NCBI GenBank assembly: GCA_016748015.1
Contig: JAAOMT010000426.1
Location: 29,620 to 93,619, forward strand
Direction of reading: 5' to 3'
DNA length: 64,000 nt
DNA from: Geosiphon pyriformis uo1
Taxonomy: Eukaryota; Fungi; Glomeromycota
Position 1 is the stretch's first letter, and each line of letters opens with the position of its first letter. The position numbers and the translations under genes were made by a program. The notes below the pieces were generated by a model, which was given only the letters and a program-made list of their open reading frames with translations, ran no database searches and had not been told where the DNA came from. Below, piece by piece: positions 1 to 64,000 of the stretch.

Positions 1-959
1 TTATTTTTTTGCATTCTGTATTTCTTCATTCTACAAATAAAATTTGTTTATTGTCAAAAAATCTCTTCGCTAAGATATTTGGGAGGACATTGCCGAAGGT
101 CTCTTCGGAAACAGAAAGATCGACATCTTCCGATTTCGGCACTGAGCGAGACCTCTGATATTTTATTTGGGAAGCAATTTTAAACGCCATAGTCGAACCC
201 AATCTGGTTGGCATGTCTTTGTTACGACATGAGTCTTAGCCCTAACTAGTTATATCCTTCAGATTTTGAAATTACAACTTGTCATGTATTGTCGAGGAAT
301 TGACAGCAGGCACAGGTTAGTACAAGAATTAAAGTATAGCTTTAAGAATTGATATATAGCATATTCGTTATCATGTTTTTATGTAAAGTTTTTTCCACAA
401 AAATATGAGCTATTTGAATTGTAATTTTTTTTTGCTAATTATGCAAGGGGCTCCCATTTTTAATTGCTAACTTTGACTGGGCTGCTGAATTTTAAGTTTA
501 TTCAAATATAGTTTCGAGATTGTTGCAATTTAAAAAAAAATGGTATAATTTGCTAATTATCAACCTTTGACACTTTTAATAAAGGACGAAGTAAGGGTGG
601 CTTCATATGGGAAACTCGAAAAAAATTTGTGGGTTATCCCGAAAAATTACGTATAAAGGGGTGCATTGACCAGCCCTATTACGTAATCTTGGCTTTCTTT
701 TTTCTAAAATTTAAACAATCCAAAGATGGCAAAAAACTACAAAGTTTGATAGGCAAGATTTTTAAGGTAAAATATGTTTTTAATTGGTTATGACGGACTT
801 TAAATGATTGAATTATAGTAAATTTCTCGTGTTAAATTATTTTCAATACGATTTCATCAAGCAAACCATCATATTTTTTATTATATTTAACATTTTAACT
901 ACCACTTCTCGAGCCTGATCATCTGTATTTATAGAACCAGAAAATTTCACATAATAATA

Positions 960-1613
960 ATGGACAAAAAAAGCGAAGTGATCACCTGGTTTTTCGAATC
1001 TCTACCCACCTGGAACTTCCCATTTCATTTCCGAGACGACCTTCAAGACTTTATACTCACCAAATTCCCTACAACAGCTGATTTTTTCAATGAAATGATT
1101 TTATCCATTAAGCAACATGAATTAAACGCTCAAGAAATTACGATTCTTGGATGCCTCTATCAAGAAGGAATCGGCTTTGTAACTGATATCCAAAAAGCCA
1201 TCAAATTGTTCCAAAGAGCCGGTAGACTAGGGGAATCATGGGCTTATTACTTCTTAGGTCACTTATATGCCTCCCCAAATCGATATTCTAATATTTACAA
1301 TAGGGCAGAAGCAATCTGTTGCTATGAACAAGCGGCTTACATGGGAAATCCACATTGCCAGTGTTCTGCGGGTATGATGTTGCAGTGTGGCGCTACTAAA
1401 CATATCCCAAAGGCTCGCTATTGGCTCAATAAATCTGCAAAGTCTGGAAATACAATTGCAATGAACGGCCTTGGGATTTCGTATGCAACTCAGCCCCGAT
1501 CTTCAAAGGATCCTCATGCTGCGATATATTGGTACGCTAAAGCCAGGAGACTGGACAACGAAATTGCAAAACATAACCTCATGTTATTCTTTAATCCTAG
1601 AAAAAGATATTAG
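960..1613 (+). CDS. Sel1-repeat (SLR/HCP-like) protein, single exon, 217 aa
   Basis: Four to five Sel1 units, e.g. LGCLYQEGIGFVTDIQKAIKLFQRAGRLG, AICCYEQAAYMGN, ARYWLNKSAKSGNTIAMNGLG, AIYWYAKA. Confidence 0.9.
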   Translation: MDKKSEVITWFFESLPTWNFPFHFRDDLQDFILTKFPTTADFFNEMILSIKQHELNAQEITILGCLYQEGIGFVTDIQKAIKLFQRAGRLGESWAYYFLGHLYASPNRYSNIYNRAEAICCYEQAAYMGNPHCQCSAGMMLQCGATKHIPKARYWLNKSAKSGNTIAMNGLGISYATQPRSSKDPHAAIYWYAKARRLDNEIAKHNLMLFFNPRKRY

Positions 1614-2827
1614 TGGTTGAGGCCTTCTGTTGGTCTGGTGAAATTTACATCGACTCTTATCAAGAATTTGTTTCCTATTTTTACCAACATAATTAATGCT
1701 TTGTAGAATTAACCTAAAAATTGACCCCCATCTTTGCAGTTATTTTAAATAATAACAAAAATTAATTTTATTTTCTAATTGCCCATGAAGACTCATTTAA
1801 TGTCCTTCTAAACAAATTTAAACTTGTCAGCTTTTATCAAATATTGCAATTAATGATCGGGAAGTCAACTTTTCAAAGAGGCTTGATTTAAGCTAAGGTG
1901 TCTGATAAAATGAAAGACAAGCTTTTGCAATCTATAACTTAAGAAGAATTCCAGATCATTAATTATTTTCTTCACATGGAAATGTTAAAATTCATTCTTG
2001 CTAAACTTTTATATGGTAAATACTGCTCTCTTTACTTAACCTAATTAATTAATCAAATTTCGATTAACTCTTGTTTTAGATTAACTGAACAAAAAGAATT
2101 TCCCTCCATGTTTGTTTATGGGATTATTTCAATTTTAACCAATTTAAACGCGTTTTGTTAATATACCACCATGTAAAAGGCGAACATCGTCCAAGTTTCA
2201 AGGTCTTTATGTTCAATTAAATGAATTCCTTTGAATATATGTAGGCCATTTCCATTTAAAGATTTTTGCGCAATGGAAACCACGCCTTTTGTAATGAATC
2301 CAGCCTGTTAAATGGTTAAAAAACTTTACCCCACAAGAAAAATGAAATCAAACTTGTCATCATTATTTTTTAATTTTGAGGCTGTATGGCATCTTTAATT
2401 CTGTGCGAGTCAGAATGAATAAAACTCGGTTCTAAAAAATCTTCGTCTTTCCCGGATATCAGTCATTGTTCTCGATGATTATAGATGCTAAAACGTCAGA
2501 TTGATATCACGGATGCTTTAGCTCTACCATGACGCAATAATGATCAACTCACCTTTAATTGATGAGATAACTATGACGATGAGAGAAAAATATCGAACAC
2601 TTGATGGCGAGGAAAACGTAATGTTTGAATTTTCTCCGGTGATATCATCATGCTGTATTAATACTTGGAAAATTTTCTTTTATTTAATTTCTTGGCGAAA
2701 AATGAAGAAAAAATATAAATATGAACGAGGTCAAATAGCAGTTTGACATTTTAAAAAAAAAGTGTAATCCATTATATTAATCATAGCCTTCAAATCAGAA
2801 TTATAACACAAATTACATATCATCAAA

Positions 2828-5216
2828 ATGGCTGATATGCAACCATTTGCTAACACAGATATACCTGGATCATATCCGGAATCTTCTCACAGTGAGTATA
2901 GACATTCAAGTTTGAATTTAAGCCTTATAAGCCTCTTAATATTTTTTCCTCTAAACCATAAACCATTTATACTTGTAGACCCGCGACGAGTTTTAGATAG
3001 CACAAACAAGCAGAAGTTAGAACATCCAGGAGACACCCCAATCGCCACGGTTGCTCCTTTTGGTTGTTCAGCTTTGGGTGGTGTTGGTGTAAACCCTCTT
3101 GGCCGTGAGTACCATCTAAACCTTTTTTTTCAGACCCAATAGATTTGCTTCTGGTTAACCTGTTTTGACATTCATCTGTTAAAATTTGATCAGTGACTTT
3201 CAATGATTTGACAGACAATGTTTCATCATTGACAGGTTCAAATCCTCAAGACCAAGAGCATGAAGATTCGAATTTTTCGGAAAGACATACACATCACGAA
3301 CATGAACCAAGGAATCTCACACATGACGAAAACACAAGATCAAACGATGAATCTAACCAAAGCTCTTATATTGGCCAAACTTTGAAGGACTTGACAGGAA
3401 AGGTTTCATATTTGATAGGTTCAACTCCTCAAGACCAAAAGCATGAAGATTCGAATGTTTCGGAAAGAGATACGCATCACGAACATGAACCAAGGAATCT
3501 CACACATGACGAAAGCACAAGATCAAACGATGAATCTAACCAAAGTTCTTATATTGGCCAAACTTTGACGGGCTTGACAGGAAAGGTTTCATCATTGATA
3601 GGTTCAACCCCTCGAGATCAGACGCATGAAGATTCTAATGTTTCGGAAAGAGATACGCATCACGAACATGAACCAAGGAATCTCACACATGACGAAAGCA
3701 CAAGATCAAACGATGAATCTAACCAAAGCTCTTATATTGGCCAAACTTTGACGGGCTTGACAGGAAAGGTTTCATCATTGATAGGTTCAACCCCTCGAGA
3801 TCAGACGCATGAAAACTCGATTGCTTCTGAAAGTACCTATGACAATCATGAACCAATGAATCTTGGACATGATGAAAACACTAAATCAATTGATGAATCT
3901 AGCCTACCAACACAACACTTTCCTCGAGATCAAACACGTGAAAGCTCGATTGCTTCAGATAAGGAAATCTATCAAAATCATGGACCAATGAATCTTGGAT
4001 ATGGTGAAAGCACTAAATCAATTGATGAATCTAGCCTACCAACACAACACTTTCCTCAAGACCAAACGCGTGAAAACTCAATAGCTTCTGAAAAAGAGAC
4101 AATTCACAGTTATAAAACATTGGATCTCACAGATGATGAAGACACAAAGTCAATTAATGAACCTGATTTATCATTTCAACATACTCGCCAACATGATTCT
4201 AACGTTCCCACCGGTCCTACCCTACACACACACCAATTTGAATCTAATGTTCCCACCCTGCACACAGGACAATTTGAATCTAACGTTCCGACACAGCATA
4301 CTCACCAACTTGAATCTAACGTTCCCACCCTGCACACACACCAATTTGGATCTAACGTTCCAACACAGCATACTCACCAACTTGAATCCAATACGCCAAT
4401 CCAGCATGCTGATCAACCTCCAGATTATGGTACTGCAGCCTTGGCAGCACACCTTGACGCTATCAAAAAGGATTTAAAAGAACCAAGCAGTAATACACCA
4501 AGAAAACATCAAAATAATATAAATCATCAATCACCTGCAGGTTATGTAGCGCCGCATCATAGCTCGGAATACAGTACAAGAGAATTAGCTGATCGTGTTA
4601 AAGAAATCAACTTGGGTTCTGATGATTCTGAAAGTCCAATTGATCCATCTGATGCGCAGCGAAAGCTTCAACGGCCTATACCTCCCCCTCCTCTCCCTCC
4701 TCGTGATCATGATGATCATCAATTTGGTGATATCAACAATAATCCTAATCATCACCTTACCCATTTTGGTGCTGTATCGCATATAACTGATCGTCAATTA
4801 GATGAGATTAACAAGAGTCATAGGAAAGATAACACTCAAAAGAAGTCGGATGAAATTTTAGAAAATCCTTTGTCTACGGATAATATTAAAGATCACAATC
4901 GCCTCAATGACGGAATAAATCATGATACAATCAGGAAACATGATGATCAAATCGATAACCATGAAAATCTTGGTAATAATCATCCATCTAAAAGAGAGAA
5001 AATGGGCGCAGCTTTAGAAAAGACTGTTGGGACCGTTAAGGTAAAGAAAATTATTCGTTGTGCCCCATGATTATTATTTCCAAATATTAATGGTTTTAAA
5101 CATTTTAACAGGAGAAAATTGGAAAAATTGTGAAAAATGATGAATTAGTCGCCAAAGGTCTTGAGCAAAAAGAAAGCGCGGCGCTCAAACAAGATAACAG
5201 AAAATTGCATAAATGA
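2828..5216 (+). CDS. Repeat-rich hydrophilic protein with C-terminal CsbD/LEA-like motif; exons 2828-2891, 2979-3104, 3194-5040, 5112-5216
   Basis: GTGAGT/GTGAGT/GTAAAG donors and YAG acceptors join the ORFs in frame. Spliced C-terminus reads EKMGAALEKTVGTVKEKIGKIVKNDELVAKGLEQK (CsbD-like pattern). Body is His/Ser/Asp/Glu/Gln-rich with no hydrophobic segment. Confidence 0.8.
3208..3830 (+). repeat. Coding tandem repeat, 183-bp (61-aa) unit, about 3.3 copies
   Basis: Unit start ttgacag recurs at 3208, 3391, 3574 and 3757; copies 2 and 3 are nearly identical. Confidence 0.95.
4190..4400 (+). repeat. Coding tandem repeat, 36-bp (12-aa) unit ESNVPT[LQ]HTHQ[FL], about 5-6 copies
   Basis: Visible in the translation and as recurring tctaacgttcc. 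Confidence 0.9.
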
Positions 5217-5591
5217 AAAAAAAATTAGTTACAAATTTCATGCTTTGCAATTATAATTAAGAGATATTCCCCAATCATATCTGTAATGATTTATATTATG
5301 TATATTGACAAATAAAAAACGGCGACATTTTGATAATTTTCACCCCTAACACCGTTGATTGGGAAATAAAGAACTTGTATATATATATATCAAATTTTTA
5401 AAACATTAACTCCGGTAAAACATAGCTTATTTCTGAAAAAAAATCAAAAGTTGTATCAAGCGGACACTTGAAAAATTCTAAATTTCAAAATATGAAACAT
5501 TAGTTGAAATAAAAATTTGCCTAAATATTCATTATTATACGAAAATTTATTTAATTAACTGTGAAATTTTTAACAAATAGCGATTTTGTAA

Positions 5592-7134
5592 GCGGAGAAA
5601 GATTCCTCGAGCGTCATTTTCATTTCTATCATAACAAGCTTACAATTCCGGCAGCTATATTGAATATTTCCACACCAGCTACGAAATTAGAGGAAGACGC
5701 CTCATTTTATGTAATAATTTGGAATCCCAATTGTTCTGCCTTGTTGACGAAATCAAGTGTATCTTTCTCACTGTTTTTCATGTGATTTTTCTCGCTTTTC
5801 GATTAACAATGTCCGATACCTCAAAGGGAGGAATGGCAATAACATCAAATTCGTGTCAAATGTGACAGCCTTTCGGTAAATTTCTGTCTGCAAATGTAAT
5901 ATCTTTTAACGAATGCACCCAATCGCCTTTTCTAACCTTCCGGCTTTAGCTTTTTTACGTTTTGAGATTATTAATTTATCTTTCTTTGAACATGTCATCC
6001 ATAAATTTCTAGAGGGAAACAATACGACTAAAGTCACAAGAGCCTATTTGCTTACAGCTTTTTTCGGGGAATACCATGTAAATAGAGCGCAAATGCTAGG
6101 ATCTATGGAGACTGCATGAACAGAGTTATCCGCTTGGGTTTCGGGTGAGCTGTTTTTGCGTCTCTTATATCCAGTCAAACTTCCACTCATTAGTTTTGCG
6201 ATAGTAAGTGAGCTTGCCATCACATGTGAATTGGCCCACTTCTTATTTTTACATTTTTTTTCGAAGTGGAGAGGCCATAATACATGTTTTATCCTTGAAT
6301 AGTGACATGAATAATGATATTAAAAAAAAAAAACCCCCGCAAAAAATTTCTTATATTTACTTTGTGTCAATGTGCATATACAAATATTGCTGGGGTGTAA
6401 AGGTAAGATATATAAAAGCGATTCCAATATCATTCAGCAAAATTCTGAGCACGAATTTTTAGAGTGTAAGAAGATAAGTTCCTTTCGCGCAACCAATTCT
6501 TCATCTGTGGTGTTGCCAGGAGCTAAGCCTAAGAAACCTCTTAAGAGCATGCCATGATGGACGATAGTTTTACAAATTTTCTTTTACCCCAGATAGTCAA
6601 AACATTATCAAAAGACGATTTTTTGAAATTTATAGGTTTTAACCATCCTTTTTCTGTGATAGGATCTTGTTTCATAATGATGCAATGTATTTTGCCCCAC
6701 CACAGTATTAAAGGCAAATCTCGCCTAGCTCATCCATCGCTTCAATAGCCGCTTTTAAGGGGTGGGATACATCTTGATTAATAATGTGCGGTTGAGGATC
6801 TTTCGTCTTCTGGGGGTTTGCCATGGACTGCTGTTGCCTTCTCTTGCGCTTTTTTGTTCCTGCGTTTTCTTCAGCGACGACCAGCTCTCCTTCCTTACAT
6901 GTGGCAGACGAAGACTGTGTTGACGGCAATATCTTGAAAGCGTTTGTGCTCCACAGAGGTCGCTTCGTTTAGTTTTGCAGAATATGGGGAGAAGATATTT
7001 TGAAGGAGGTCAAAGACAAACAGGCAGAGTCAATTCCAGTAGTAGCAGCAACCTCCGAGACAACACCGTGGCTTGATCGTTCCAGTAGGATATCGGACGA
7101 CAAGTTGTTTTTGTCGCGCTGGTGGTATCAGCAT
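5592..7134 (-). pseudogene. Decayed Fanzor2 / IS607-type TnpB RNA-guided endonuclease gene
   Basis: Minus-strand translation across stops and frameshifts gives, in order: N-terminal YWNDQATVLSRRLLL/TGIDS (~7025-7085); HTH region LIKMYPTP*KRLLKRWMS*ARFAFNTVV (~6700-6785); TCDGKLTYYRKTNEWKFDWI; RuvC-I AVSIDPSICALFTWYSP (~6065-6115); KILHLQTEIYRKAVTF; FDVIAIPPFEVSDIVNRK; alternative RuvC-II NEASSS (~5700); zinc ribbon (R)SWCGN...YSCRNC; RuvC-III DRNENDARGIFLR (5592-5630). Confidence 0.88.
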
Positions 7135-7955
7135 TTTAAGAAGTTAGCTCAGAAAAAAGAAAAAGGTGAGTATTTATTTTTGCGTTTTGAACCTGAATAA
7201 CATGCTTTTATTTAATCGCAGTTCAAATATTTTAATTTATTTACAGTGGCTCATAAAAGTCATTTATTATTTTTACGATTGAATTGACTATTATTGATTG
7301 TTAAAGGTGGTCGCGTTTCTTATGCGGTTATATTACACGATTCAGATTTTCTTGATACAAATGATTTATGAGAAAAAATATTTTCTTTAATTATATATAT
7401 TGAATTGACAATATTTTCTGTTAAAAAAAATTATTATGACTCGTATTTCTATAAAAATATATATCCTTAAAGAAGCTTCTCGTCATATTTCTATTCAATA
7501 ATGTTTAATAGCAGTGAAAAATTATAAAATATTCATTTATATTTAATTATTATTATTATTGTAATTTATTAATAGATAAAATATGATTAATAATTTGGTT
7601 TAATTTTATTTTAAATTAAAATTTCAAATAATCAGAAAAAATTTGAAATTAATCATAAGTAATTGAATGAAATTAAATATATTTAAAATGTATAAAATTA
7701 ATAATTTTTTTATTTAAAATATTTTGGGTTATTAAATAATGTATTTATTAATTATTTACAAAAAGATGTGATTTAATACAGTATATCATTTATATACTGT
7801 ATTATGATAAATATAGTATTTGTAATTGGTAATTGTATTTTCTGTTAAAATTTACAATTTTTTGTATATAATTATTAATAATAATGTAATAATTTTGGTT
7901 TTTAAGTTAATTTTTTGTTATTTAATTCAGGATATAATTATATCATATCATATAT

Positions 7956-8023
7956 CATAACATAACATAACATAATATAACATAATATAACATAACATAA
8001 CATAATATAACATAACATAACAT
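7956..8023 (+). repeat. (CATAA/TATAA)n pentanucleotide microsatellite
   Basis: About 13 tandem units seen directly. Confidence 0.9.
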
Positions 8024-9592
8024 ATATCATATACAATTATTTTTGGTTGATTTTTTTTTAATATTTTAATATTTTGATTTTTAAATTAACATTATTATTT
8101 TTAATATGTGTATATTCAAGAAATGAAAAAAAAATAACCAAATAATGCAAAAAAAACGACAATACACAATTTTAAGAGTTAGAAAACGAAATGAATGATA
8201 AAAAAGTAAAAAATCAACAGTTTATCCTATCATTCATTCATTATTTTATGTTTACAATTGTAAAGGACTAATTAATATTTAATTCAGTAATTTTCTATTT
8301 ATACAAAAAAGTATCAACCAAAAACAAAAAATACTCGTTTTATTAAAAAAAAAATTCCTCCCAATAAGGTATTTTTTTGATTCGAAATTCAAATAATTTT
8401 TATTTACATTTTTCCTATTTTTTGCTCTAACCCGGTTTTTAAATTGTATGGATGAGGTGATAAAAACATTCTTTTTAAATCTCTTTATATTGACTAAATA
8501 ATTTTTTCATTCTTTGAATTCATATGCACGAAAACCTGTTTCTTAGAACTCTCTTTCTTTAATTAACCTGTTTTCATGAACTTTGTATCATTTAACTCAA
8601 AATTCACACACACACACATATGCATAAACTTACTTAAATTGTAGTTAGAATAAAGAAAAATCTTGAAACAAACTTCATACATGGGTGATCAATCGAGCAA
8701 TCAGTATATGATCTTTCAATGGTTAAGAGAAGGATGATCACCACTTGTGAATACAAGATTCCCAAAAAAAAAATTAGGGACACAATTGTACATTTCAAAT
8801 CTTGATCTAACCTGTTTAAATAACAAGAAATAACGCGTTCTTCACGCAATACATGCAGATACGCGTTTTTTGTTTTTTTTGAATTCATTATTATTGGATA
8901 AAAAAAGTTTAATTAGTGAGTTCTAGATAAAGATTGATAAGAGATGCAAAAATAATGATTGACAATGAAAAGAAAATATAACGTAAAGTTTATTGTTGGT
9001 TTGGAGAGGGCCTCATGGATTTTAATTTTACAATTTAGGCAGAGGAAATGAAGAAAATAAGTTTTGGAGTTCTTTATAGAATTTGCTTCTAGTGATGAAA
9101 AGCATTGGACTTGACCTGAAATGGAATAGTGCTAATGCATTAATCCTATTATGGTTATGATAATGATGGTGATGATGATGATGATGATGATGGTGAGAGA
9201 GAAAAAAAAGATTCAAGGGTTCTCAAACTCTGATGAAAAAAATGGATAATCATCATCATAAAAAGTAATCTAATATTTTGTTTGCAATTAAACATGATTA
9301 TTAAATTATTTTTTTTTTAACAAAGAAATCGAAACACTATTTTTTAAAAAAAACATCTGATTCTTTGGTTTATTTGTATACATTTTAGAAATGGTGGTTC
9401 AAAATGCAATTTCTTTCAAAAACAAATCATTTTATTTCGGAATTTGAAGTATTTCTATTGAAAATTCGACTCATTCATTTTCATACGTATTCGCTTTTCG
9501 TTTATTATTATTTGTTTGTTTTAAACAAGAGTTTATACTATTATGATTTGGAAAAGCTACTAAATATCCAACAATTAATGAAATCGATATAC

Positions 9593-9623
<31 letters not shown>

Positions 9624-9791
9624 GTGAAAATATCAAATTAATTTAATCAACAGAGCTAGGTATTAGAAATCATGAAATTGAAATAATTTCACATTTAGAC
9701 CTTTCTACAACAAAGTTGTTTACAATGTGTGTAATGAAAACTGGAAACTGTTGATGTTAATCTAGTGATATTCATATTAATTATATATCAT

Positions 9792-10121
9792 TTAAAGGAA
9801 CAGACTACCCAATCCCATAGCTGCAGCACAAACAAAAGCGAAAACACCAGAGGCAAGCATGTTTGAATCATTTTTTGTCGTTGTTGTTGCTGTTGAAGTT
9901 CCATTTGCCTTTGTATCTGTACCGTTGGAGGAGCTGGTGGGGGTGGAGCTGGAGCTGGTGCTGTTGTTGCTTGAAGTAGTGCTATTCTTTCCTTTCGCTG
10001 GAGTAGGTTCACTTTCGCTTGAAGAGGAAGTTGTGGAAACAGTAGAATTGGTGGCGCTTTGGGCAGTGACTACAAGAGCCAAGAGAAGAACGATCATAAA
10101 TTTCAAGAGAGTTCCCTTCAT
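9792..10121 (-). CDS. Small secreted Ser/Thr-rich, probably GPI-anchored cell-surface protein, 109 aa
   Basis: Signal peptide MKGTLLKFMIVLLLALVVTA, S/T-rich core with several N-x-S/T sequons, hydrophobic C-terminal tail (…NDSNMLASGVFAFVCAAAMGLGSLFL). Confidence 0.85.
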   Translation of the reverse strand: MKGTLLKFMIVLLLALVVTAQSATNSTVSTTSSSSESEPTPAKGKNSTTSSNNSTSSSSTPTSSSNGTDTKANGTSTATTTTKNDSNMLASGVFAFVCAAAMGLGSLFL

Positions 10122-10493
10122 TTTTTATCGATTTTATTTTGAGAATATGATTGTAGATGAAAACCAAGTTTTATAATTTTGCTCTGAATATGAAAGGATT
10201 AATTTTGGTTTTTGGATAACACGAAATTTATTGCTTCACACTCTTTATATACCTTTTACCTGCCAGTTTTGTAAAATTTATGTATAACCATTGGCACTTA
10301 TTAAGCCCAATGAAAAATGACTAGGGCAGTTATAATAATAAAAAATTTATTTCAATTAGACTTATACTAACTTTAATTCTTTGTGATAAATGTGTTCTTT
10401 TAGGAGTAACTATTATTTGTATCACTGAGTAGAAATTCTCTCGTTCACTATGAATAAATTTTAACGATCAAGGAAAAGAAAAGCAAAATAATG

Positions 10494-10529
<36 letters not shown>

Positions 10530-12095
10530 GGTCTTATCATTTACACTAGTAAAATTTCCGAAACCGATATCGATTAAAAATTTCCGCCTCTTAAAGCGCC
10601 CGTTTGAAATCAAAAGTCCGAAAAATTGAATCAAGGTTCTTTTCTAGGTAGGGGGAAAGGGCTATTTCACCAATCTATAACCGGATATAGAAATTCTGAA
10701 GACTTTATTGAAAAACCTTAAAAATTAAATCTTGGCAATCATCAAGTATATAATCACAAAATGGTATAATAATAAACAATAATAATAATTACCTAAGTTT
10801 AATCAGGACTCATTGAAATGATGATGATAATGATGTCGACTGATCATTTCATGGCAAACTCGAACTTACCATTCGAGATTTCTAATTTTAAAGTAAATCT
10901 CCGTGGTAATGATAGTCGCTGCCAAGACGCCAAACTGCATTTAGATGAAACGGCTTGGTCGTTCCCAGTTCAAGTTTATATCTTTATTGTTCTTCTTTAG
11001 TATTATTCATTTAGAACGGCAAAAGAAATACAAAAAAGTTTTTATCTGGTGACCAAGTGACAAGTACGACAAGTAAGGAGATGGTCATTTTCCTAAAATA
11101 GTTATCGTTTAACCTTGTTATAATTTTACAAGCCCATTGCCAATTTAGGTTTTCCATTATAAAATTTTTCTACCAAATAAGGTTTACACAAAATTTTCAT
11201 GTTAGATTTCTCATATGATAATAAATATTGACATCCCCTAGCCAATGCATGCGGTTTATGTGTGTATGCCACCACTGTTCTAAGGTCATTTGATGACGTG
11301 GGGTTCCTCTCCAAGTTGATAGACTGCTAGCTGTTTTAAGGCTTGTGACAAACACTCTCCCCTGGGCAATTGTCTGCTTTTATGCAGTGTCATCAAAAAT
11401 TGACATGGAGATTTCGACTTTGTAATCTTCAAAAAAAAAAACTTTTTTCAAAAATTAAAGGAAACCCTATATACTTTACAAAAGTAAGAAACTAAAGAGA
11501 AAAGCGAAATTTTTTTTTTTTTTTTTTAAAAGAATGAATTTTGAAAATATTTCATATGAATTGCCAAATTTTATGTGTTGTCACTCAATGAATTTCAGAA
11601 AAATAAAAATTTTTGAATGCGACCATTTCCCTAATAAATTAACAAGTAATGATCAAATCTAGTTTCGTAGTTTCGAGAACATTTCATATACTTAATCCCT
11701 ACCGTACAGTACATCTTTGATGATGGTGGGACAGCATGGAAACGTTTCACTTAACAATTTGCGATTGGATACAATTACTAGAAATTTTAAAAAGTTCTTT
11801 AATCTTTAAAATCTTTAAAACTTTAAATCATTAAAGGTTGATAAATAACGTTATTCTATTTTTTTCATAGTCACCTTCATAAAACCATAAATCCTTTTGT
11901 ACTTTGGGACTTTACTGTATTTTTTATCGTTCACAACTTTTGGCAGGGGGGCCAAAGTTTCATGCAAGAAATATAATTGGGGAAAATTTACCTAATGATA
12001 TTAAATTTCAGCCCAATTCAAAATCTCAAAATTTTTTTTTTGCAGGATGCAGTGGCCAAAAAAAAGTTTCAGAAATGAATTAACCGAAATTGCCT

Positions 12096-12265
<170 letters not shown>

Positions 12266-12629
12266 TAAAAGTATGGTGTCAACCTGCACGCTCGATGAAT
12301 GAAATATGAATGATCGTAAAAAGCTAAACAGTTCATTATTTTTATCAAAATTAAAACTTGTTTCATCAAAAAATGAAAAAAAAATTGTTTTTTAATACTT
12401 CAATTGTTTTTTAATATTTCTTGTTCTTTTTTTATTTTTTCTTTACAAAAGTTCCACTGAATTGAAAAAAACCTGATTCTAATTTTTACAAAATAACATT
12501 TTTTAACCACCACTTTGGGTGATACATATTCTTAAGATACAACCCCTTTCCAATTATTTCAAAGTCCAAGAACATTTCAATGGAAAAAGGTTAATTGATT
12601 TTGTTTTCAATTTTTGGGGGCAAGTTTTG

Positions 12630-12890
12630 AATATTGTTCCAAAATATGGGCTATCTTAAAGAAATTCCCTGACATCGACAATCAGTATTTCGATCAATCT
12701 AAATTCCCGTTTCGTACTATGAATATCCGGCTGATCGATATTAAAAAGATGGGATTCCATCGTCTAAAAAGGGTTACTCGAAATATTTGATATACTCTTC
12801 TACCAATTGAGATTTCCCATTCGTGGTGGACCCCTTATGTGAATATCATCATTCATTTTGAACAGCTGCGAGGAGAACTATTACTAAATA
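12630..12890 (-). pseudogene. Relic of class-3 lipase C-terminal half
   Basis: Ordered remnants GPPRMGN (~12812-12832), IFRVT..DGIPS and SPYFGT (~12635-12655) match FGAPRVGN / RFTHGNDHVP / GPYFG of the lipase at 16.2-17.9 kb; interrupted by stops and frameshifts. Confidence 0.5.
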
Positions 12891-13471
12891 GAAAATTACA
12901 AGGAAAAAGTGAAAAATTTTCCCAAATTTATTTTTAAAGATGTTTTCGTGATTACGTTTTTAGTTCATAAAAATATCTTTCAATAATAATAATAATAATC
13001 CTATATATTAATTTTGTTTATATGATGAGGAAAATTTTCATCATTATTGACGAATTTTGCATGCATTTGAAGTATTCCTTATAGTTTGTCAAATTTTCGA
13101 ATTCGTATCTTTAGCTGTATAGCCAATGTGATACAAATTAAGATCCCACATATTAAGCAGAAAAATATTTTTTTTTGCTTTCTATTTTGAAATCAGAGTT
13201 CAGCCTGCCAAAAAAAAAAAAAATAGGAATTTTCCAAGATGTATATGGAAATAATTATTTGTCGTTTGAATTAAATAGATTTCCGTTCACTAATAGAGTG
13301 GCATTGCATTAGATTATCTCTGATTAGCCACATACTTTTCATACCCGCCGTAGATCCCGCAAAATATTAATCAAAAAAATGGTTAATTTATTCTATTTCT
13401 GGAATTGAGATTTGCATCGTGACAAATTTTTTAATTAAGCAGAGTGAAATTAGCTCAACTCAAATTTTTTG

Positions 13472-13472
<1 letters not shown>

Positions 13473-13524
<52 letters not shown>
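13473..13524. repeat. (TA)n microsatellite
   Basis: About 25 TA units. Confidence 0.95.
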
Positions 13525-13527
<3 letters not shown>

Positions 13528-14270
13528 ACCAAGTTACCTCTGTAAAGCCGAATAATTTTAAAGTCAAATAGGTTAAAGATATTTAAATTTTGTCAATTTA
13601 TCTTTTAATTATCATAAAAAACAAAAATATAGCTTTTTTAAATTTTGATTTTTGGCTCAATTTTAAAAAATTGAATTGAAATTTCTACAATCTTTGTTAT
13701 TCTATTGTTTGTTAATTAAAAAATAAAAATTCTTTACCCTTATTTAAATTTTCGTTTAAAAACATTAATAATTTTTTTAATAATTAATTTCGCAGTAAAA
13801 ACATTAACTCAAATTGACCAATATCTTGAAAGTGAAAAAAATTCAAAATTTTGATAAAGTTAAAAAGATTTATGTCAAGAAAATACCTCCACAATTCGGG
13901 AATCTTCAAAAATAAATTCTCATATGGATATAGTTTAAAAAAAATCTTTGGTCAATAAAGTTATTTTAAATGTACTAAATACTTTCAGAATTTAACTTTT
14001 GGACTTTTATTACCACATATTTAAACACTTTATTCCTTTCTTAGCCATTATCAGCTACTCTATATCGAACTTTATTACCAATATCAGTTTGCAGGACTGA
14101 CTTGTGAAACAGTACAATTATTATGAGATTGGAATCGTAGCTTGAACAATCAAAAATAATTATATAGAGACTTGCTTTCAGATATTATAATAATATATTC
14201 AAATCGAAATTGAGATCCAGGCACTACACAACCTAGATTACAAAAATATTTGATAAAAATTTATTTAAAC

Positions 14271-14909
14271 ATGGATTTCATGAAAGAATTATTAAAAGTA
14301 TACTCTTCAGTGGTTGATCCGGGCGTCGATGATGAGCACTTGCAAGATAAAATATATGAATGGCGAAAGTCCAAGAACATGGAACCAGAACAGATTTTTA
14401 AACAACTTCTAAAAATTGCAACATCCAATCCAGACTACGCTTGTCTACTTGGATTCTGCTATCATTATGGAATAGGCACACGAATTCATCAGAAATCAAT
14501 GATAGACTGGTATAAAGTGTCGGCAGAATCCGGGGACTTGTATGGACAAAGTCAACTTGGATGGTGTTATAAAGGAGCTGTTGGGACTCTAAAGGATCCA
14601 AAAGTAGCCTTTTATTGGACATTGAAATCAGCCGAGGGGGGAAGTCCGTCTGGGGGATGTAATGCTGCGTATTATTATCTAAATGGTATTGGCACGAAGA
14701 TTGACAAGAGAAAGTCCTTTCGATGGTATATAAGATCTGCTGAAAGTGGTGTTGCCACTGCGCAATGTAATTTAGCAAGGTGTCACAGGCTTCGTTGGGG
14801 AACGGAACGAGATGTGCATAAGGCTATATTTTGGTATCGAAAGTCATTCGAGCGTGGATACTCATATTGGAAAGCAGAATTCAAGGACTTTTTGAATGGA
14901 TTCGATTGA
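14271..14909 (+). CDS. Sel1-repeat protein, single exon, about 212 aa
   Basis: Four Sel1 units (LGFCYHYGIGT, LGWCYKGAVGT, YYYLNGIGTKIDKRKSFRWYIRSAESG, AIFWYRKS). First ATG is at 14271. Confidence 0.9.
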   Translation: MDFMKELLKVYSSVVDPGVDDEHLQDKIYEWRKSKNMEPEQIFKQLLKIATSNPDYACLLGFCYHYGIGTRIHQKSMIDWYKVSAESGDLYGQSQLGWCYKGAVGTLKDPKVAFYWTLKSAEGGSPSGGCNAAYYYLNGIGTKIDKRKSFRWYIRSAESGVATAQCNLARCHRLRWGTERDVHKAIFWYRKSFERGYSYWKAEFKDFLNGFD

Positions 14910-16161
14910 TATGAAAAATACGAAATTTTAAAAATAAAATTTCTCTAAATATATCTCATATTTATCCTAGATCTTTAAATTACCAAAGATCCATTTGTAA
15001 TTTTAAAATTGACATCCCCTTTTTAAGACTAATTTTCTTTGATTTAGTTAACATTCAACTTAATTTCCTTTGAATTTTTTTGTGACCATTTGAAATAATA
15101 GAAAAATTAAAAAAGATTTTGAAGTCATAGATATAAAATCACTACTTTAGACTTTTTAGGATCATTGTAATCATCAAAATTGTCATTTTCAGAAAAGAGT
15201 TTGAAGATACCAGTATCTTTGTATCTAAGCATCACAGCAACAACGACCGTCTTTTTTTTTAGTTTATCTCTCAAAAAGATCTGTGCATATTTTATATAAT
15301 GTTTTATAATCTTTTGAATATTGTTCCAATGGATTAATTGTTAATTAAAAGAAAGCTTTTATTTATTTTCAAATTGAATATAAATTTTCATTAATCTTTT
15401 ATTGAGAATAAGAAGTTTAAAAATTGTAGAGTAAAATACAAGTAAAAGATGTTTACAACATGATTTATCTAAAGTAATGTTGAAAAAAAAAAGATGTAAT
15501 AAATTTTTCAGGAATTAAGCAAAACCTTTTGTTATCTTAAAACCAATGCCTGGGTGTAAAATGTATAAATATATCCATTCAAATATCCTAATGTTGGCTT
15601 GTGCAGATTTTTGGTTTATTAAATAAAAAAAAGCTCAACGAATAAAGATTAAAAGAACTTTTAAAACGAAAAAAAAAAGAAATTTACCAAACTCTATAGA
15701 GTTTACTTTTTCAGATATCATCTTATTGTGAACCTTTTTATGGGAAAAAATATCCAAATTGACTGTTCAACCTTTATAATCTGTAAAACTCTAAAATATT
15801 GAATTTCAAGCGTATAAAAAATTACAAGAGCTTACTAATTTTTATAACCTAAATCTTTAGTTTCCAATTCCAGACCCTTTATAAATCTAATAGAAAAGCT
15901 ATTCAATAATTAAATCAGATTTTTATTATTATTATTATAGAATAAATTTGTTTGTCAATGGTTTCATAAATTTTGGCTTTCAAAAATAATTGCCATGATT
16001 TATTAATCAATCAATCAATCAATCATTCAATCAATCCAAGGAAAATAAATATACCAAAAGTTCTTTCTTTTTTGTTTAACTAAAAATATTCTCAAAATCA
16101 TTGAATTTATAGCAAAAAGAAAAATATTGGCTACCACTAATTATTTCTATTTCATAATTTT

Positions 16162-16744
16162 TCACGGTTTCTTAAAATTCCCGAATTTACTACTTGGTTC
16201 GCAATTGCCCATTTCAACCCCAAAATAAGGCCCATTATGAAATAATTCGCCAGGAACTTCGTTTATTGATTGACCTGCATTACACTCCTAAAGTAAAAAA
16301 AAACTTGTCTTTAACACCTTTATCGAAATTTTTTTAATCCAATATAAATTATCACTAACCATATTCTCTTGAGAATACTGCGAATTCAACCATTCTTCTC
16401 TTTGACTTAACATCAAATCAGAAGAATTACAATCCCAATACGTATTTAGGTTATCAGGACAATCACAATTGCTCAATGGCTCGATCCAAATTTCAGTACC
16501 AAAATGTCTCCACCCCATTGAAGACGAAGGAAAGTGCGGCACATGATCATTTCCATGGGTAAAGCGGCGATGAAGAATATTTTTGTTGAAATAATAGCTA
16601 AGGTGCTCATTTCCAACTCTCGGAGCTCCAAAAGTATAAATACCCTGCCCTATTCCACTTAAATTAATATTCGGCCAAGTATTCTTATTTACAATTTTAT
16701 ACCTTTCAATTGCCCACATAACTGCGGCAATGCAGGCATATGCT

Positions 16745-16775
<31 letters not shown>

Positions 16776-17875
16776 ACGATTCTTACTTCAAACTTTAAAA
16801 TAGAAAACATTTGGGAAACTAACCTCCACCAAGACCATGTCCCGTAAATATAATATCATACCATTCAGTTACTTTTGGGAATTTAATTAAAGATGATTGA
16901 ATAGCTTGGATTAAAATAGGAACTAATAATTTCACATCTTTCAATAATTTTGAGTCTACAAGAATTTTTTAGCCTAACTTTGGACCATTTTTAAAACGAA
17001 GTGTGACTTGTTTCGACTTTCTTGAAGCCCATTCTTTTTTTGTTAATTTCTAATATAAATAAAGAAGCAAGATGTGTATAAGAGACAGCTCTTGGGAATT
17101 GAATTAAAGATGATTGAATAGCTTGGATTAAAATAGGAACTAATAATTTCACATCTTTCAATAATTTTGAGTCTACAAGAATTTTTTAGCCTAACTTTGG
17201 ACCATTTTTAAAACGAAGTGTGACTTGTTTCGACTTTCTTGAAGCCCATTCTTTTTTTGTTAATTTCTAATATAAATAAAGAAGCATTATTATCTCAAGT
17301 TTTATTTGATTTAAAATATTAAAGGGGTTGAGATAATTACTGGTCCCGCAAATACAATTAATAAAGCGCTATATTCTAATGTGGCTTGGTAATATTGAAC
17401 CTCCACTAATTAATAGTATTTGAAAGATATATTAATTTCTTTAAGGAAACTTTTAATAAAGACTAATTTTTTTCGGAAATCAAAAACCTTTAATTTGTAA
17501 ACGAGGTACTCTTGAGCCAATATTATTTAGACCGAGGCAGTCAATGGCATTTATCATGAATGCAATAACCGAGGAAACCTTTAACTCTTCATCATCAGTT
17601 AAAATTTGGCTCTTGAGTTGTGACTGTAAGCGTTTTTTGATTTGATTGATTTTTAGTGAAATATCAATTTGATTTATCCATTTAATCATTGTAGGAAAGG
17701 TGTAGTTTATATCTGGTTTTCTATACTTTTGAATTACTTTAGAGGCTATCCAGAAATTGCTGTGGTTTTCATGCATCAAAAAATAAAAACCTGATGCCAT
17801 AAAAATTACAGTAATAATATTAAATTTTTCCAGAAAATCGACCTTGAATCGTATTTGATTATTAAAAGAGCCCAT
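16162..17875 (-). pseudogene. Class-3 lipase-like gene (5 exons) with GHGLGG in place of GHSLGG and an in-frame TAA
   Basis: Spliced model gives LLIVFAGP, IIFTGHGLGG/AYA (16824-16850), IYTFGAPRVGN, RFTHGNDHVPHFP, WRHFGTEIWI, ECNAG, HNGPYFG. Premature TAA at 16969-16971. Confidence 0.8.
17070..17088 (+). other. Tn5 mosaic end / Nextera adapter (assembly contaminant) between duplicated segments 16875-17069 and 17092-17286
   Basis: Exact 19-mer AGATGTGTATAAGAGACAG. The flanking 195-bp copies differ at one base that I could see. Confidence 0.97.
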
Positions 17876-18489
17876 TTTATTGATTTTCAAGAGATATAAC
17901 AAAGTTTTATGGGATATTTTATAATTTTTAAGATGCACTAAATAAAAATCCTATAAATCGAGCTTGTTTGTTTTTTTAGAACATTTCATTAAAATAAAAT
18001 AAATAAAGCAATAGATAATATAATTATTATCCTTTTTTTGAAAATATTTTTCTCCAGTCACCTATCACACTATATCTTTTATCCCAAAGAAGTTATCAAA
18101 ATTCTAATTTATAAACAAAACTATTATATATTTATTCTTTGTTATGATAAACTTTTATTCCAGGCTTATCTAGCATTTTTTATTGATTTGAATATTTGCC
18201 ACAAGAAATTGATTTTTTATAGATTAAAATAGAAAATAAAGTCGTTAATAGAACCAAACTTTCGTTCAATATATCTGCTCTCTTTTTCTTTTTCTTTTTC
18301 TTTTCCCTTTCGTTTGCCAAAAGCTGCTAAAGAGTTAAATGAATTCCTTATCAAATAGAAACAGATAATAATAAATTTAGCTCATGAACTCAGTCTTTCT
18401 CTATTGCAAATTTTAGCATAAGGCTTTTCTTACAGGATTTTCAGCTCATCTCTTTCCTTGCTGGTAAAAATATTAATCTTTAAAGCACA

Positions 18490-18625
18490 AGTACGTTCGC
18501 AAAATTATGATCTAAAAATGACACTCTCTACTTGATAATCTTCTTTAACTTGCTAACTGAATCGTTTTTTTTTTTTGATTTCGACTTTGAAAAGGGTCTT
18601 CATTAAGAACTAGGAAGAATGGCAT
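18490..18625 (-). pseudogene. Crinkler (CRN) N-terminal-domain-like relic
   Basis: Frameshifted FFLVLNEDPF/KVEIK/NDSVSKLKKIIK...HNFANV resembles the ubiquitin-like CRN N-terminus; the LWKV motif is not retained. Confidence 0.45.
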
Positions 18626-18660
18626 TTTAAAATTATTTATCCAGTCAGCTGACTACTCTC

Positions 18661-19056
18661 NNNNNNNNNNNNNNNNNNNNNNNNNNNNNNNNNNNNNNNN
18701 NNNNNNNNNNNNNNNNNNNNNNNNNNNNNNNNNNNNNNNNNNNNNNNNNNNNNNNNNNNNNNNNNNNNNNNNNNNNNNNNNNNNNNNNNNNNNNNNNNNN
18801 NNNNNNNNNNNNNNNNNNNNNNNNNNNNNNNNNNNNNNNNNNNNNNNNNNNNNNNNNNNNNNNNNNNNNNNNNNNNNNNNNNNNNNNNNNNNNNNNNNNN
18901 NNNNNNNNNNNNNNNNNNNNNNNNNNNNNNNNNNNNNNNNNNNNNNNNNNNNNNNNNNNNNNNNNNNNNNNNNNNNNNNNNNNNNNNNNNNNNNNNNNNN
19001 NNNNNNNNNNNNNNNNNNNNNNNNNNNNNNNNNNNNNNNNNNNNNNNNNNNNNNNN
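18661..19056. other. Assembly gap (N run)
   Basis: 396 N. Confidence 1.
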
Positions 19057-21049
19057 AAGAAAGAAGTTGTAATAGGGGTCATATTAGTTTTGGTTTTTTT
19101 GGGTAAAGTACGAATAGAGTTGGGTTTGTAGATTATTCTTCAATAAAAAAATTGGAAAAGAATTTTAGAATTAGTGATTTAAAAAAAATTTAGCTGATTG
19201 ATATTAGAAAAATTACAAATTATAGAATTAAATCAAAAACTTGGGATTTACCATATAAGACAATTATGCTGGTTCCAACTATAATCATCTTATTTTAAGT
19301 TTGTACTGATGCTCTTTGCCCTTTTTTTTCTTGCTTTGAAGAAGTCAACGACTTAGTCGATGTATATAAGATGGTAAGATCATTGCATGTGATGTTATTG
19401 GTTTTTGTCAAAGGAAATAAAATGAGTTGTGAATACAGACTTTAAGATTTACTTCTACCTATCTGATAAAATAACTATCTGTAATTTTTAAACAACTTAT
19501 GATAAAAGTGAGTGTAACCAATGATGAAATCTAACTTTTTTGGGCCTTGGCATTCACTCATAAATGGCAACTGATAAGTACTTTGCCGCATAATAAAAAT
19601 AATTTTAGAGTTAGATTGATTTAATATTATGAAGCATTTTTCTTTATCAAAACTTTTCAAGTTATAAATTCTTTGATAAAAAAATCTAATTCGAGATATT
19701 GGCGATTATCTCCTTAAATCTACCTCTAAATTAGTTTTATTGTAATTCCAAAAAGTTTTTTGACCATTTTCTTAAGCAATCATCATGAGAAAAGCAACTT
19801 TTGAATATTAGCTGGGAAAATAGTCAGATTTTCTTTTCATGACAATCAATGCTCCTTCAAGTCAGTCGAAAAATGAAATTGCGTTTTAATTAATGAAGCT
19901 GAAGAAATTATTTTCTGGCAAAAAATAAAATTATCAATATTGTATTGATAAAGAGAGATTTTTAAGGAGTTTTTCTTGCCAATAAATAAGAATTTCAAAC
20001 TATAATTTTGTTAAATCACATTCCCGAAATGGTTAGAAATTCATTCAATTTATTTAAATTCCATCAAAAACTATGCTTGTCATTAGCCTATTGATATTTT
20101 TACTTTTAAATGAAAATTTTTTAATTTCTAACAATTTAGAAAGTCAAAGTTTAAGAATTATAAATTAATCTAAATACATATATCTCTCTATTTTTATAAA
20201 TCTCTAATTTTATTTATAAGGGTTTTTCATAATACTAATTATGTCGGTAATATTTTACCGAATAGAATTGGATATATTCATTATAGCTCTTTTGAATAGT
20301 TATTTATTCATTTTTTAGATGGGTGGACTATAAATTAATTTTTAAATATTTTAACAAGTGATCGTACAAAATCACTATTCAAATGTTTAAAATGTTATAA
20401 TGTTATAGAATCCTAAACTAAAGGGTTTAAAATTATTGTATTTTGAATATATATCATTTATAAAAATACTTATTCGGTGTGTGAATGCATCACATATATA
20501 TTAGTGTGTGTTACATATGATCCATTTTATGCTAAAACATAAACATAACGTCACATCTTCACCTGTTACAGCATGCTTCATCAAAGGAAAATAACCGTTT
20601 TGGGCTTAACTTACTTAAATACTAATTTAGTCTTTCAGGATTGATAAGGAAACGCTTTACAGTCAATAACCTTCACACTCAAAATAGATATCAAATGAAC
20701 TATATGTGATAGCCTATACGATACTTTTAAAAACCAATTCCTCCCTGAAATTTTTCATCTATTCCAAGTTAAATATCATTATCGATTGCATAAATCCAAA
20801 TCCAACTCTAAAAAAGGTGGTTAAACCAAGAAAGTTTACGAAAATATTAAATATAATAAATGAAAGGCTTATGGTTTAGTTTTTGACATCAATCGACCTC
20901 TATATCTTTGCCATATCTCAAATAACATCCTATGTCTCTTCCAAATTAAGGCTTGTTGATTTAAATTAAAATTATTGCGAGCAGCAATAACTCTTTGTTA
21001 AGGTTCTTCTGCAGTGTTGCGACAAGCCGGTGTATGTTTTTTGATTATA

Positions 21050-21970
21050 GGACGCTTTTCATTAATCACATCAGATTGCATGTAAATAAGATCTGTATTA
21101 TTCAAAGTTCTTTCTTCCCAATAATTTCACAGGAAAGGATGGCAAAGCTGTATTTATTGCTATACTTAATATGAGGAACCCTTGTAAATCTTGGGTGCGA
21201 GATACTCAAAAACGTCATAAATATTACCAGACTGTGGAGAGTATTTGGCAGGACAACAGAATCCAAGATCAGAAATGACGACTTATAAGGGTTTGTTTTT
21301 AAAACAAGAATATTTCGAGAATGTAAATCCCCTTGCACCAGATTTGAATCATGTATAAATATTGGGCCACTAGCGAATCCGAAATGCATACAAAGAACCA
21401 TTTCCCAAGTAAGAATTATTTCATTGAATAATATGTTCCAAGTTTGGTTTGTGCAAGTAAACTTCTCACCTCTACTGCTATTGAATCGAATTCAAATGCT
21501 TTTTCGTCATTCCTTCTCCATTTTGTTAACACCATCCAAGAGTGAATTGCACAAGTAAACTTCCCACCTCTACTGCTTTTAAATAGATTTCAAATGCTTT
21601 TTCTAAGTTTTTCGTCCTTTCCCATCCATTATCATAACAAAGTCCAAGAACGTATTGTGCATCTAAATCTCTCTCTTCTGCTGCTTTTGAATAGAGTTCA
21701 AATGCTTTTCCTCGATCTTTTGAAGTACCAATTCCATTATTATAACATTATGTAAGACTGTGTTGTACAAATGAATCTCCCGACTCTACAGCTTTTGAAT
21801 AGAGTTTAAATGCTTTTTCTCAATGTTATGAAGTATAGATTCCATTCTTATAACAATAATCTAAGAAGAATTTTTCAAAAGAAATTTTTATATTTGCTGG
21901 TTTCTGTAATTCTAAAAATGCTTTTGTTAAATTAGAAATAATTTCAATTCCATGTTCCAAAGAAAAGTTA
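21050..21970 (-). pseudogene. Sel1-repeat plus protein kinase (TKL-like) pseudogene
   Basis: Sel1 remnants (AFELYSKAAEERDLDAQYVLGLCYDNG, KAFEIYLKAVE) followed by kinase remnants IHDSNLVQGDLHSRNILV (HRDLHSGNIL-like) and YSFAILSCEI; many disruptions. Confidence 0.8.
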
Positions 21971-22089
21971 GGCTATCGAACACTTTAAACTTTTCATTTA
22001 AAATTGGGCAGTTTTGTTTATAATTCTTAAACTAACAAAATATTATTTTGCGTCAGTTTGAATGTGCCTATGAAACTATTTGTAGTCTA

Positions 22090-22780
22090 TGTGATATTAG
22101 AGCATTGAAGATGATATGATGGATTCCTTTTTTGTAAGAACAATATAAACTAAATATTTATACATTTATAAAGAGTAAACAAGTTTCCTTTGATAATGAT
22201 ATGATAAAGAAAAATATAAGATATTTACAAGGGAGGCTTTTAAGCAATTCATCTTCCCTTTCCATAGAACTTTATCAAAATATACATAATATTCACATTA
22301 TAAACTTAAACTAGAAAAATCCTTTAGCCAGTCGGATCATAAGTGATGATTCAATTATAGTAGAATTGTTGTCACCTAAACAACATGAAAAATTTATGGT
22401 AAAAGTTACTTTATCTTAATTAATATTTTAATTAAATTGATCCTTTAACAGAAACTAGCATGTAATATGATTGTCATGCTTCCAAACTCAATTCAAAGTA
22501 TAAAATTTACACATGATGAAAAATGGAAAAAGACAAATGAAATCTTTATGGATATTACACAGGACATTCTTGATATATTGTTAGTAATTTTCAAGACAAG
22601 TTTTTATTAAATTATTGATTTTTAGAGCTGATGTTTGGATAAATTCAGCATTTGAATCTGACCTTAAAAAAACACAAAGTGAAGGAACATATGCAACAGA
22701 CATAATAATTTCTTTGATTCGAACATCATTAAAAGGGTTTCCATATAGGCAATTTGCATTTATCAGCAGGTAAAGTTTTA
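22090..22780 (+). pseudogene. Relic of a multi-exon hypothetical gene
   Basis: Exon-like segment KTQSEGTYATDIIISLIRTSLKGFPYRQFAFIS followed by a gtaaag donor; surrounding frames are broken. Confidence 0.35.
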
Positions 22781-23499
22781 TTCCCTAAAGTTATGCATTT
22801 AAAATTTTACTTTTAGTGCAGAGTAACGTATTTACCAAAACGAGAAAGTAAAACATTTGAGTTTTTATTTGATGAATACTCACGTTTATTATGTAGTAAT
22901 ACTAATATTTTATGATAAAATTATTTTAATAAAACATGATATTATAGGAACCAAGATCCAGTTAATAGGGACAATATTGATATACATCAATATTATCATC
23001 TAAAAAAAAACACAAATTCCTATACAATGGTCTGAACAAGCTTTATTAAATTTGTTGAGTTATTATTAAATCTACTGGTATTTATTTTATTATACTAAAT
23101 TTCATTTATGAATATAACAAAATTAATTTTATTTTATATAGAATATTCTGATTGTTACCTTATCTCTATTAATGCAAATACCCACAAGTAAAACACATCA
23201 TATCGAAAAAAGTACTACAGTGTCATCGCTTAAAGAAGAAGTAATTGATGAACAAAATAAAAAAAGACAGAAAAGATCAAAAAAAAACATTAGGATTAAT
23301 TAAGCATAGAAAAAATGCATATATTTAGAATTAATAAAGATTAAAAAATCTATATATTGTAAAGATTTTATTTGTTTGATTTTCGCGTTATAGATTATCA
23401 AAAAATATCTGATAGATTCACTATCGTGATTGCATTTTATATATTACGATCAAGATCTTTTGGATTGGTCAATCTATTAGGCTTAGAGTTTATGAGCAT

Positions 23500-23614
23500 T
23501 GTATTCAAAAGCAGCAGAAGAGGAGATACAAAAGCACAGTGCAATCTTGGAGTTTGTTATGTTAATGGAGAAGGAACGACCAAAAATTCAGAAAAAGCAT
23601 TTGAACTCTTTTAA
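23500..23614 (+). pseudogene. Isolated Sel1 repeat fragment
   Basis: GDTKAQCNLGVCYVNGEGTTKNSEKAFELF. Confidence 0.75.
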
Positions 23615-23989
23615 AATATTATTTTACAAACCAAATTGAAAAATGCTTTTCTGACAACTTTTTTTAAAAGAAAATTGTTAGTTTTATTGTCTTTTATTAA
23701 TTTAAAAACAAATATAATACTTAATTTCCCAATAAAATTATAAAACTTAAAAATAAGTAAAACAATTTGAGTCATGTATAAATCTTAGACCTGAAAAAAA
23801 ATATTAAGAAAAATGTCCCAAGTAAATGTGTTTTCGTTCTTTTTTAGAAAATCTGAGGTCTCCATGTTCCGCAAATGATAAAATTCATTGGTTATAAGAT
23901 ATCTGCAAGGCATTTTTTAATAATAGAAAAAGAAATAGAAATAATAAATTATCTTAAATTTCTTAAAAAAAAATACCTTATTTGTATGG

Positions 23990-24670
23990 ATTTTTTTCCA
24001 TATTTTGGCTATTTTTAAGATGTTTCAAAGCAACCTTCATAACCCACTTCTTTCATACTTTTGATTTTTCTTATTCCAAAATAGATTTATTTCTCTCCCA
24101 TATATCTTCTTTAACAGCTTAAATTATCCAATTCTCATCTGACCTAAAGATTTGATCTCATTGGAATAATTCATTCAAGACATTTCAGAAATGTGAGATG
24201 ATATTTCGGGAAACCGGCTTTAAATATGTTGACATCATTTTTATCAGTATCATAAAATGAACATATGGGAGATTCACTAATGATTATACTCAAGTTACAA
24301 CATTTAGAACACTCAAATCTATTTGAAAGCTGATCAAAAAAAATTTCAAAATCTAAACTTTTAATTTTGGAATTGTAAAATAAACAATCCATGTCATTAA
24401 TCACTAGAATAACTCAAGTTATTTTCCTCTGCTGCTTTTAAATAGAGTTCAAATGCTTTTTAACCATTTTGATAGCTGTTTTTAAGTGGAGTTTTAATAT
24501 TTTTTCGTTGCTCTCTATTCATCTTAATAATACATTCCATAATTTGTTATGTTCACTTGTATTTCCCACTTTTTTGAAATTTTCCATTGTTTCCAATTTT
24601 TTTCGATACCAATTTCCAAAATTTTATTGCAAAACTAAATCTTCTACCTCTGCTGCTTTTATTTATAAAT
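23990..24670 (-). pseudogene. Sel1/kinase N-lobe relic
   Basis: KAFELYLKAAEEN (~24420-24460) and KVALKHLKNSQN (~24000-24040, kinase VAxK subdomain II) in broken frames. Confidence 0.6.
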
Positions 24671-24920
24671 TAATAAAAGTTGTTAATAAAAGTTGTTAAT
24701 AAAAGTTGTTAATAAAATACAATTAATGTAATTTTATTCTAAAGTATACAATATTATAAAAAGACTGTGTTATAATTAGATTAGATATTTATAAACAACA
24801 TTAAAAAGTTAAAACTTTAAAACTTTTTGTTTTATAATATTATTAAAAAATATTAATTTACAATTATAAAAAGTTTTTGAAATAAATTTTTTTTATTGAT
24901 TAATTTTTTATATTGTTTTC

Positions 24921-24960
<40 letters not shown>

Positions 24961-25587
24961 GTTTTAAACTTTTATTGCTAATGATTTATTTAGTTTAAAA
25001 ATAATTTGTTTAATATAATATTATTTAACATCTAAGCTAAAAATTCAAATAAAATTAATTATTAAATCTTAAAAATTTAAAAAATTACTTATTAACAATT
25101 TTTTTTATTTAAAACAAAATACAGATGCATAAGAAAAAAGATAAAAATATGACCAAAACAGAAATCTTGTTAAAGACAGAACCTCTTTTTAACAACTAGG
25201 TAAAAATGTAGCAAATTGAATTTTTAAGTATATTACAAAAGATAAAGTATCTGTTTTACTCAGATAGTGACTCTTTTTATTTTAATAATAAATAAGCTAT
25301 AGTGATACCTCTTCTATATTTTGATTGTGTAAATGCACATGACGATTGTATAATAATGATCGAGTAGAAGTTTCGATTGTTTGTTAGATAATGAATATAG
25401 CATTAGATCTAAGTTTAGATTGTTTTGATTGGCTTGGTGGCTAATCACCTGTAAAAAGTGCACAGTTTACATTTACTGTGAAACAATGTGCATGAATACA
25501 GTTAGTCCCAAGATGCGATCATCAGTTGAACCAAATGATCCTGATGTAGGATAAAAATGAAACTATTGTCAAACGCGTCAAAAAAAA

Positions 25588-28346
25588 ATGTCATTAAAAC
25601 AACAGGAGCGAGATAATTTCGTGTTTTTCGATCAATCCGAAGAATGGAACCTCTTGAATTTTCTAAAGTACCTTGATTCAGAGAAGAGTTTGGGTGATAA
25701 CTCTGAAGTACACCACAAGTATAGAATAATTCTGAGTAGGATTAAAAACAGTGGAGATGTGTCGCAAGAAAAAAGAGAGAAGGCTGAACAAGCACTGTTA
25801 GCTTATGAAGAAAGTATTGCAATTTATTTTCTTTTTATTGCTCTTATATTTTGCCTAGAGAAGAGTGTTTGGTCGAGGCCGATAATCCCACCATCGAGGT
25901 GGTGGGCACACTCGGTGCTAGGTTGAGGCTGAAATACCCTTGTCGAGGCAGGGGGTGCACATCTAGGTGCTTAATATATGAGCTAGACAACCTTTGTAAC
26001 AGTAAGACTAACTAATTTCTCCTTAAGTATGAAAAGCGTTCTTCCCAGGTCAAAGAATTTTGGCGGAAAAGAAATCTTCGAATTTTACTTAACGAAAACA
26101 CTATGAAAAGCACCAAAAGGATTATCAACCAAATTAATATGGTACAGGATGAAGCAAGCGATGTTTTAGTTCTAGGTAAGAGGGATAATCTGAGGCAACT
26201 AAGATCAGGTATGTTTGAAATTGGTGATAAGATCGAAGGAGATGTTCGCCGCTTTGGACTGGAAAAGGTATATAAAAATCAAATAAACAGTGCATTGCTC
26301 AGAAATAATAATTAAGCTTATTATGCTTTAGAATGAACTTGAACAGCCATGTACACCAGAAGATAAGGTACTTTTATTTTTCTATCATGTTTTCAATGTA
26401 TAATTGTCTTCTTACTTTCAAATGTATACAGATTATACCCACTTCTTATGGTAATGAGTCCTCTACATCAGTAATTAATATACCTTCCAGGTCCATAGAA
26501 GATAAAAGCAAATCGGAAGAGGTAATATCTCTTCATTATTACATGTACAAAAAATATTAGTTAAAAATTTTAGAATTTTGTTTTTAGGAATCTGAATTCG
26601 ATGAATCTGAATCTGACGAATCGGATGTGATGTATGATATTGATAAAAAGGAGAGAAAGGTATGTTATAATGTTTCATGCTATTTTGTAAAAAAGAAAAT
26701 TTTTATAATGTTTTATGTAGTCAGGGCCATTCAAGCTGAGCGATGGGGACCGAACAGAGATTGAAAGTGTTTATGCGAAGCTGAAGAAGGATGTCATGTG
26801 GAGATTATCAAGCAGAAGATTTGTAGAAGAAGAGTTATATAGTCTTGGAAAGAAACTAGAATTTGAACAGTAAGTTTTACAGATACAATTAATCTTTACA
26901 TACATGATGGAAGATATATATTAATCTAATGTAAATGTATATTTTAGCACTGCACATTCTTTTATAATCGATACAGATGATGAAATTATTAAACAACATT
27001 TTACTGAACTTGAATTAGAAGAAATTGACAATGCATCTGTTCCGGAGGTTCCAGATCTCGCTCAGGACATTATTGAATATTTAAATAAGTTTATAAATAT
27101 AGTAAGTTGTAGATTGGATTGTTGATAAATAATGCCAATATGTATGGGATGCTAATTACATCAATTTTTTTCAATAGGATAGTGCAAAGAAAGTACGTTC
27201 TATTATTAGTGAGCAAGATGATAGATTCAATATAAACTATGATTCATCTATTCATCATGATCTGGATTACATTCGGTTTGCTCTTTATGCATTGTAAGTT
27301 TGTGCGTTTTTAATTTAAACATTAAGAAAGTTTGCCTACAATATGATGTTTATTTCACTCTCTTGCAAACGTTCCTTATGCAGAACCAGAGAGATTGAAA
27401 ATGGGGGTCTTGTACACCCAAATCTAGAATCATGGTATAATTGCCATATTTGGAATACAATTGTCGATCAAGGATTTGCAGACATCAAGGGAACGTTAGT
27501 CGTACGGTAATAAACTAATTTTTTTGATCTATTTTGCTCGGCAAATTACTACATGTTTTTTGGTTTCTTTCTGCTAAATTTCTAGAGGGGAAAGTACTTG
27601 CATTGCAACAGCCACCAGGAAAAACAGAAAGAGGGTAGTGACACAGAGGCGTAAAATGGGACGTCGAGGAGACTGGATATTAAGACTAACTGGTAATGGA
27701 GATCGTGACGAATACGGCATAGGTGAAGTTGGAAAATGCTGGTTAGATAGATTTGGAACGAAATTCTTGGGAGAAACATCTTTAAAGCAACCTAAAGCTT
27801 TAAAGGATATGTTAGTTAAACTCATGAAAAGAATCAATTGGGATAAAGAATTATGTTCAAAAGTGCAAACTGTTGGAATAACTCATTCAGGTATATAATT
27901 TTGCAGCATGATTTTTCTAAACATCGTACAACAAATTGTTACCCATTTCAGACTTTGTAGGTTTAATGATGACAGTCATGCATATGGACAACCCGCATGG
28001 ATATGTTTGTAGAATCCGTCGTGGAGAGTTCCTAGAGGTTCCAGATAAGGAAGAAAATCTATCGGCATTATTGGTTATACTGGCTGCCATATTGAATATC
28101 AAGGTTTCTATGTTCAACTGCTTTGTTTGCTTGATGACACGTAATGACTACCTTAACACATGTCATTTTTTACAGATTGCTGTACGAGAAACAATAAAAG
28201 TTGTACAACCGAAGATGCAAAGTGAAAGCATTTTCAAGCAAGCGGGGCGTCTAAAGCGACCACGAAATTCTGATGAAATTCCTGCATGCTTTACCACACC
28301 AAAAAAATTTAAGGAAATTACTTCTCGGAAAGTTGGGAAATATTAG
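25588..28346 (+). CDS. About 12-exon hypothetical protein with C-terminal PD-(D/E)xK restriction-endonuclease-like domain (Crinkler-type toxin/effector fold, inferred)
   Basis: Approximate exons: 25588-25809, 26028-26267, 26332-26367, 26432-26521, 26588-26659, 26721-26869, 26949-27101, 27178-27293, 27384-27507, 27586-27890, 27961-28103, 28177-28346. Motifs: MWRLSS..FVEEEL, HSFIID, NLESWYNCHIW, GESTCIATATRKN, RKMGRRGDWILR...DEYGIGEVGK, LKQPKALKDML, MDNPHGYVCRI. No stops noticed in the joined exons; the intron-1 donor is non-canonical. Confidence 0.75.
25840..25983 (+). ncRNA. Candidate structured intronic RNA element (long outer stem enclosing two three-way junctions, four YGAG-capped hairpins)
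   Basis: Pairings read directly: gctcttatatt/aatatatgagc, gcctaga/tctaggt, gagtgt/acactc, ttggt-cgag-gccga, cccaccat-cgag-gtggtggg, gtgc/gcac, ggt-tgag-gct, cccttgt-cgag-gcagggg. Confidence 0.6.
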
Positions 28347-29199
28347 ATAATGGTATCGACGATCGTAATTTTCATTAGTACTTACTGCTTTTTAACCCAA
28401 TCCGAGATATCATATTCAAAATATGAAAGCCAACTTAATCCATCATATAGTTCACATTCATTTACAAACAACATCACCCGTGGAATCTAGTTTCAACAGA
28501 GGCCTCTACTTCAAAGATACGGATAATAAAGGTGAAATTTAAAAGATGAAAGCGTACAAAGTACTATTAAGCCTTCATCGCTTAAACGAGGGGCTAAAAA
28601 TCTGAAGGCTGCTGAAAAAATCTCGCCTTATTTTGTAATTGTGAAAGCACCCCCTTCCGAACCTCAATCAATTCTCATTATTAATATTAATAATTGCAAA
28701 AGAATTCGTCTTGCCAAATCATCATCCAAAAATCAAAGAGATGCAAGAACTTGTACCAGAATTTCGCCATATTTTTCCTTAAAAAAAAGACTATCTACAT
28801 TTAACAATGACTCAACCCCAAAATCAAAGTGAGGTATACCAAAAAGACGGGGCAGTTGCAAGCACACATTTTAAAGAAATAGAAAAATCCGGTGCAAAGT
28901 CCCAGGAAAGTAATTTTGAGAAAAAACAAGATTCAAAAGAGTAATAAATTGCGATTGAGATATTGTCCATATCAAAAAAGGATTAGAACAATCTTCTACA
29001 AAAATTAAATTCATTTTACGTTGAAGATTAAATCATCTAACTTATAAGCAAAAATTTAATGGAGTTTTTAGATTAGAAAATAATTTACCTGTTATTTGGC
29101 ATTAATGCTACAAAAAAATGCAAATAATACTTTTAATAATAATTGGTCCGGAATGTATTTGCCACCAGCACACAATTATTTCAATATGAACAAGATATA

Positions 29200-31600
29200 A
29201 GTAAAAAATAAAATTCAAAAATATAGAAAGCAAAATATTTTTATTGAATACCATATAAAATAAAGCAAAATAAAGATTTTCAAAGAATTAATTAAAAAGA
29301 TTGTATAATTAATTATTTAAACAATTTAGAACAATTTTAAGTTAAAAAAAATAAAAAAATATTGTGATATTATTTTAATCTAAACAAGTTTTATATTTGT
29401 TTTATCCTTTTTTTGCTTTATAAAAAAATTTTATCCTTACAAAAAAATTCAGCATAATATTATTTATTTGTTCTTTGTTTATTTTCTTATTATTTGTATA
29501 ATTTTACTTTAATTTATAATAATTATAAAAATTGAATTAAAATAATAAAAATTATTAAAACTGATTATATAATAAAAAAAGCTTAAATAAACAGATTAAA
29601 TTTAAACAACCAAAAATCAAATTAATATATTAAAAAAAACAATAACAAAAAACAAAAATTATTAATAAGTAATTATTTTATTTTATTATTATTTAAACAT
29701 TTTTAAATAAATTAAACTATTTTAATATATTTTATATTAATTCTTACAATTTTTATTAAATTTATTACATATATAATTAGATTTAATAATTTTTTATTGT
29801 TTAATATTAAACAATTTAATAAGTTATTTTATGTTTTACAAATATAATATAAAACTTTATATTATATAAAAAACATAGATTATATTAAAAATAACATGTA
29901 AGTAATATTTAAACCAAATTAAAACTATTATAAATTAAACAAAAAAACATATTTTATGTTTTTTATTTTGTTAATATAATAATTTATATAATGATAAACT
30001 TATTTAATTACAATTTGAATGTTATTTAATTTTAAAACTTTAAAAGTTTTACAAAATTATTAATTAACCAAATATATTATTATTTATAAAAAATTTGTTT
30101 TATTGTTTATATTTTTATTATTAAAAAAATTAATATTAAACTTATTTTTAAATTTTTTTATAATTCACAAAATTCTTGTATATATTAATTTATTTTTTAG
30201 AAAAAACATTTAAATATTAATTATAAAATTAAATTTTTTGCACATTAATAGAAAATTAAGCTTATTAAAAAATTAATAGCTAAATAATAGATTTAATTAA
30301 CTAAGATAATTTATGTATTTAAATTTTTAAAAAAGTTATTTTTGTATTAACAATAGTATTAAAATATTATAAAATAAAAAACCAAAAAATTTGTGATTTT
30401 AACATAAAAAATTAAATTATTAAACAACATTTATTACAATTTTAAATAATATAACAAACTTAAAAACAAAACAGTTTTATAAACAAAAATTATATAATTT
30501 AACTTTTAACAAAATTAACAACCAAAAGTTTTTTATTAATATAATATTTTTCAAAATATTAGCTTTAATTATAATAATATTAAAATTATTTTTAAACTTA
30601 AAATAATAACAATAAATTTTTAATAACAATTAAAATTAAAAAACTAAAAAATAAAAAGTTTTTAAAAACAATACAATCCATTATAATTGATACTAATATA
30701 ATAAAACTATTTTAAAAAATTAGTTGTGTTTTTTGTTGTTTTATTTTTTTATCTATTTAAACAGCAAAAAAAAGTTGATAATTATATTTGGTATATTACA
30801 TTAAAAAAAGCTTTTACTTAAAGTTAAAAAAAATGTTTTTTGAATAGCCAAAAACCGAATTTTATTATTTAAGAAAAACATTTTAACAAAATATTGTTTG
30901 GATGTTTCTATTGGAATTTTTTTTTAAAGTAATTGCATTGCATGCTTATATATAAAATTGTTTAAACTTGATTCTTATTAATATTACAGATAAACCAATT
31001 ATTAAGCACTAGTTGCACAAATAAAGTTATTAAACATAATACATAATAACAACAAAATAAACTAATATAAATATTTTTTATTTTCATAAAGCATTATATT
31101 ATACGATTACAACTTGTGCTTGAAATCAATTTTTATGTTTCTTATTTTTAAAAAATAAGAAGTAAAAGTTTGTTTGAGTTTATAAAACCCAAGTAGATAA
31201 CTTTACTTATACAGTTTCTATTAATCATGACATTTATAAACCTTTATATAATATTTTTTAATTAAAAAAATAGTAAAATTGGTTAACAAGTTATTGGATA
31301 TATTGCTGGTATTTGCATCTACATAAACAATTTAATATTATAAAAAAACATGTTAATAAAATCAATTTCTAAATGCAAAAAGAAGGCTAAAAAACTGAAT
31401 AAAATAATAACATGTATTAAACGAAAAATTAAATACTTGCAAAATGAGATTCATAGAAAGACTATTGGTTTTTTTACTTATGAATTTAATGTGATTATTA
31501 TTCCTCCTTTGGAGAAATAAAATAAAATAAACAAAAAAACAAAAAAAATTCCAAAAAAAACAGGTCGAAAAATGTTTGACTGGGCACATTATCGATTTCA
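29200..31600. mobile_element. Extremely AT-rich decayed repeat block, possibly a Mutator/MULE-like relic
   Basis: Near loss of C/G and no real ORFs; only faint plus-strand remnants near 31.3-31.6 kb (FNVIIIPP/WRN, KCLTGH). The family call is weak. Confidence 0.3.
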
Positions 31601-32177
31601 ATAGCCAAAGTAGAGGAGTTAAGAGTTTATATTATTATCCAAAATGAAACTTATAGGTCCAAACTTGCAGTTGTTGTGGAAACATCCAAAACATTGAAGG
31701 ATCTTAAAGCATATAAATACCGAAATTGTAAGACTGTAATGGATAAAAATAGTGATTAAGAAAATTTTCTCCAAATATTGCTTGTCTTAGTTTTCTTTGG
31801 AGATTATGCAGAAAATGGTAGCAATGCATACTATTTTCTATTATTGATATATTGCTTTCCGCCCAGCTGTGTTTTCTTACTAAATGACTTGAATTCTCGA
31901 GATTTCGTAATTATAAAAATCTATATAAAAGAGCACACAGTTTTTTGGATGTTCATTTCAACCCTCAAGATGATGAAAATTTTGGATTAATAGATTTTTG
32001 GAGTCAATATTTGATATTAATTTGATGAATGTGTCAAAAGTAGCGCTTGCAAGAACAATCAAGCGCAGACACAAAACTCGTATTCTTTATTTATGTAAGT
32101 ATGAGAAATTAAATAATTCTATGATCGACGATAATACATCAAAGGAATACAATAAATAAGTAGATGAAAAAAAATAT

Positions 32178-33267
32178 TCAATAAATATTTTGTTCTTGAA
32201 ATTGTAATTTTTTAATCGTCCCAAACTCTATCACTTTTCCTTCAACCTTTTTCAAATCCACATTCCCATTGACCACTTTTGAAACAATATACTTTTCTTT
32301 CATATTTTCTTCCATAGCCCACCACCACTGATTCAACTGATATGCTGGGTCATCTCTTACTTGCTTTTCTTCTTTGTTAATTTCCCATGGTTTTTGTAGA
32401 ATATAATGAACATTTTTAACTTCATTGTCATTCCATATTGGAGCATGACACTTTCGTAAGGTTTTCAAAGCGTTATATTTATAGGATAAGCGTTTCCATT
32501 TTTTACAGAATATTTCGTTGAGAAAATCTTGGTCTGGGAAAAGAAGTGAGGAGGGATTAGGGTGGTTTCGAAAGGAATTTTCAATGCGAGCATATTCCCT
32601 GAGGGAAGGGGATAAGACCAATAAGCCCGAGTTGAAATAATCTACGTGTCCTCCACTTTTAGTGAGAGTAATGTCATTTGTATAAGCACAAGATTCCGGA
32701 ATCCTAAACAAGGGAAATGTACATTTGATGAATACAGGTATATGAGACATGAAAACTCATATTAACGAAAAACCATCACAAAATATCAATGAAATAAGAA
32801 TCATACCAGTCCTTAGGATAATGACTTAATTGCATCGGGTTACAAGTACAAGCACTTGATGCCAGAATCCAACCGTTCTCCAAAGGTTCCTCCAATAATT
32901 CGTCCATATTTTGAACAACCAACATATCTGCATCCAGCAAGACAACTCGTTCATATTCCTCCAATTCCCAAACGCGTAGCTTTGTCCATGTTTCTCTATA
33001 ACCAGCTCTTAATTCTTTTGTAACAGTTGACGGGGGATCAAGAAATGCAATTTTTCTCGTGATACAACCAAAATTTTCTCGAAATGCATTTAGCGTTTTT
33101 GATGATAGAGCGTCAGTGTGAATTATCACAAGAGGAAATTTTGATTTGACGTTTAAAAGAGAATGAGCTAGAACTTTTGCGCCGAGGATATATTCATTTT
33201 CTTTTGTTAAGAGAGTTGCCCATACTTTTTTCGGTTGGTTTATGTAATCATTGTTTGGTAAAGACAT
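32178..33267 (-). CDS. Glycosyltransferase family 8 (glycogenin/galactinol-synthase-like); exons 33267-32807 and 32703-32178
   Basis: WATLLT, TWTKLRVW, DxD motif RVVLLDADM, CTCNP..YPKDW/IPESCAYT across a GT-AG intron, FNSGLLVLSPS, FPDQDFLN, YNALKTLR, VHYILQKPW. Confidence 0.93.
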
Positions 33268-34738
33268 ATCAGTGGGTCCTACTGTCAAGATGGAGATAAA
33301 AAAGTGACTAAGAGAGTAAAAGCTCGGGGATGAATGAAGTATTTAAAAAAATGAAATTCATTTGTAAAATGAAGCTCCAAAAAGAATTCTTATGCATGCT
33401 ATTGACGTTTCACATGTGAAATCATTTAGATATGGCTGTGCATGTATTTAAAATCTTTAAACGCGGATTCCTACCTTTTCTTGACATTTTTAGATGATCT
33501 TGATATTATTATTCTCGAATATTCCAAAGACTTAGGAACCGATTTTGAGCATTTTGAACCATTTCAAATACTCTGTTAGGAAAATGGATCTAAGCCGATG
33601 GATCTGTTCTTTGGAATATCACTAAAAATTTCGATTTTCGCAAGAAAGATGGTTGAACTTTTTAATGAAAATAGATTTGAAAAGGACATAGATTAGATTT
33701 TTAATATTTGTGTTTGTGCTAACCATTGAGATCATTCATATGAAATTAAATTAGCAACACTTATCATTCTCTCTTTGTGAGCGATTTTTGCCTTTTATCT
33801 TATTGCTATCCATTATACTGAATCTCCGTTGATTTTTACCTTTTCTGGATTTTTTATTCTGATAGATCATCAATCATGAATCTAGATCAACTGGAGTCAC
33901 GTGAATATTAAAAATTAAAATTAAAATTAAAACTTTTTTTTTTAAGCGCAAATCCTATAATCCTAAATATTTGTTTTAAACATAAACATCCAATTAAAAC
34001 TTGTTTAATTGGATTGTAGCTTTTTTGAAGGCAACAAAATAGCTGCGTAAGTAAAAGTAAACCAATATAAAATAATGATGATTTATTTTTGATGGTTAAC
34101 CTCATTTGTCATGGTGCAAAAGTTAGTATTTTCAAAAGCAGGTTTCAATTTTTTTAGAAACTATAATTGTTAAAATATATAGTAATTTGGCGTATTTGTT
34201 TTGCCATGTTTTTGTGAATGATGCAACATTTATCAATCAGAATCATTTTGTAATGACCAACAATAGACAATAATCGTTCAAATAAGAAAGATATAAGCCA
34301 ATCAGTTTCTTAAAAAAGTTGAATCAATTTTTTTTTCTTTATTATTAAAGATTGGTTACAGAACAGAAACAGATGAACAGATAAACAGAACGTATACAAA
34401 AAAATATTTACAAAAATCGACAAACATTTTTACAAAGGAAAAATGCCAACGTATGGAACCATTTTTTGAATCGGAGAGTTCTATTGCTGATTACAAATTT
34501 ACAAAACGAAATTTTTCATTCGGGGAATGATTTTTTTTGTATTGAGAAAAAGCTTAATTGAAGATAATCACACAAACGTCGATTGAGGAAGTAAGTTATA
34601 ATAATTCGTTTTGTGTTGTATCATCAGGAGGCTATCATATAATTATTTGGTTGATGGTCATATTGATATTTTTAGGATGATTGTTAAAATTCGGCCACTG
34701 ACTGATTGTTTAAAATTCGGGACCTTCACAATTTCTCG

Positions 34739-35596
34739 TTAGCACGTGATAATGCCGTTATCATTAAGATTCATATGATTGAAATAATATTCCTGTCGTT
34801 CGCAGGTGATTTCTGTTAGAGAGGATGAGATGTTGGATATTTTATTATATTTCTGGGAAATTTGGCTCAGGCAGACCTCCCCATGAATACTTTCTACTTC
34901 TTCAAAATTTGAATTGGTATCAGAATCTAAACTTTGAGCATCGTCAAGCTTTTCAAATAGGAAACTTCTTCTCCCGAATGTACTCGCTGCGCTCGAGCAA
35001 ACAGTTGAAACGTAATCAGATGATGTGATAGTTTTTCCATCAAAGATACTATCATGTACTGAATCAGTGACGCTGGCAGTTGTATCACTTCTGTTTGAGA
35101 AATTCGAATATTGTCGAGAATCGATGATCACCTTTCTTCGTGGTGTGCATGTTTTTGGGTAATAAATATGATTAGGAAGGGGTTCCATTTCTTCAGGTTC
35201 GTCACAAAATGGAATTTCTAAATCTTCGAACGCTCGTATACCTATTGTTGTTGTTGTTGTTGTTGTTTTTGAAGCGGTTTCCTGCTGTTGGATCTCCGTT
35301 TTGGGATAGTTTTCTCGGTTAAATGTTGAACCTTTGAAAATGTGGAAAAGTTCAAAAAAATTCAAAGATCCTTTTCGTTTTTGTGTGTTTGGGATGGGTT
35401 TTCGAGATGATCTTTCCTCATTTTTCATGGTATTTCTTGTAGAATTTACTGGAGAAGAAGTACCAAAGAAAATCTCACTAAAGTATAATGAACCTTCTCG
35501 TTTTACTAGTGCAGGCTTTGGAGTATGGCTATTCATTTTAATATTTTGTTTTGAGGAGTGATTCGAATTCGAAAACCATTTATCTAATAAACCCAT
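34739..35596 (-). CDS. Hypothetical Ser/Thr-rich, probably disordered protein, 285 aa
   Basis: Long uninterrupted ORF with elevated GC in AT-rich surroundings, ATG in AAAA-ATG context; no recognisable domain. Confidence 0.7.
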   Translation of the reverse strand: MGLLDKWFSNSNHSSKQNIKMNSHTPKPALVKREGSLYFSEIFFGTSSPVNSTRNTMKNEERSSRKPIPNTQKRKGSLNFFELFHIFKGSTFNRENYPKTEIQQQETASKTTTTTTTIGIRAFEDLEIPFCDEPEEMEPLPNHIYYPKTCTPRRKVIIDSRQYSNFSNRSDTTASVTDSVHDSIFDGKTITSSDYVSTVCSSAASTFGRRSFLFEKLDDAQSLDSDTNSNFEEVESIHGEVCLSQISQKYNKISNISSSLTEITCERQEYYFNHMNLNDNGIITC

Positions 35597-38399
35597 TTTT
35601 ATAAATCAATTTTTCGTCTCGTTTAAAAAAGCAAATTAAAACACTTCGTTTTCAATTAAAAGATTTTGATCTGGGAGTTACTTTCGAAAAACTAAAGTTA
35701 TCTCCAATTTTTCGTTGATAATTTCCAGAGTATTCCCCTCCTCTATATATATGGATATTTTTAATCAACCTGTGCTCATTGTTATGTGATACTTTGAAAT
35801 CTGGAATAGACTCTGGGTACATCAACTCCAAAAATAGGAATCTAAGCTTAGTCTTAAAGAAGACAACCTGCAGGAAAAATGGATATGACATGATTAATAA
35901 TGATTCTAAAAAAAAATTCTTTTATTTTGTTGTTTACACGCAAACATTATTATTATTATTATTATTGTTAAATGAAAAATCATGAATTCATAACCGTTTA
36001 TAGTTGAACATGGGTGAATTAGCAGATCTTTAATTAAGAAGTGGCGGAGTTAGTCAGCATTATCATTTGATCATTATGATTTTATCAGTCTTTGTTCGAC
36101 CAATGTAAATTTGATTGGTGATGTTTATAAAGATGAATTATTTTTAAAGATAAAAATAATAATGTTTTTTCACATTCTAATTATAAATAGGATACTAATT
36201 GGCTGAGTAGTCTTAATTTTACAACATCTAAAATAAAATAGGTTTAAGTCGGCGGAGGGCATAGTTTTATATCGTCTACAATTATTTCTAGAAATAAGGC
36301 CATTTAAGATGAATATGGACATTGTATTTGTTTTGACATCCACTTTTCTCGCAGATCGGTTGAAATTTTCACACTCATTGAAAAGGTGATGTAAGTTTTT
36401 GTGAAGTCCAATTATGGAAGATAATTATCGTCTTTAAATCCTGATGAATGAAGTCAATATTGAATCAATTTAATATATATATTGGTCAAAATTACTTGAA
36501 ATCATCTCTGAGAACATTTTTCCACCAAACAGAAAAGGAAGATTAAATATATGTGCTAGAAGCAAAAAAAGAAGAGCAATTTGTTTTCAAGATGCCTTGT
36601 CAATCGCGTGAGAATTTTTTTAATAACAACAAAAACTTGTTATGCTTAATGTGAGGGAGGGGGGTTTCATGCTGGGAAATTATAGCAAATACCATAAAAC
36701 ACTTAGATTTAAATTCTAAAACTCAAACGTGATACTTGAGTTTAGTCAGCATCAAAAAAACTATTTAATTTTACGATTATTTTAATTATAAGTATAACTA
36801 TAAAAGAAACAGCGAGGCAACAAAGAAAGTTTTGATATTTGAGCAAGGTATTACGTAAAATTAGAAAAATTTTAGAGTTTAAAGAATTTTTTTCAGGACA
36901 ATCCTAATTTAGATCAACAAATATTTCCACTTAAAAACATAAGAAAAAACTAGACATATATGATTTAAAAATCCTTTGATCTCATCTTTGATTTAATATG
37001 TAAAATTTTGTTTGAGAATATTCAAATAGTGGGACAAAAAAGAAACCAATTACAACTGAATTTTTTTCTAGATTATTTTAAAGTAAAAAAAAATATTGGT
37101 CTTGTTTTTTTAAACAACATTTAATAAAAGGAGAGATTCAAAGTGAGATTAAGAAATTATACAAAGAATGACATATGATCGGAAAAACTTGAAGATTTTC
37201 TCGTTAAAAAAATTAGTAAATGTATATGTGTCTCTTTGTGATTTGCGTTTTACATACAACCAATCAAAATGAAGTTGAATAACTATTTTTTCTTTTTTGC
37301 ATCGGATATGATTGTTTTTGACTGCAAGTCTATGCATAAAAAATCCGTTTAAACTGTTATTCCGGATTAGTAAGGTACTTTATAAACAATAAGAGCCTTA
37401 AAAAGGTGCAAACATGATTTCTTTTAACATTAATATTATTTACTTGACAATTTAAAATGAGATTAATAAAGAATTTATTTAGCTTTTAAAATTTTTAATA
37501 TTGACAAAAAAAATATTTAATGGGAGCTCAATTCAACAGGTTGGAAGAAAGTCCCATTTATTGAATGAGAAATTTTTTCCTAATTAATCAAGTACATGCT
37601 TTTTGCATTTATATAATTTAATAATCAACCTTTCGAAATCCGACACTTTTCCGTTGTGAAACGTCTAATTTACATTTCAGAATGGAATATATTAAAATCG
37701 AATTGTTTCGCCCGACACTATAATTTTAAAGAATTAAAATTTAAAGCCTCATTCTCAAAATAGGATTCGTATACAACATTTCAATTTTTGATTATCACGA
37801 ACAAAAACTTTGGGCCTTTATTGGATTTATTTTATATATCGTTGACTAAAATTTAATCTCTCTGGGGTTTGATTTTTATCCACATTATACCTTAAAACCC
37901 TTTCAGATAAAATATTCGAATTTGAAACAGTATTTAATTATAAAAATCATTGGAATGTCTAAAATTAGATTGGCACCTGTTGTTTGGTATTGTTGTGAAG
38001 GTGTGACGTTCCAAATGTAGAAATGGCAATGCACGAAATACGTATATGGCGTGATCGGATAATGGAAAATTGTCCTGAGAACATGAAAATTTTGATTTCG
38101 GGCGAGTCAAATATAAGCTATTTTTTTCAAGGAAATTTTTTCGTTGATCATTTAACTTCATTTATTCTAATCCTTCGGAAATCTCATTTCATCCACTACT
38201 AAAGGAAATTAGAATTACATATTAAAGCCACGCCTTCTTTCAGTTCCATAACAGCTGCTGCAGAAAGTTTATTTAAAGGCTAAGAATATATTTTAAAAGG
38301 AATAAAAGGCACGCAAATGGGCGGTTTCATTATGATTCCAAATCTAAAAACATCAATTTTTAAAGAATACAAAGAAAAATGGCGGTCCTAAGTTTCCTT

Positions 38400-41300
38400 T
38401 TAATTTTTATGATTTGCCAATAAAAATGTTTTCTTAGTTAATTATTTAAAAAATATAATGTAACTTTAAATCTATTGCAAAAGTTTCTTTTGCTTATTTC
38501 GTCCCATCAATAATAAAATAATGAAAAAATGTGTTATTTTAAATCAACTTATTTTTATTCATAATATTTTAAAATATATACTTATTTAAAAGAAAGCAAA
38601 TTATTTTTTAAAAAATAATAAAACAATAATTCATAAAATTATTTTTAAAAATTCAAATTGGAAATGATCAAAAATAACTGATTTTTAATATATTTCTTTT
38701 CTTTTTAAATATTAATTCTTAAGAAATGGGAATCTTGGTTGCTTGGATATTGTTTATAAAATTAATTAATCAATTCTGTACAGTAGATAAAATTTTAAGT
38801 AGTTTTTAAAAAAAATTTAATAATATTTGATGTATCAATAATAAAGCTTATTCTGAAATTAGCTGAAAATTAAGGTTTTCAACAATTTCATATTTTGTTT
38901 TTTTTGAAATAATAACAGATAAAAATGATTTAACATTTTGAAATGACATTTTAAATATAACCTTTAATAATAAAATATAAAATACCTATTAATCTTGAAA
39001 TTTGTGAAATTTTAATTAATAAGCTATTTAATTAATTTAGTCAATTATTTTTAAGACTCAAACTTCTTAAAATTTAGCTTTCAAAATTTAAATATTACAT
39101 CACATTAATTTCGATTAATCAATTTTTTATATTTGAAATAAAAGTTTTGAAATTATTTATATGATAGTTATAATAAATTATTTTATACAAATTATATTAT
39201 GTGTAAAAACTTTGTTTGATTTTTTTAATAATCATTAATTTATTCTTCAAATATTGTTTTAGAATTTAATTAACCTTTTTTTTTGTAAATGCAAAGCTAT
39301 AATAAATTAGCTCTGGTTTCAAGCAAATTTTAAACTATAATTAAAAAAATTTTATTTAATAAACAATCTATTTTATTGCTTGTTATGAAAATTATTATGT
39401 TGCACATTAAAATGGGATTTGTTTTTAAAACTTTAATTTTTTTAAATTTAATATTCAAAGCATCTTAAAGTATGTAAAACTTTTTTTATATGTTTTAAAT
39501 ATATAAATAATCACAAAATCAAAACTTAATATTATTATTATTACAGATGAAAATAACATGTCAATAAATAAGAAAAAATAAAGTAACTAAAAACAATATA
39601 AATCTAACTAAGAAAAATTTTGAAAAAAATTGAATTAAATATGTAAAATTTTAATTAATATAATTAATTTCAAAAATTACAGTTGTTAATTCTTTTAAAG
39701 TAAAGTAAAGTAAAGAAATATTTTGTAATTGTCAATAAAAAATAACTTAACTGCTATAATTTTATGTTTTTTAAAATATAAATATATTATTCAAACAAAC
39801 CAAAACAAAGTTTTAATTAGCTGGTTAAAACACTTTATTTATCCAACATTAAATAATAAAAAATTTGGTCAATTCAAATAACATATTAATAAATTTATAC
39901 ATTTTATATTTTATAATAAAAACAGTTTTTTAATAAGTTTCAAAATTTATTTTACTTTTAAATTGGCTAAAAATTTTATTAATAATAGTATTTAATTAAT
40001 AGTAGTTAATACAAAAATTAATTTTCTTTAAATACTATTAAAATCAAAACAATTCATTTATTTTTTAATTTTTTGTATAAATTTGATTTTTTATCAAGCT
40101 TATTATTATAAAAATTTAATAAATAAAACAGACTTTTTGGATTAACAACACAATATTATTTTAAGTATATTATAATAAAACTAGCAAATAAATTTTCTAT
40201 TAAGGATATTTTTTAAATTAGTTTTTACATTAATTAAAAACATGTTATTACAAATAAATGTTAAAAAAACCAATTCGGCAGTTTTTTCACTTTTTTATTA
40301 TTATTATTAATTAAAGTTTGATTTAAAATTAGCATAAATTTTTTTTTTGATTTATATTATTAATTAGCACATATTATTGTTTTATATTTAAATACTGATA
40401 ATTTAATACTAAAACTTAATGAGGGATGTGGATTATGAAAGGACATGGGTAGCGTATAATGACCAAATATTGACCGAATATAGGATGCACGATTTTTGAG
40501 CCAGGGCTATTTTGGCAAGCAGAACGACAAGAGATAATTCAAAAAATCCTTTAAATAAAGCTTTTTTTTTCAAAAAACATATCTTATAATAAAGCAGTAT
40601 TTTTTATAATCTAAAAAACTTAAAAATATTTTTTGCTTTAAAATATTGAAATTATCAAAAGTTAACATCTATTTTACTATAAATTAATAATTTTGATGTT
40701 AATTAACTACCAACTTTAAAGAAATTGGTTTGGTTTTACTTATATTTTAAAAAACCTTTTTAATTATTTCACAATATTTTTTCCATTTTTTATTTACATT
40801 ATTTAAACTTTTGTACAAAAATTATAACTTTTTAAAAGCTTTATAAATAGCTTAAACTAATTGTAACTTTTTAAAAGATGGTTTTAAAACAAATTAATCT
40901 TAGTTACTTTTTTATTAAAACAAATCTTTTTTTGACTATTTTTCTAACACAAAAAAAACAATATTAATATACAACAAAAAAACAGCTTATAAATAAAAGA
41001 TTTTTGTTATTAGAAAAATGATGTTTGGTTTTTAGAAATGTTAATTTCTGGTTATACTTTTTCTAATATTTATTATCTAAAAACCAGTTTTGTGAATTAA
41101 TTACCTGGCAATTAATATTTTTTTAATATTTTTTAGATTAATACATTTTAATTGTGTTTTTTAAAGCTGTTCTGGAAAATATTTCCAAAATATTGTAAAT
41201 TATAAATGTTTGTTTTGTGCATTTTGTTTTTGATTATGTAAGCAAAATTTTCTTTTTTAATAAAATTAATAAATTCAAAAGATAAATAAACAATTAATAA

Positions 41301-42450
41301 CTTGTAAATAATCATGAATAAAAATTATTTGTTCAAATTATTAAGTTTTTTTTGAAGTTATTTAACAGAAATTATTAATTAATTAATATTAATTTAATCT
41401 TAAAAATTAGCCATATTAATTAAAACATTTAAACAGTATTAATTTATAAAATAATAATTATAATAACATAATATAAACAAAAATATAAAATTCTACACAA
41501 TTGAACATAATTATATACAATTACAAAGAAATTGGTTTTCTAAAAAGCAAAAAACGCTTGTTAAAAATCAATAACCCAATAATATAAAATTTGTTTACAC
41601 TTGAGTTAAAAAAGACTTATTTTTATATAATCACAAATACACATTAATAGAATAATTTTTAGCTTAAGAAAAGATATTAATTTTTTCAGATCAATCATCC
41701 AATATAATTATTTATTTATTAACAATTAGCAATTAGCTTAAAATAATCTTATCTAAAATAAAATTACATTTATTCAAAATTAAAAATTATTAATACAATT
41801 ATTATTAAAATATTAGACCATTTTTTTTACTTTCGGTCAATATTTATAGTTGGCTTTAAAATCTAGATAAATTTAATAATCCGGATAAATAATTCTTGAT
41901 TAAAATAATTTTAAAGTTATTAATTATTTTGTTTAAGTTTTAAATTTACTAATTTGTTATAAAGAGAAAACTATTCACATAATAAAAACAAAAATCGATT
42001 ATTCAAATATTTGAAAATTTGCAATATTAAAAAAAGATATTACAGATAGTTTCAAAAAAACAAACAGAATTATCATACCAATTTTAATAAAGGAATAATA
42101 CAGATTAATAATAATATTATCCATATTATTAAAGAAATTATTTGATTTATTGTCAGTAAATAACTTATAAGATTGACTTTTACCTATTATTATTTAACTA
42201 TTATTATGAATAATCTCAAGAAACTTGGACTCAGAATCCTAAGCAATCCCAAGAAAATGCTTTTTTCTAAGATTACAAATAAGTTAGTTGCTTCAAAAGT
42301 TGGTTGTTGCTTTTTTCTGATTATTTAAAAAATAGTAGTATAAATAACTTAGAAGAACAATAGCTTTGTTATTGTTTTGTTGTTAAAGACATTTTTAAAA
42401 GATAAATTTGATTGTAAATTGAAAAGGCTAATTCTTCACTAAAAAGTAAT
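38400..42450. mobile_element. AT-rich eroded repeat/transposon block, family not assignable
   Basis: About 4 kb with no ORF of 60 aa or more and strong C/G depletion. Confidence 0.4.
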
Positions 42451-43676
42451 ATTTTCCAAAACTAAAATTTATTGACCTTTTGCTGTAAAACATATTTTTC
42501 CTTATGACATTGTCAAAAATTACTGTTGAAATAAGGAATCGCTTTTAATGCATGATCCGATTTTTTTATCACCGAAAATTATGAAAATCGAAAGTTAAAA
42601 CGCATTAAAAGTTTCTATCAACAATCTTAACTTCTCTTTTGACCTTAAGATGAAATTCTTACAATCACTTACAAACAGTTTTAGGGACTGACAAACCGGT
42701 AATGCAATATATAATTTTTGATCAAGCTTGTCCGAGTTTATTCAGGTAGCCTTATTGAAATTTTAAAGAATATCGAGTAATGTGAGCTGAATTATTTAGC
42801 ACCTGTTCATTTAAATGAATTTTAAAATAATAAAATTAGACTGGAAACCAAAAATCGGGGTAGATTTTCATTTGGAATCTATGAATTTTTATAAATTGGC
42901 TTTAACATAATAAAAAATTTAAGATATTATTCTAATCAAATTTTCATCTTTCGAATAAAAAATTTTTTTTCTCATTATTTCAATAGGAATAAAAGATGTC
43001 CAATTTTATTATATCGAAAAAAAGCACAAATACCATGTAAATAAATATAAACTGAAAAAAGTAAATTTTTGTTTCTTTCCTATCATACTCTTTTTAAATA
43101 TTTTACGGTTTCCCAACTAATGAAAGATTACATTTTTTTGGTTTAACTTTAAAACCAACTATTATTCAAGCTTCCGGCTTCCTTACTATTCTCTAATTCC
43201 TCCAAAATAAATTCTTTCCTTCGAAAATCTTTGTATTTAACCTCAAGCTATGAATTAACCCTTGCTTTAATATAAAAATCAAGGATCTCTCCTCAAAGAC
43301 ATTGTTTTGAATAGCTCATGTTTTTATCGCGTCATTCAAGCAGTTAAAATTCCATACCCAATCTTTAAATAGAAATTGAAAAATAAATAGAGCCTGATTT
43401 GAATTTTTAGTGTAAAGAATTTTAGGTTCAGCACGAAGTAAAAATTCCAGTCTCTCTAAATAGGCTTACCAAAAAATCTCAAGTTTAAAATCTGAAGCCA
43501 TATCTAATCCTTATCGGCGGCTCTGATTCTAAAAAAAACTAGCTACTTTGATTCACAAAATTAAAAAGTTTCAGTTTATTGAAATTACAAAAGTTTAGGC
43601 TTGAGAAATTTAAAGTAGTCTAATTTTGATCACTATAAAACTAACATCTGAAGGTTTGCCAAATGTAAAAAAGTCT

Positions 43677-44790
43677 TTAACTGGATGAATAATCTGAAAT
43701 ATAAACAGGATTTTCAGGTGTCGTGCATTTGGTATGTAAAGTACTTCCTTCACCCTGTAAATCAGCCAATCGTGCAAAATCTGCTGGAGTAAAATCGTCA
43801 GTAGTGCCACCAACTAATGATGCATCTTTTCTTTTCACTTCTTGATATCGACCATACTTTCCCTTTGAAATAAAGTCTTTCCGTTGAACAAAACCATCTC
43901 GATCCCAGACCACCCAAAAATAAACACCTGGATCGGAGATAGGAACTACTATTAGAGCACTGGATGAAGAGCACTTGGGAGGTTGGTTATCCAATGGTAA
44001 GCAGGAAATATTTAGTCCATGTGGTTGAAAATCTTCCACCCCAATAACTGTTAGAGCATGAGAAATTTCTCTTAAATTAGTTTCTAAATCAAATTAGAAA
44101 AAAATATAATTTAAAAACATTTACCATTTGAGGGGCGAAAAATATCTCTTTGTTTCAATTGACCAGCTGAAGAATCTTGTACACTGATATATCCGTATCC
44201 TTCTCCGAAATTCCAGGGGAATTCACTGAGATCTTTCTGGTTTGGTCGTTTGAAAATATATTCTTTAGTTTTAGAGTTCTTGGTTGTGAGAGGCCCAAGA
44301 AGAGCTAGGGCAGGGTAAAAATTTTCATATTCTGAAATTCAAAAAGAAAAGTATTAAGCTATATTGTTCTTCAATATTAAAAATCAAGAAAGCTTTTATC
44401 TTTTTCTAATTTAATACCCTTGCAAGCTGGAACTTGAAGATATCCTGTAAAAATCATTTCAGCATTATCAGTTTTATTATATTTGAACACATCATAATCA
44501 TTTACCCCATTCAACAGAATATTGACTACATAAGCTGCATATGGTCTTAAAGTTACGTTTTGACCTTTGACTGCAGTTTGTCGTTTTATGTCAAAAGGAT
44601 TGCTAAACGAAAAATCTTCAAGACTTTTATCGTATGTAGCATAAGATTTTGGAATTTGATTCCAATTATATGCTCGCAAACGTTCAGGTTCATAAAATGG
44701 CAAATGTGCGAAACAGATTGTTGGCAGAAGTATTAAGAATGAGAATAAAGTTAGCGTTGCTGAAAAACAAAATTTTGAGAACATTTTCAT
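43677..44790 (-). CDS. Secreted hypothetical protein; exons 44790-44418, 44331-44125, 44047-43677
   Basis: Signal peptide ending ICFA-HLPFYE. Two phase-1 GT-AG introns join three open exons: ...DYDVFKY...VPACK/EYENFYPALALLGP...FPWNFGEGYGYI...PGVYFWVVWD. Confidence 0.85.
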
Positions 44791-47700
44791 TTTTGACTAT
44801 GTTTTTTAGAAGAGTTTTTTTCCTTATTATCTAAAGCTCATACTTAAGCTTTTTCTTGTATTATTATTTCCTCAGTAAAATCTAGATCGCAAACTTTTAC
44901 GCCTTGTTTTTAGCACGCACACCATTGTATGGAGATAGGGGATGTCAATTGAGAAAGTTTTTACCTATCAAAGATCCATAGGCATGAAAAATAAATCCAA
45001 ACTTCCTTGATATTTTTTTGGAAAAAAGTTTTACCCACACATCGAAACGCGTTGTTTAGAAATTTCCTTCATCTTATTGACCATATTTTGCCTACTCCAA
45101 ACCTTTGGAGGAATACAGAGATAAATTTTTCTTTGACATCTTCCAAACAACTCTAGACCTTATCAAAAAGTGTTGTTAAATTGTAAATATTTGTGTAGAT
45201 AAAATTATAATGTTGTTTAACTACATTAAGTACCTTAATAATATGTTATAAAACAATGTTAAAAAACATAATATTAAAATAAATAAATCTGCTTACAAAT
45301 AAACATCAACAATATTTTTAAAATGCTAAATGATATATTGTTTATGAAAAATCTTTATATCTTATTTGCTGTTTTCTTGGTTTGAAATTTTACTATTAAT
45401 GTTAATTTAGCTATAATATTTAAGATAAAACTTAATCAAACAATAGTCATATTTTTATAATTGGAGATCGTTATATTTTATACATAAATATTTAATTTTA
45501 ATCATTTTAATGATGTATTAGCTACGATGTTATATATTTTGCCACTTTATTTTTAGAATTAGTTATTATTTCAATTATTAACTTGATTATTAACTTAACT
45601 AAATTATTAATCTAGTCATTAATTTAGTTATTTATGCTTTTTATTTATTATATAAATAAAACTTTCCAAAGTATAAGGAAGATATCTGAATACATTTTAA
45701 CATTTTTTTATTTTAAGATTATCAAAAAAAATTTTCTTAATTTGTATTATACTTAATAAAATATTTTGATTTTAACGATTTTCTATTCAATTTTTAAAAA
45801 TGAATTTTATTTTCATTTTTATTATTTTATTTACTTCATTTCTCAAATCCGATATCTTAGGACTTTTGTTTTAGTAAATTATTTACTAAATGTATACACT
45901 TTTTGAAGCCAGTCAGTAAAAATGGAAAACTTAATTTTGCAGAAAAGCAGGCTTGTTAAATTTAATCTTTGAATATATTTTTTCTAGGATTTGTTTTTTT
46001 TAATAAATTGATTAAAAAATAAAATTCAGATCTTTCGAAATAAATATTCAACTATTCAATTAAACATTGTCTATTAATAAAAATATAAACCCAAAAATTC
46101 AATGCTAAAAATATTCTTTTTTAATGCTTAAAAATAGCAAAATATAACAGATAAATATAAATTCAAAAAATGAATACTAAAAGCTTTTCATCAATTTTTT
46201 TGAATCAAAGCCCTTGAGTCAAAATTTTGAATATTCAATAAAATAAGCAATAAAAGATTTATAGAGTTATTAAAGTAATTAATCATTGTATTTAGTCAGA
46301 ATAATTTTTTCCCTACTAAATTTATATTCAGCACAATATTTAATTTATTTATTAAACAATCCAATCTAAATTTAACATTACGCTTTCATAAATTTAGCAT
46401 AAAATAAACTTTCCTGATTTATTATCATTATTATCATTATTATTATTATTATTAATTAATAATGATTTAAACCATAAAATTTGAAATATAATATTTAATT
46501 ATAATTACTTGAATAATTATTAATAAAACTTTTACTAATTAATATGGTCCAAAAATAAGTTAATAATAATAATAATATAAAATAAAGTCAAGTTTTTGAC
46601 CTATTCTTAATTATTTTAATTAAACTACATAAATATTCTAAGAGAATACCATTATTAAATTAAATAATAAGCATATTTTGATTTTAGATTATGATTATAT
46701 ATTTAAAATAAATACTGGGACAGTTTACTTGAAAAATAATAAATTATTAATTTAATCAAACAATTGAAATGAAATAAATTTTTGAAGAGTAAACTAAAAT
46801 TGGTGTTAAGAACTATAAATTTGAATAACAAAGCTTAATTTTTATGATTGCAAACTATCTTCTTAAGACAACTAAAAAATATTTAATAGTTATTTTCTAA
46901 ACCGATTTATAAGCTTTTGTGCAAATTTTAAACTTCAAAATGTAAAATGATGACTTTTTTTCTAAGCACAATTATTTTTAAAAAAAATTATCTGTTTTCA
47001 AAATACGTCAGGGAGAAAAAGGCTCTGATAAAAAACTTTTTTTTCAAATCAAACTTGAGCATATCAAGTTATTAAAGTGAAAAGTGTATGAAATCAATTT
47101 TATTTTCTGTTTGTCTTTTTTCATCAATTTGTCGAACTAAAGAGAGTGACTTCTGAAAATTTTTCAGTAAAAAATCCTCATTTCATTGTACAAAGATTTT
47201 TGTTTATGCCTATATCTTATCAACCATACAAATTCTCAATAATTTCCAAATTCATAACATGTGGTAAGTAAGTAAATTTTTGTGTTTCATACTTACAATT
47301 ATCTCAAGTGAGGCTTTGAGAAGAGTGAAAGACCCAGTTTGAAAAGCTTTCGATTCTTACGATTTCAATAGAATTTTATTTGTTTTTCAAATCGAGCATT
47401 GGTCACTTTTTTCAATGGACACGGATATATCGTGTGAATTTTATTTAATGGGATAGAAAATATTCCGGGAAATAGCAAAAAATTTATTTCATGTGCGGAG
47501 AAGCAAGTTTCAATGTTAATAAGATTAGAAGAGAAACTGTTTATATTTAAAATGGTTCATTTGTTTCTCGGAAAAATGGTGAAACTATAAATTAGAAAAC
47601 ATTACTTTTTATTTGATAATATCGTTCGCTATTAATATTTTTGAAGCGAAAATTTACATGGTTAAAACAAAAATTGTCGAAGAAAGATTTTAATAAATTG

Positions 47701-47859
47701 TAATTGAGAAAAATAGTGCCCAAAGAAGAAATAGATAAAATTGATATTTGTCAAAATAAAAAGATCCAGATATGAATTTACTAAATTTCATGACTATATG
47801 ATAATTCGCTAAAATTAAATTCATTTCAAATCGCTTACTATGCTGCGGGTATCATATCA

Positions 47860-48640
47860 AGTCCAACTGACTGAGGCCCCAAGTCATATCATTCTTTAAA
47901 TTATACTTCATAGTCATTTATGTCTATGTATACTAAGCCCATCCATTCAATAAAGCGGCAGTACTTGTCAGTAGAACACCAAAAATACCAACATTTATTG
48001 ACTGGTCAAGACTTTTCGTTATTATTTCGTCATGGGAGAATGTTAAACCTTGTGAGAACAGTGAATTTGTTTGCTTATTTGTCAGTACAGATTGCTCGTA
48101 TGATGAGAGATAACTGTTGGCGCTTAATCCTTGGTACGGGCCAACTGTTACCATAGATGCCTTCATGAATACCGATATTACAGCAAAGTAAAGAAAGGCT
48201 TTGATACTTTGTTGTGGTCCTGATATTTGCCTTAGTTGTTGGTCTTCTAATGTTGAAGTGGTTATTGAAGTTTTTTGAAAACTCATTTTTGCAATAATAT
48301 TTTTTATATAGTGTTTTGAAAAAAATATAATATCAAAGAGGCAAGAAATTTCTAGGTCAAATACAAAGGCTTCGAATGAGTTATAAAATTCTTTGTTTAT
48401 GCCAAAAGCCGCTTGCAATAGACCAAAAAGTATCAATATGAGAAGCGCACACGATCAAATAATCGCTTATATTTTCCGTCATTCTGCGGAACGGTTAAGC
48501 AGCAGCGAGTATTGTTAGCTACACAAAGCTGAGAGTTTACTGTAACACCAAAAAACATATTAATGATGGGAGATTGAGGTTTTTGTGCTTGTAAGCATTC
48601 ATTTGAAACCATTACCATTTGAAAAATTTGCACATTTTCA
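47860..48640 (-). pseudogene. Disrupted membrane-protein gene, possibly a transporter C-terminal relic
   Basis: Adjacent ORF pieces with hydrophobic segments (AFLYFAVISVFM; VGIFGVLLTSTAALLNGW) broken by stops; no diagnostic motif. Confidence 0.3.
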
Positions 48641-51600
48641 TCCCTGGTGCGACCCCCGTTTGATTAATACATTACTATAACATTCGTCAGACAAACCTTA
48701 TTTCACCTTTGAGATGAAAAGGGAAGTGATATTCTTAATCATGCGCCGCATTTTGGGTCAGCGGACTTTGGGAATGTCGTAATATTCTAGAGAATTTTAC
48801 GAGCCATTATAAGTTTTTAGGTTATCAAATCTTCCAAGTTTGGAAAACCATCTTTACATGCCGGTTAAGAATTTTGCTTAACAATGCCTATAATAATAAT
48901 AATTAGCCATTTTTTTCGTCACAGTTCAAGATTGTTACCTTAAAAATAACTTTCCTTATTTCTTGGTCTCATTGTTTTCTTTTTTGTCATTCTTGGTTAA
49001 TTCATATTTATATTGTTTTCTGCTGTTATTGTCATTTCAATTGTTCTCTTGATCTAGAAAAATTAAAAGATTTGTAAATTTAAATTATAAAAATATTTAC
49101 CTTTTTTTGTTTTCTTCTTTTTTGTCGTTGTTTCACTGTCATTTTAAAAGTATTTGCTGTTTTTTTCTGTTTTATTGCTTTTCTTTTTTTGCTGTTATTA
49201 TTGTTTTGATTATTGTTTCAATTTAATAATTTAAAAAAAGAAATATCTTCTTTTTTTTTTAGTTTTCTTTTGAAATTAAAAATAGTATTTTGATTCTTTA
49301 ATAATTGCATCTGTTTCTTTATAAATTAATTAAAAATTGATATTAACTACTTTTAATAATAATAATTTATATATTTATTTGTATACGAAACAATCAAGAA
49401 ATGTGGCATTTTATAAAATACTTTGTGTTATTAGCTTACCCAAAGAAAAATATTTGTAAAAGCATTTTTATTCAAAATATTTTTTTATAATATTTTTTTT
49501 ACTAATTTTAAATACTAATAATAATAATATTATTATTATTATTAAAAAATATTATATTTACATTCAAGTTTTTAAAACAAAAAATCAAAAAACAAAAACA
49601 AAGTTTTAGTTTAATTTCAATATATAAATTTATCATAATATTAACTTTAACTTAATTTTAAATATTCAAAAGTTAAAAATGTAATAAAATTATTAATTTT
49701 TATTTTTTTTATTATATTTAACAAAGTTTAATTCTTTTACTGTCTATAAGTTTTACAAAATATTACATTTAGAAATGTGGATTATGTAAAAAATTTAATC
49801 ATAATATTAATAATCAACAAATTATAATTTAATACCAGAAACTTTATTAAAAACACATAAAGCATTTTCATATTATCTACAATAGTTTTTAAGAAAAAAT
49901 TATGAAAAAAACAGTAACAAATACAATATTAAACTTAAAAAATTTTCCAATCTTAAGAATAATAAAAAATAATAATTTAACAAGTTTAATTTTAATACTA
50001 TTATAAGTATTTTTTTAAATAAGTTTTTATAATTTAATGCTTTTATTTGATAAATAATTCTAAAGATTTTAGATATTTAAAGATTTTATTGGTTGAGTTT
50101 TTATATAAAAGATAGAAATTTAATGATTTATGTTGCTTTTGACAATTGTATATTTAATATATTCTGCTTTTTTAGTAAAATTTCTTTAATGTTCAATTAC
50201 TTTTTTGTTAAGTTATTTTATTTTAATAGATTATTTCTATTTTTATAATTTGCATATATTTTTTAGATTATTTGTAATGTTATTTTTTTTAGCAAATTAA
50301 TTTACAACAAACAAAAGCCAAAAAAAAATATAGAAATAAAAATTAAAAAATTAATGTTTTATTAATAGTTATAATTAAGAACTATTTATTAGAATTATGT
50401 TTTTGGTATTTTTTAATAAATAAAATAATTAGAAGAATTAAATTACAACAAAAATGTTTCAAATTTATAAGTTTTGATAAATAATTTTTTATTTAAAATA
50501 AAAAATGATTTTCATTTAAAAATGAAACTAGTTTTTAATTTTTTGATTGTTTAATTATTAGCTAATTTTTTTGTTAACTAATACTATTTATACATATATA
50601 TATTTATAATAAAATAAGATGCTTTATAATAATTTTAATATTTCTAGTTTTTTTAATTATTTTTTAATTATTTAGAAACATTTTTGTTGTTTTTAATATT
50701 TCTGGTATTTTATAATATTTTTTTGAATTTTTAATATTTTTAATATTATTTATAATACTAATATCTAATTGGCTAATACTATTATTATTTTTATTTGATT
50801 TTCATATTTGAATAATAATAACAGTATTTAAAAAAACCTAAAATACAAACTCCATACAAAAAAATCAAACATAAATCTTAATAACCAACTTAAATACAGT
50901 TACAATATAAACCAATTTAGTTTTTATAGTATTATTAAATATCAAAATAAAAATAATCTATTTAAAAAACTTTTATTAACTTGTAATAGTTTTTTAAATA
51001 TTATTAAAACTAATAATGTTTTTAAAAAGCAAAGAAAAAAAATGCTTTAGTTTTTATTTTATTATTTTAATCTTTAAAATTAAGTGACTTAATAAATTAA
51101 CTTGTTTTGTTTTTAAAACTAATACAAATTCAGCCAAGTATTAATAAAAACCAGTTTTAGCAATTGTATTATTGTTGCTATTATCTACAATAAAAATAAA
51201 GTTAGTGTTTATAATTAGATTAAAATTAAGCATCATAATTAATAAAGTTGTAATAAAATTGATAAAAACATTAAAAAATTAAAAAAAAGCCAATGCTTTA
51301 TTTTTTATAAGAAAAAACAGGCCTTAAATCAAAAATGTTGTTTTGGAAAACATCCAGAAGAATATTTTTTACTTCTTAAAAAAGCTTGTTGTTTTAAGTT
51401 TGAGAAAAAAATAGCTTTTTTGATTATTTAAGCAACAATAAAAATAATACTTATATTAATACTATTTTTAGTTGGTTATTTGAAAAAAACTTTGTGTAAA
51501 AAATTCTTTATTCAACGCTAAAAATAGTGTTTTTTTAATAGTTCTGTATTTTTATTATTTAGAAGAAGCACTTTAAAAAAATACTGTATAGCTGTCTTTA

Positions 51601-52599
51601 ATTCTAAGAAAATTTTTAGAGTATTTAAAACTGAGAGAAAAAATTGGTTGCTTTTTTTACTTTTTGTTTGATTGTAGTCATAAAAATATAAAAAAATATA
51701 TTTGTAATATTACTTAAAAATTTGCTATTATTTGCAAAAAAATATTTCGGTTATTTATAAAACATTAAAACAAACGAAAAACAACAATTCTTTTTTATTA
51801 TACTGTTGTTTTTATATTAAAATTATTATATTAATTGATAAAAAAATTTAAATTAAATTAAATTTTTTTAAAAACAGTTAAATTTTTGCAAATATTCAGA
51901 TTATTAAAAACTTAAATAAATTCAAAATAACATCACAATAATTTTTACTAATTGCTACATAATTGTAATATCAAATTAAATAAGCACAATTATTTGTTAT
52001 ATTTATATTAATATTTTCTAAATAAACAGAAAAAGTATTAATTTCAAAAGACTGCAATATATGATTACCCAAAAATTTTAAAATTTTTTTAAAACACATT
52101 TGAGATAATATTTGTCAATATTTTAATAAAAATATTAAGATATTTATGTAATAAATCAAAAACAAAAAAATTATTTAAAAAATGAATAATTAAAAGTCTT
52201 GTCGATTTACCAATCTAATAATTAAACAAAAAATTTTAAAAATATGTTATTGTTTAAAATAAAATTTATATATTTGAATTTGTAATTAATATAATAATGT
52301 TTAAAAAGAAATGTAAAATGTTAAAACTATAATAACAAAAGTTTTATTTTAAAAACAAATAAGAAATGATAGTTATATTTAAGAATAGTTAATTATTTAA
52401 TATTTATGTATTACAATTCATTTAAAAACTAAATTATTGTTATAAATTGATGGTTTAATGTATTATAAAGTTTTGTTTATTAATTTTGGATTAAGTTTTA
52501 TGCTTATTTTGTATATTTTAATTAACATAAAGAATTGTGTACTTTCAATATTAAATAATAAAATCTTTGCCATTATTAATTAATTTAGCTATTAAAATT

Positions 52600-54150
52600 C
52601 CTCCACAAACTTGTTTTTGTAATAATTATTCAACAAAAATTTATATTTTTTATTTTTTAAATGACGATTTAAAGAATTTCACAAAATTTTATAATAAATT
52701 TTGTAACAAATAATAATTTCCCCAAAAATTTTGGTTTTAACTTACGTCACTAATAAGTTTAAATTGATTTGTGAATGATGATGTTTAAATATATATTATA
52801 TGTTATTTTTATTGATTTAATCAAATTTTTGGTAAATGCAAAATAATTATTTAATTTGTAATTATTTTATTGTTTTTCATTTTTGATTTTTAATATTTAT
52901 AGCAAAACTTTGTATCTTATTTTGAAATAACTTAATTTTTTGAGTTAAATGAATCACCAAGATTTTAATGATTATCATATTATATGTTATTATAAATATT
53001 TTAATATTTTTTGATGTATTTTATTGAAAATTCTAAAATTTATTAATAAAATAAAAATAATGATCTTTTAATATTAACATAAATAGTTATTAAATCTATA
53101 TTTTCATTAAATAAAAGTTTAATTAAGCTTTAATGTTAATAAATTTTTAAAATTAACAATAGATTTCCGTTTTGTTTTTGAATAACTTTAGTTTCAAATT
53201 ATTTAGCCAAATAATATTTTGGTAGAATAATTTAGCAAATTTCTTTGCAATGGATAAAATTTAATCGTTTGATTCAAACTTTAATTAAATTAATGGTTTT
53301 ATTGCGTTTGTGGTTTTTTGTTGACGATTGCTATATTGAATAACATATTTTCAATTTTTTGCTTTGGGCCAAAAATAAAATTTCAAATGTTTCAAATTTT
53401 TCATTTATAAAAAATCCAAAAAAATGTTGGATTTGAAAATTTATTACATAAATGAATATTTTTGGTATCTCTGAATTATTTTGAATAAGTTGTTAAAATC
53501 TTTAAATTTTTACAGAATTTCTAACTTTGCTAATATTATAAATGGCTTCAAATAATATTTAAATTATTTTAAGATTCATAATTATTAATTGATAATTATT
53601 ACTAAATATATGTTATTTGAGTAAGTTTTTAATAATAGCATGTTTTAATTCTTTTTTGTAAAATTAATTGTATTAATAATTTGCAAAATTATAATTTTTA
53701 ACTTATATGCTAGATAATATTTTTTATCATCAATAAGAAGTCTTGCTCACAAAAATAAATATATTTGTTAAAATCTGGATAAATGAAAATTGGTGCTATT
53801 GATTGAGAATTTCTAAGGCATTTTATTGTTTTGCTGTCCACTTATCTTTAGAATTTTTGGTTGACAGAAAGTTGAGAAGTTTGGAAATATTAAAAAAGTA
53901 TTTAATAAATTGATAATAAGATGAAAGGCTTAAAAATTCTCCCAGTTTTGTTATATTAGAGGGTTGATTTTTAAAATTTTCAGATCTAATTTGACTCCAA
54001 TTCTTCAGCTATTCTTAAAAGGCTTCATTAAAAATACACTTTACCTTTTCATCACATTTTCTATCTTCTTCAAAATTCTTTGCTCTAGTTTAAAAAATAT
54101 TACAATCCCAATATGCATATTCATTATCAAAATAGTTACAATTATTTAAT
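52600..54150 (-). mobile_element. Decayed Ty3/Gypsy LTR-retrotransposon pol
   Basis: 53760-53965 translates as PSNITKLGEFLSLSSYYQFIKYFFNISKLLNFL...KWTAKQ*NALEIL/IAPIFIYPDFNK, the RT-RNase H connection signature (FLGLxxYYRxFI...W...APILxxPDF). Outer boundaries are approximate. Confidence 0.8.
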
Positions 54151-54179
54151 GGGTCAAACCGAGACTTCTAAGCCAAAAG

Positions 54180-55113
54180 TTTTCCACCCCAATAGATGAT
54201 GCGAGTGTGGATGATATTTTCATTCATAAATTCAGTAAATCGACCATTTCCAACTTTTGGAGCCAAAAATGAGAATTGATTATTGCACTTCCTCGAGATC
54301 AATATTAGGCAAAAGATTATCATTAAAAATCTTAGTTCGTTCAAATATCTATCGTATCCCAGCCATTGAGGCGTATGCTAGTATTTGAAAAGAAAGTCAA
54401 TATATAATAGTTAAAATTTAAGAAGATTTTACTTTCAAATTAAATGAGCAGAAATTTGACATTTATCAACCTTCCACCAATTGAATGCCCAACGAAAATT
54501 TTTTTGATTATGGAGTTCAGCCCTGAGATGTTTTTTTTAATTTAGCAAAGACAGATTCTATATCCTAAAAACCAGGGCTCACTAATGCGAGCGGCACTAC
54601 CGAATCCTTGTCTTGCACTTTCAATGTTACTTGTGATAGCTTGTTTGATTTCTCAATTTAATCAGTCAAAATGTCTTTTTATCTCAACAGGCTGTGCGTA
54701 AAATAATGTGAGAAAATGCTAATTTCAGAAATTTAAAAGTAATTACTAACCCTTCAAAGAGGACCAACGAGTAGGCGAAAATCTCAGATTGTTACAAATA
54801 AAACTTATTTTGTATTCAACTTAATTCCTAGAAAAATCAAACTATTGAAAGTTCAATCGAGCGGAAACACAGGAAATTTTGCGAAACGTCCAAACATTTT
54901 AAAAAGCGGGAATATTTTTATTCGACGTTCTATTTGCTCTTTAGAATAGTATGGTGGAAGTTTAATGATTTGTGAAGGAATTTTGAGAAATAAAAAATTT
55001 TTAAGTCTTTGCAGCTTTTGTAGTTTGCAAGAAAAGCAGAATGCCGATGATATAAAATCAAAAAAAATACATTGTTTTTTTCCAGTCATTAATTTCTTTG
55101 AAAGAAAACGCAT
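54180..55113 (-). pseudogene. Class-3 lipase pseudogene, 3'-truncated next to the Gypsy relic
   Basis: KKIFVGHSIGG (~54473-54505) followed by an intron at about the same position as in the 16-18 kb paralog, then AYASMAG...LLPNIDL...APKVGNGRFTEFMNENIIHTRI; stops and frameshifts present. Confidence 0.75.
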
Positions 55114-55638
55114 TTTAAAAATCCTAGATTTCCTGAATCTATTTTACGGGCCCCTTAAATATTTCCCCTTGCCATAAGTAGCATGGAAAACAGGATAAAA
55201 AAGTCGATTAGTTTTTTGGGAAATTAAGCGTTTCATGGTAACCTTCTGAAATACATGCAGCAAGAAATTTATTTTAATTTTGAAATTTTATTTTCAGTTG
55301 ACTCTTTGCCTTTTAGGACGGGCTATATTGTATTTTATAGATTAGTAGAAATTTTTTCAAAGCAAATTAAATAAAACCTTGGCTAGACTGCAGCAAATAC
55401 AATTTTCTCAACTTACTTTACAAATTCTAAAATAGTTAACTTACAGTTTCCTGCTCAAAGAGAAATAATAAATATTTGTCTCTTACTTCAAATCGGTCTA
55501 AAAAGCTTGGAAAGAATCACCTTATTTTATTAATTACATATATTTATTTTCGATTCGAAAGCTTTTAAGCTATTTAAACAAAGGCTAATGACTATTTTAC
55601 AATGGCTTAAACTTGACGTCATTCGTCACTTTTTAAAA

Positions 55639-56326
55639 TTATAAATTGAAATCATCGTAATCTGAGCATCGATCGGATTCGGATGATTCCCACAATTGAG
55701 AGTTAACCCATTCCTCAATTTCCTGCTCGATCAATCTATCTTCGTTTTCTTGATTCATTTCTCGTAGTTTACGTTGGTAATGTAAAGTCATAGATATTCT
55801 GTATCGGTTCTTGTCTGAAATTTGAAAGTTTGTGACGAGTTCTTCGATTGCCTTATTGTCTTTAATATTTTTCTTGGAGTTTTCAATTGGAAAAAAAAAT
55901 GCTTCTATGATAGAATTGTCTATACTGAAATCTTGAATTGTTGAGAATGTACCAGCAGTGGTATCAGTACGTAAACTTTCGTTATCGGGTGTTAAATCAT
56001 CGTTGTTATTATTGCGATAATTTGTGACATCCCCAAAGTAATCATTAGGCACATAATTTGAGGAAGGGTACTAAAGAGAATGAAATTGGACTTCAAATTA
56101 ATTATTATTATCTTTTCAAAACAAAATTGAAAAATTATGATAGTTTGATACTGACTTTTTGGTTCAAATTATATTCTGTTTTATTATAATAGACTTTTTC
56201 AAACTTGTTGAAATCAGATTTATCTTGATAAAATTCCTCAGTCTTGATAAGTTCATTTGAAAATTCAAAGTTATCTTTCGTCATAATGTGAGCTGTCGTG
56301 GAATAATCGAAATATCCGAAATTCAT
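55639..56326 (-). CDS. Small acidic hypothetical protein; exons 56326-56156 and 56070-55639
   Basis: Phase-0 GTCAGT..TAG intron joins the two ORFs; C-terminus is paralogous to the gene at 60729-61504. Confidence 0.8.
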
Positions 56327-58675
56327 AATTTTTTGTATTGAAAATAATGGGAAGTTTTTTGTTTACAAATGAGTTTATTGCTTGGAGCAATTTGTTGAAA
56401 AATGAGAGTTAGATTAACCATTTTTTTTATAGCTGAGATCAATATTGCAAGAGAATAATAGCCACCTTCTCCACATCAAACAATATGCAAGTCAGACTAG
56501 AATGTAAGGTTTTGTAATTGACATGATGTGTGGCAGTCGGAGATCTACTCACTTGATAAGCTTTCTATGATTCTTAGACAACATAAAGGGTAATGATGAT
56601 ATATTTTCGCCACACAATGTCGTCAGGTTTTGATGCTGTAATGTGGCTTCATTCTTCATCAGTACACAATCGTCACTATTGTTGAATGACGAGTATAAGC
56701 TCAAATAATCAAAAAGAAAACAATTCAAAATTAAATTTCTTGAGTTGTATCAAAATTTCTGACAAGGATCGTGCCCAAAGAACTCCGCAACAATAAGACT
56801 ATTTATTTCATTTCCATATTTGGAAAACAAACTACGTGTATAATATGAGAGGTAATGATCTATTGTGAAATTAAAAAGTATTCATTGAATTTCGAAATTG
56901 CGGAAATTTAAAAGGGTCGAGGAAATTTTCCATTTTAAATTGACATTTTCGAAATTATAAAACCTTTAATCATTTTAAATTTATGAAAAAAGTTTTATGG
57001 ATGGGGATGGATAAGAGCTTTAAATAGATAATAGGGGAGGAATAAATAATAGTGTAAATTGAAAACCTCGAGACGATTGATAAAGAAATATGTGGGTATA
57101 AAAAACCCCTTTTATTTTGAAAAATTTTCAATAATAGCAAAATCAAAAATGAATATTTTAATAAAATCGAGATCTTATAGTTGCTTTTTCATAGTTAAAT
57201 TCGCTCTGGCTATCACATTTCCGTGTATTGATTTTGGTATTAAGTGGTCTTGCTTGCGATAATATCTCACAAAGAAACTTTTGAACCATTGAATTTTTAT
57301 TGAGTTATCGCCTTTGCTACGATACATACCGATCAATTCAAGAAGAAAGTACATGTAGTTTGAAATGGAACTTGATTACAAAATTCAGTTGAAGTAAGAA
57401 CTGATGTTAGCTCAACGTCAAGCAATAAATTTGATATCCAATTCTATTTATTAAATTCGAAACTCTGGCACATTACAGCTGCCAAAAATTTACATGATAC
57501 TATAGAGGAAAATCACAATTATTTGATTTTAAAGCATTTACTCAACTTACGAACAAAATACCCAGGATCAAGTTTATTAAACAAAAACATTAAAAGCTTC
57601 TAAAATTGAAAAACGATATCGTAAAAGATTATTTCTAATTTTTAAATTATCATTCCTCAATGTTTTGATGATTTTTAAGAATTTTACGAATGCAAAAAGA
57701 TTTCAAGATAAAGGTAGAAAGGAAAATTCTCAATATCAATGAGATTCCTATTTTTAAAAAGAAATTTCTGGCTTCTATAACTAGATTTTTTACTGTTAGC
57801 GATGGAAACAATTTGGTATGAGGGAAATTGCTACAGTTCTTGAATAACAAAGTTTTGATATTAAATTAAACTTTCGGAGGACACATAAATATATGGATCT
57901 GGCAAACGAATTCGTTTCCAATTAAACCCTGAAAACTTTTTAACGCCTCAAACTTACATATTATTCTCCAAAGATCTCGCAAAAACAAACTTTAAAATGA
58001 ACCCAAACCAAACCGAACCATCTTGCCAATGCAATTCAACGCTAATTCAGCCTCAAAAAATTCCGAAAACTGAACATGAATGCATAAAATTTTTTCAAAA
58101 CAACTTATTTCCTTGAGAATTTAAATAACTTTCAGAGAAAATCACCTGTCCGCGATACACATGCATAAAATCAGCCAAGCTACGGCAGGCAGCATTATAT
58201 GAACTTTAAGTCATCACTTGGGTTCCAACAATCAATTTTTTTTTTGAATCCAATAATATTTAGTAGATGGAAGATAAAATCACAAAAAGCAATCTTATTA
58301 AAGAAAAGCTTACCTTTTCCGGCTATCCTGGTGCATATGGAGAAAGGTTTTTCATTTAGTTTTCGCTCTAAAGCTCATTTGGCTATCAAAATTCTTTTCC
58401 ATTTAAAAATCTGAGACTTGTTTACTTACTGCAAACAAAGGCATGAGGTTTGTAGCATGTGAAAGGGTTTCATTTTTATTTAAAAATACAACTTTGAGTT
58501 AACTTCTAAGTCTAATTAATTGAAAATAAAATACTCTACATCTATTCTATATCTAAATTTATTTACTCTGTTGTAATATGTACAATATCACCTAGATTTA
58601 CCGCTCTTTATGAATTTTCAGCTGCTAGTTTGAAAAGTAAGTTGCAATGTATAAGCCGTTATCAAATAGATCATC

Positions 58676-59184
58676 TCATGAGCGAAAATCTTCTTGAATT
58701 GCTGTTTCTTCGTCACTGTCAAATTCAACGTCACCATATGTATTTGATTGTGTGCCGAATAAGTCATTCTATTATGAAAAAGTTTTAAAATTGGTTTATA
58801 AAGATTTCAAATAATAAAACCCAAAACATTCCTTTGAAAAAAACTCACAGAATTGCACAAGCTTCCATGATCATTTAATGAAAATGCCTCTTTCGCTGCA
58901 GCTGTTTCAGACATTCTCAACTCCCATGGACCAAAATCGGGTGAAAACTTTTCATGATGATCAAAGAACACTCCGTCATTCCATCGGTCAAATTCTGACG
59001 CTGAATTATCACAAAGGATCAAGTCTTGTTTTTCGGGAAAAACTCGAGTGTTCAAAAGATTGAATTCCCGGGCCAAAAATTGGAGAAAGGAAGAAAGAAA
59101 TAGGCCAGGAGTGAAACTGGATTGTGGAAATAACGGATCGTATGCGCCGTTAGTTTGTGTCGATTGTATTTGAAATGTAGTCAT
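58676..59184 (-). CDS. Small acidic hypothetical protein; exons 59184-58849 and 58768-58676
   Basis: Phase-0 GTGAGT..TAG intron; exon 2 encodes NDLFGTQSNTYGDVEFDSDEETAIQEDFRS*. Confidence 0.65.
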
Positions 59185-60728
59185 GATTAATGAAGTGATT
59201 TAGATTGGATAAATTTCTTCAAAGATTTAGAAGGAACAAACGAATTTATAAGGAAAAATCCGAGAATTTATACAAAAAATCCGCCCTTACCGAGACATGT
59301 ACGCCAGAAATTTTTAAAGGAATCGTGAGAAATTTGAATTAACTTTAAAGGGGCGTTGCACGAGTAAGATCATTTTCCCCTTAAGGCACTCTCGTAATCT
59401 TTGTGATTTATTGAACACACATTGGCTCTTATGATCTCATCTTTGTAAATAATGGCTTGGCTTCAAAAAAGAAATTTGCCAAAATTTTTTTGATCTACAG
59501 GGAATACTGCAGTGTGATGGTATGACTTTTCAATATGCATTCGGACGTTTCTACCACACAATCCACATGCGAATATGTATTATCATTCGAAAATAGGTTG
59601 CTCAGAGTCTATTGTTGGATGAATCAATCAAAGAAAATGGCAAAATAATAATGGTAAAAGTCAAAGATAGCTAATCTTTTGATGAGGCTGGCAAAATCCA
59701 CCCATTTGAAGATCGATATTGTTTTTCCAAGCAATACTGTCTTTATTTAAAAAGGATACTGAGTACTGTAAATTGCAAAAATGGCATGAACCCAAAAATT
59801 GAATTTTCTAAAACTGTCTATTTTTTTTTTACAAATAATGATAGGTTTGCAGGTAAGTTTTTAGTAAAGGCATCTTAAAGAAACTTCCCAATAAATGATT
59901 AACATGGTTTTAAATTTTTCCAAAAGCAACAGTCCCAAAATGATAGAATCAAGCGTTTCGACAAAAAACCATTTATGGGAAAACAATATTTTAAGTTGAC
60001 AACTAAAATTTTGATCGGCTATGGTATTACAAAAATTTCTTTGAAACGCTTATATATATCGAACTTGAAAAGCAGTTTCACATTTGTAATTCGTTTCAAT
60101 ATAATTTTCGTTCTGCTAATAATATATATATTGATTCTTACCGCTGAACCAGAACAAGCTTCAAAAAAGCATATGGTTTCATGATTTTTCGGATGGACTT
60201 GTAACTCTAGATCCTCAATGAACTTGACACCGTGGCGGATTGAAACTGATTAATCAACAATGGAAAACAAATGATTTTATCACGTTTAATATGAATTCAA
60301 AGCCACATTTCTAGTATTGTGGGAATTGATTGTGTGGCGAATAAGTGAAAGATTGGTGCATTGTAATCAATGCGTAGTAGATCATCAAAATTTGTTTCGA
60401 GTGGCCCATTACGTTGTTGACCATTCAGGATTTTCAGTGTTGCCCGATACGAGACTATTCCGAAATTTTTGTGGAACTGGCAGGGTGATTTGGTATTGTT
60501 TCTGCCGAAGGAATTGCGGGGAAAGCTTGATACCCGAATTTTCTAAACAGGCTAGAGTTGATCCATTCGAGTTAGTTAAACTTCATATTTGGGTATAAAA
60601 AGGAATCATTCAGTTCAATAATCGCTCTTTTTTGTTTGAATCATATTCAATTCTGATTCTTCGATATCTTTGAAAACTTTGACAAACGCCAAATTTTTAC
60701 CAAATTTATAATCATAATACCTTTCGCA

Positions 60729-61504
60729 ATGAATAATATAAACTCAAATTCCCATTTGGTCAGCTCTAAGAAATCTCCTTTAGCTCTTTCTAACCAACTT
60801 TCGAATAAGAGCTTTCAATCATTTACCACCCTAATGTCAAATGAAGATTTTTTAAGTGACTTGGCCCTCAGTCAAATGTTATTATCATATCTAAGTTTGA
60901 GTGAGACTAAAGTTTCTGATGATGAATTTGACGAAGATACCTTATATTTCAAAGATTTTGACGGTGTTTATTGCGAAGAACAAAAGATTTCTACAGAAGT
61001 GAGTAAATTCCTGAATTATTCTTTAAGTATTATGCATTTGCAGTTCTCAAAGTTTCCTAATGAGTATTATTTATTTTTCAGACAAATCTCTCAAATTATC
61101 ATGATGAGATCTGCCCTGATTTTTCTATATCAGCATCATATAGTGATATCGAGGAATATTCAACTACTGACGAAAGTTTAAGTACACTAGGCGGTTCAAT
61201 GTCAACCTCAAATTGTTTTAACTATAACACAGCGACCTGTTTCAATTTCTTTAAATCCCCATATCCTAAAAATCCAACTTTTATCTCAATCGAAGAGTGG
61301 AAAAGGAATGCACAAGATGATACAGCTGAGCTCACAACAAATTTTCAAATGACAAATGAGAAACGATCACGAATTTCGCAGATTATGGAGTATCAACGAA
61401 TAATCAGGGAAATGGAACAAGAGAATGAGGATCGATTAATTGAGGAAGAGGTTGGTGGGTGGTGGATTGATCATGATGTAGAGGAATCAGATTATGATGA
61501 ATAG
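60729..61504 (+). CDS. Small acidic hypothetical protein; exons 60729-60998 and 61082-61504
   Basis: Phase-0 GTGAGT..CAG intron puts exon 1 in frame with the 61199-61504 ORF; shares its C-terminal motif with 55639-56326; TATAAAA upstream at about 60594. Confidence 0.8.
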
Positions 61505-62499
61505 TCAATCTAGAAATATTAAAGGATAAAAAGAAGGTTTGCATGGGGTGTACGCAAAATGTACATATTTCTCTTTTTTGAGATGTGAAAATTATATCAG
61601 AGTACATCTTGAAAATCAAAAAAGTTGCATACATGCATAGGATACACTATTGTGCACAAAATAATTAATAAAAGTCTTGTGAGTTTATAATGAAAAAATT
61701 GAGGGCAGAGTGGAACCTGTCCTCTCTTTCACAACTTTTAACACTTTAAGCCGATTCGCATTTACTAATCAATATTTTGATCAAACAGGTTGAAAATTTA
61801 TTTCTGCGTTTATAAATGATTTTCCTTCACTGACGTTCGAAGAAGATCATTATGCATATTTCTTTTCTTTTTCCTTACCTCTTGAGGGCTAGAAAGTGAA
61901 AATTAACAAAAGAGAGCCTCAAAGGAGTAAGGATTGTTATTGATAATGAATCTTGTACGCGTGAAAATTCGCAACTCATCTATTATTCACATAAGGAAAC
62001 AATCGCTAAAATTCTGGAGTTTTCTTGCATGAGAAAGGTATTGTTGCCTGTCAAATTAGCATGCAGCCAAGGTAACGAATATTCCATGAAAGCATGTTTT
62101 TCATTTCTTTTTATCATGCAATGTGTTCCACACAGGACTTGAAGATCAGTCACATTTAAGAATTTCAATGAACCCAGATATTCGCTTCTTCAGAACTTAC
62201 GTATCCTTGTTCACTTGAAATAAACCTTTTCCCATAAAAATTATTTGAGAATTGGAAATAATTTTGGTTTGCAAAGCTTTGATTTTTTGTGGATGCTCAA
62301 TAGGATAATAATTCTCATGCATAAACTTAATTTATGTTGTTCAAAGTTCTGTTAACCAAATATTCCAGGGTAATAATTTTTTGAATTTAAGTTAAGTGAG
62401 AAATTAGAATGCCAGCTTCAAGTCGAAGTAGAATATAGCCTCCAAGATGATTGGGCACAACTTAGTTTAAAAAAAGAATAAGCTGAAAGAAGTCCCTGT

Positions 62500-64000
62500 G
62501 ATAGATTTTTTCAAAGAAAAATTATTGTATTTTGATGTTAATTAATAAGTATTAAATAAGTATTTTATGTGTTTTTGACATATTAATAAACTTTAAACAA
62601 TATACTATATAAATCTATTCCGTTTTCACTGTCAATTAAATTATTCTATAAATTATTAACTATTGAGAGAAGCAGTATATATCATAAATAGGTAATATTA
62701 ATTTGTTGGGAAAATTTAAAACTTAAATTTGTTATAATATTGATTTATGAATTTATTCATGCCTGTATTCGTTACATATATTAAAGCATATTTTATTAAA
62801 ATAAATTTTACAATATTTCTTGCAAAAAGTATAAAGCATTGTGAAAAAAAAACTATTAATATGTTTGAAATATTAATAAATTTAATATATATTGGTTAGT
62901 CTTAATTGATATTAATGACACAAATAACAGTTAATTGTTTTGTTTTGAGCAAAACATTTTATTATAAAAAGATTTTGTATTATGTAGTCAAGTATTAATA
63001 TAAAGAAAAAATGATTAATAAATAAACTAATTGGCTTACCCCAAGACTCCAAATAATAATATTCAGCAATTTATTTAAGAAAATTTTTCTTTTTCACAAT
63101 TGAATTTGGTATTTATCTGTTATAACTTAGTGCAAAAAAATAAGCCAATTTTTTATTGAGATAATAATCTTGTATTTAATTATTTAAATATTTAAATGTA
63201 ATATATAAAAACTCTTTTTTACTTCTAATTTTTATGACTACAATTAGAGCAAAAAATAAAAATAAATAAAACTACATCTTCATATTGTTATAAATGTAGT
63301 TAGCTTGTAACTTGTTAATTTGCAGTTTTTACATAATCTTTATTAATACTTATGTTATTTTTGTAAGATCAAATTTATAAAACATGAAAATATAAAAATT
63401 AACAATTTATTTTTATCTTGTAGTAAAGTATATATTGATTGTATTAATAATTATGTTTTAACAAAATACGAATAAGTTTATAAAACTCATAAAAAACTAA
63501 TCATAAACAAGAAAAAAAATTATAAATTATATATATATATTAATTTGTCATATTTAATAGCTATCTACTTTGTATTTTATTTATAATATTAAAAAAAAAT
63601 TGAATACATTTTATAAATTATATTTAATAGCCACTTACTTTATTAATTTGCTATTTTTGTAAAACTAAATCTAAAAAAAAATAGAACTGATTAACAATTT
63701 TTGGTTGAAATATAACAATTTTATAAAACATAGAGTTATAAAATTGATCAATGTATTTTTAGCTTGTAATAAAATACATATTGATAATATTAATAATTAT
63801 ATTTTAATAAAATAAAACTAAATTAATAAAACTTATAAACAACAAAGCATTAAAAAAATATTAACAATACCAATAAAAAAATAAAAACTTAAAATAATAA
63901 TATTTAATAAAAAAAAAACTCTTTCTCTTTTTTTATTTTATGACCACGACCAGAGCAAAGAGTAAAAAAGTTTTAAATGTTACTTTCCCTATAGTAACTA
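62500..64000. mobile_element. AT-rich eroded repeat block, family not assignable
   Basis: No ORFs, extreme AT content. Confidence 0.35.

Follow-up and report, generated by a model that had tools for sequence, protein, structure and literature searches.

Fungal TPP riboswitches of the Neurospora NMT1/THI4 type (RF00059) are structures in a 5' intron that hide or expose alternative 5' splice sites, so that by default an unproductive transcript with a short upstream ORF is made. In yeast, stem-loops in the pre-mRNAs of RPL30, RPS14B, RPL22B and RPS9 are bound by the gene's own product, which blocks splicing and leads to retained introns. Repeated small units with ACGR loops are found in the bacterial glycine tandem and guanidine-II (mini-ykkC) riboswitches, which have no known splicing context. 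To our knowledge, very few conserved regulatory RNA structures have been described in fungal nuclear pre-mRNAs outside the yeasts. Related fungal structures have been surveyed (PMC8216456), and long yeast introns are known to contain zipper stems (PMC12350175). Our literature search on arbuscular mycorrhizal fungi found no conserved regulatory pre-mRNA structure.

Here we describe a structured element located between the first two coding exons of a gene, E1 and E2, in a 64,000-nucleotide stretch of the Geosiphon pyriformis uo1 genome (contig JAAOMT010000426.1; the window). With a probability of roughly one half, we consider it a previously undescribed cis-acting RNA, conserved within Glomeraceae, which masks the E1-E2 splice sites and gates splicing. 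Like the TPP riboswitch it is a structured RNA that a fungal gene has conserved in its first intron or leader; it differs in its two duplicated modules, whose four small loops are identical, in having no evident ligand pocket and in its lineage-specific host gene, and an Rfam scan to E 10 gave no sequence or structure match. With the stem-loops of yeast ribosomal protein genes it shares conserved hairpins that overlap splice sites, but it differs from them in its four repeated loops, its two modules, its non-ribosomal host and its restriction to Glomeraceae. Its outer stem pairs the ends of an over-long intron as Saccharomyces zipper stems do; in the latter the loops and the internal design are not known to be conserved, whereas in the element loops and linkers are conserved and the element itself is retained. 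The repeated units with identical conserved tetraloops resemble the tandem and mini-hairpin riboswitches, a likeness of use as a lead only; the element is eukaryotic with YGAG loops, and the Rfam scan gave no match to these classes. Introner-like elements and MITEs are likewise structured, compositionally odd segments in intron-like intervals, but they are multi-copy and dispersed, unlike the present element with one locus, one decayed paralog and vertical inheritance with its cassette.

Architecture and folding of the element

The element forms a GC-rich island (25853-25968, 55% GC) inside the E1-E2 interval, in which an outer stem encloses two tandem modules of about 50 nt (Table 1). Each module is a three-way junction in which a closing stem carries a short and a long hairpin separated by an A-rich linker. 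The loops of all four hairpins are of the type U-YGAG-G/U, and modules 1 and 2 are diverged tandem copies of one another. The short hairpin of module 2 has 3 bp only, two of them G-U, and the TGA that ends the E1 frame (25924-25926) sits in its UGAG loop. Within 80 nt there are three YGAG-loop hairpins with at least 5 bp, whereas the remaining plus strand of the window has three others, and 4 of the window's 20 TYGAGG words fall inside 70 nt.

Table 1. Features of the E1-E2 region, in window coordinates.
Feature	Position	Strand	Basis or remark
E1, exon-1 coding part, 75 codons + 1 base	25588..25813	+	ORF; E1-like exons 59-71% identical in 9 loci
AT-rich spacer bordered by GT..AG (candidate intron A, 47 nt)	25814..25860	+	Frames; identity 0.61
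Outer stem, 5' arm GCCUAGA	25853..25859	+	Overlaps candidate acceptor of intron A
Module 1	25863..25913	+	MFE fold
Module 1 closing stem	25863-25868/25908-25913	+	
Module 1 short hairpin, loop CGAG	25869-25882	+	Followed by linker UAAU
Module 1 long hairpin, loop CGAG	25887-25906	+	
Conserved GT in 3' arm of long hairpin 1	25902..25903	+	Alignments A3, A5; tblastn frames
Module 2	25914..25961	+	MFE fold and homologue pairing
Module 2 closing stem	25915-25918/25957-25960	+	
Module 2 weak short hairpin, loop UGAG	25921-25930	+	Followed by linker
Module 2 long hairpin, loop CGAG	25937-25954	+	
Outer stem, 3' arm UCUAGGU	25962..25968	+	Contains used donor GT 25967-25968
61-nt GT..AG intron	25967..26027	+	Removed in X2 contig, retained in X3 contig; joint 25964>26026 (cut +2)
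E2, exon 2, 80 codons, protein-level conserved	26028..26267	+	First in-frame ATG 26103

An earlier interpretation made without database searches (the sequence-only reading) had proposed a GC-rich island in AT-rich surroundings with two modules closed by an outer stem. The letters and hairpins were found where it had placed them, and GC content was 0.55 at 25850-25949 versus about 0.3 in the flanks. RNAfold returned its two-module architecture as the minimum free energy (MFE) structure of 25861-25962 (-35.7 kcal/mol; minus strand -25.6 kcal/mol). The inner part of the proposed outer stem (25853-25859 with 25962-25968) proved real by its duplex energy (-10.2 kcal/mol, z -2.3) and by an equivalent stem in all lineages. 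The special survival of CpGs that had also been claimed was contradicted by an observed/expected ratio of 0.64 in the element versus 0.83 for the window.

Compared to shuffled sequences the fold energy of the window element was hardly better (z -0.8 to -2.4); with dinucleotide shuffles we obtained z -2.4 for module 1 alone, -1.15 for the core and -0.1 to -1.6 for the homologues, and the range of -0.1 to -2 for most copies represents weak thermodynamic support. The plus strand was 3-12 kcal/mol stabler than the minus strand in every copy except L046 (0.4 kcal/mol), and G-U pairs accounted for about 17% of the paired cells. Competing folds exist: RNAalifold favoured partly different long-range pairings in which, for example, the short hairpins swap arms or CCUAG pairs with CUAGG, and only the two long hairpins were robust.

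Conservation among homologous loci

Homologues were retrieved using exon 2, and the resulting ten homologous copies, from Rhizophagus/Funneliformis-type assemblies and from the genome's own second locus, sample about five independent gene lineages. Several copies stem from single-nucleus assemblies rich in G>A/C>T changes. All ten occupy the interval between the same two coding exons, and the element lies between E1-like and E2-like exons in nine loci (L040 to L046, L049 and L054); it is gone in L047/L048, where a deletion also took most of E1. The host of the element is an N-terminal cassette common to a small gene family.

Modules 1 and 2 had mean pairwise identities of 0.79 and 0.77, respectively, with 0.79-0.81 in the coding flanks and 0.61-0.62 in the spacer and the downstream intron. 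Module 1 of the window shared 0.87-0.91 identity with lineages A and C, and all window helices were intact. Variable columns by codon position numbered 4/1/1 of 39 in module 1 and 14/13/25 of 180 in E2, and the reading frame of the GTYGAGGCYGA word differs in lineage B. Between module 2 and its homologues there are indels of 1-3 nt, and module 2 is therefore not coding. Neither the third-position changes nor the multiple-of-three indels of a coding exon were found for the element. As judged from these alignments, the element is under purifying selection at the nucleotide level.

Only six columns fixedly differ between lineages A and C on the one side and the window and lineage B on the other. 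In four of these six, one for each loop, the base that follows GAG on its 3' side shows a G<->T change (P ~3e-6). This concerted change of four equivalent loops fits a multivalent binding site, as suggested by the sequence-only reading.

The pairing itself was also maintained. Before any fitting, 80.7% of the cells in the MAFFT alignment were paired, versus 34-53% with the partners slid. The two alignments that had been fitted to the model contained 6 (4/500 shuffles) and 12 (0/500) double-change pairs, and a module-level MAFFT alignment contained 8 (1/500) with a covariation score of 0.272 versus 0.179. Under a tree-aware null with independent sites, 85.6% were paired versus 73.9±3.3 (0/400), and 6 double-change pairs were present versus 1.7±1.1 (1/400), a comparison of limited power with about five lineages. 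Helices 1-3 are 87-93% paired across homologues with C-G/U-G/U-A covariation, both-side changes occur in five of the seven pairs of long hairpin 2, and the outer stem shows a compensatory change from A-U to G-C in L046. From the alignments we conclude that the stems are maintained by compensatory substitutions, which together with the conserved place in about five gene lineages bears out the earlier proposal of a selected sense-strand RNA structure. An apparent kissing-loop covariation (UUGA with UCAA, L041 and L043) was dropped: these variants are products of CpG decay, in copies with numerous further G>A/C>T changes.

Copy number and searches for related families

The 128-Mb genome contains only the window copy and one decayed paralogous copy (C776:336525-336640). 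BLAST of the genome gave one copy, a module pattern search matched the two modules only (0 reverse, 0 control), and the models R1 and R2 found only the window and C776 loci. The first paralogs from the same genome, L020 and L021, resemble the window gene in no more than its later exons or, weakly, in E1. A MITE-like scattering, named beforehand as a counter-indication, was not seen in the BLAST and model searches, and by eye no target-site duplication flanks the element. We rejected a MITE or foldback element since the element is not dispersed and is present between E1 and E2 in 9/9 intact homologues.

That the element belongs to no named RNA family agrees with an Rfam 15 cmscan of 25500-26300, which with E up to 10 gave no family near threshold. 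The best overlapping matches scored 11.6-21.9 bits versus thresholds of 44-49 (snoR118 20.5, sR53 11.6 and KRAS_3UTR 21.9 bits) and were all AT-rich or due to chance. ARAGORN found no tRNA, and an H/ACA snoRNA was rejected because the candidate boxes, compared by eye, are not conserved (ACA in the window, ACC in the others). The 20-mer of long hairpin 1 had 18 scattered single matches in unrelated taxa among 185,579 prokaryote genomes; this count is compatible with chance, and a bacterial or endosymbiont origin was rejected. A degenerate pattern of the element core had 0 matches in metagenomes.

The sequence-only reading had called the host gene nuclease-like and proposed that the RNA controls a potentially toxic nuclease; both the PD-(D/E)xK label and this role remain putative. 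For the host protein, the exons were searched singly and not as a joined coding sequence, and the window's exons had no match in Pfam. The paralog P0022 matched HSDR_N weakly in Pfam (E 0.014), short of the cutoff. A PDB sequence search with the host protein gave no match, exon 2 had no match among length-matched proteins, and an Atlas search returned only unnamed Mucoromycota clusters. On inspection by eye the host protein shows a D...E-x(1,2)-K pattern.

Splice sites and transcripts

RNA contigs from two data sets (runs X2 and X3) had the other ten introns of the gene removed and the element retained, the spliced contigs being colinear from 25565 to 25966. Both runs are labelled by the tool as 'DNA?' or 'probably DNA', and we took them as cDNA because 11 GT..AG joints are present. 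The element is transcribed on the sense strand. The sequence-only reading had placed it inside a spliced 218-nt intron, which the contigs contradict: they keep 25814-25966 and remove 25967-26027 (X2) or nothing (X3). Its term 'intron 1' stands by homology as far as the GT..AG borders are concerned, which are present in 9/9 aligned loci, but removal is in frame only in lineage B (P0005, P0022 and P0023, with ...YEST joined to NES...); in the window and in lineage A it misses the frame by one base. The other introns of the gene, correctly described as shorter, measure 61-90 nt versus 215-245 nt for the E1-E2 interval across loci.

The GT directly after E1 is conserved in all homologues (alignment A3, columns 35-36), and an AG precedes E2 in all nine aligned loci. 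The used donor GT 25967-25968 is species-specific, no other locus having a GT at the corresponding position. The isoform that keeps the element, whose TGA ends the E1 frame, can yield no E1-E2 fusion protein. No isoform joining E1 and E2 was present in the X2 and X3 contigs, in which minor isoforms are not visible. A programmed frameshift or bypass joining E1 and E2 on the retained mRNA is impossible, both frames being interrupted by stops (25883, 25919 and 25964 in the E2-leading frame, 25924 in the E1 frame). Removal of candidate intron A would place E1 in frame with module 1; its splicing was not seen, the RNA contigs being colinear across 25814-25860. The conserved GT 25902 is kept in 9/9 aligned intact homologues, and splicing from it to 26028 is in frame in 9/9; the RNA contigs gave no use of it as donor. 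A 41-nt micro-exon (25861-25901) would restore the E1-E2 frame in the window lineage, and part of module 1 may serve as such a micro-exon there. A U12-type intron was considered and rejected: TCCTTAAG at the acceptor of the window resembles a U12 branch site, yet the 5' site is not of the ATCC type and the motif is absent in homologues. A Mer1-type enhancer AUACCCUU at 25934 was rejected as not conserved.

Six public gene predictions handle this region in five different ways, and gene models at the E1-E2 locus are unreliable. In run X2 an extra A at 25768 truncates E1; E1, E2 and ten downstream exons are all still open. L045 has an in-frame stop in E2 and L042 a frameshift in E1, and parts of the gene family may be decaying.

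Alternative explanations

The length of the E1-E2 interval, three times that of the usual introns, and an outer stem joining its ends in all lineages would also fit a passive zipper that compacts an over-long intron between 5' splice site and branch point without a regulatory partner. We consider this unlikely, as loops, linkers and the two-module design are conserved beyond pairing, the four loops changed in concert, the observed transcripts retain the region instead of splicing it efficiently, and the intron is long only through the presence of the element. Somewhat less credible still is a relic in the host species, in which the 5' part of the gene decays, the donor at 25967 is cryptic, E1 is unjoined and the element has no present function. 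The used donor being species-specific and out of frame, the truncation of E1 in X2 and the stops and frameshifts in other copies would agree with such decay; the open state of E1, E2 and all ten downstream exons, the identity of module 1 to lineages A and C and its intact helices speak against it.

A plain conserved coding sequence with incidental palindromes, whether as a micro-exon or as a piece of exon 1 that reads ...ECLVEADNPTIEV..., is in our view very improbable. In frame 0, module 1 resembles CLVESDNPAIEL of the predicted proteins P0004, P0007, P0017 and P0019, and the frame-restoring micro-exon with its conserved GT would be in agreement with coding. Third positions are however the most conserved (1/13 variable versus 25/60 in E2), the short-hairpin word reads QLRLK in lineage B versus LVEAD, in another frame, and the stems covary. 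Module 2 is equally conserved though broken by small indels and stops, and an equal conservation of a non-coding module 1 is partly seen in lineage B; the lineage-B gene models P0005, P0022 and P0023 skip the element wholly, and the micro-exon sites are not used in the RNA contigs. The compact, GC-rich, two-domain hairpin-hinge-hairpin appearance and a conservation exceeding that of the host intron might suggest an independent small ncRNA, snoRNA-like or stable intronic, processed from the host transcript, whose ends RNA contigs cannot show. Against this very improbable explanation stand the failure to match Rfam, the non-conserved H/ACA boxes and the occurrence only inside the E1-E2 cassette, with loss along with E1 in the paralog L047. 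Features acting at the DNA level, such as a MITE or foldback, a captured bacterial fragment or a cluster of protein-binding palindromes, are largely refuted and retain very little probability. A GC-rich inverted-repeat island in AT-rich DNA with TCGA cores that are DNA palindromes would suit them, but the element is a single locus in the genome with orthologous or paralogous position in all homologues, its G-U pairs would be mismatches in DNA, and the prokaryote matches are compatible with chance and the metagenome matches zero.

Possible function and implications

In the cis-acting RNA reading that we favour, the element would act as a structural gate on splicing of the E1-E2 stretch, as every site for in-frame joining of the two exons is predicted to lie hidden within its structure. 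The outer and closing stems would cover the acceptor that follows the spacer, and long hairpin 1, with its 3' arm, the conserved GT 25902. A factor recognising the four loops, or refolding, might then decide between an unproductive and a productive form, the latter arising by inclusion of the micro-exon in the window lineage or by removal of the whole intron in the lineage where the frame is kept. A more speculative and rather doubtful extension is a new eukaryotic RNA switch, in which one trans partner, possibly the protein of the gene itself, would read the four loops jointly and decide splice-site use, and the concerted G-to-U change would be a specificity switch insulating the feedback loops of paralogs.

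The positional conservation across paralogs and genera, the compensatory stem changes, the four identical, co-varied loops and the overlap with every splice site that a productive mRNA would need make the element a candidate through which splicing controlled by RNA structure can be studied in an early-diverging lineage of fungi. If the switch existed, the G-to-U loop change would separate the feedback of paralogs coexisting in one genome, as for lineages A and B in R. irregularis.

Structure of the element in the window

Comparative evidence (nucleotide conservation and covariation) supported, at moderate strength, that the GC-rich element between E1, the coding part of exon 1, and E2, exon 2 of the window gene, is a selected cis-acting RNA structure, whereas thermodynamics were weak and the assumed intron context was partly wrong. 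The observation behind the sequence-only reading was largely right: the sequence letters it had claimed were as stated, the element forms a GC island (GC up to 0.55 at 25850-25949, background about 0.3), and the two-module design, with closing stem, short hairpin and long hairpin in each module, was the minimum-energy fold of 25861-25962 folded alone (-35.7 kcal/mol, against only -25.6 kcal/mol for the antisense strand). Modules 1 and 2 likewise proved to be tandem duplicates that have since diverged, repeating at about 50 nt. YGAG-loop hairpins with stems of 5 bp or more occurred three times within an 80-nt stretch of the element and three other times across the whole 64-kb plus strand, and 4 of the 20 TYGAGG words of the window lie in the element. 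The special survival of CpG that had been proposed was not seen (observed/expected 0.64 vs 0.83 in the window). Short hairpin 2 is only 3 bp long, the fold changed in longer sequence contexts, and folding energies were barely below those of shuffles; these weak z-scores (-0.8 to -2.4) count against the fold.

Elsewhere in the window, a CCTYRA word recurs at 183-nt spacing in 3244-3930 (3244, 3427, 3610, 3793), with identical 6-bp CTCGAG-loop hairpins on the minus strand at 3614 and 3797; the region looks like a tandem repeat array.

Positions of the element, its flanks and its homologs (E1, element and E2 together form the cassette)
Feature	Position or loci	Remark
E1	25588-25813 (+)	
Candidate 47-nt intron	25814-25860	acceptor falls in outer and closing stems
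Element	25840-25983	
Outer stem	25853-25859 with 25962-25968	found in every lineage; covaries in L046
Candidate micro-exon	25861-25901	41 nt
Module 1	25863-25913	
GT in 3' arm of long hairpin 1	25902	kept in 9 of 9 copies
Module 2	25914-25961	
TGA ending the ORF from ATG 25588	25924-25926	loop of short hairpin 2
E2	26028-26267 (+)	
First in-frame ATG of downstream ORF	26103	
Decayed second copy of cassette	G000:C776:336525-336640 (L051:1362-1620)	E1-like fragment with in-frame stop, then both modules
Lineage A	L040, L045, L049, L042, L041	
Lineage B	L043, L044, L054	
Lineage C	L046	

Homologous loci and copy number

Exons of the window gene were queried singly for homologs. Exon 2 matched 13 representative proteins, several with an E1-like N-terminus, and two further searches extended the set by named proteins of Rhizophagus irregularis and Funneliformis. 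The element sits between E1-like and E2-like exons in nine fetched loci, and trees of the element and of exon 2 gave four lineages (A, B, C and window). From the R. irregularis paralog P0001 (L047/L048:3043-3120, LLXH/LLXK assemblies) the whole element and most of E1 are gone, leaving only about 50 nt between E1 start and E2. Lineage-A loci L041 and L042, from assemblies labelled Funneliformis mosseae and Acaulospora morrowiae, were nearly identical, introns included, to Rhizophagus irregularis/clarus-type sequence; this suggests cross-contamination or mislabelling, and these copies were therefore not counted as independent.

L040, L041 and L043 are moreover enriched in G>A and C>T differences. 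The lineage-A copy of R. irregularis DAOM197198 (L045:2911-3093) has an in-frame stop in E2 and is divided into two genes by the annotation, and L042:848-1038 has a frameshift in E1, so some family members may be pseudogenes. The C-terminal domains attached to the cassette differ strongly between lineages (window 26721-28348 vs L054 and P0022). Elsewhere in the genome the exon-10 domain of the window gene has paralogous matches, at least 21 of them, but the cassette occurred at two loci only.

Searches of the 128-Mb genome by BLAST, module pattern and two covariance models found the element only at the window locus and one decayed second locus, which ruled out a repeat. In the decayed copy an 18-nt insertion separates the modules and the last loop has a 1-nt deletion; of the 8 pairs in its long hairpin 1, 7 survive, three pairs having changed. 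There was no indication of a bacterial source, and a metagenome pattern scan for the element was blank. An Rfam scan at E up to 10 and an ARAGORN search for a tRNA in the element gave nothing relevant, the former in line with the proposal of an unnamed RNA family.

Conservation and covariation

The element is conserved at the nucleotide level, with a substitution pattern unlike that of coding sequence. Mean pairwise identity was 0.79 in module 1 and 0.77 in module 2, compared with 0.79-0.81 in the coding flanks and 0.61-0.62 in the spacer and downstream intron. Module 1 in frame 0 resembles CLVESDNPAIEL in some predicted proteins. Its third codon positions are nearly invariant (1 of 13 variable, against 25 of 60 in exon 2), the GTYGAGGCYGA word is in a different reading frame in lineage B, and module 2 carries indels of 1-3 nt among homologs; on these grounds the element does not behave as coding sequence. 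Among public gene models, at least five different treatments of the region occur (P0003, P0004/P0019, P0005/P0022, P0006, P0007, P0017).

In a plain MAFFT alignment 80.7% of cells were paired under the structure first proposed and 34-53% after sliding of the partners; covariance-model realignment brought the former figure to 84.7-85.9%. Six pairs changed on both sides in the covariance-model alignment of 9 sequences (4 of 500 shuffles) and 12 in that of 11 sequences (0 of 500), three of the 12 depending on the decayed copy, whose fit is doubtful. With all modules treated as a single family in an unfitted alignment, there were 8 double-change pairs (1 of 500) and a covariation score of 0.272 vs 0.179±0.018. 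Under a tree-aware null, in which sites evolved independently from the consensus along the maximum-likelihood tree with site-specific rates, 73.9±3.3% of cells were paired vs 85.6% observed (0 of 400), and 1.7±1.1 double-change pairs arose vs 6 observed (1 of 400). Among the clearest cases, one pair of long hairpin 1 occurs as C-G, U-G and U-A; long hairpin 2 shows both-side changes in 5 of 7 pairs, and in it L044 and L054, which are closely related, differ by two full compensatory pairs. G-U pairs make up about 17% of the paired cells, and stability favours the sense strand (marginally in L046), from which the structure is read as sense-strand RNA, as had been proposed. RNAalifold gave competing long-range pairings, and we consider robust just the two long hairpins together with the overall closed arrangement of two modules.

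The sequence CCUAG at the spacer end can pair with CUAGG in the first part of module 2 in 9 of 9 sequences (columns 86-90 with 159-163 of the nine-sequence alignment A3, window 25854-25858 with 25919-25923), the sole changes being C>U with the wobble pair kept. This pairing and short hairpin 2 are mutually exclusive, and the pairing could represent another conformation of the element.

The loops gave the strongest hint that all four might be read as equivalents by one partner. Every loop reads U-YGAG-G in the window, in lineage B and in the decayed copy; for lineages A and C the form is U-CGAG-U. Fixed differences between these two groups are confined to 6 of 105 alignment columns, four of which fall at one equivalent site per loop and are G<->T in each case (P about 3e-6 if placed at random). 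CGAG and UGAG would fit the YNMG tetraloop pattern.

Transcripts and reading frames

Runs X2 and X3 carry labels that are uncertain or DNA; their contigs were read as cDNA because of 11 clean GT..AG joints across the gene, and they fixed the gene model at 12 exons, separated by introns 61-90 nt long. Over 25565-25966 the X2 contig runs colinear with the window, and it then omits 25967-26027 (61 nt), which the X3 contig retains as well. In the sampled RNA the element is thus exon sequence or an intron that was retained, and its placement inside a spliced 218-nt intron did not hold. The ORF from the E1 start enters the element and ends there, and stops at 25883, 25919 and 25964 interrupt the frame that carries on into exon 2.

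The A-run at about 25768-25774 is one A longer in the X2 contig (7 rather than 6), with which the E1 frame would end some 46 codons earlier; either strain variation or a homopolymer error may explain the extra A. Immediately 5' of the gene, 25333-25487 is matched by many X1 DNA contigs at 90-95% identity and 5-15 times depth that continue into unlike sequence, which indicates a dispersed repeat family beside the promoter region.

Possible function

In function the element would be closest to fungal TPP-riboswitch introns and to the autoregulatory hairpins of yeast ribosomal-protein pre-mRNAs. It belongs to neither, since it is Rfam-negative, differs in design and has no known ligand or protein. 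A literature search returned no account of such an element in these fungi. The host protein obtained no name from Pfam, PDB or Atlas, so that the label 'nuclease' has a D...E-x-K-like pattern seen by eye as its sole basis.

All loci have kept a GT directly behind E1 and an AG ahead of E2. Taking out the whole E1-E2 interval preserves the reading frame in lineage B alone, where P0005, P0022 and P0023 are so annotated; in the window and lineage A the frame is missed by one base. There, an in-frame E1-E2 message requires that the 47-nt intron is removed, the micro-exon included and the GT at 25902 used. The sampled RNA used neither this GT nor the acceptor of the 47-nt intron; it showed a species-specific GT at 25967, or no splicing in this interval.

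Alternatively to a regulatory role, the element might serve only as a coding micro-exon, passively compact the intron, be processed into a small RNA, or persist as a relic of a gene in decay. In the window gene, E1, E2 and every later exon are still open, and because of this a productive transcript form is argued to exist. From productive sites that lie inside stems and were not used in the sampled RNA, we infer that the element acts as a structure-dependent gate on the splicing of E1 to E2: when folded, and perhaps bound, it would hide the productive splice sites, and the transcript would then be unproductive for the E1-E2 protein.
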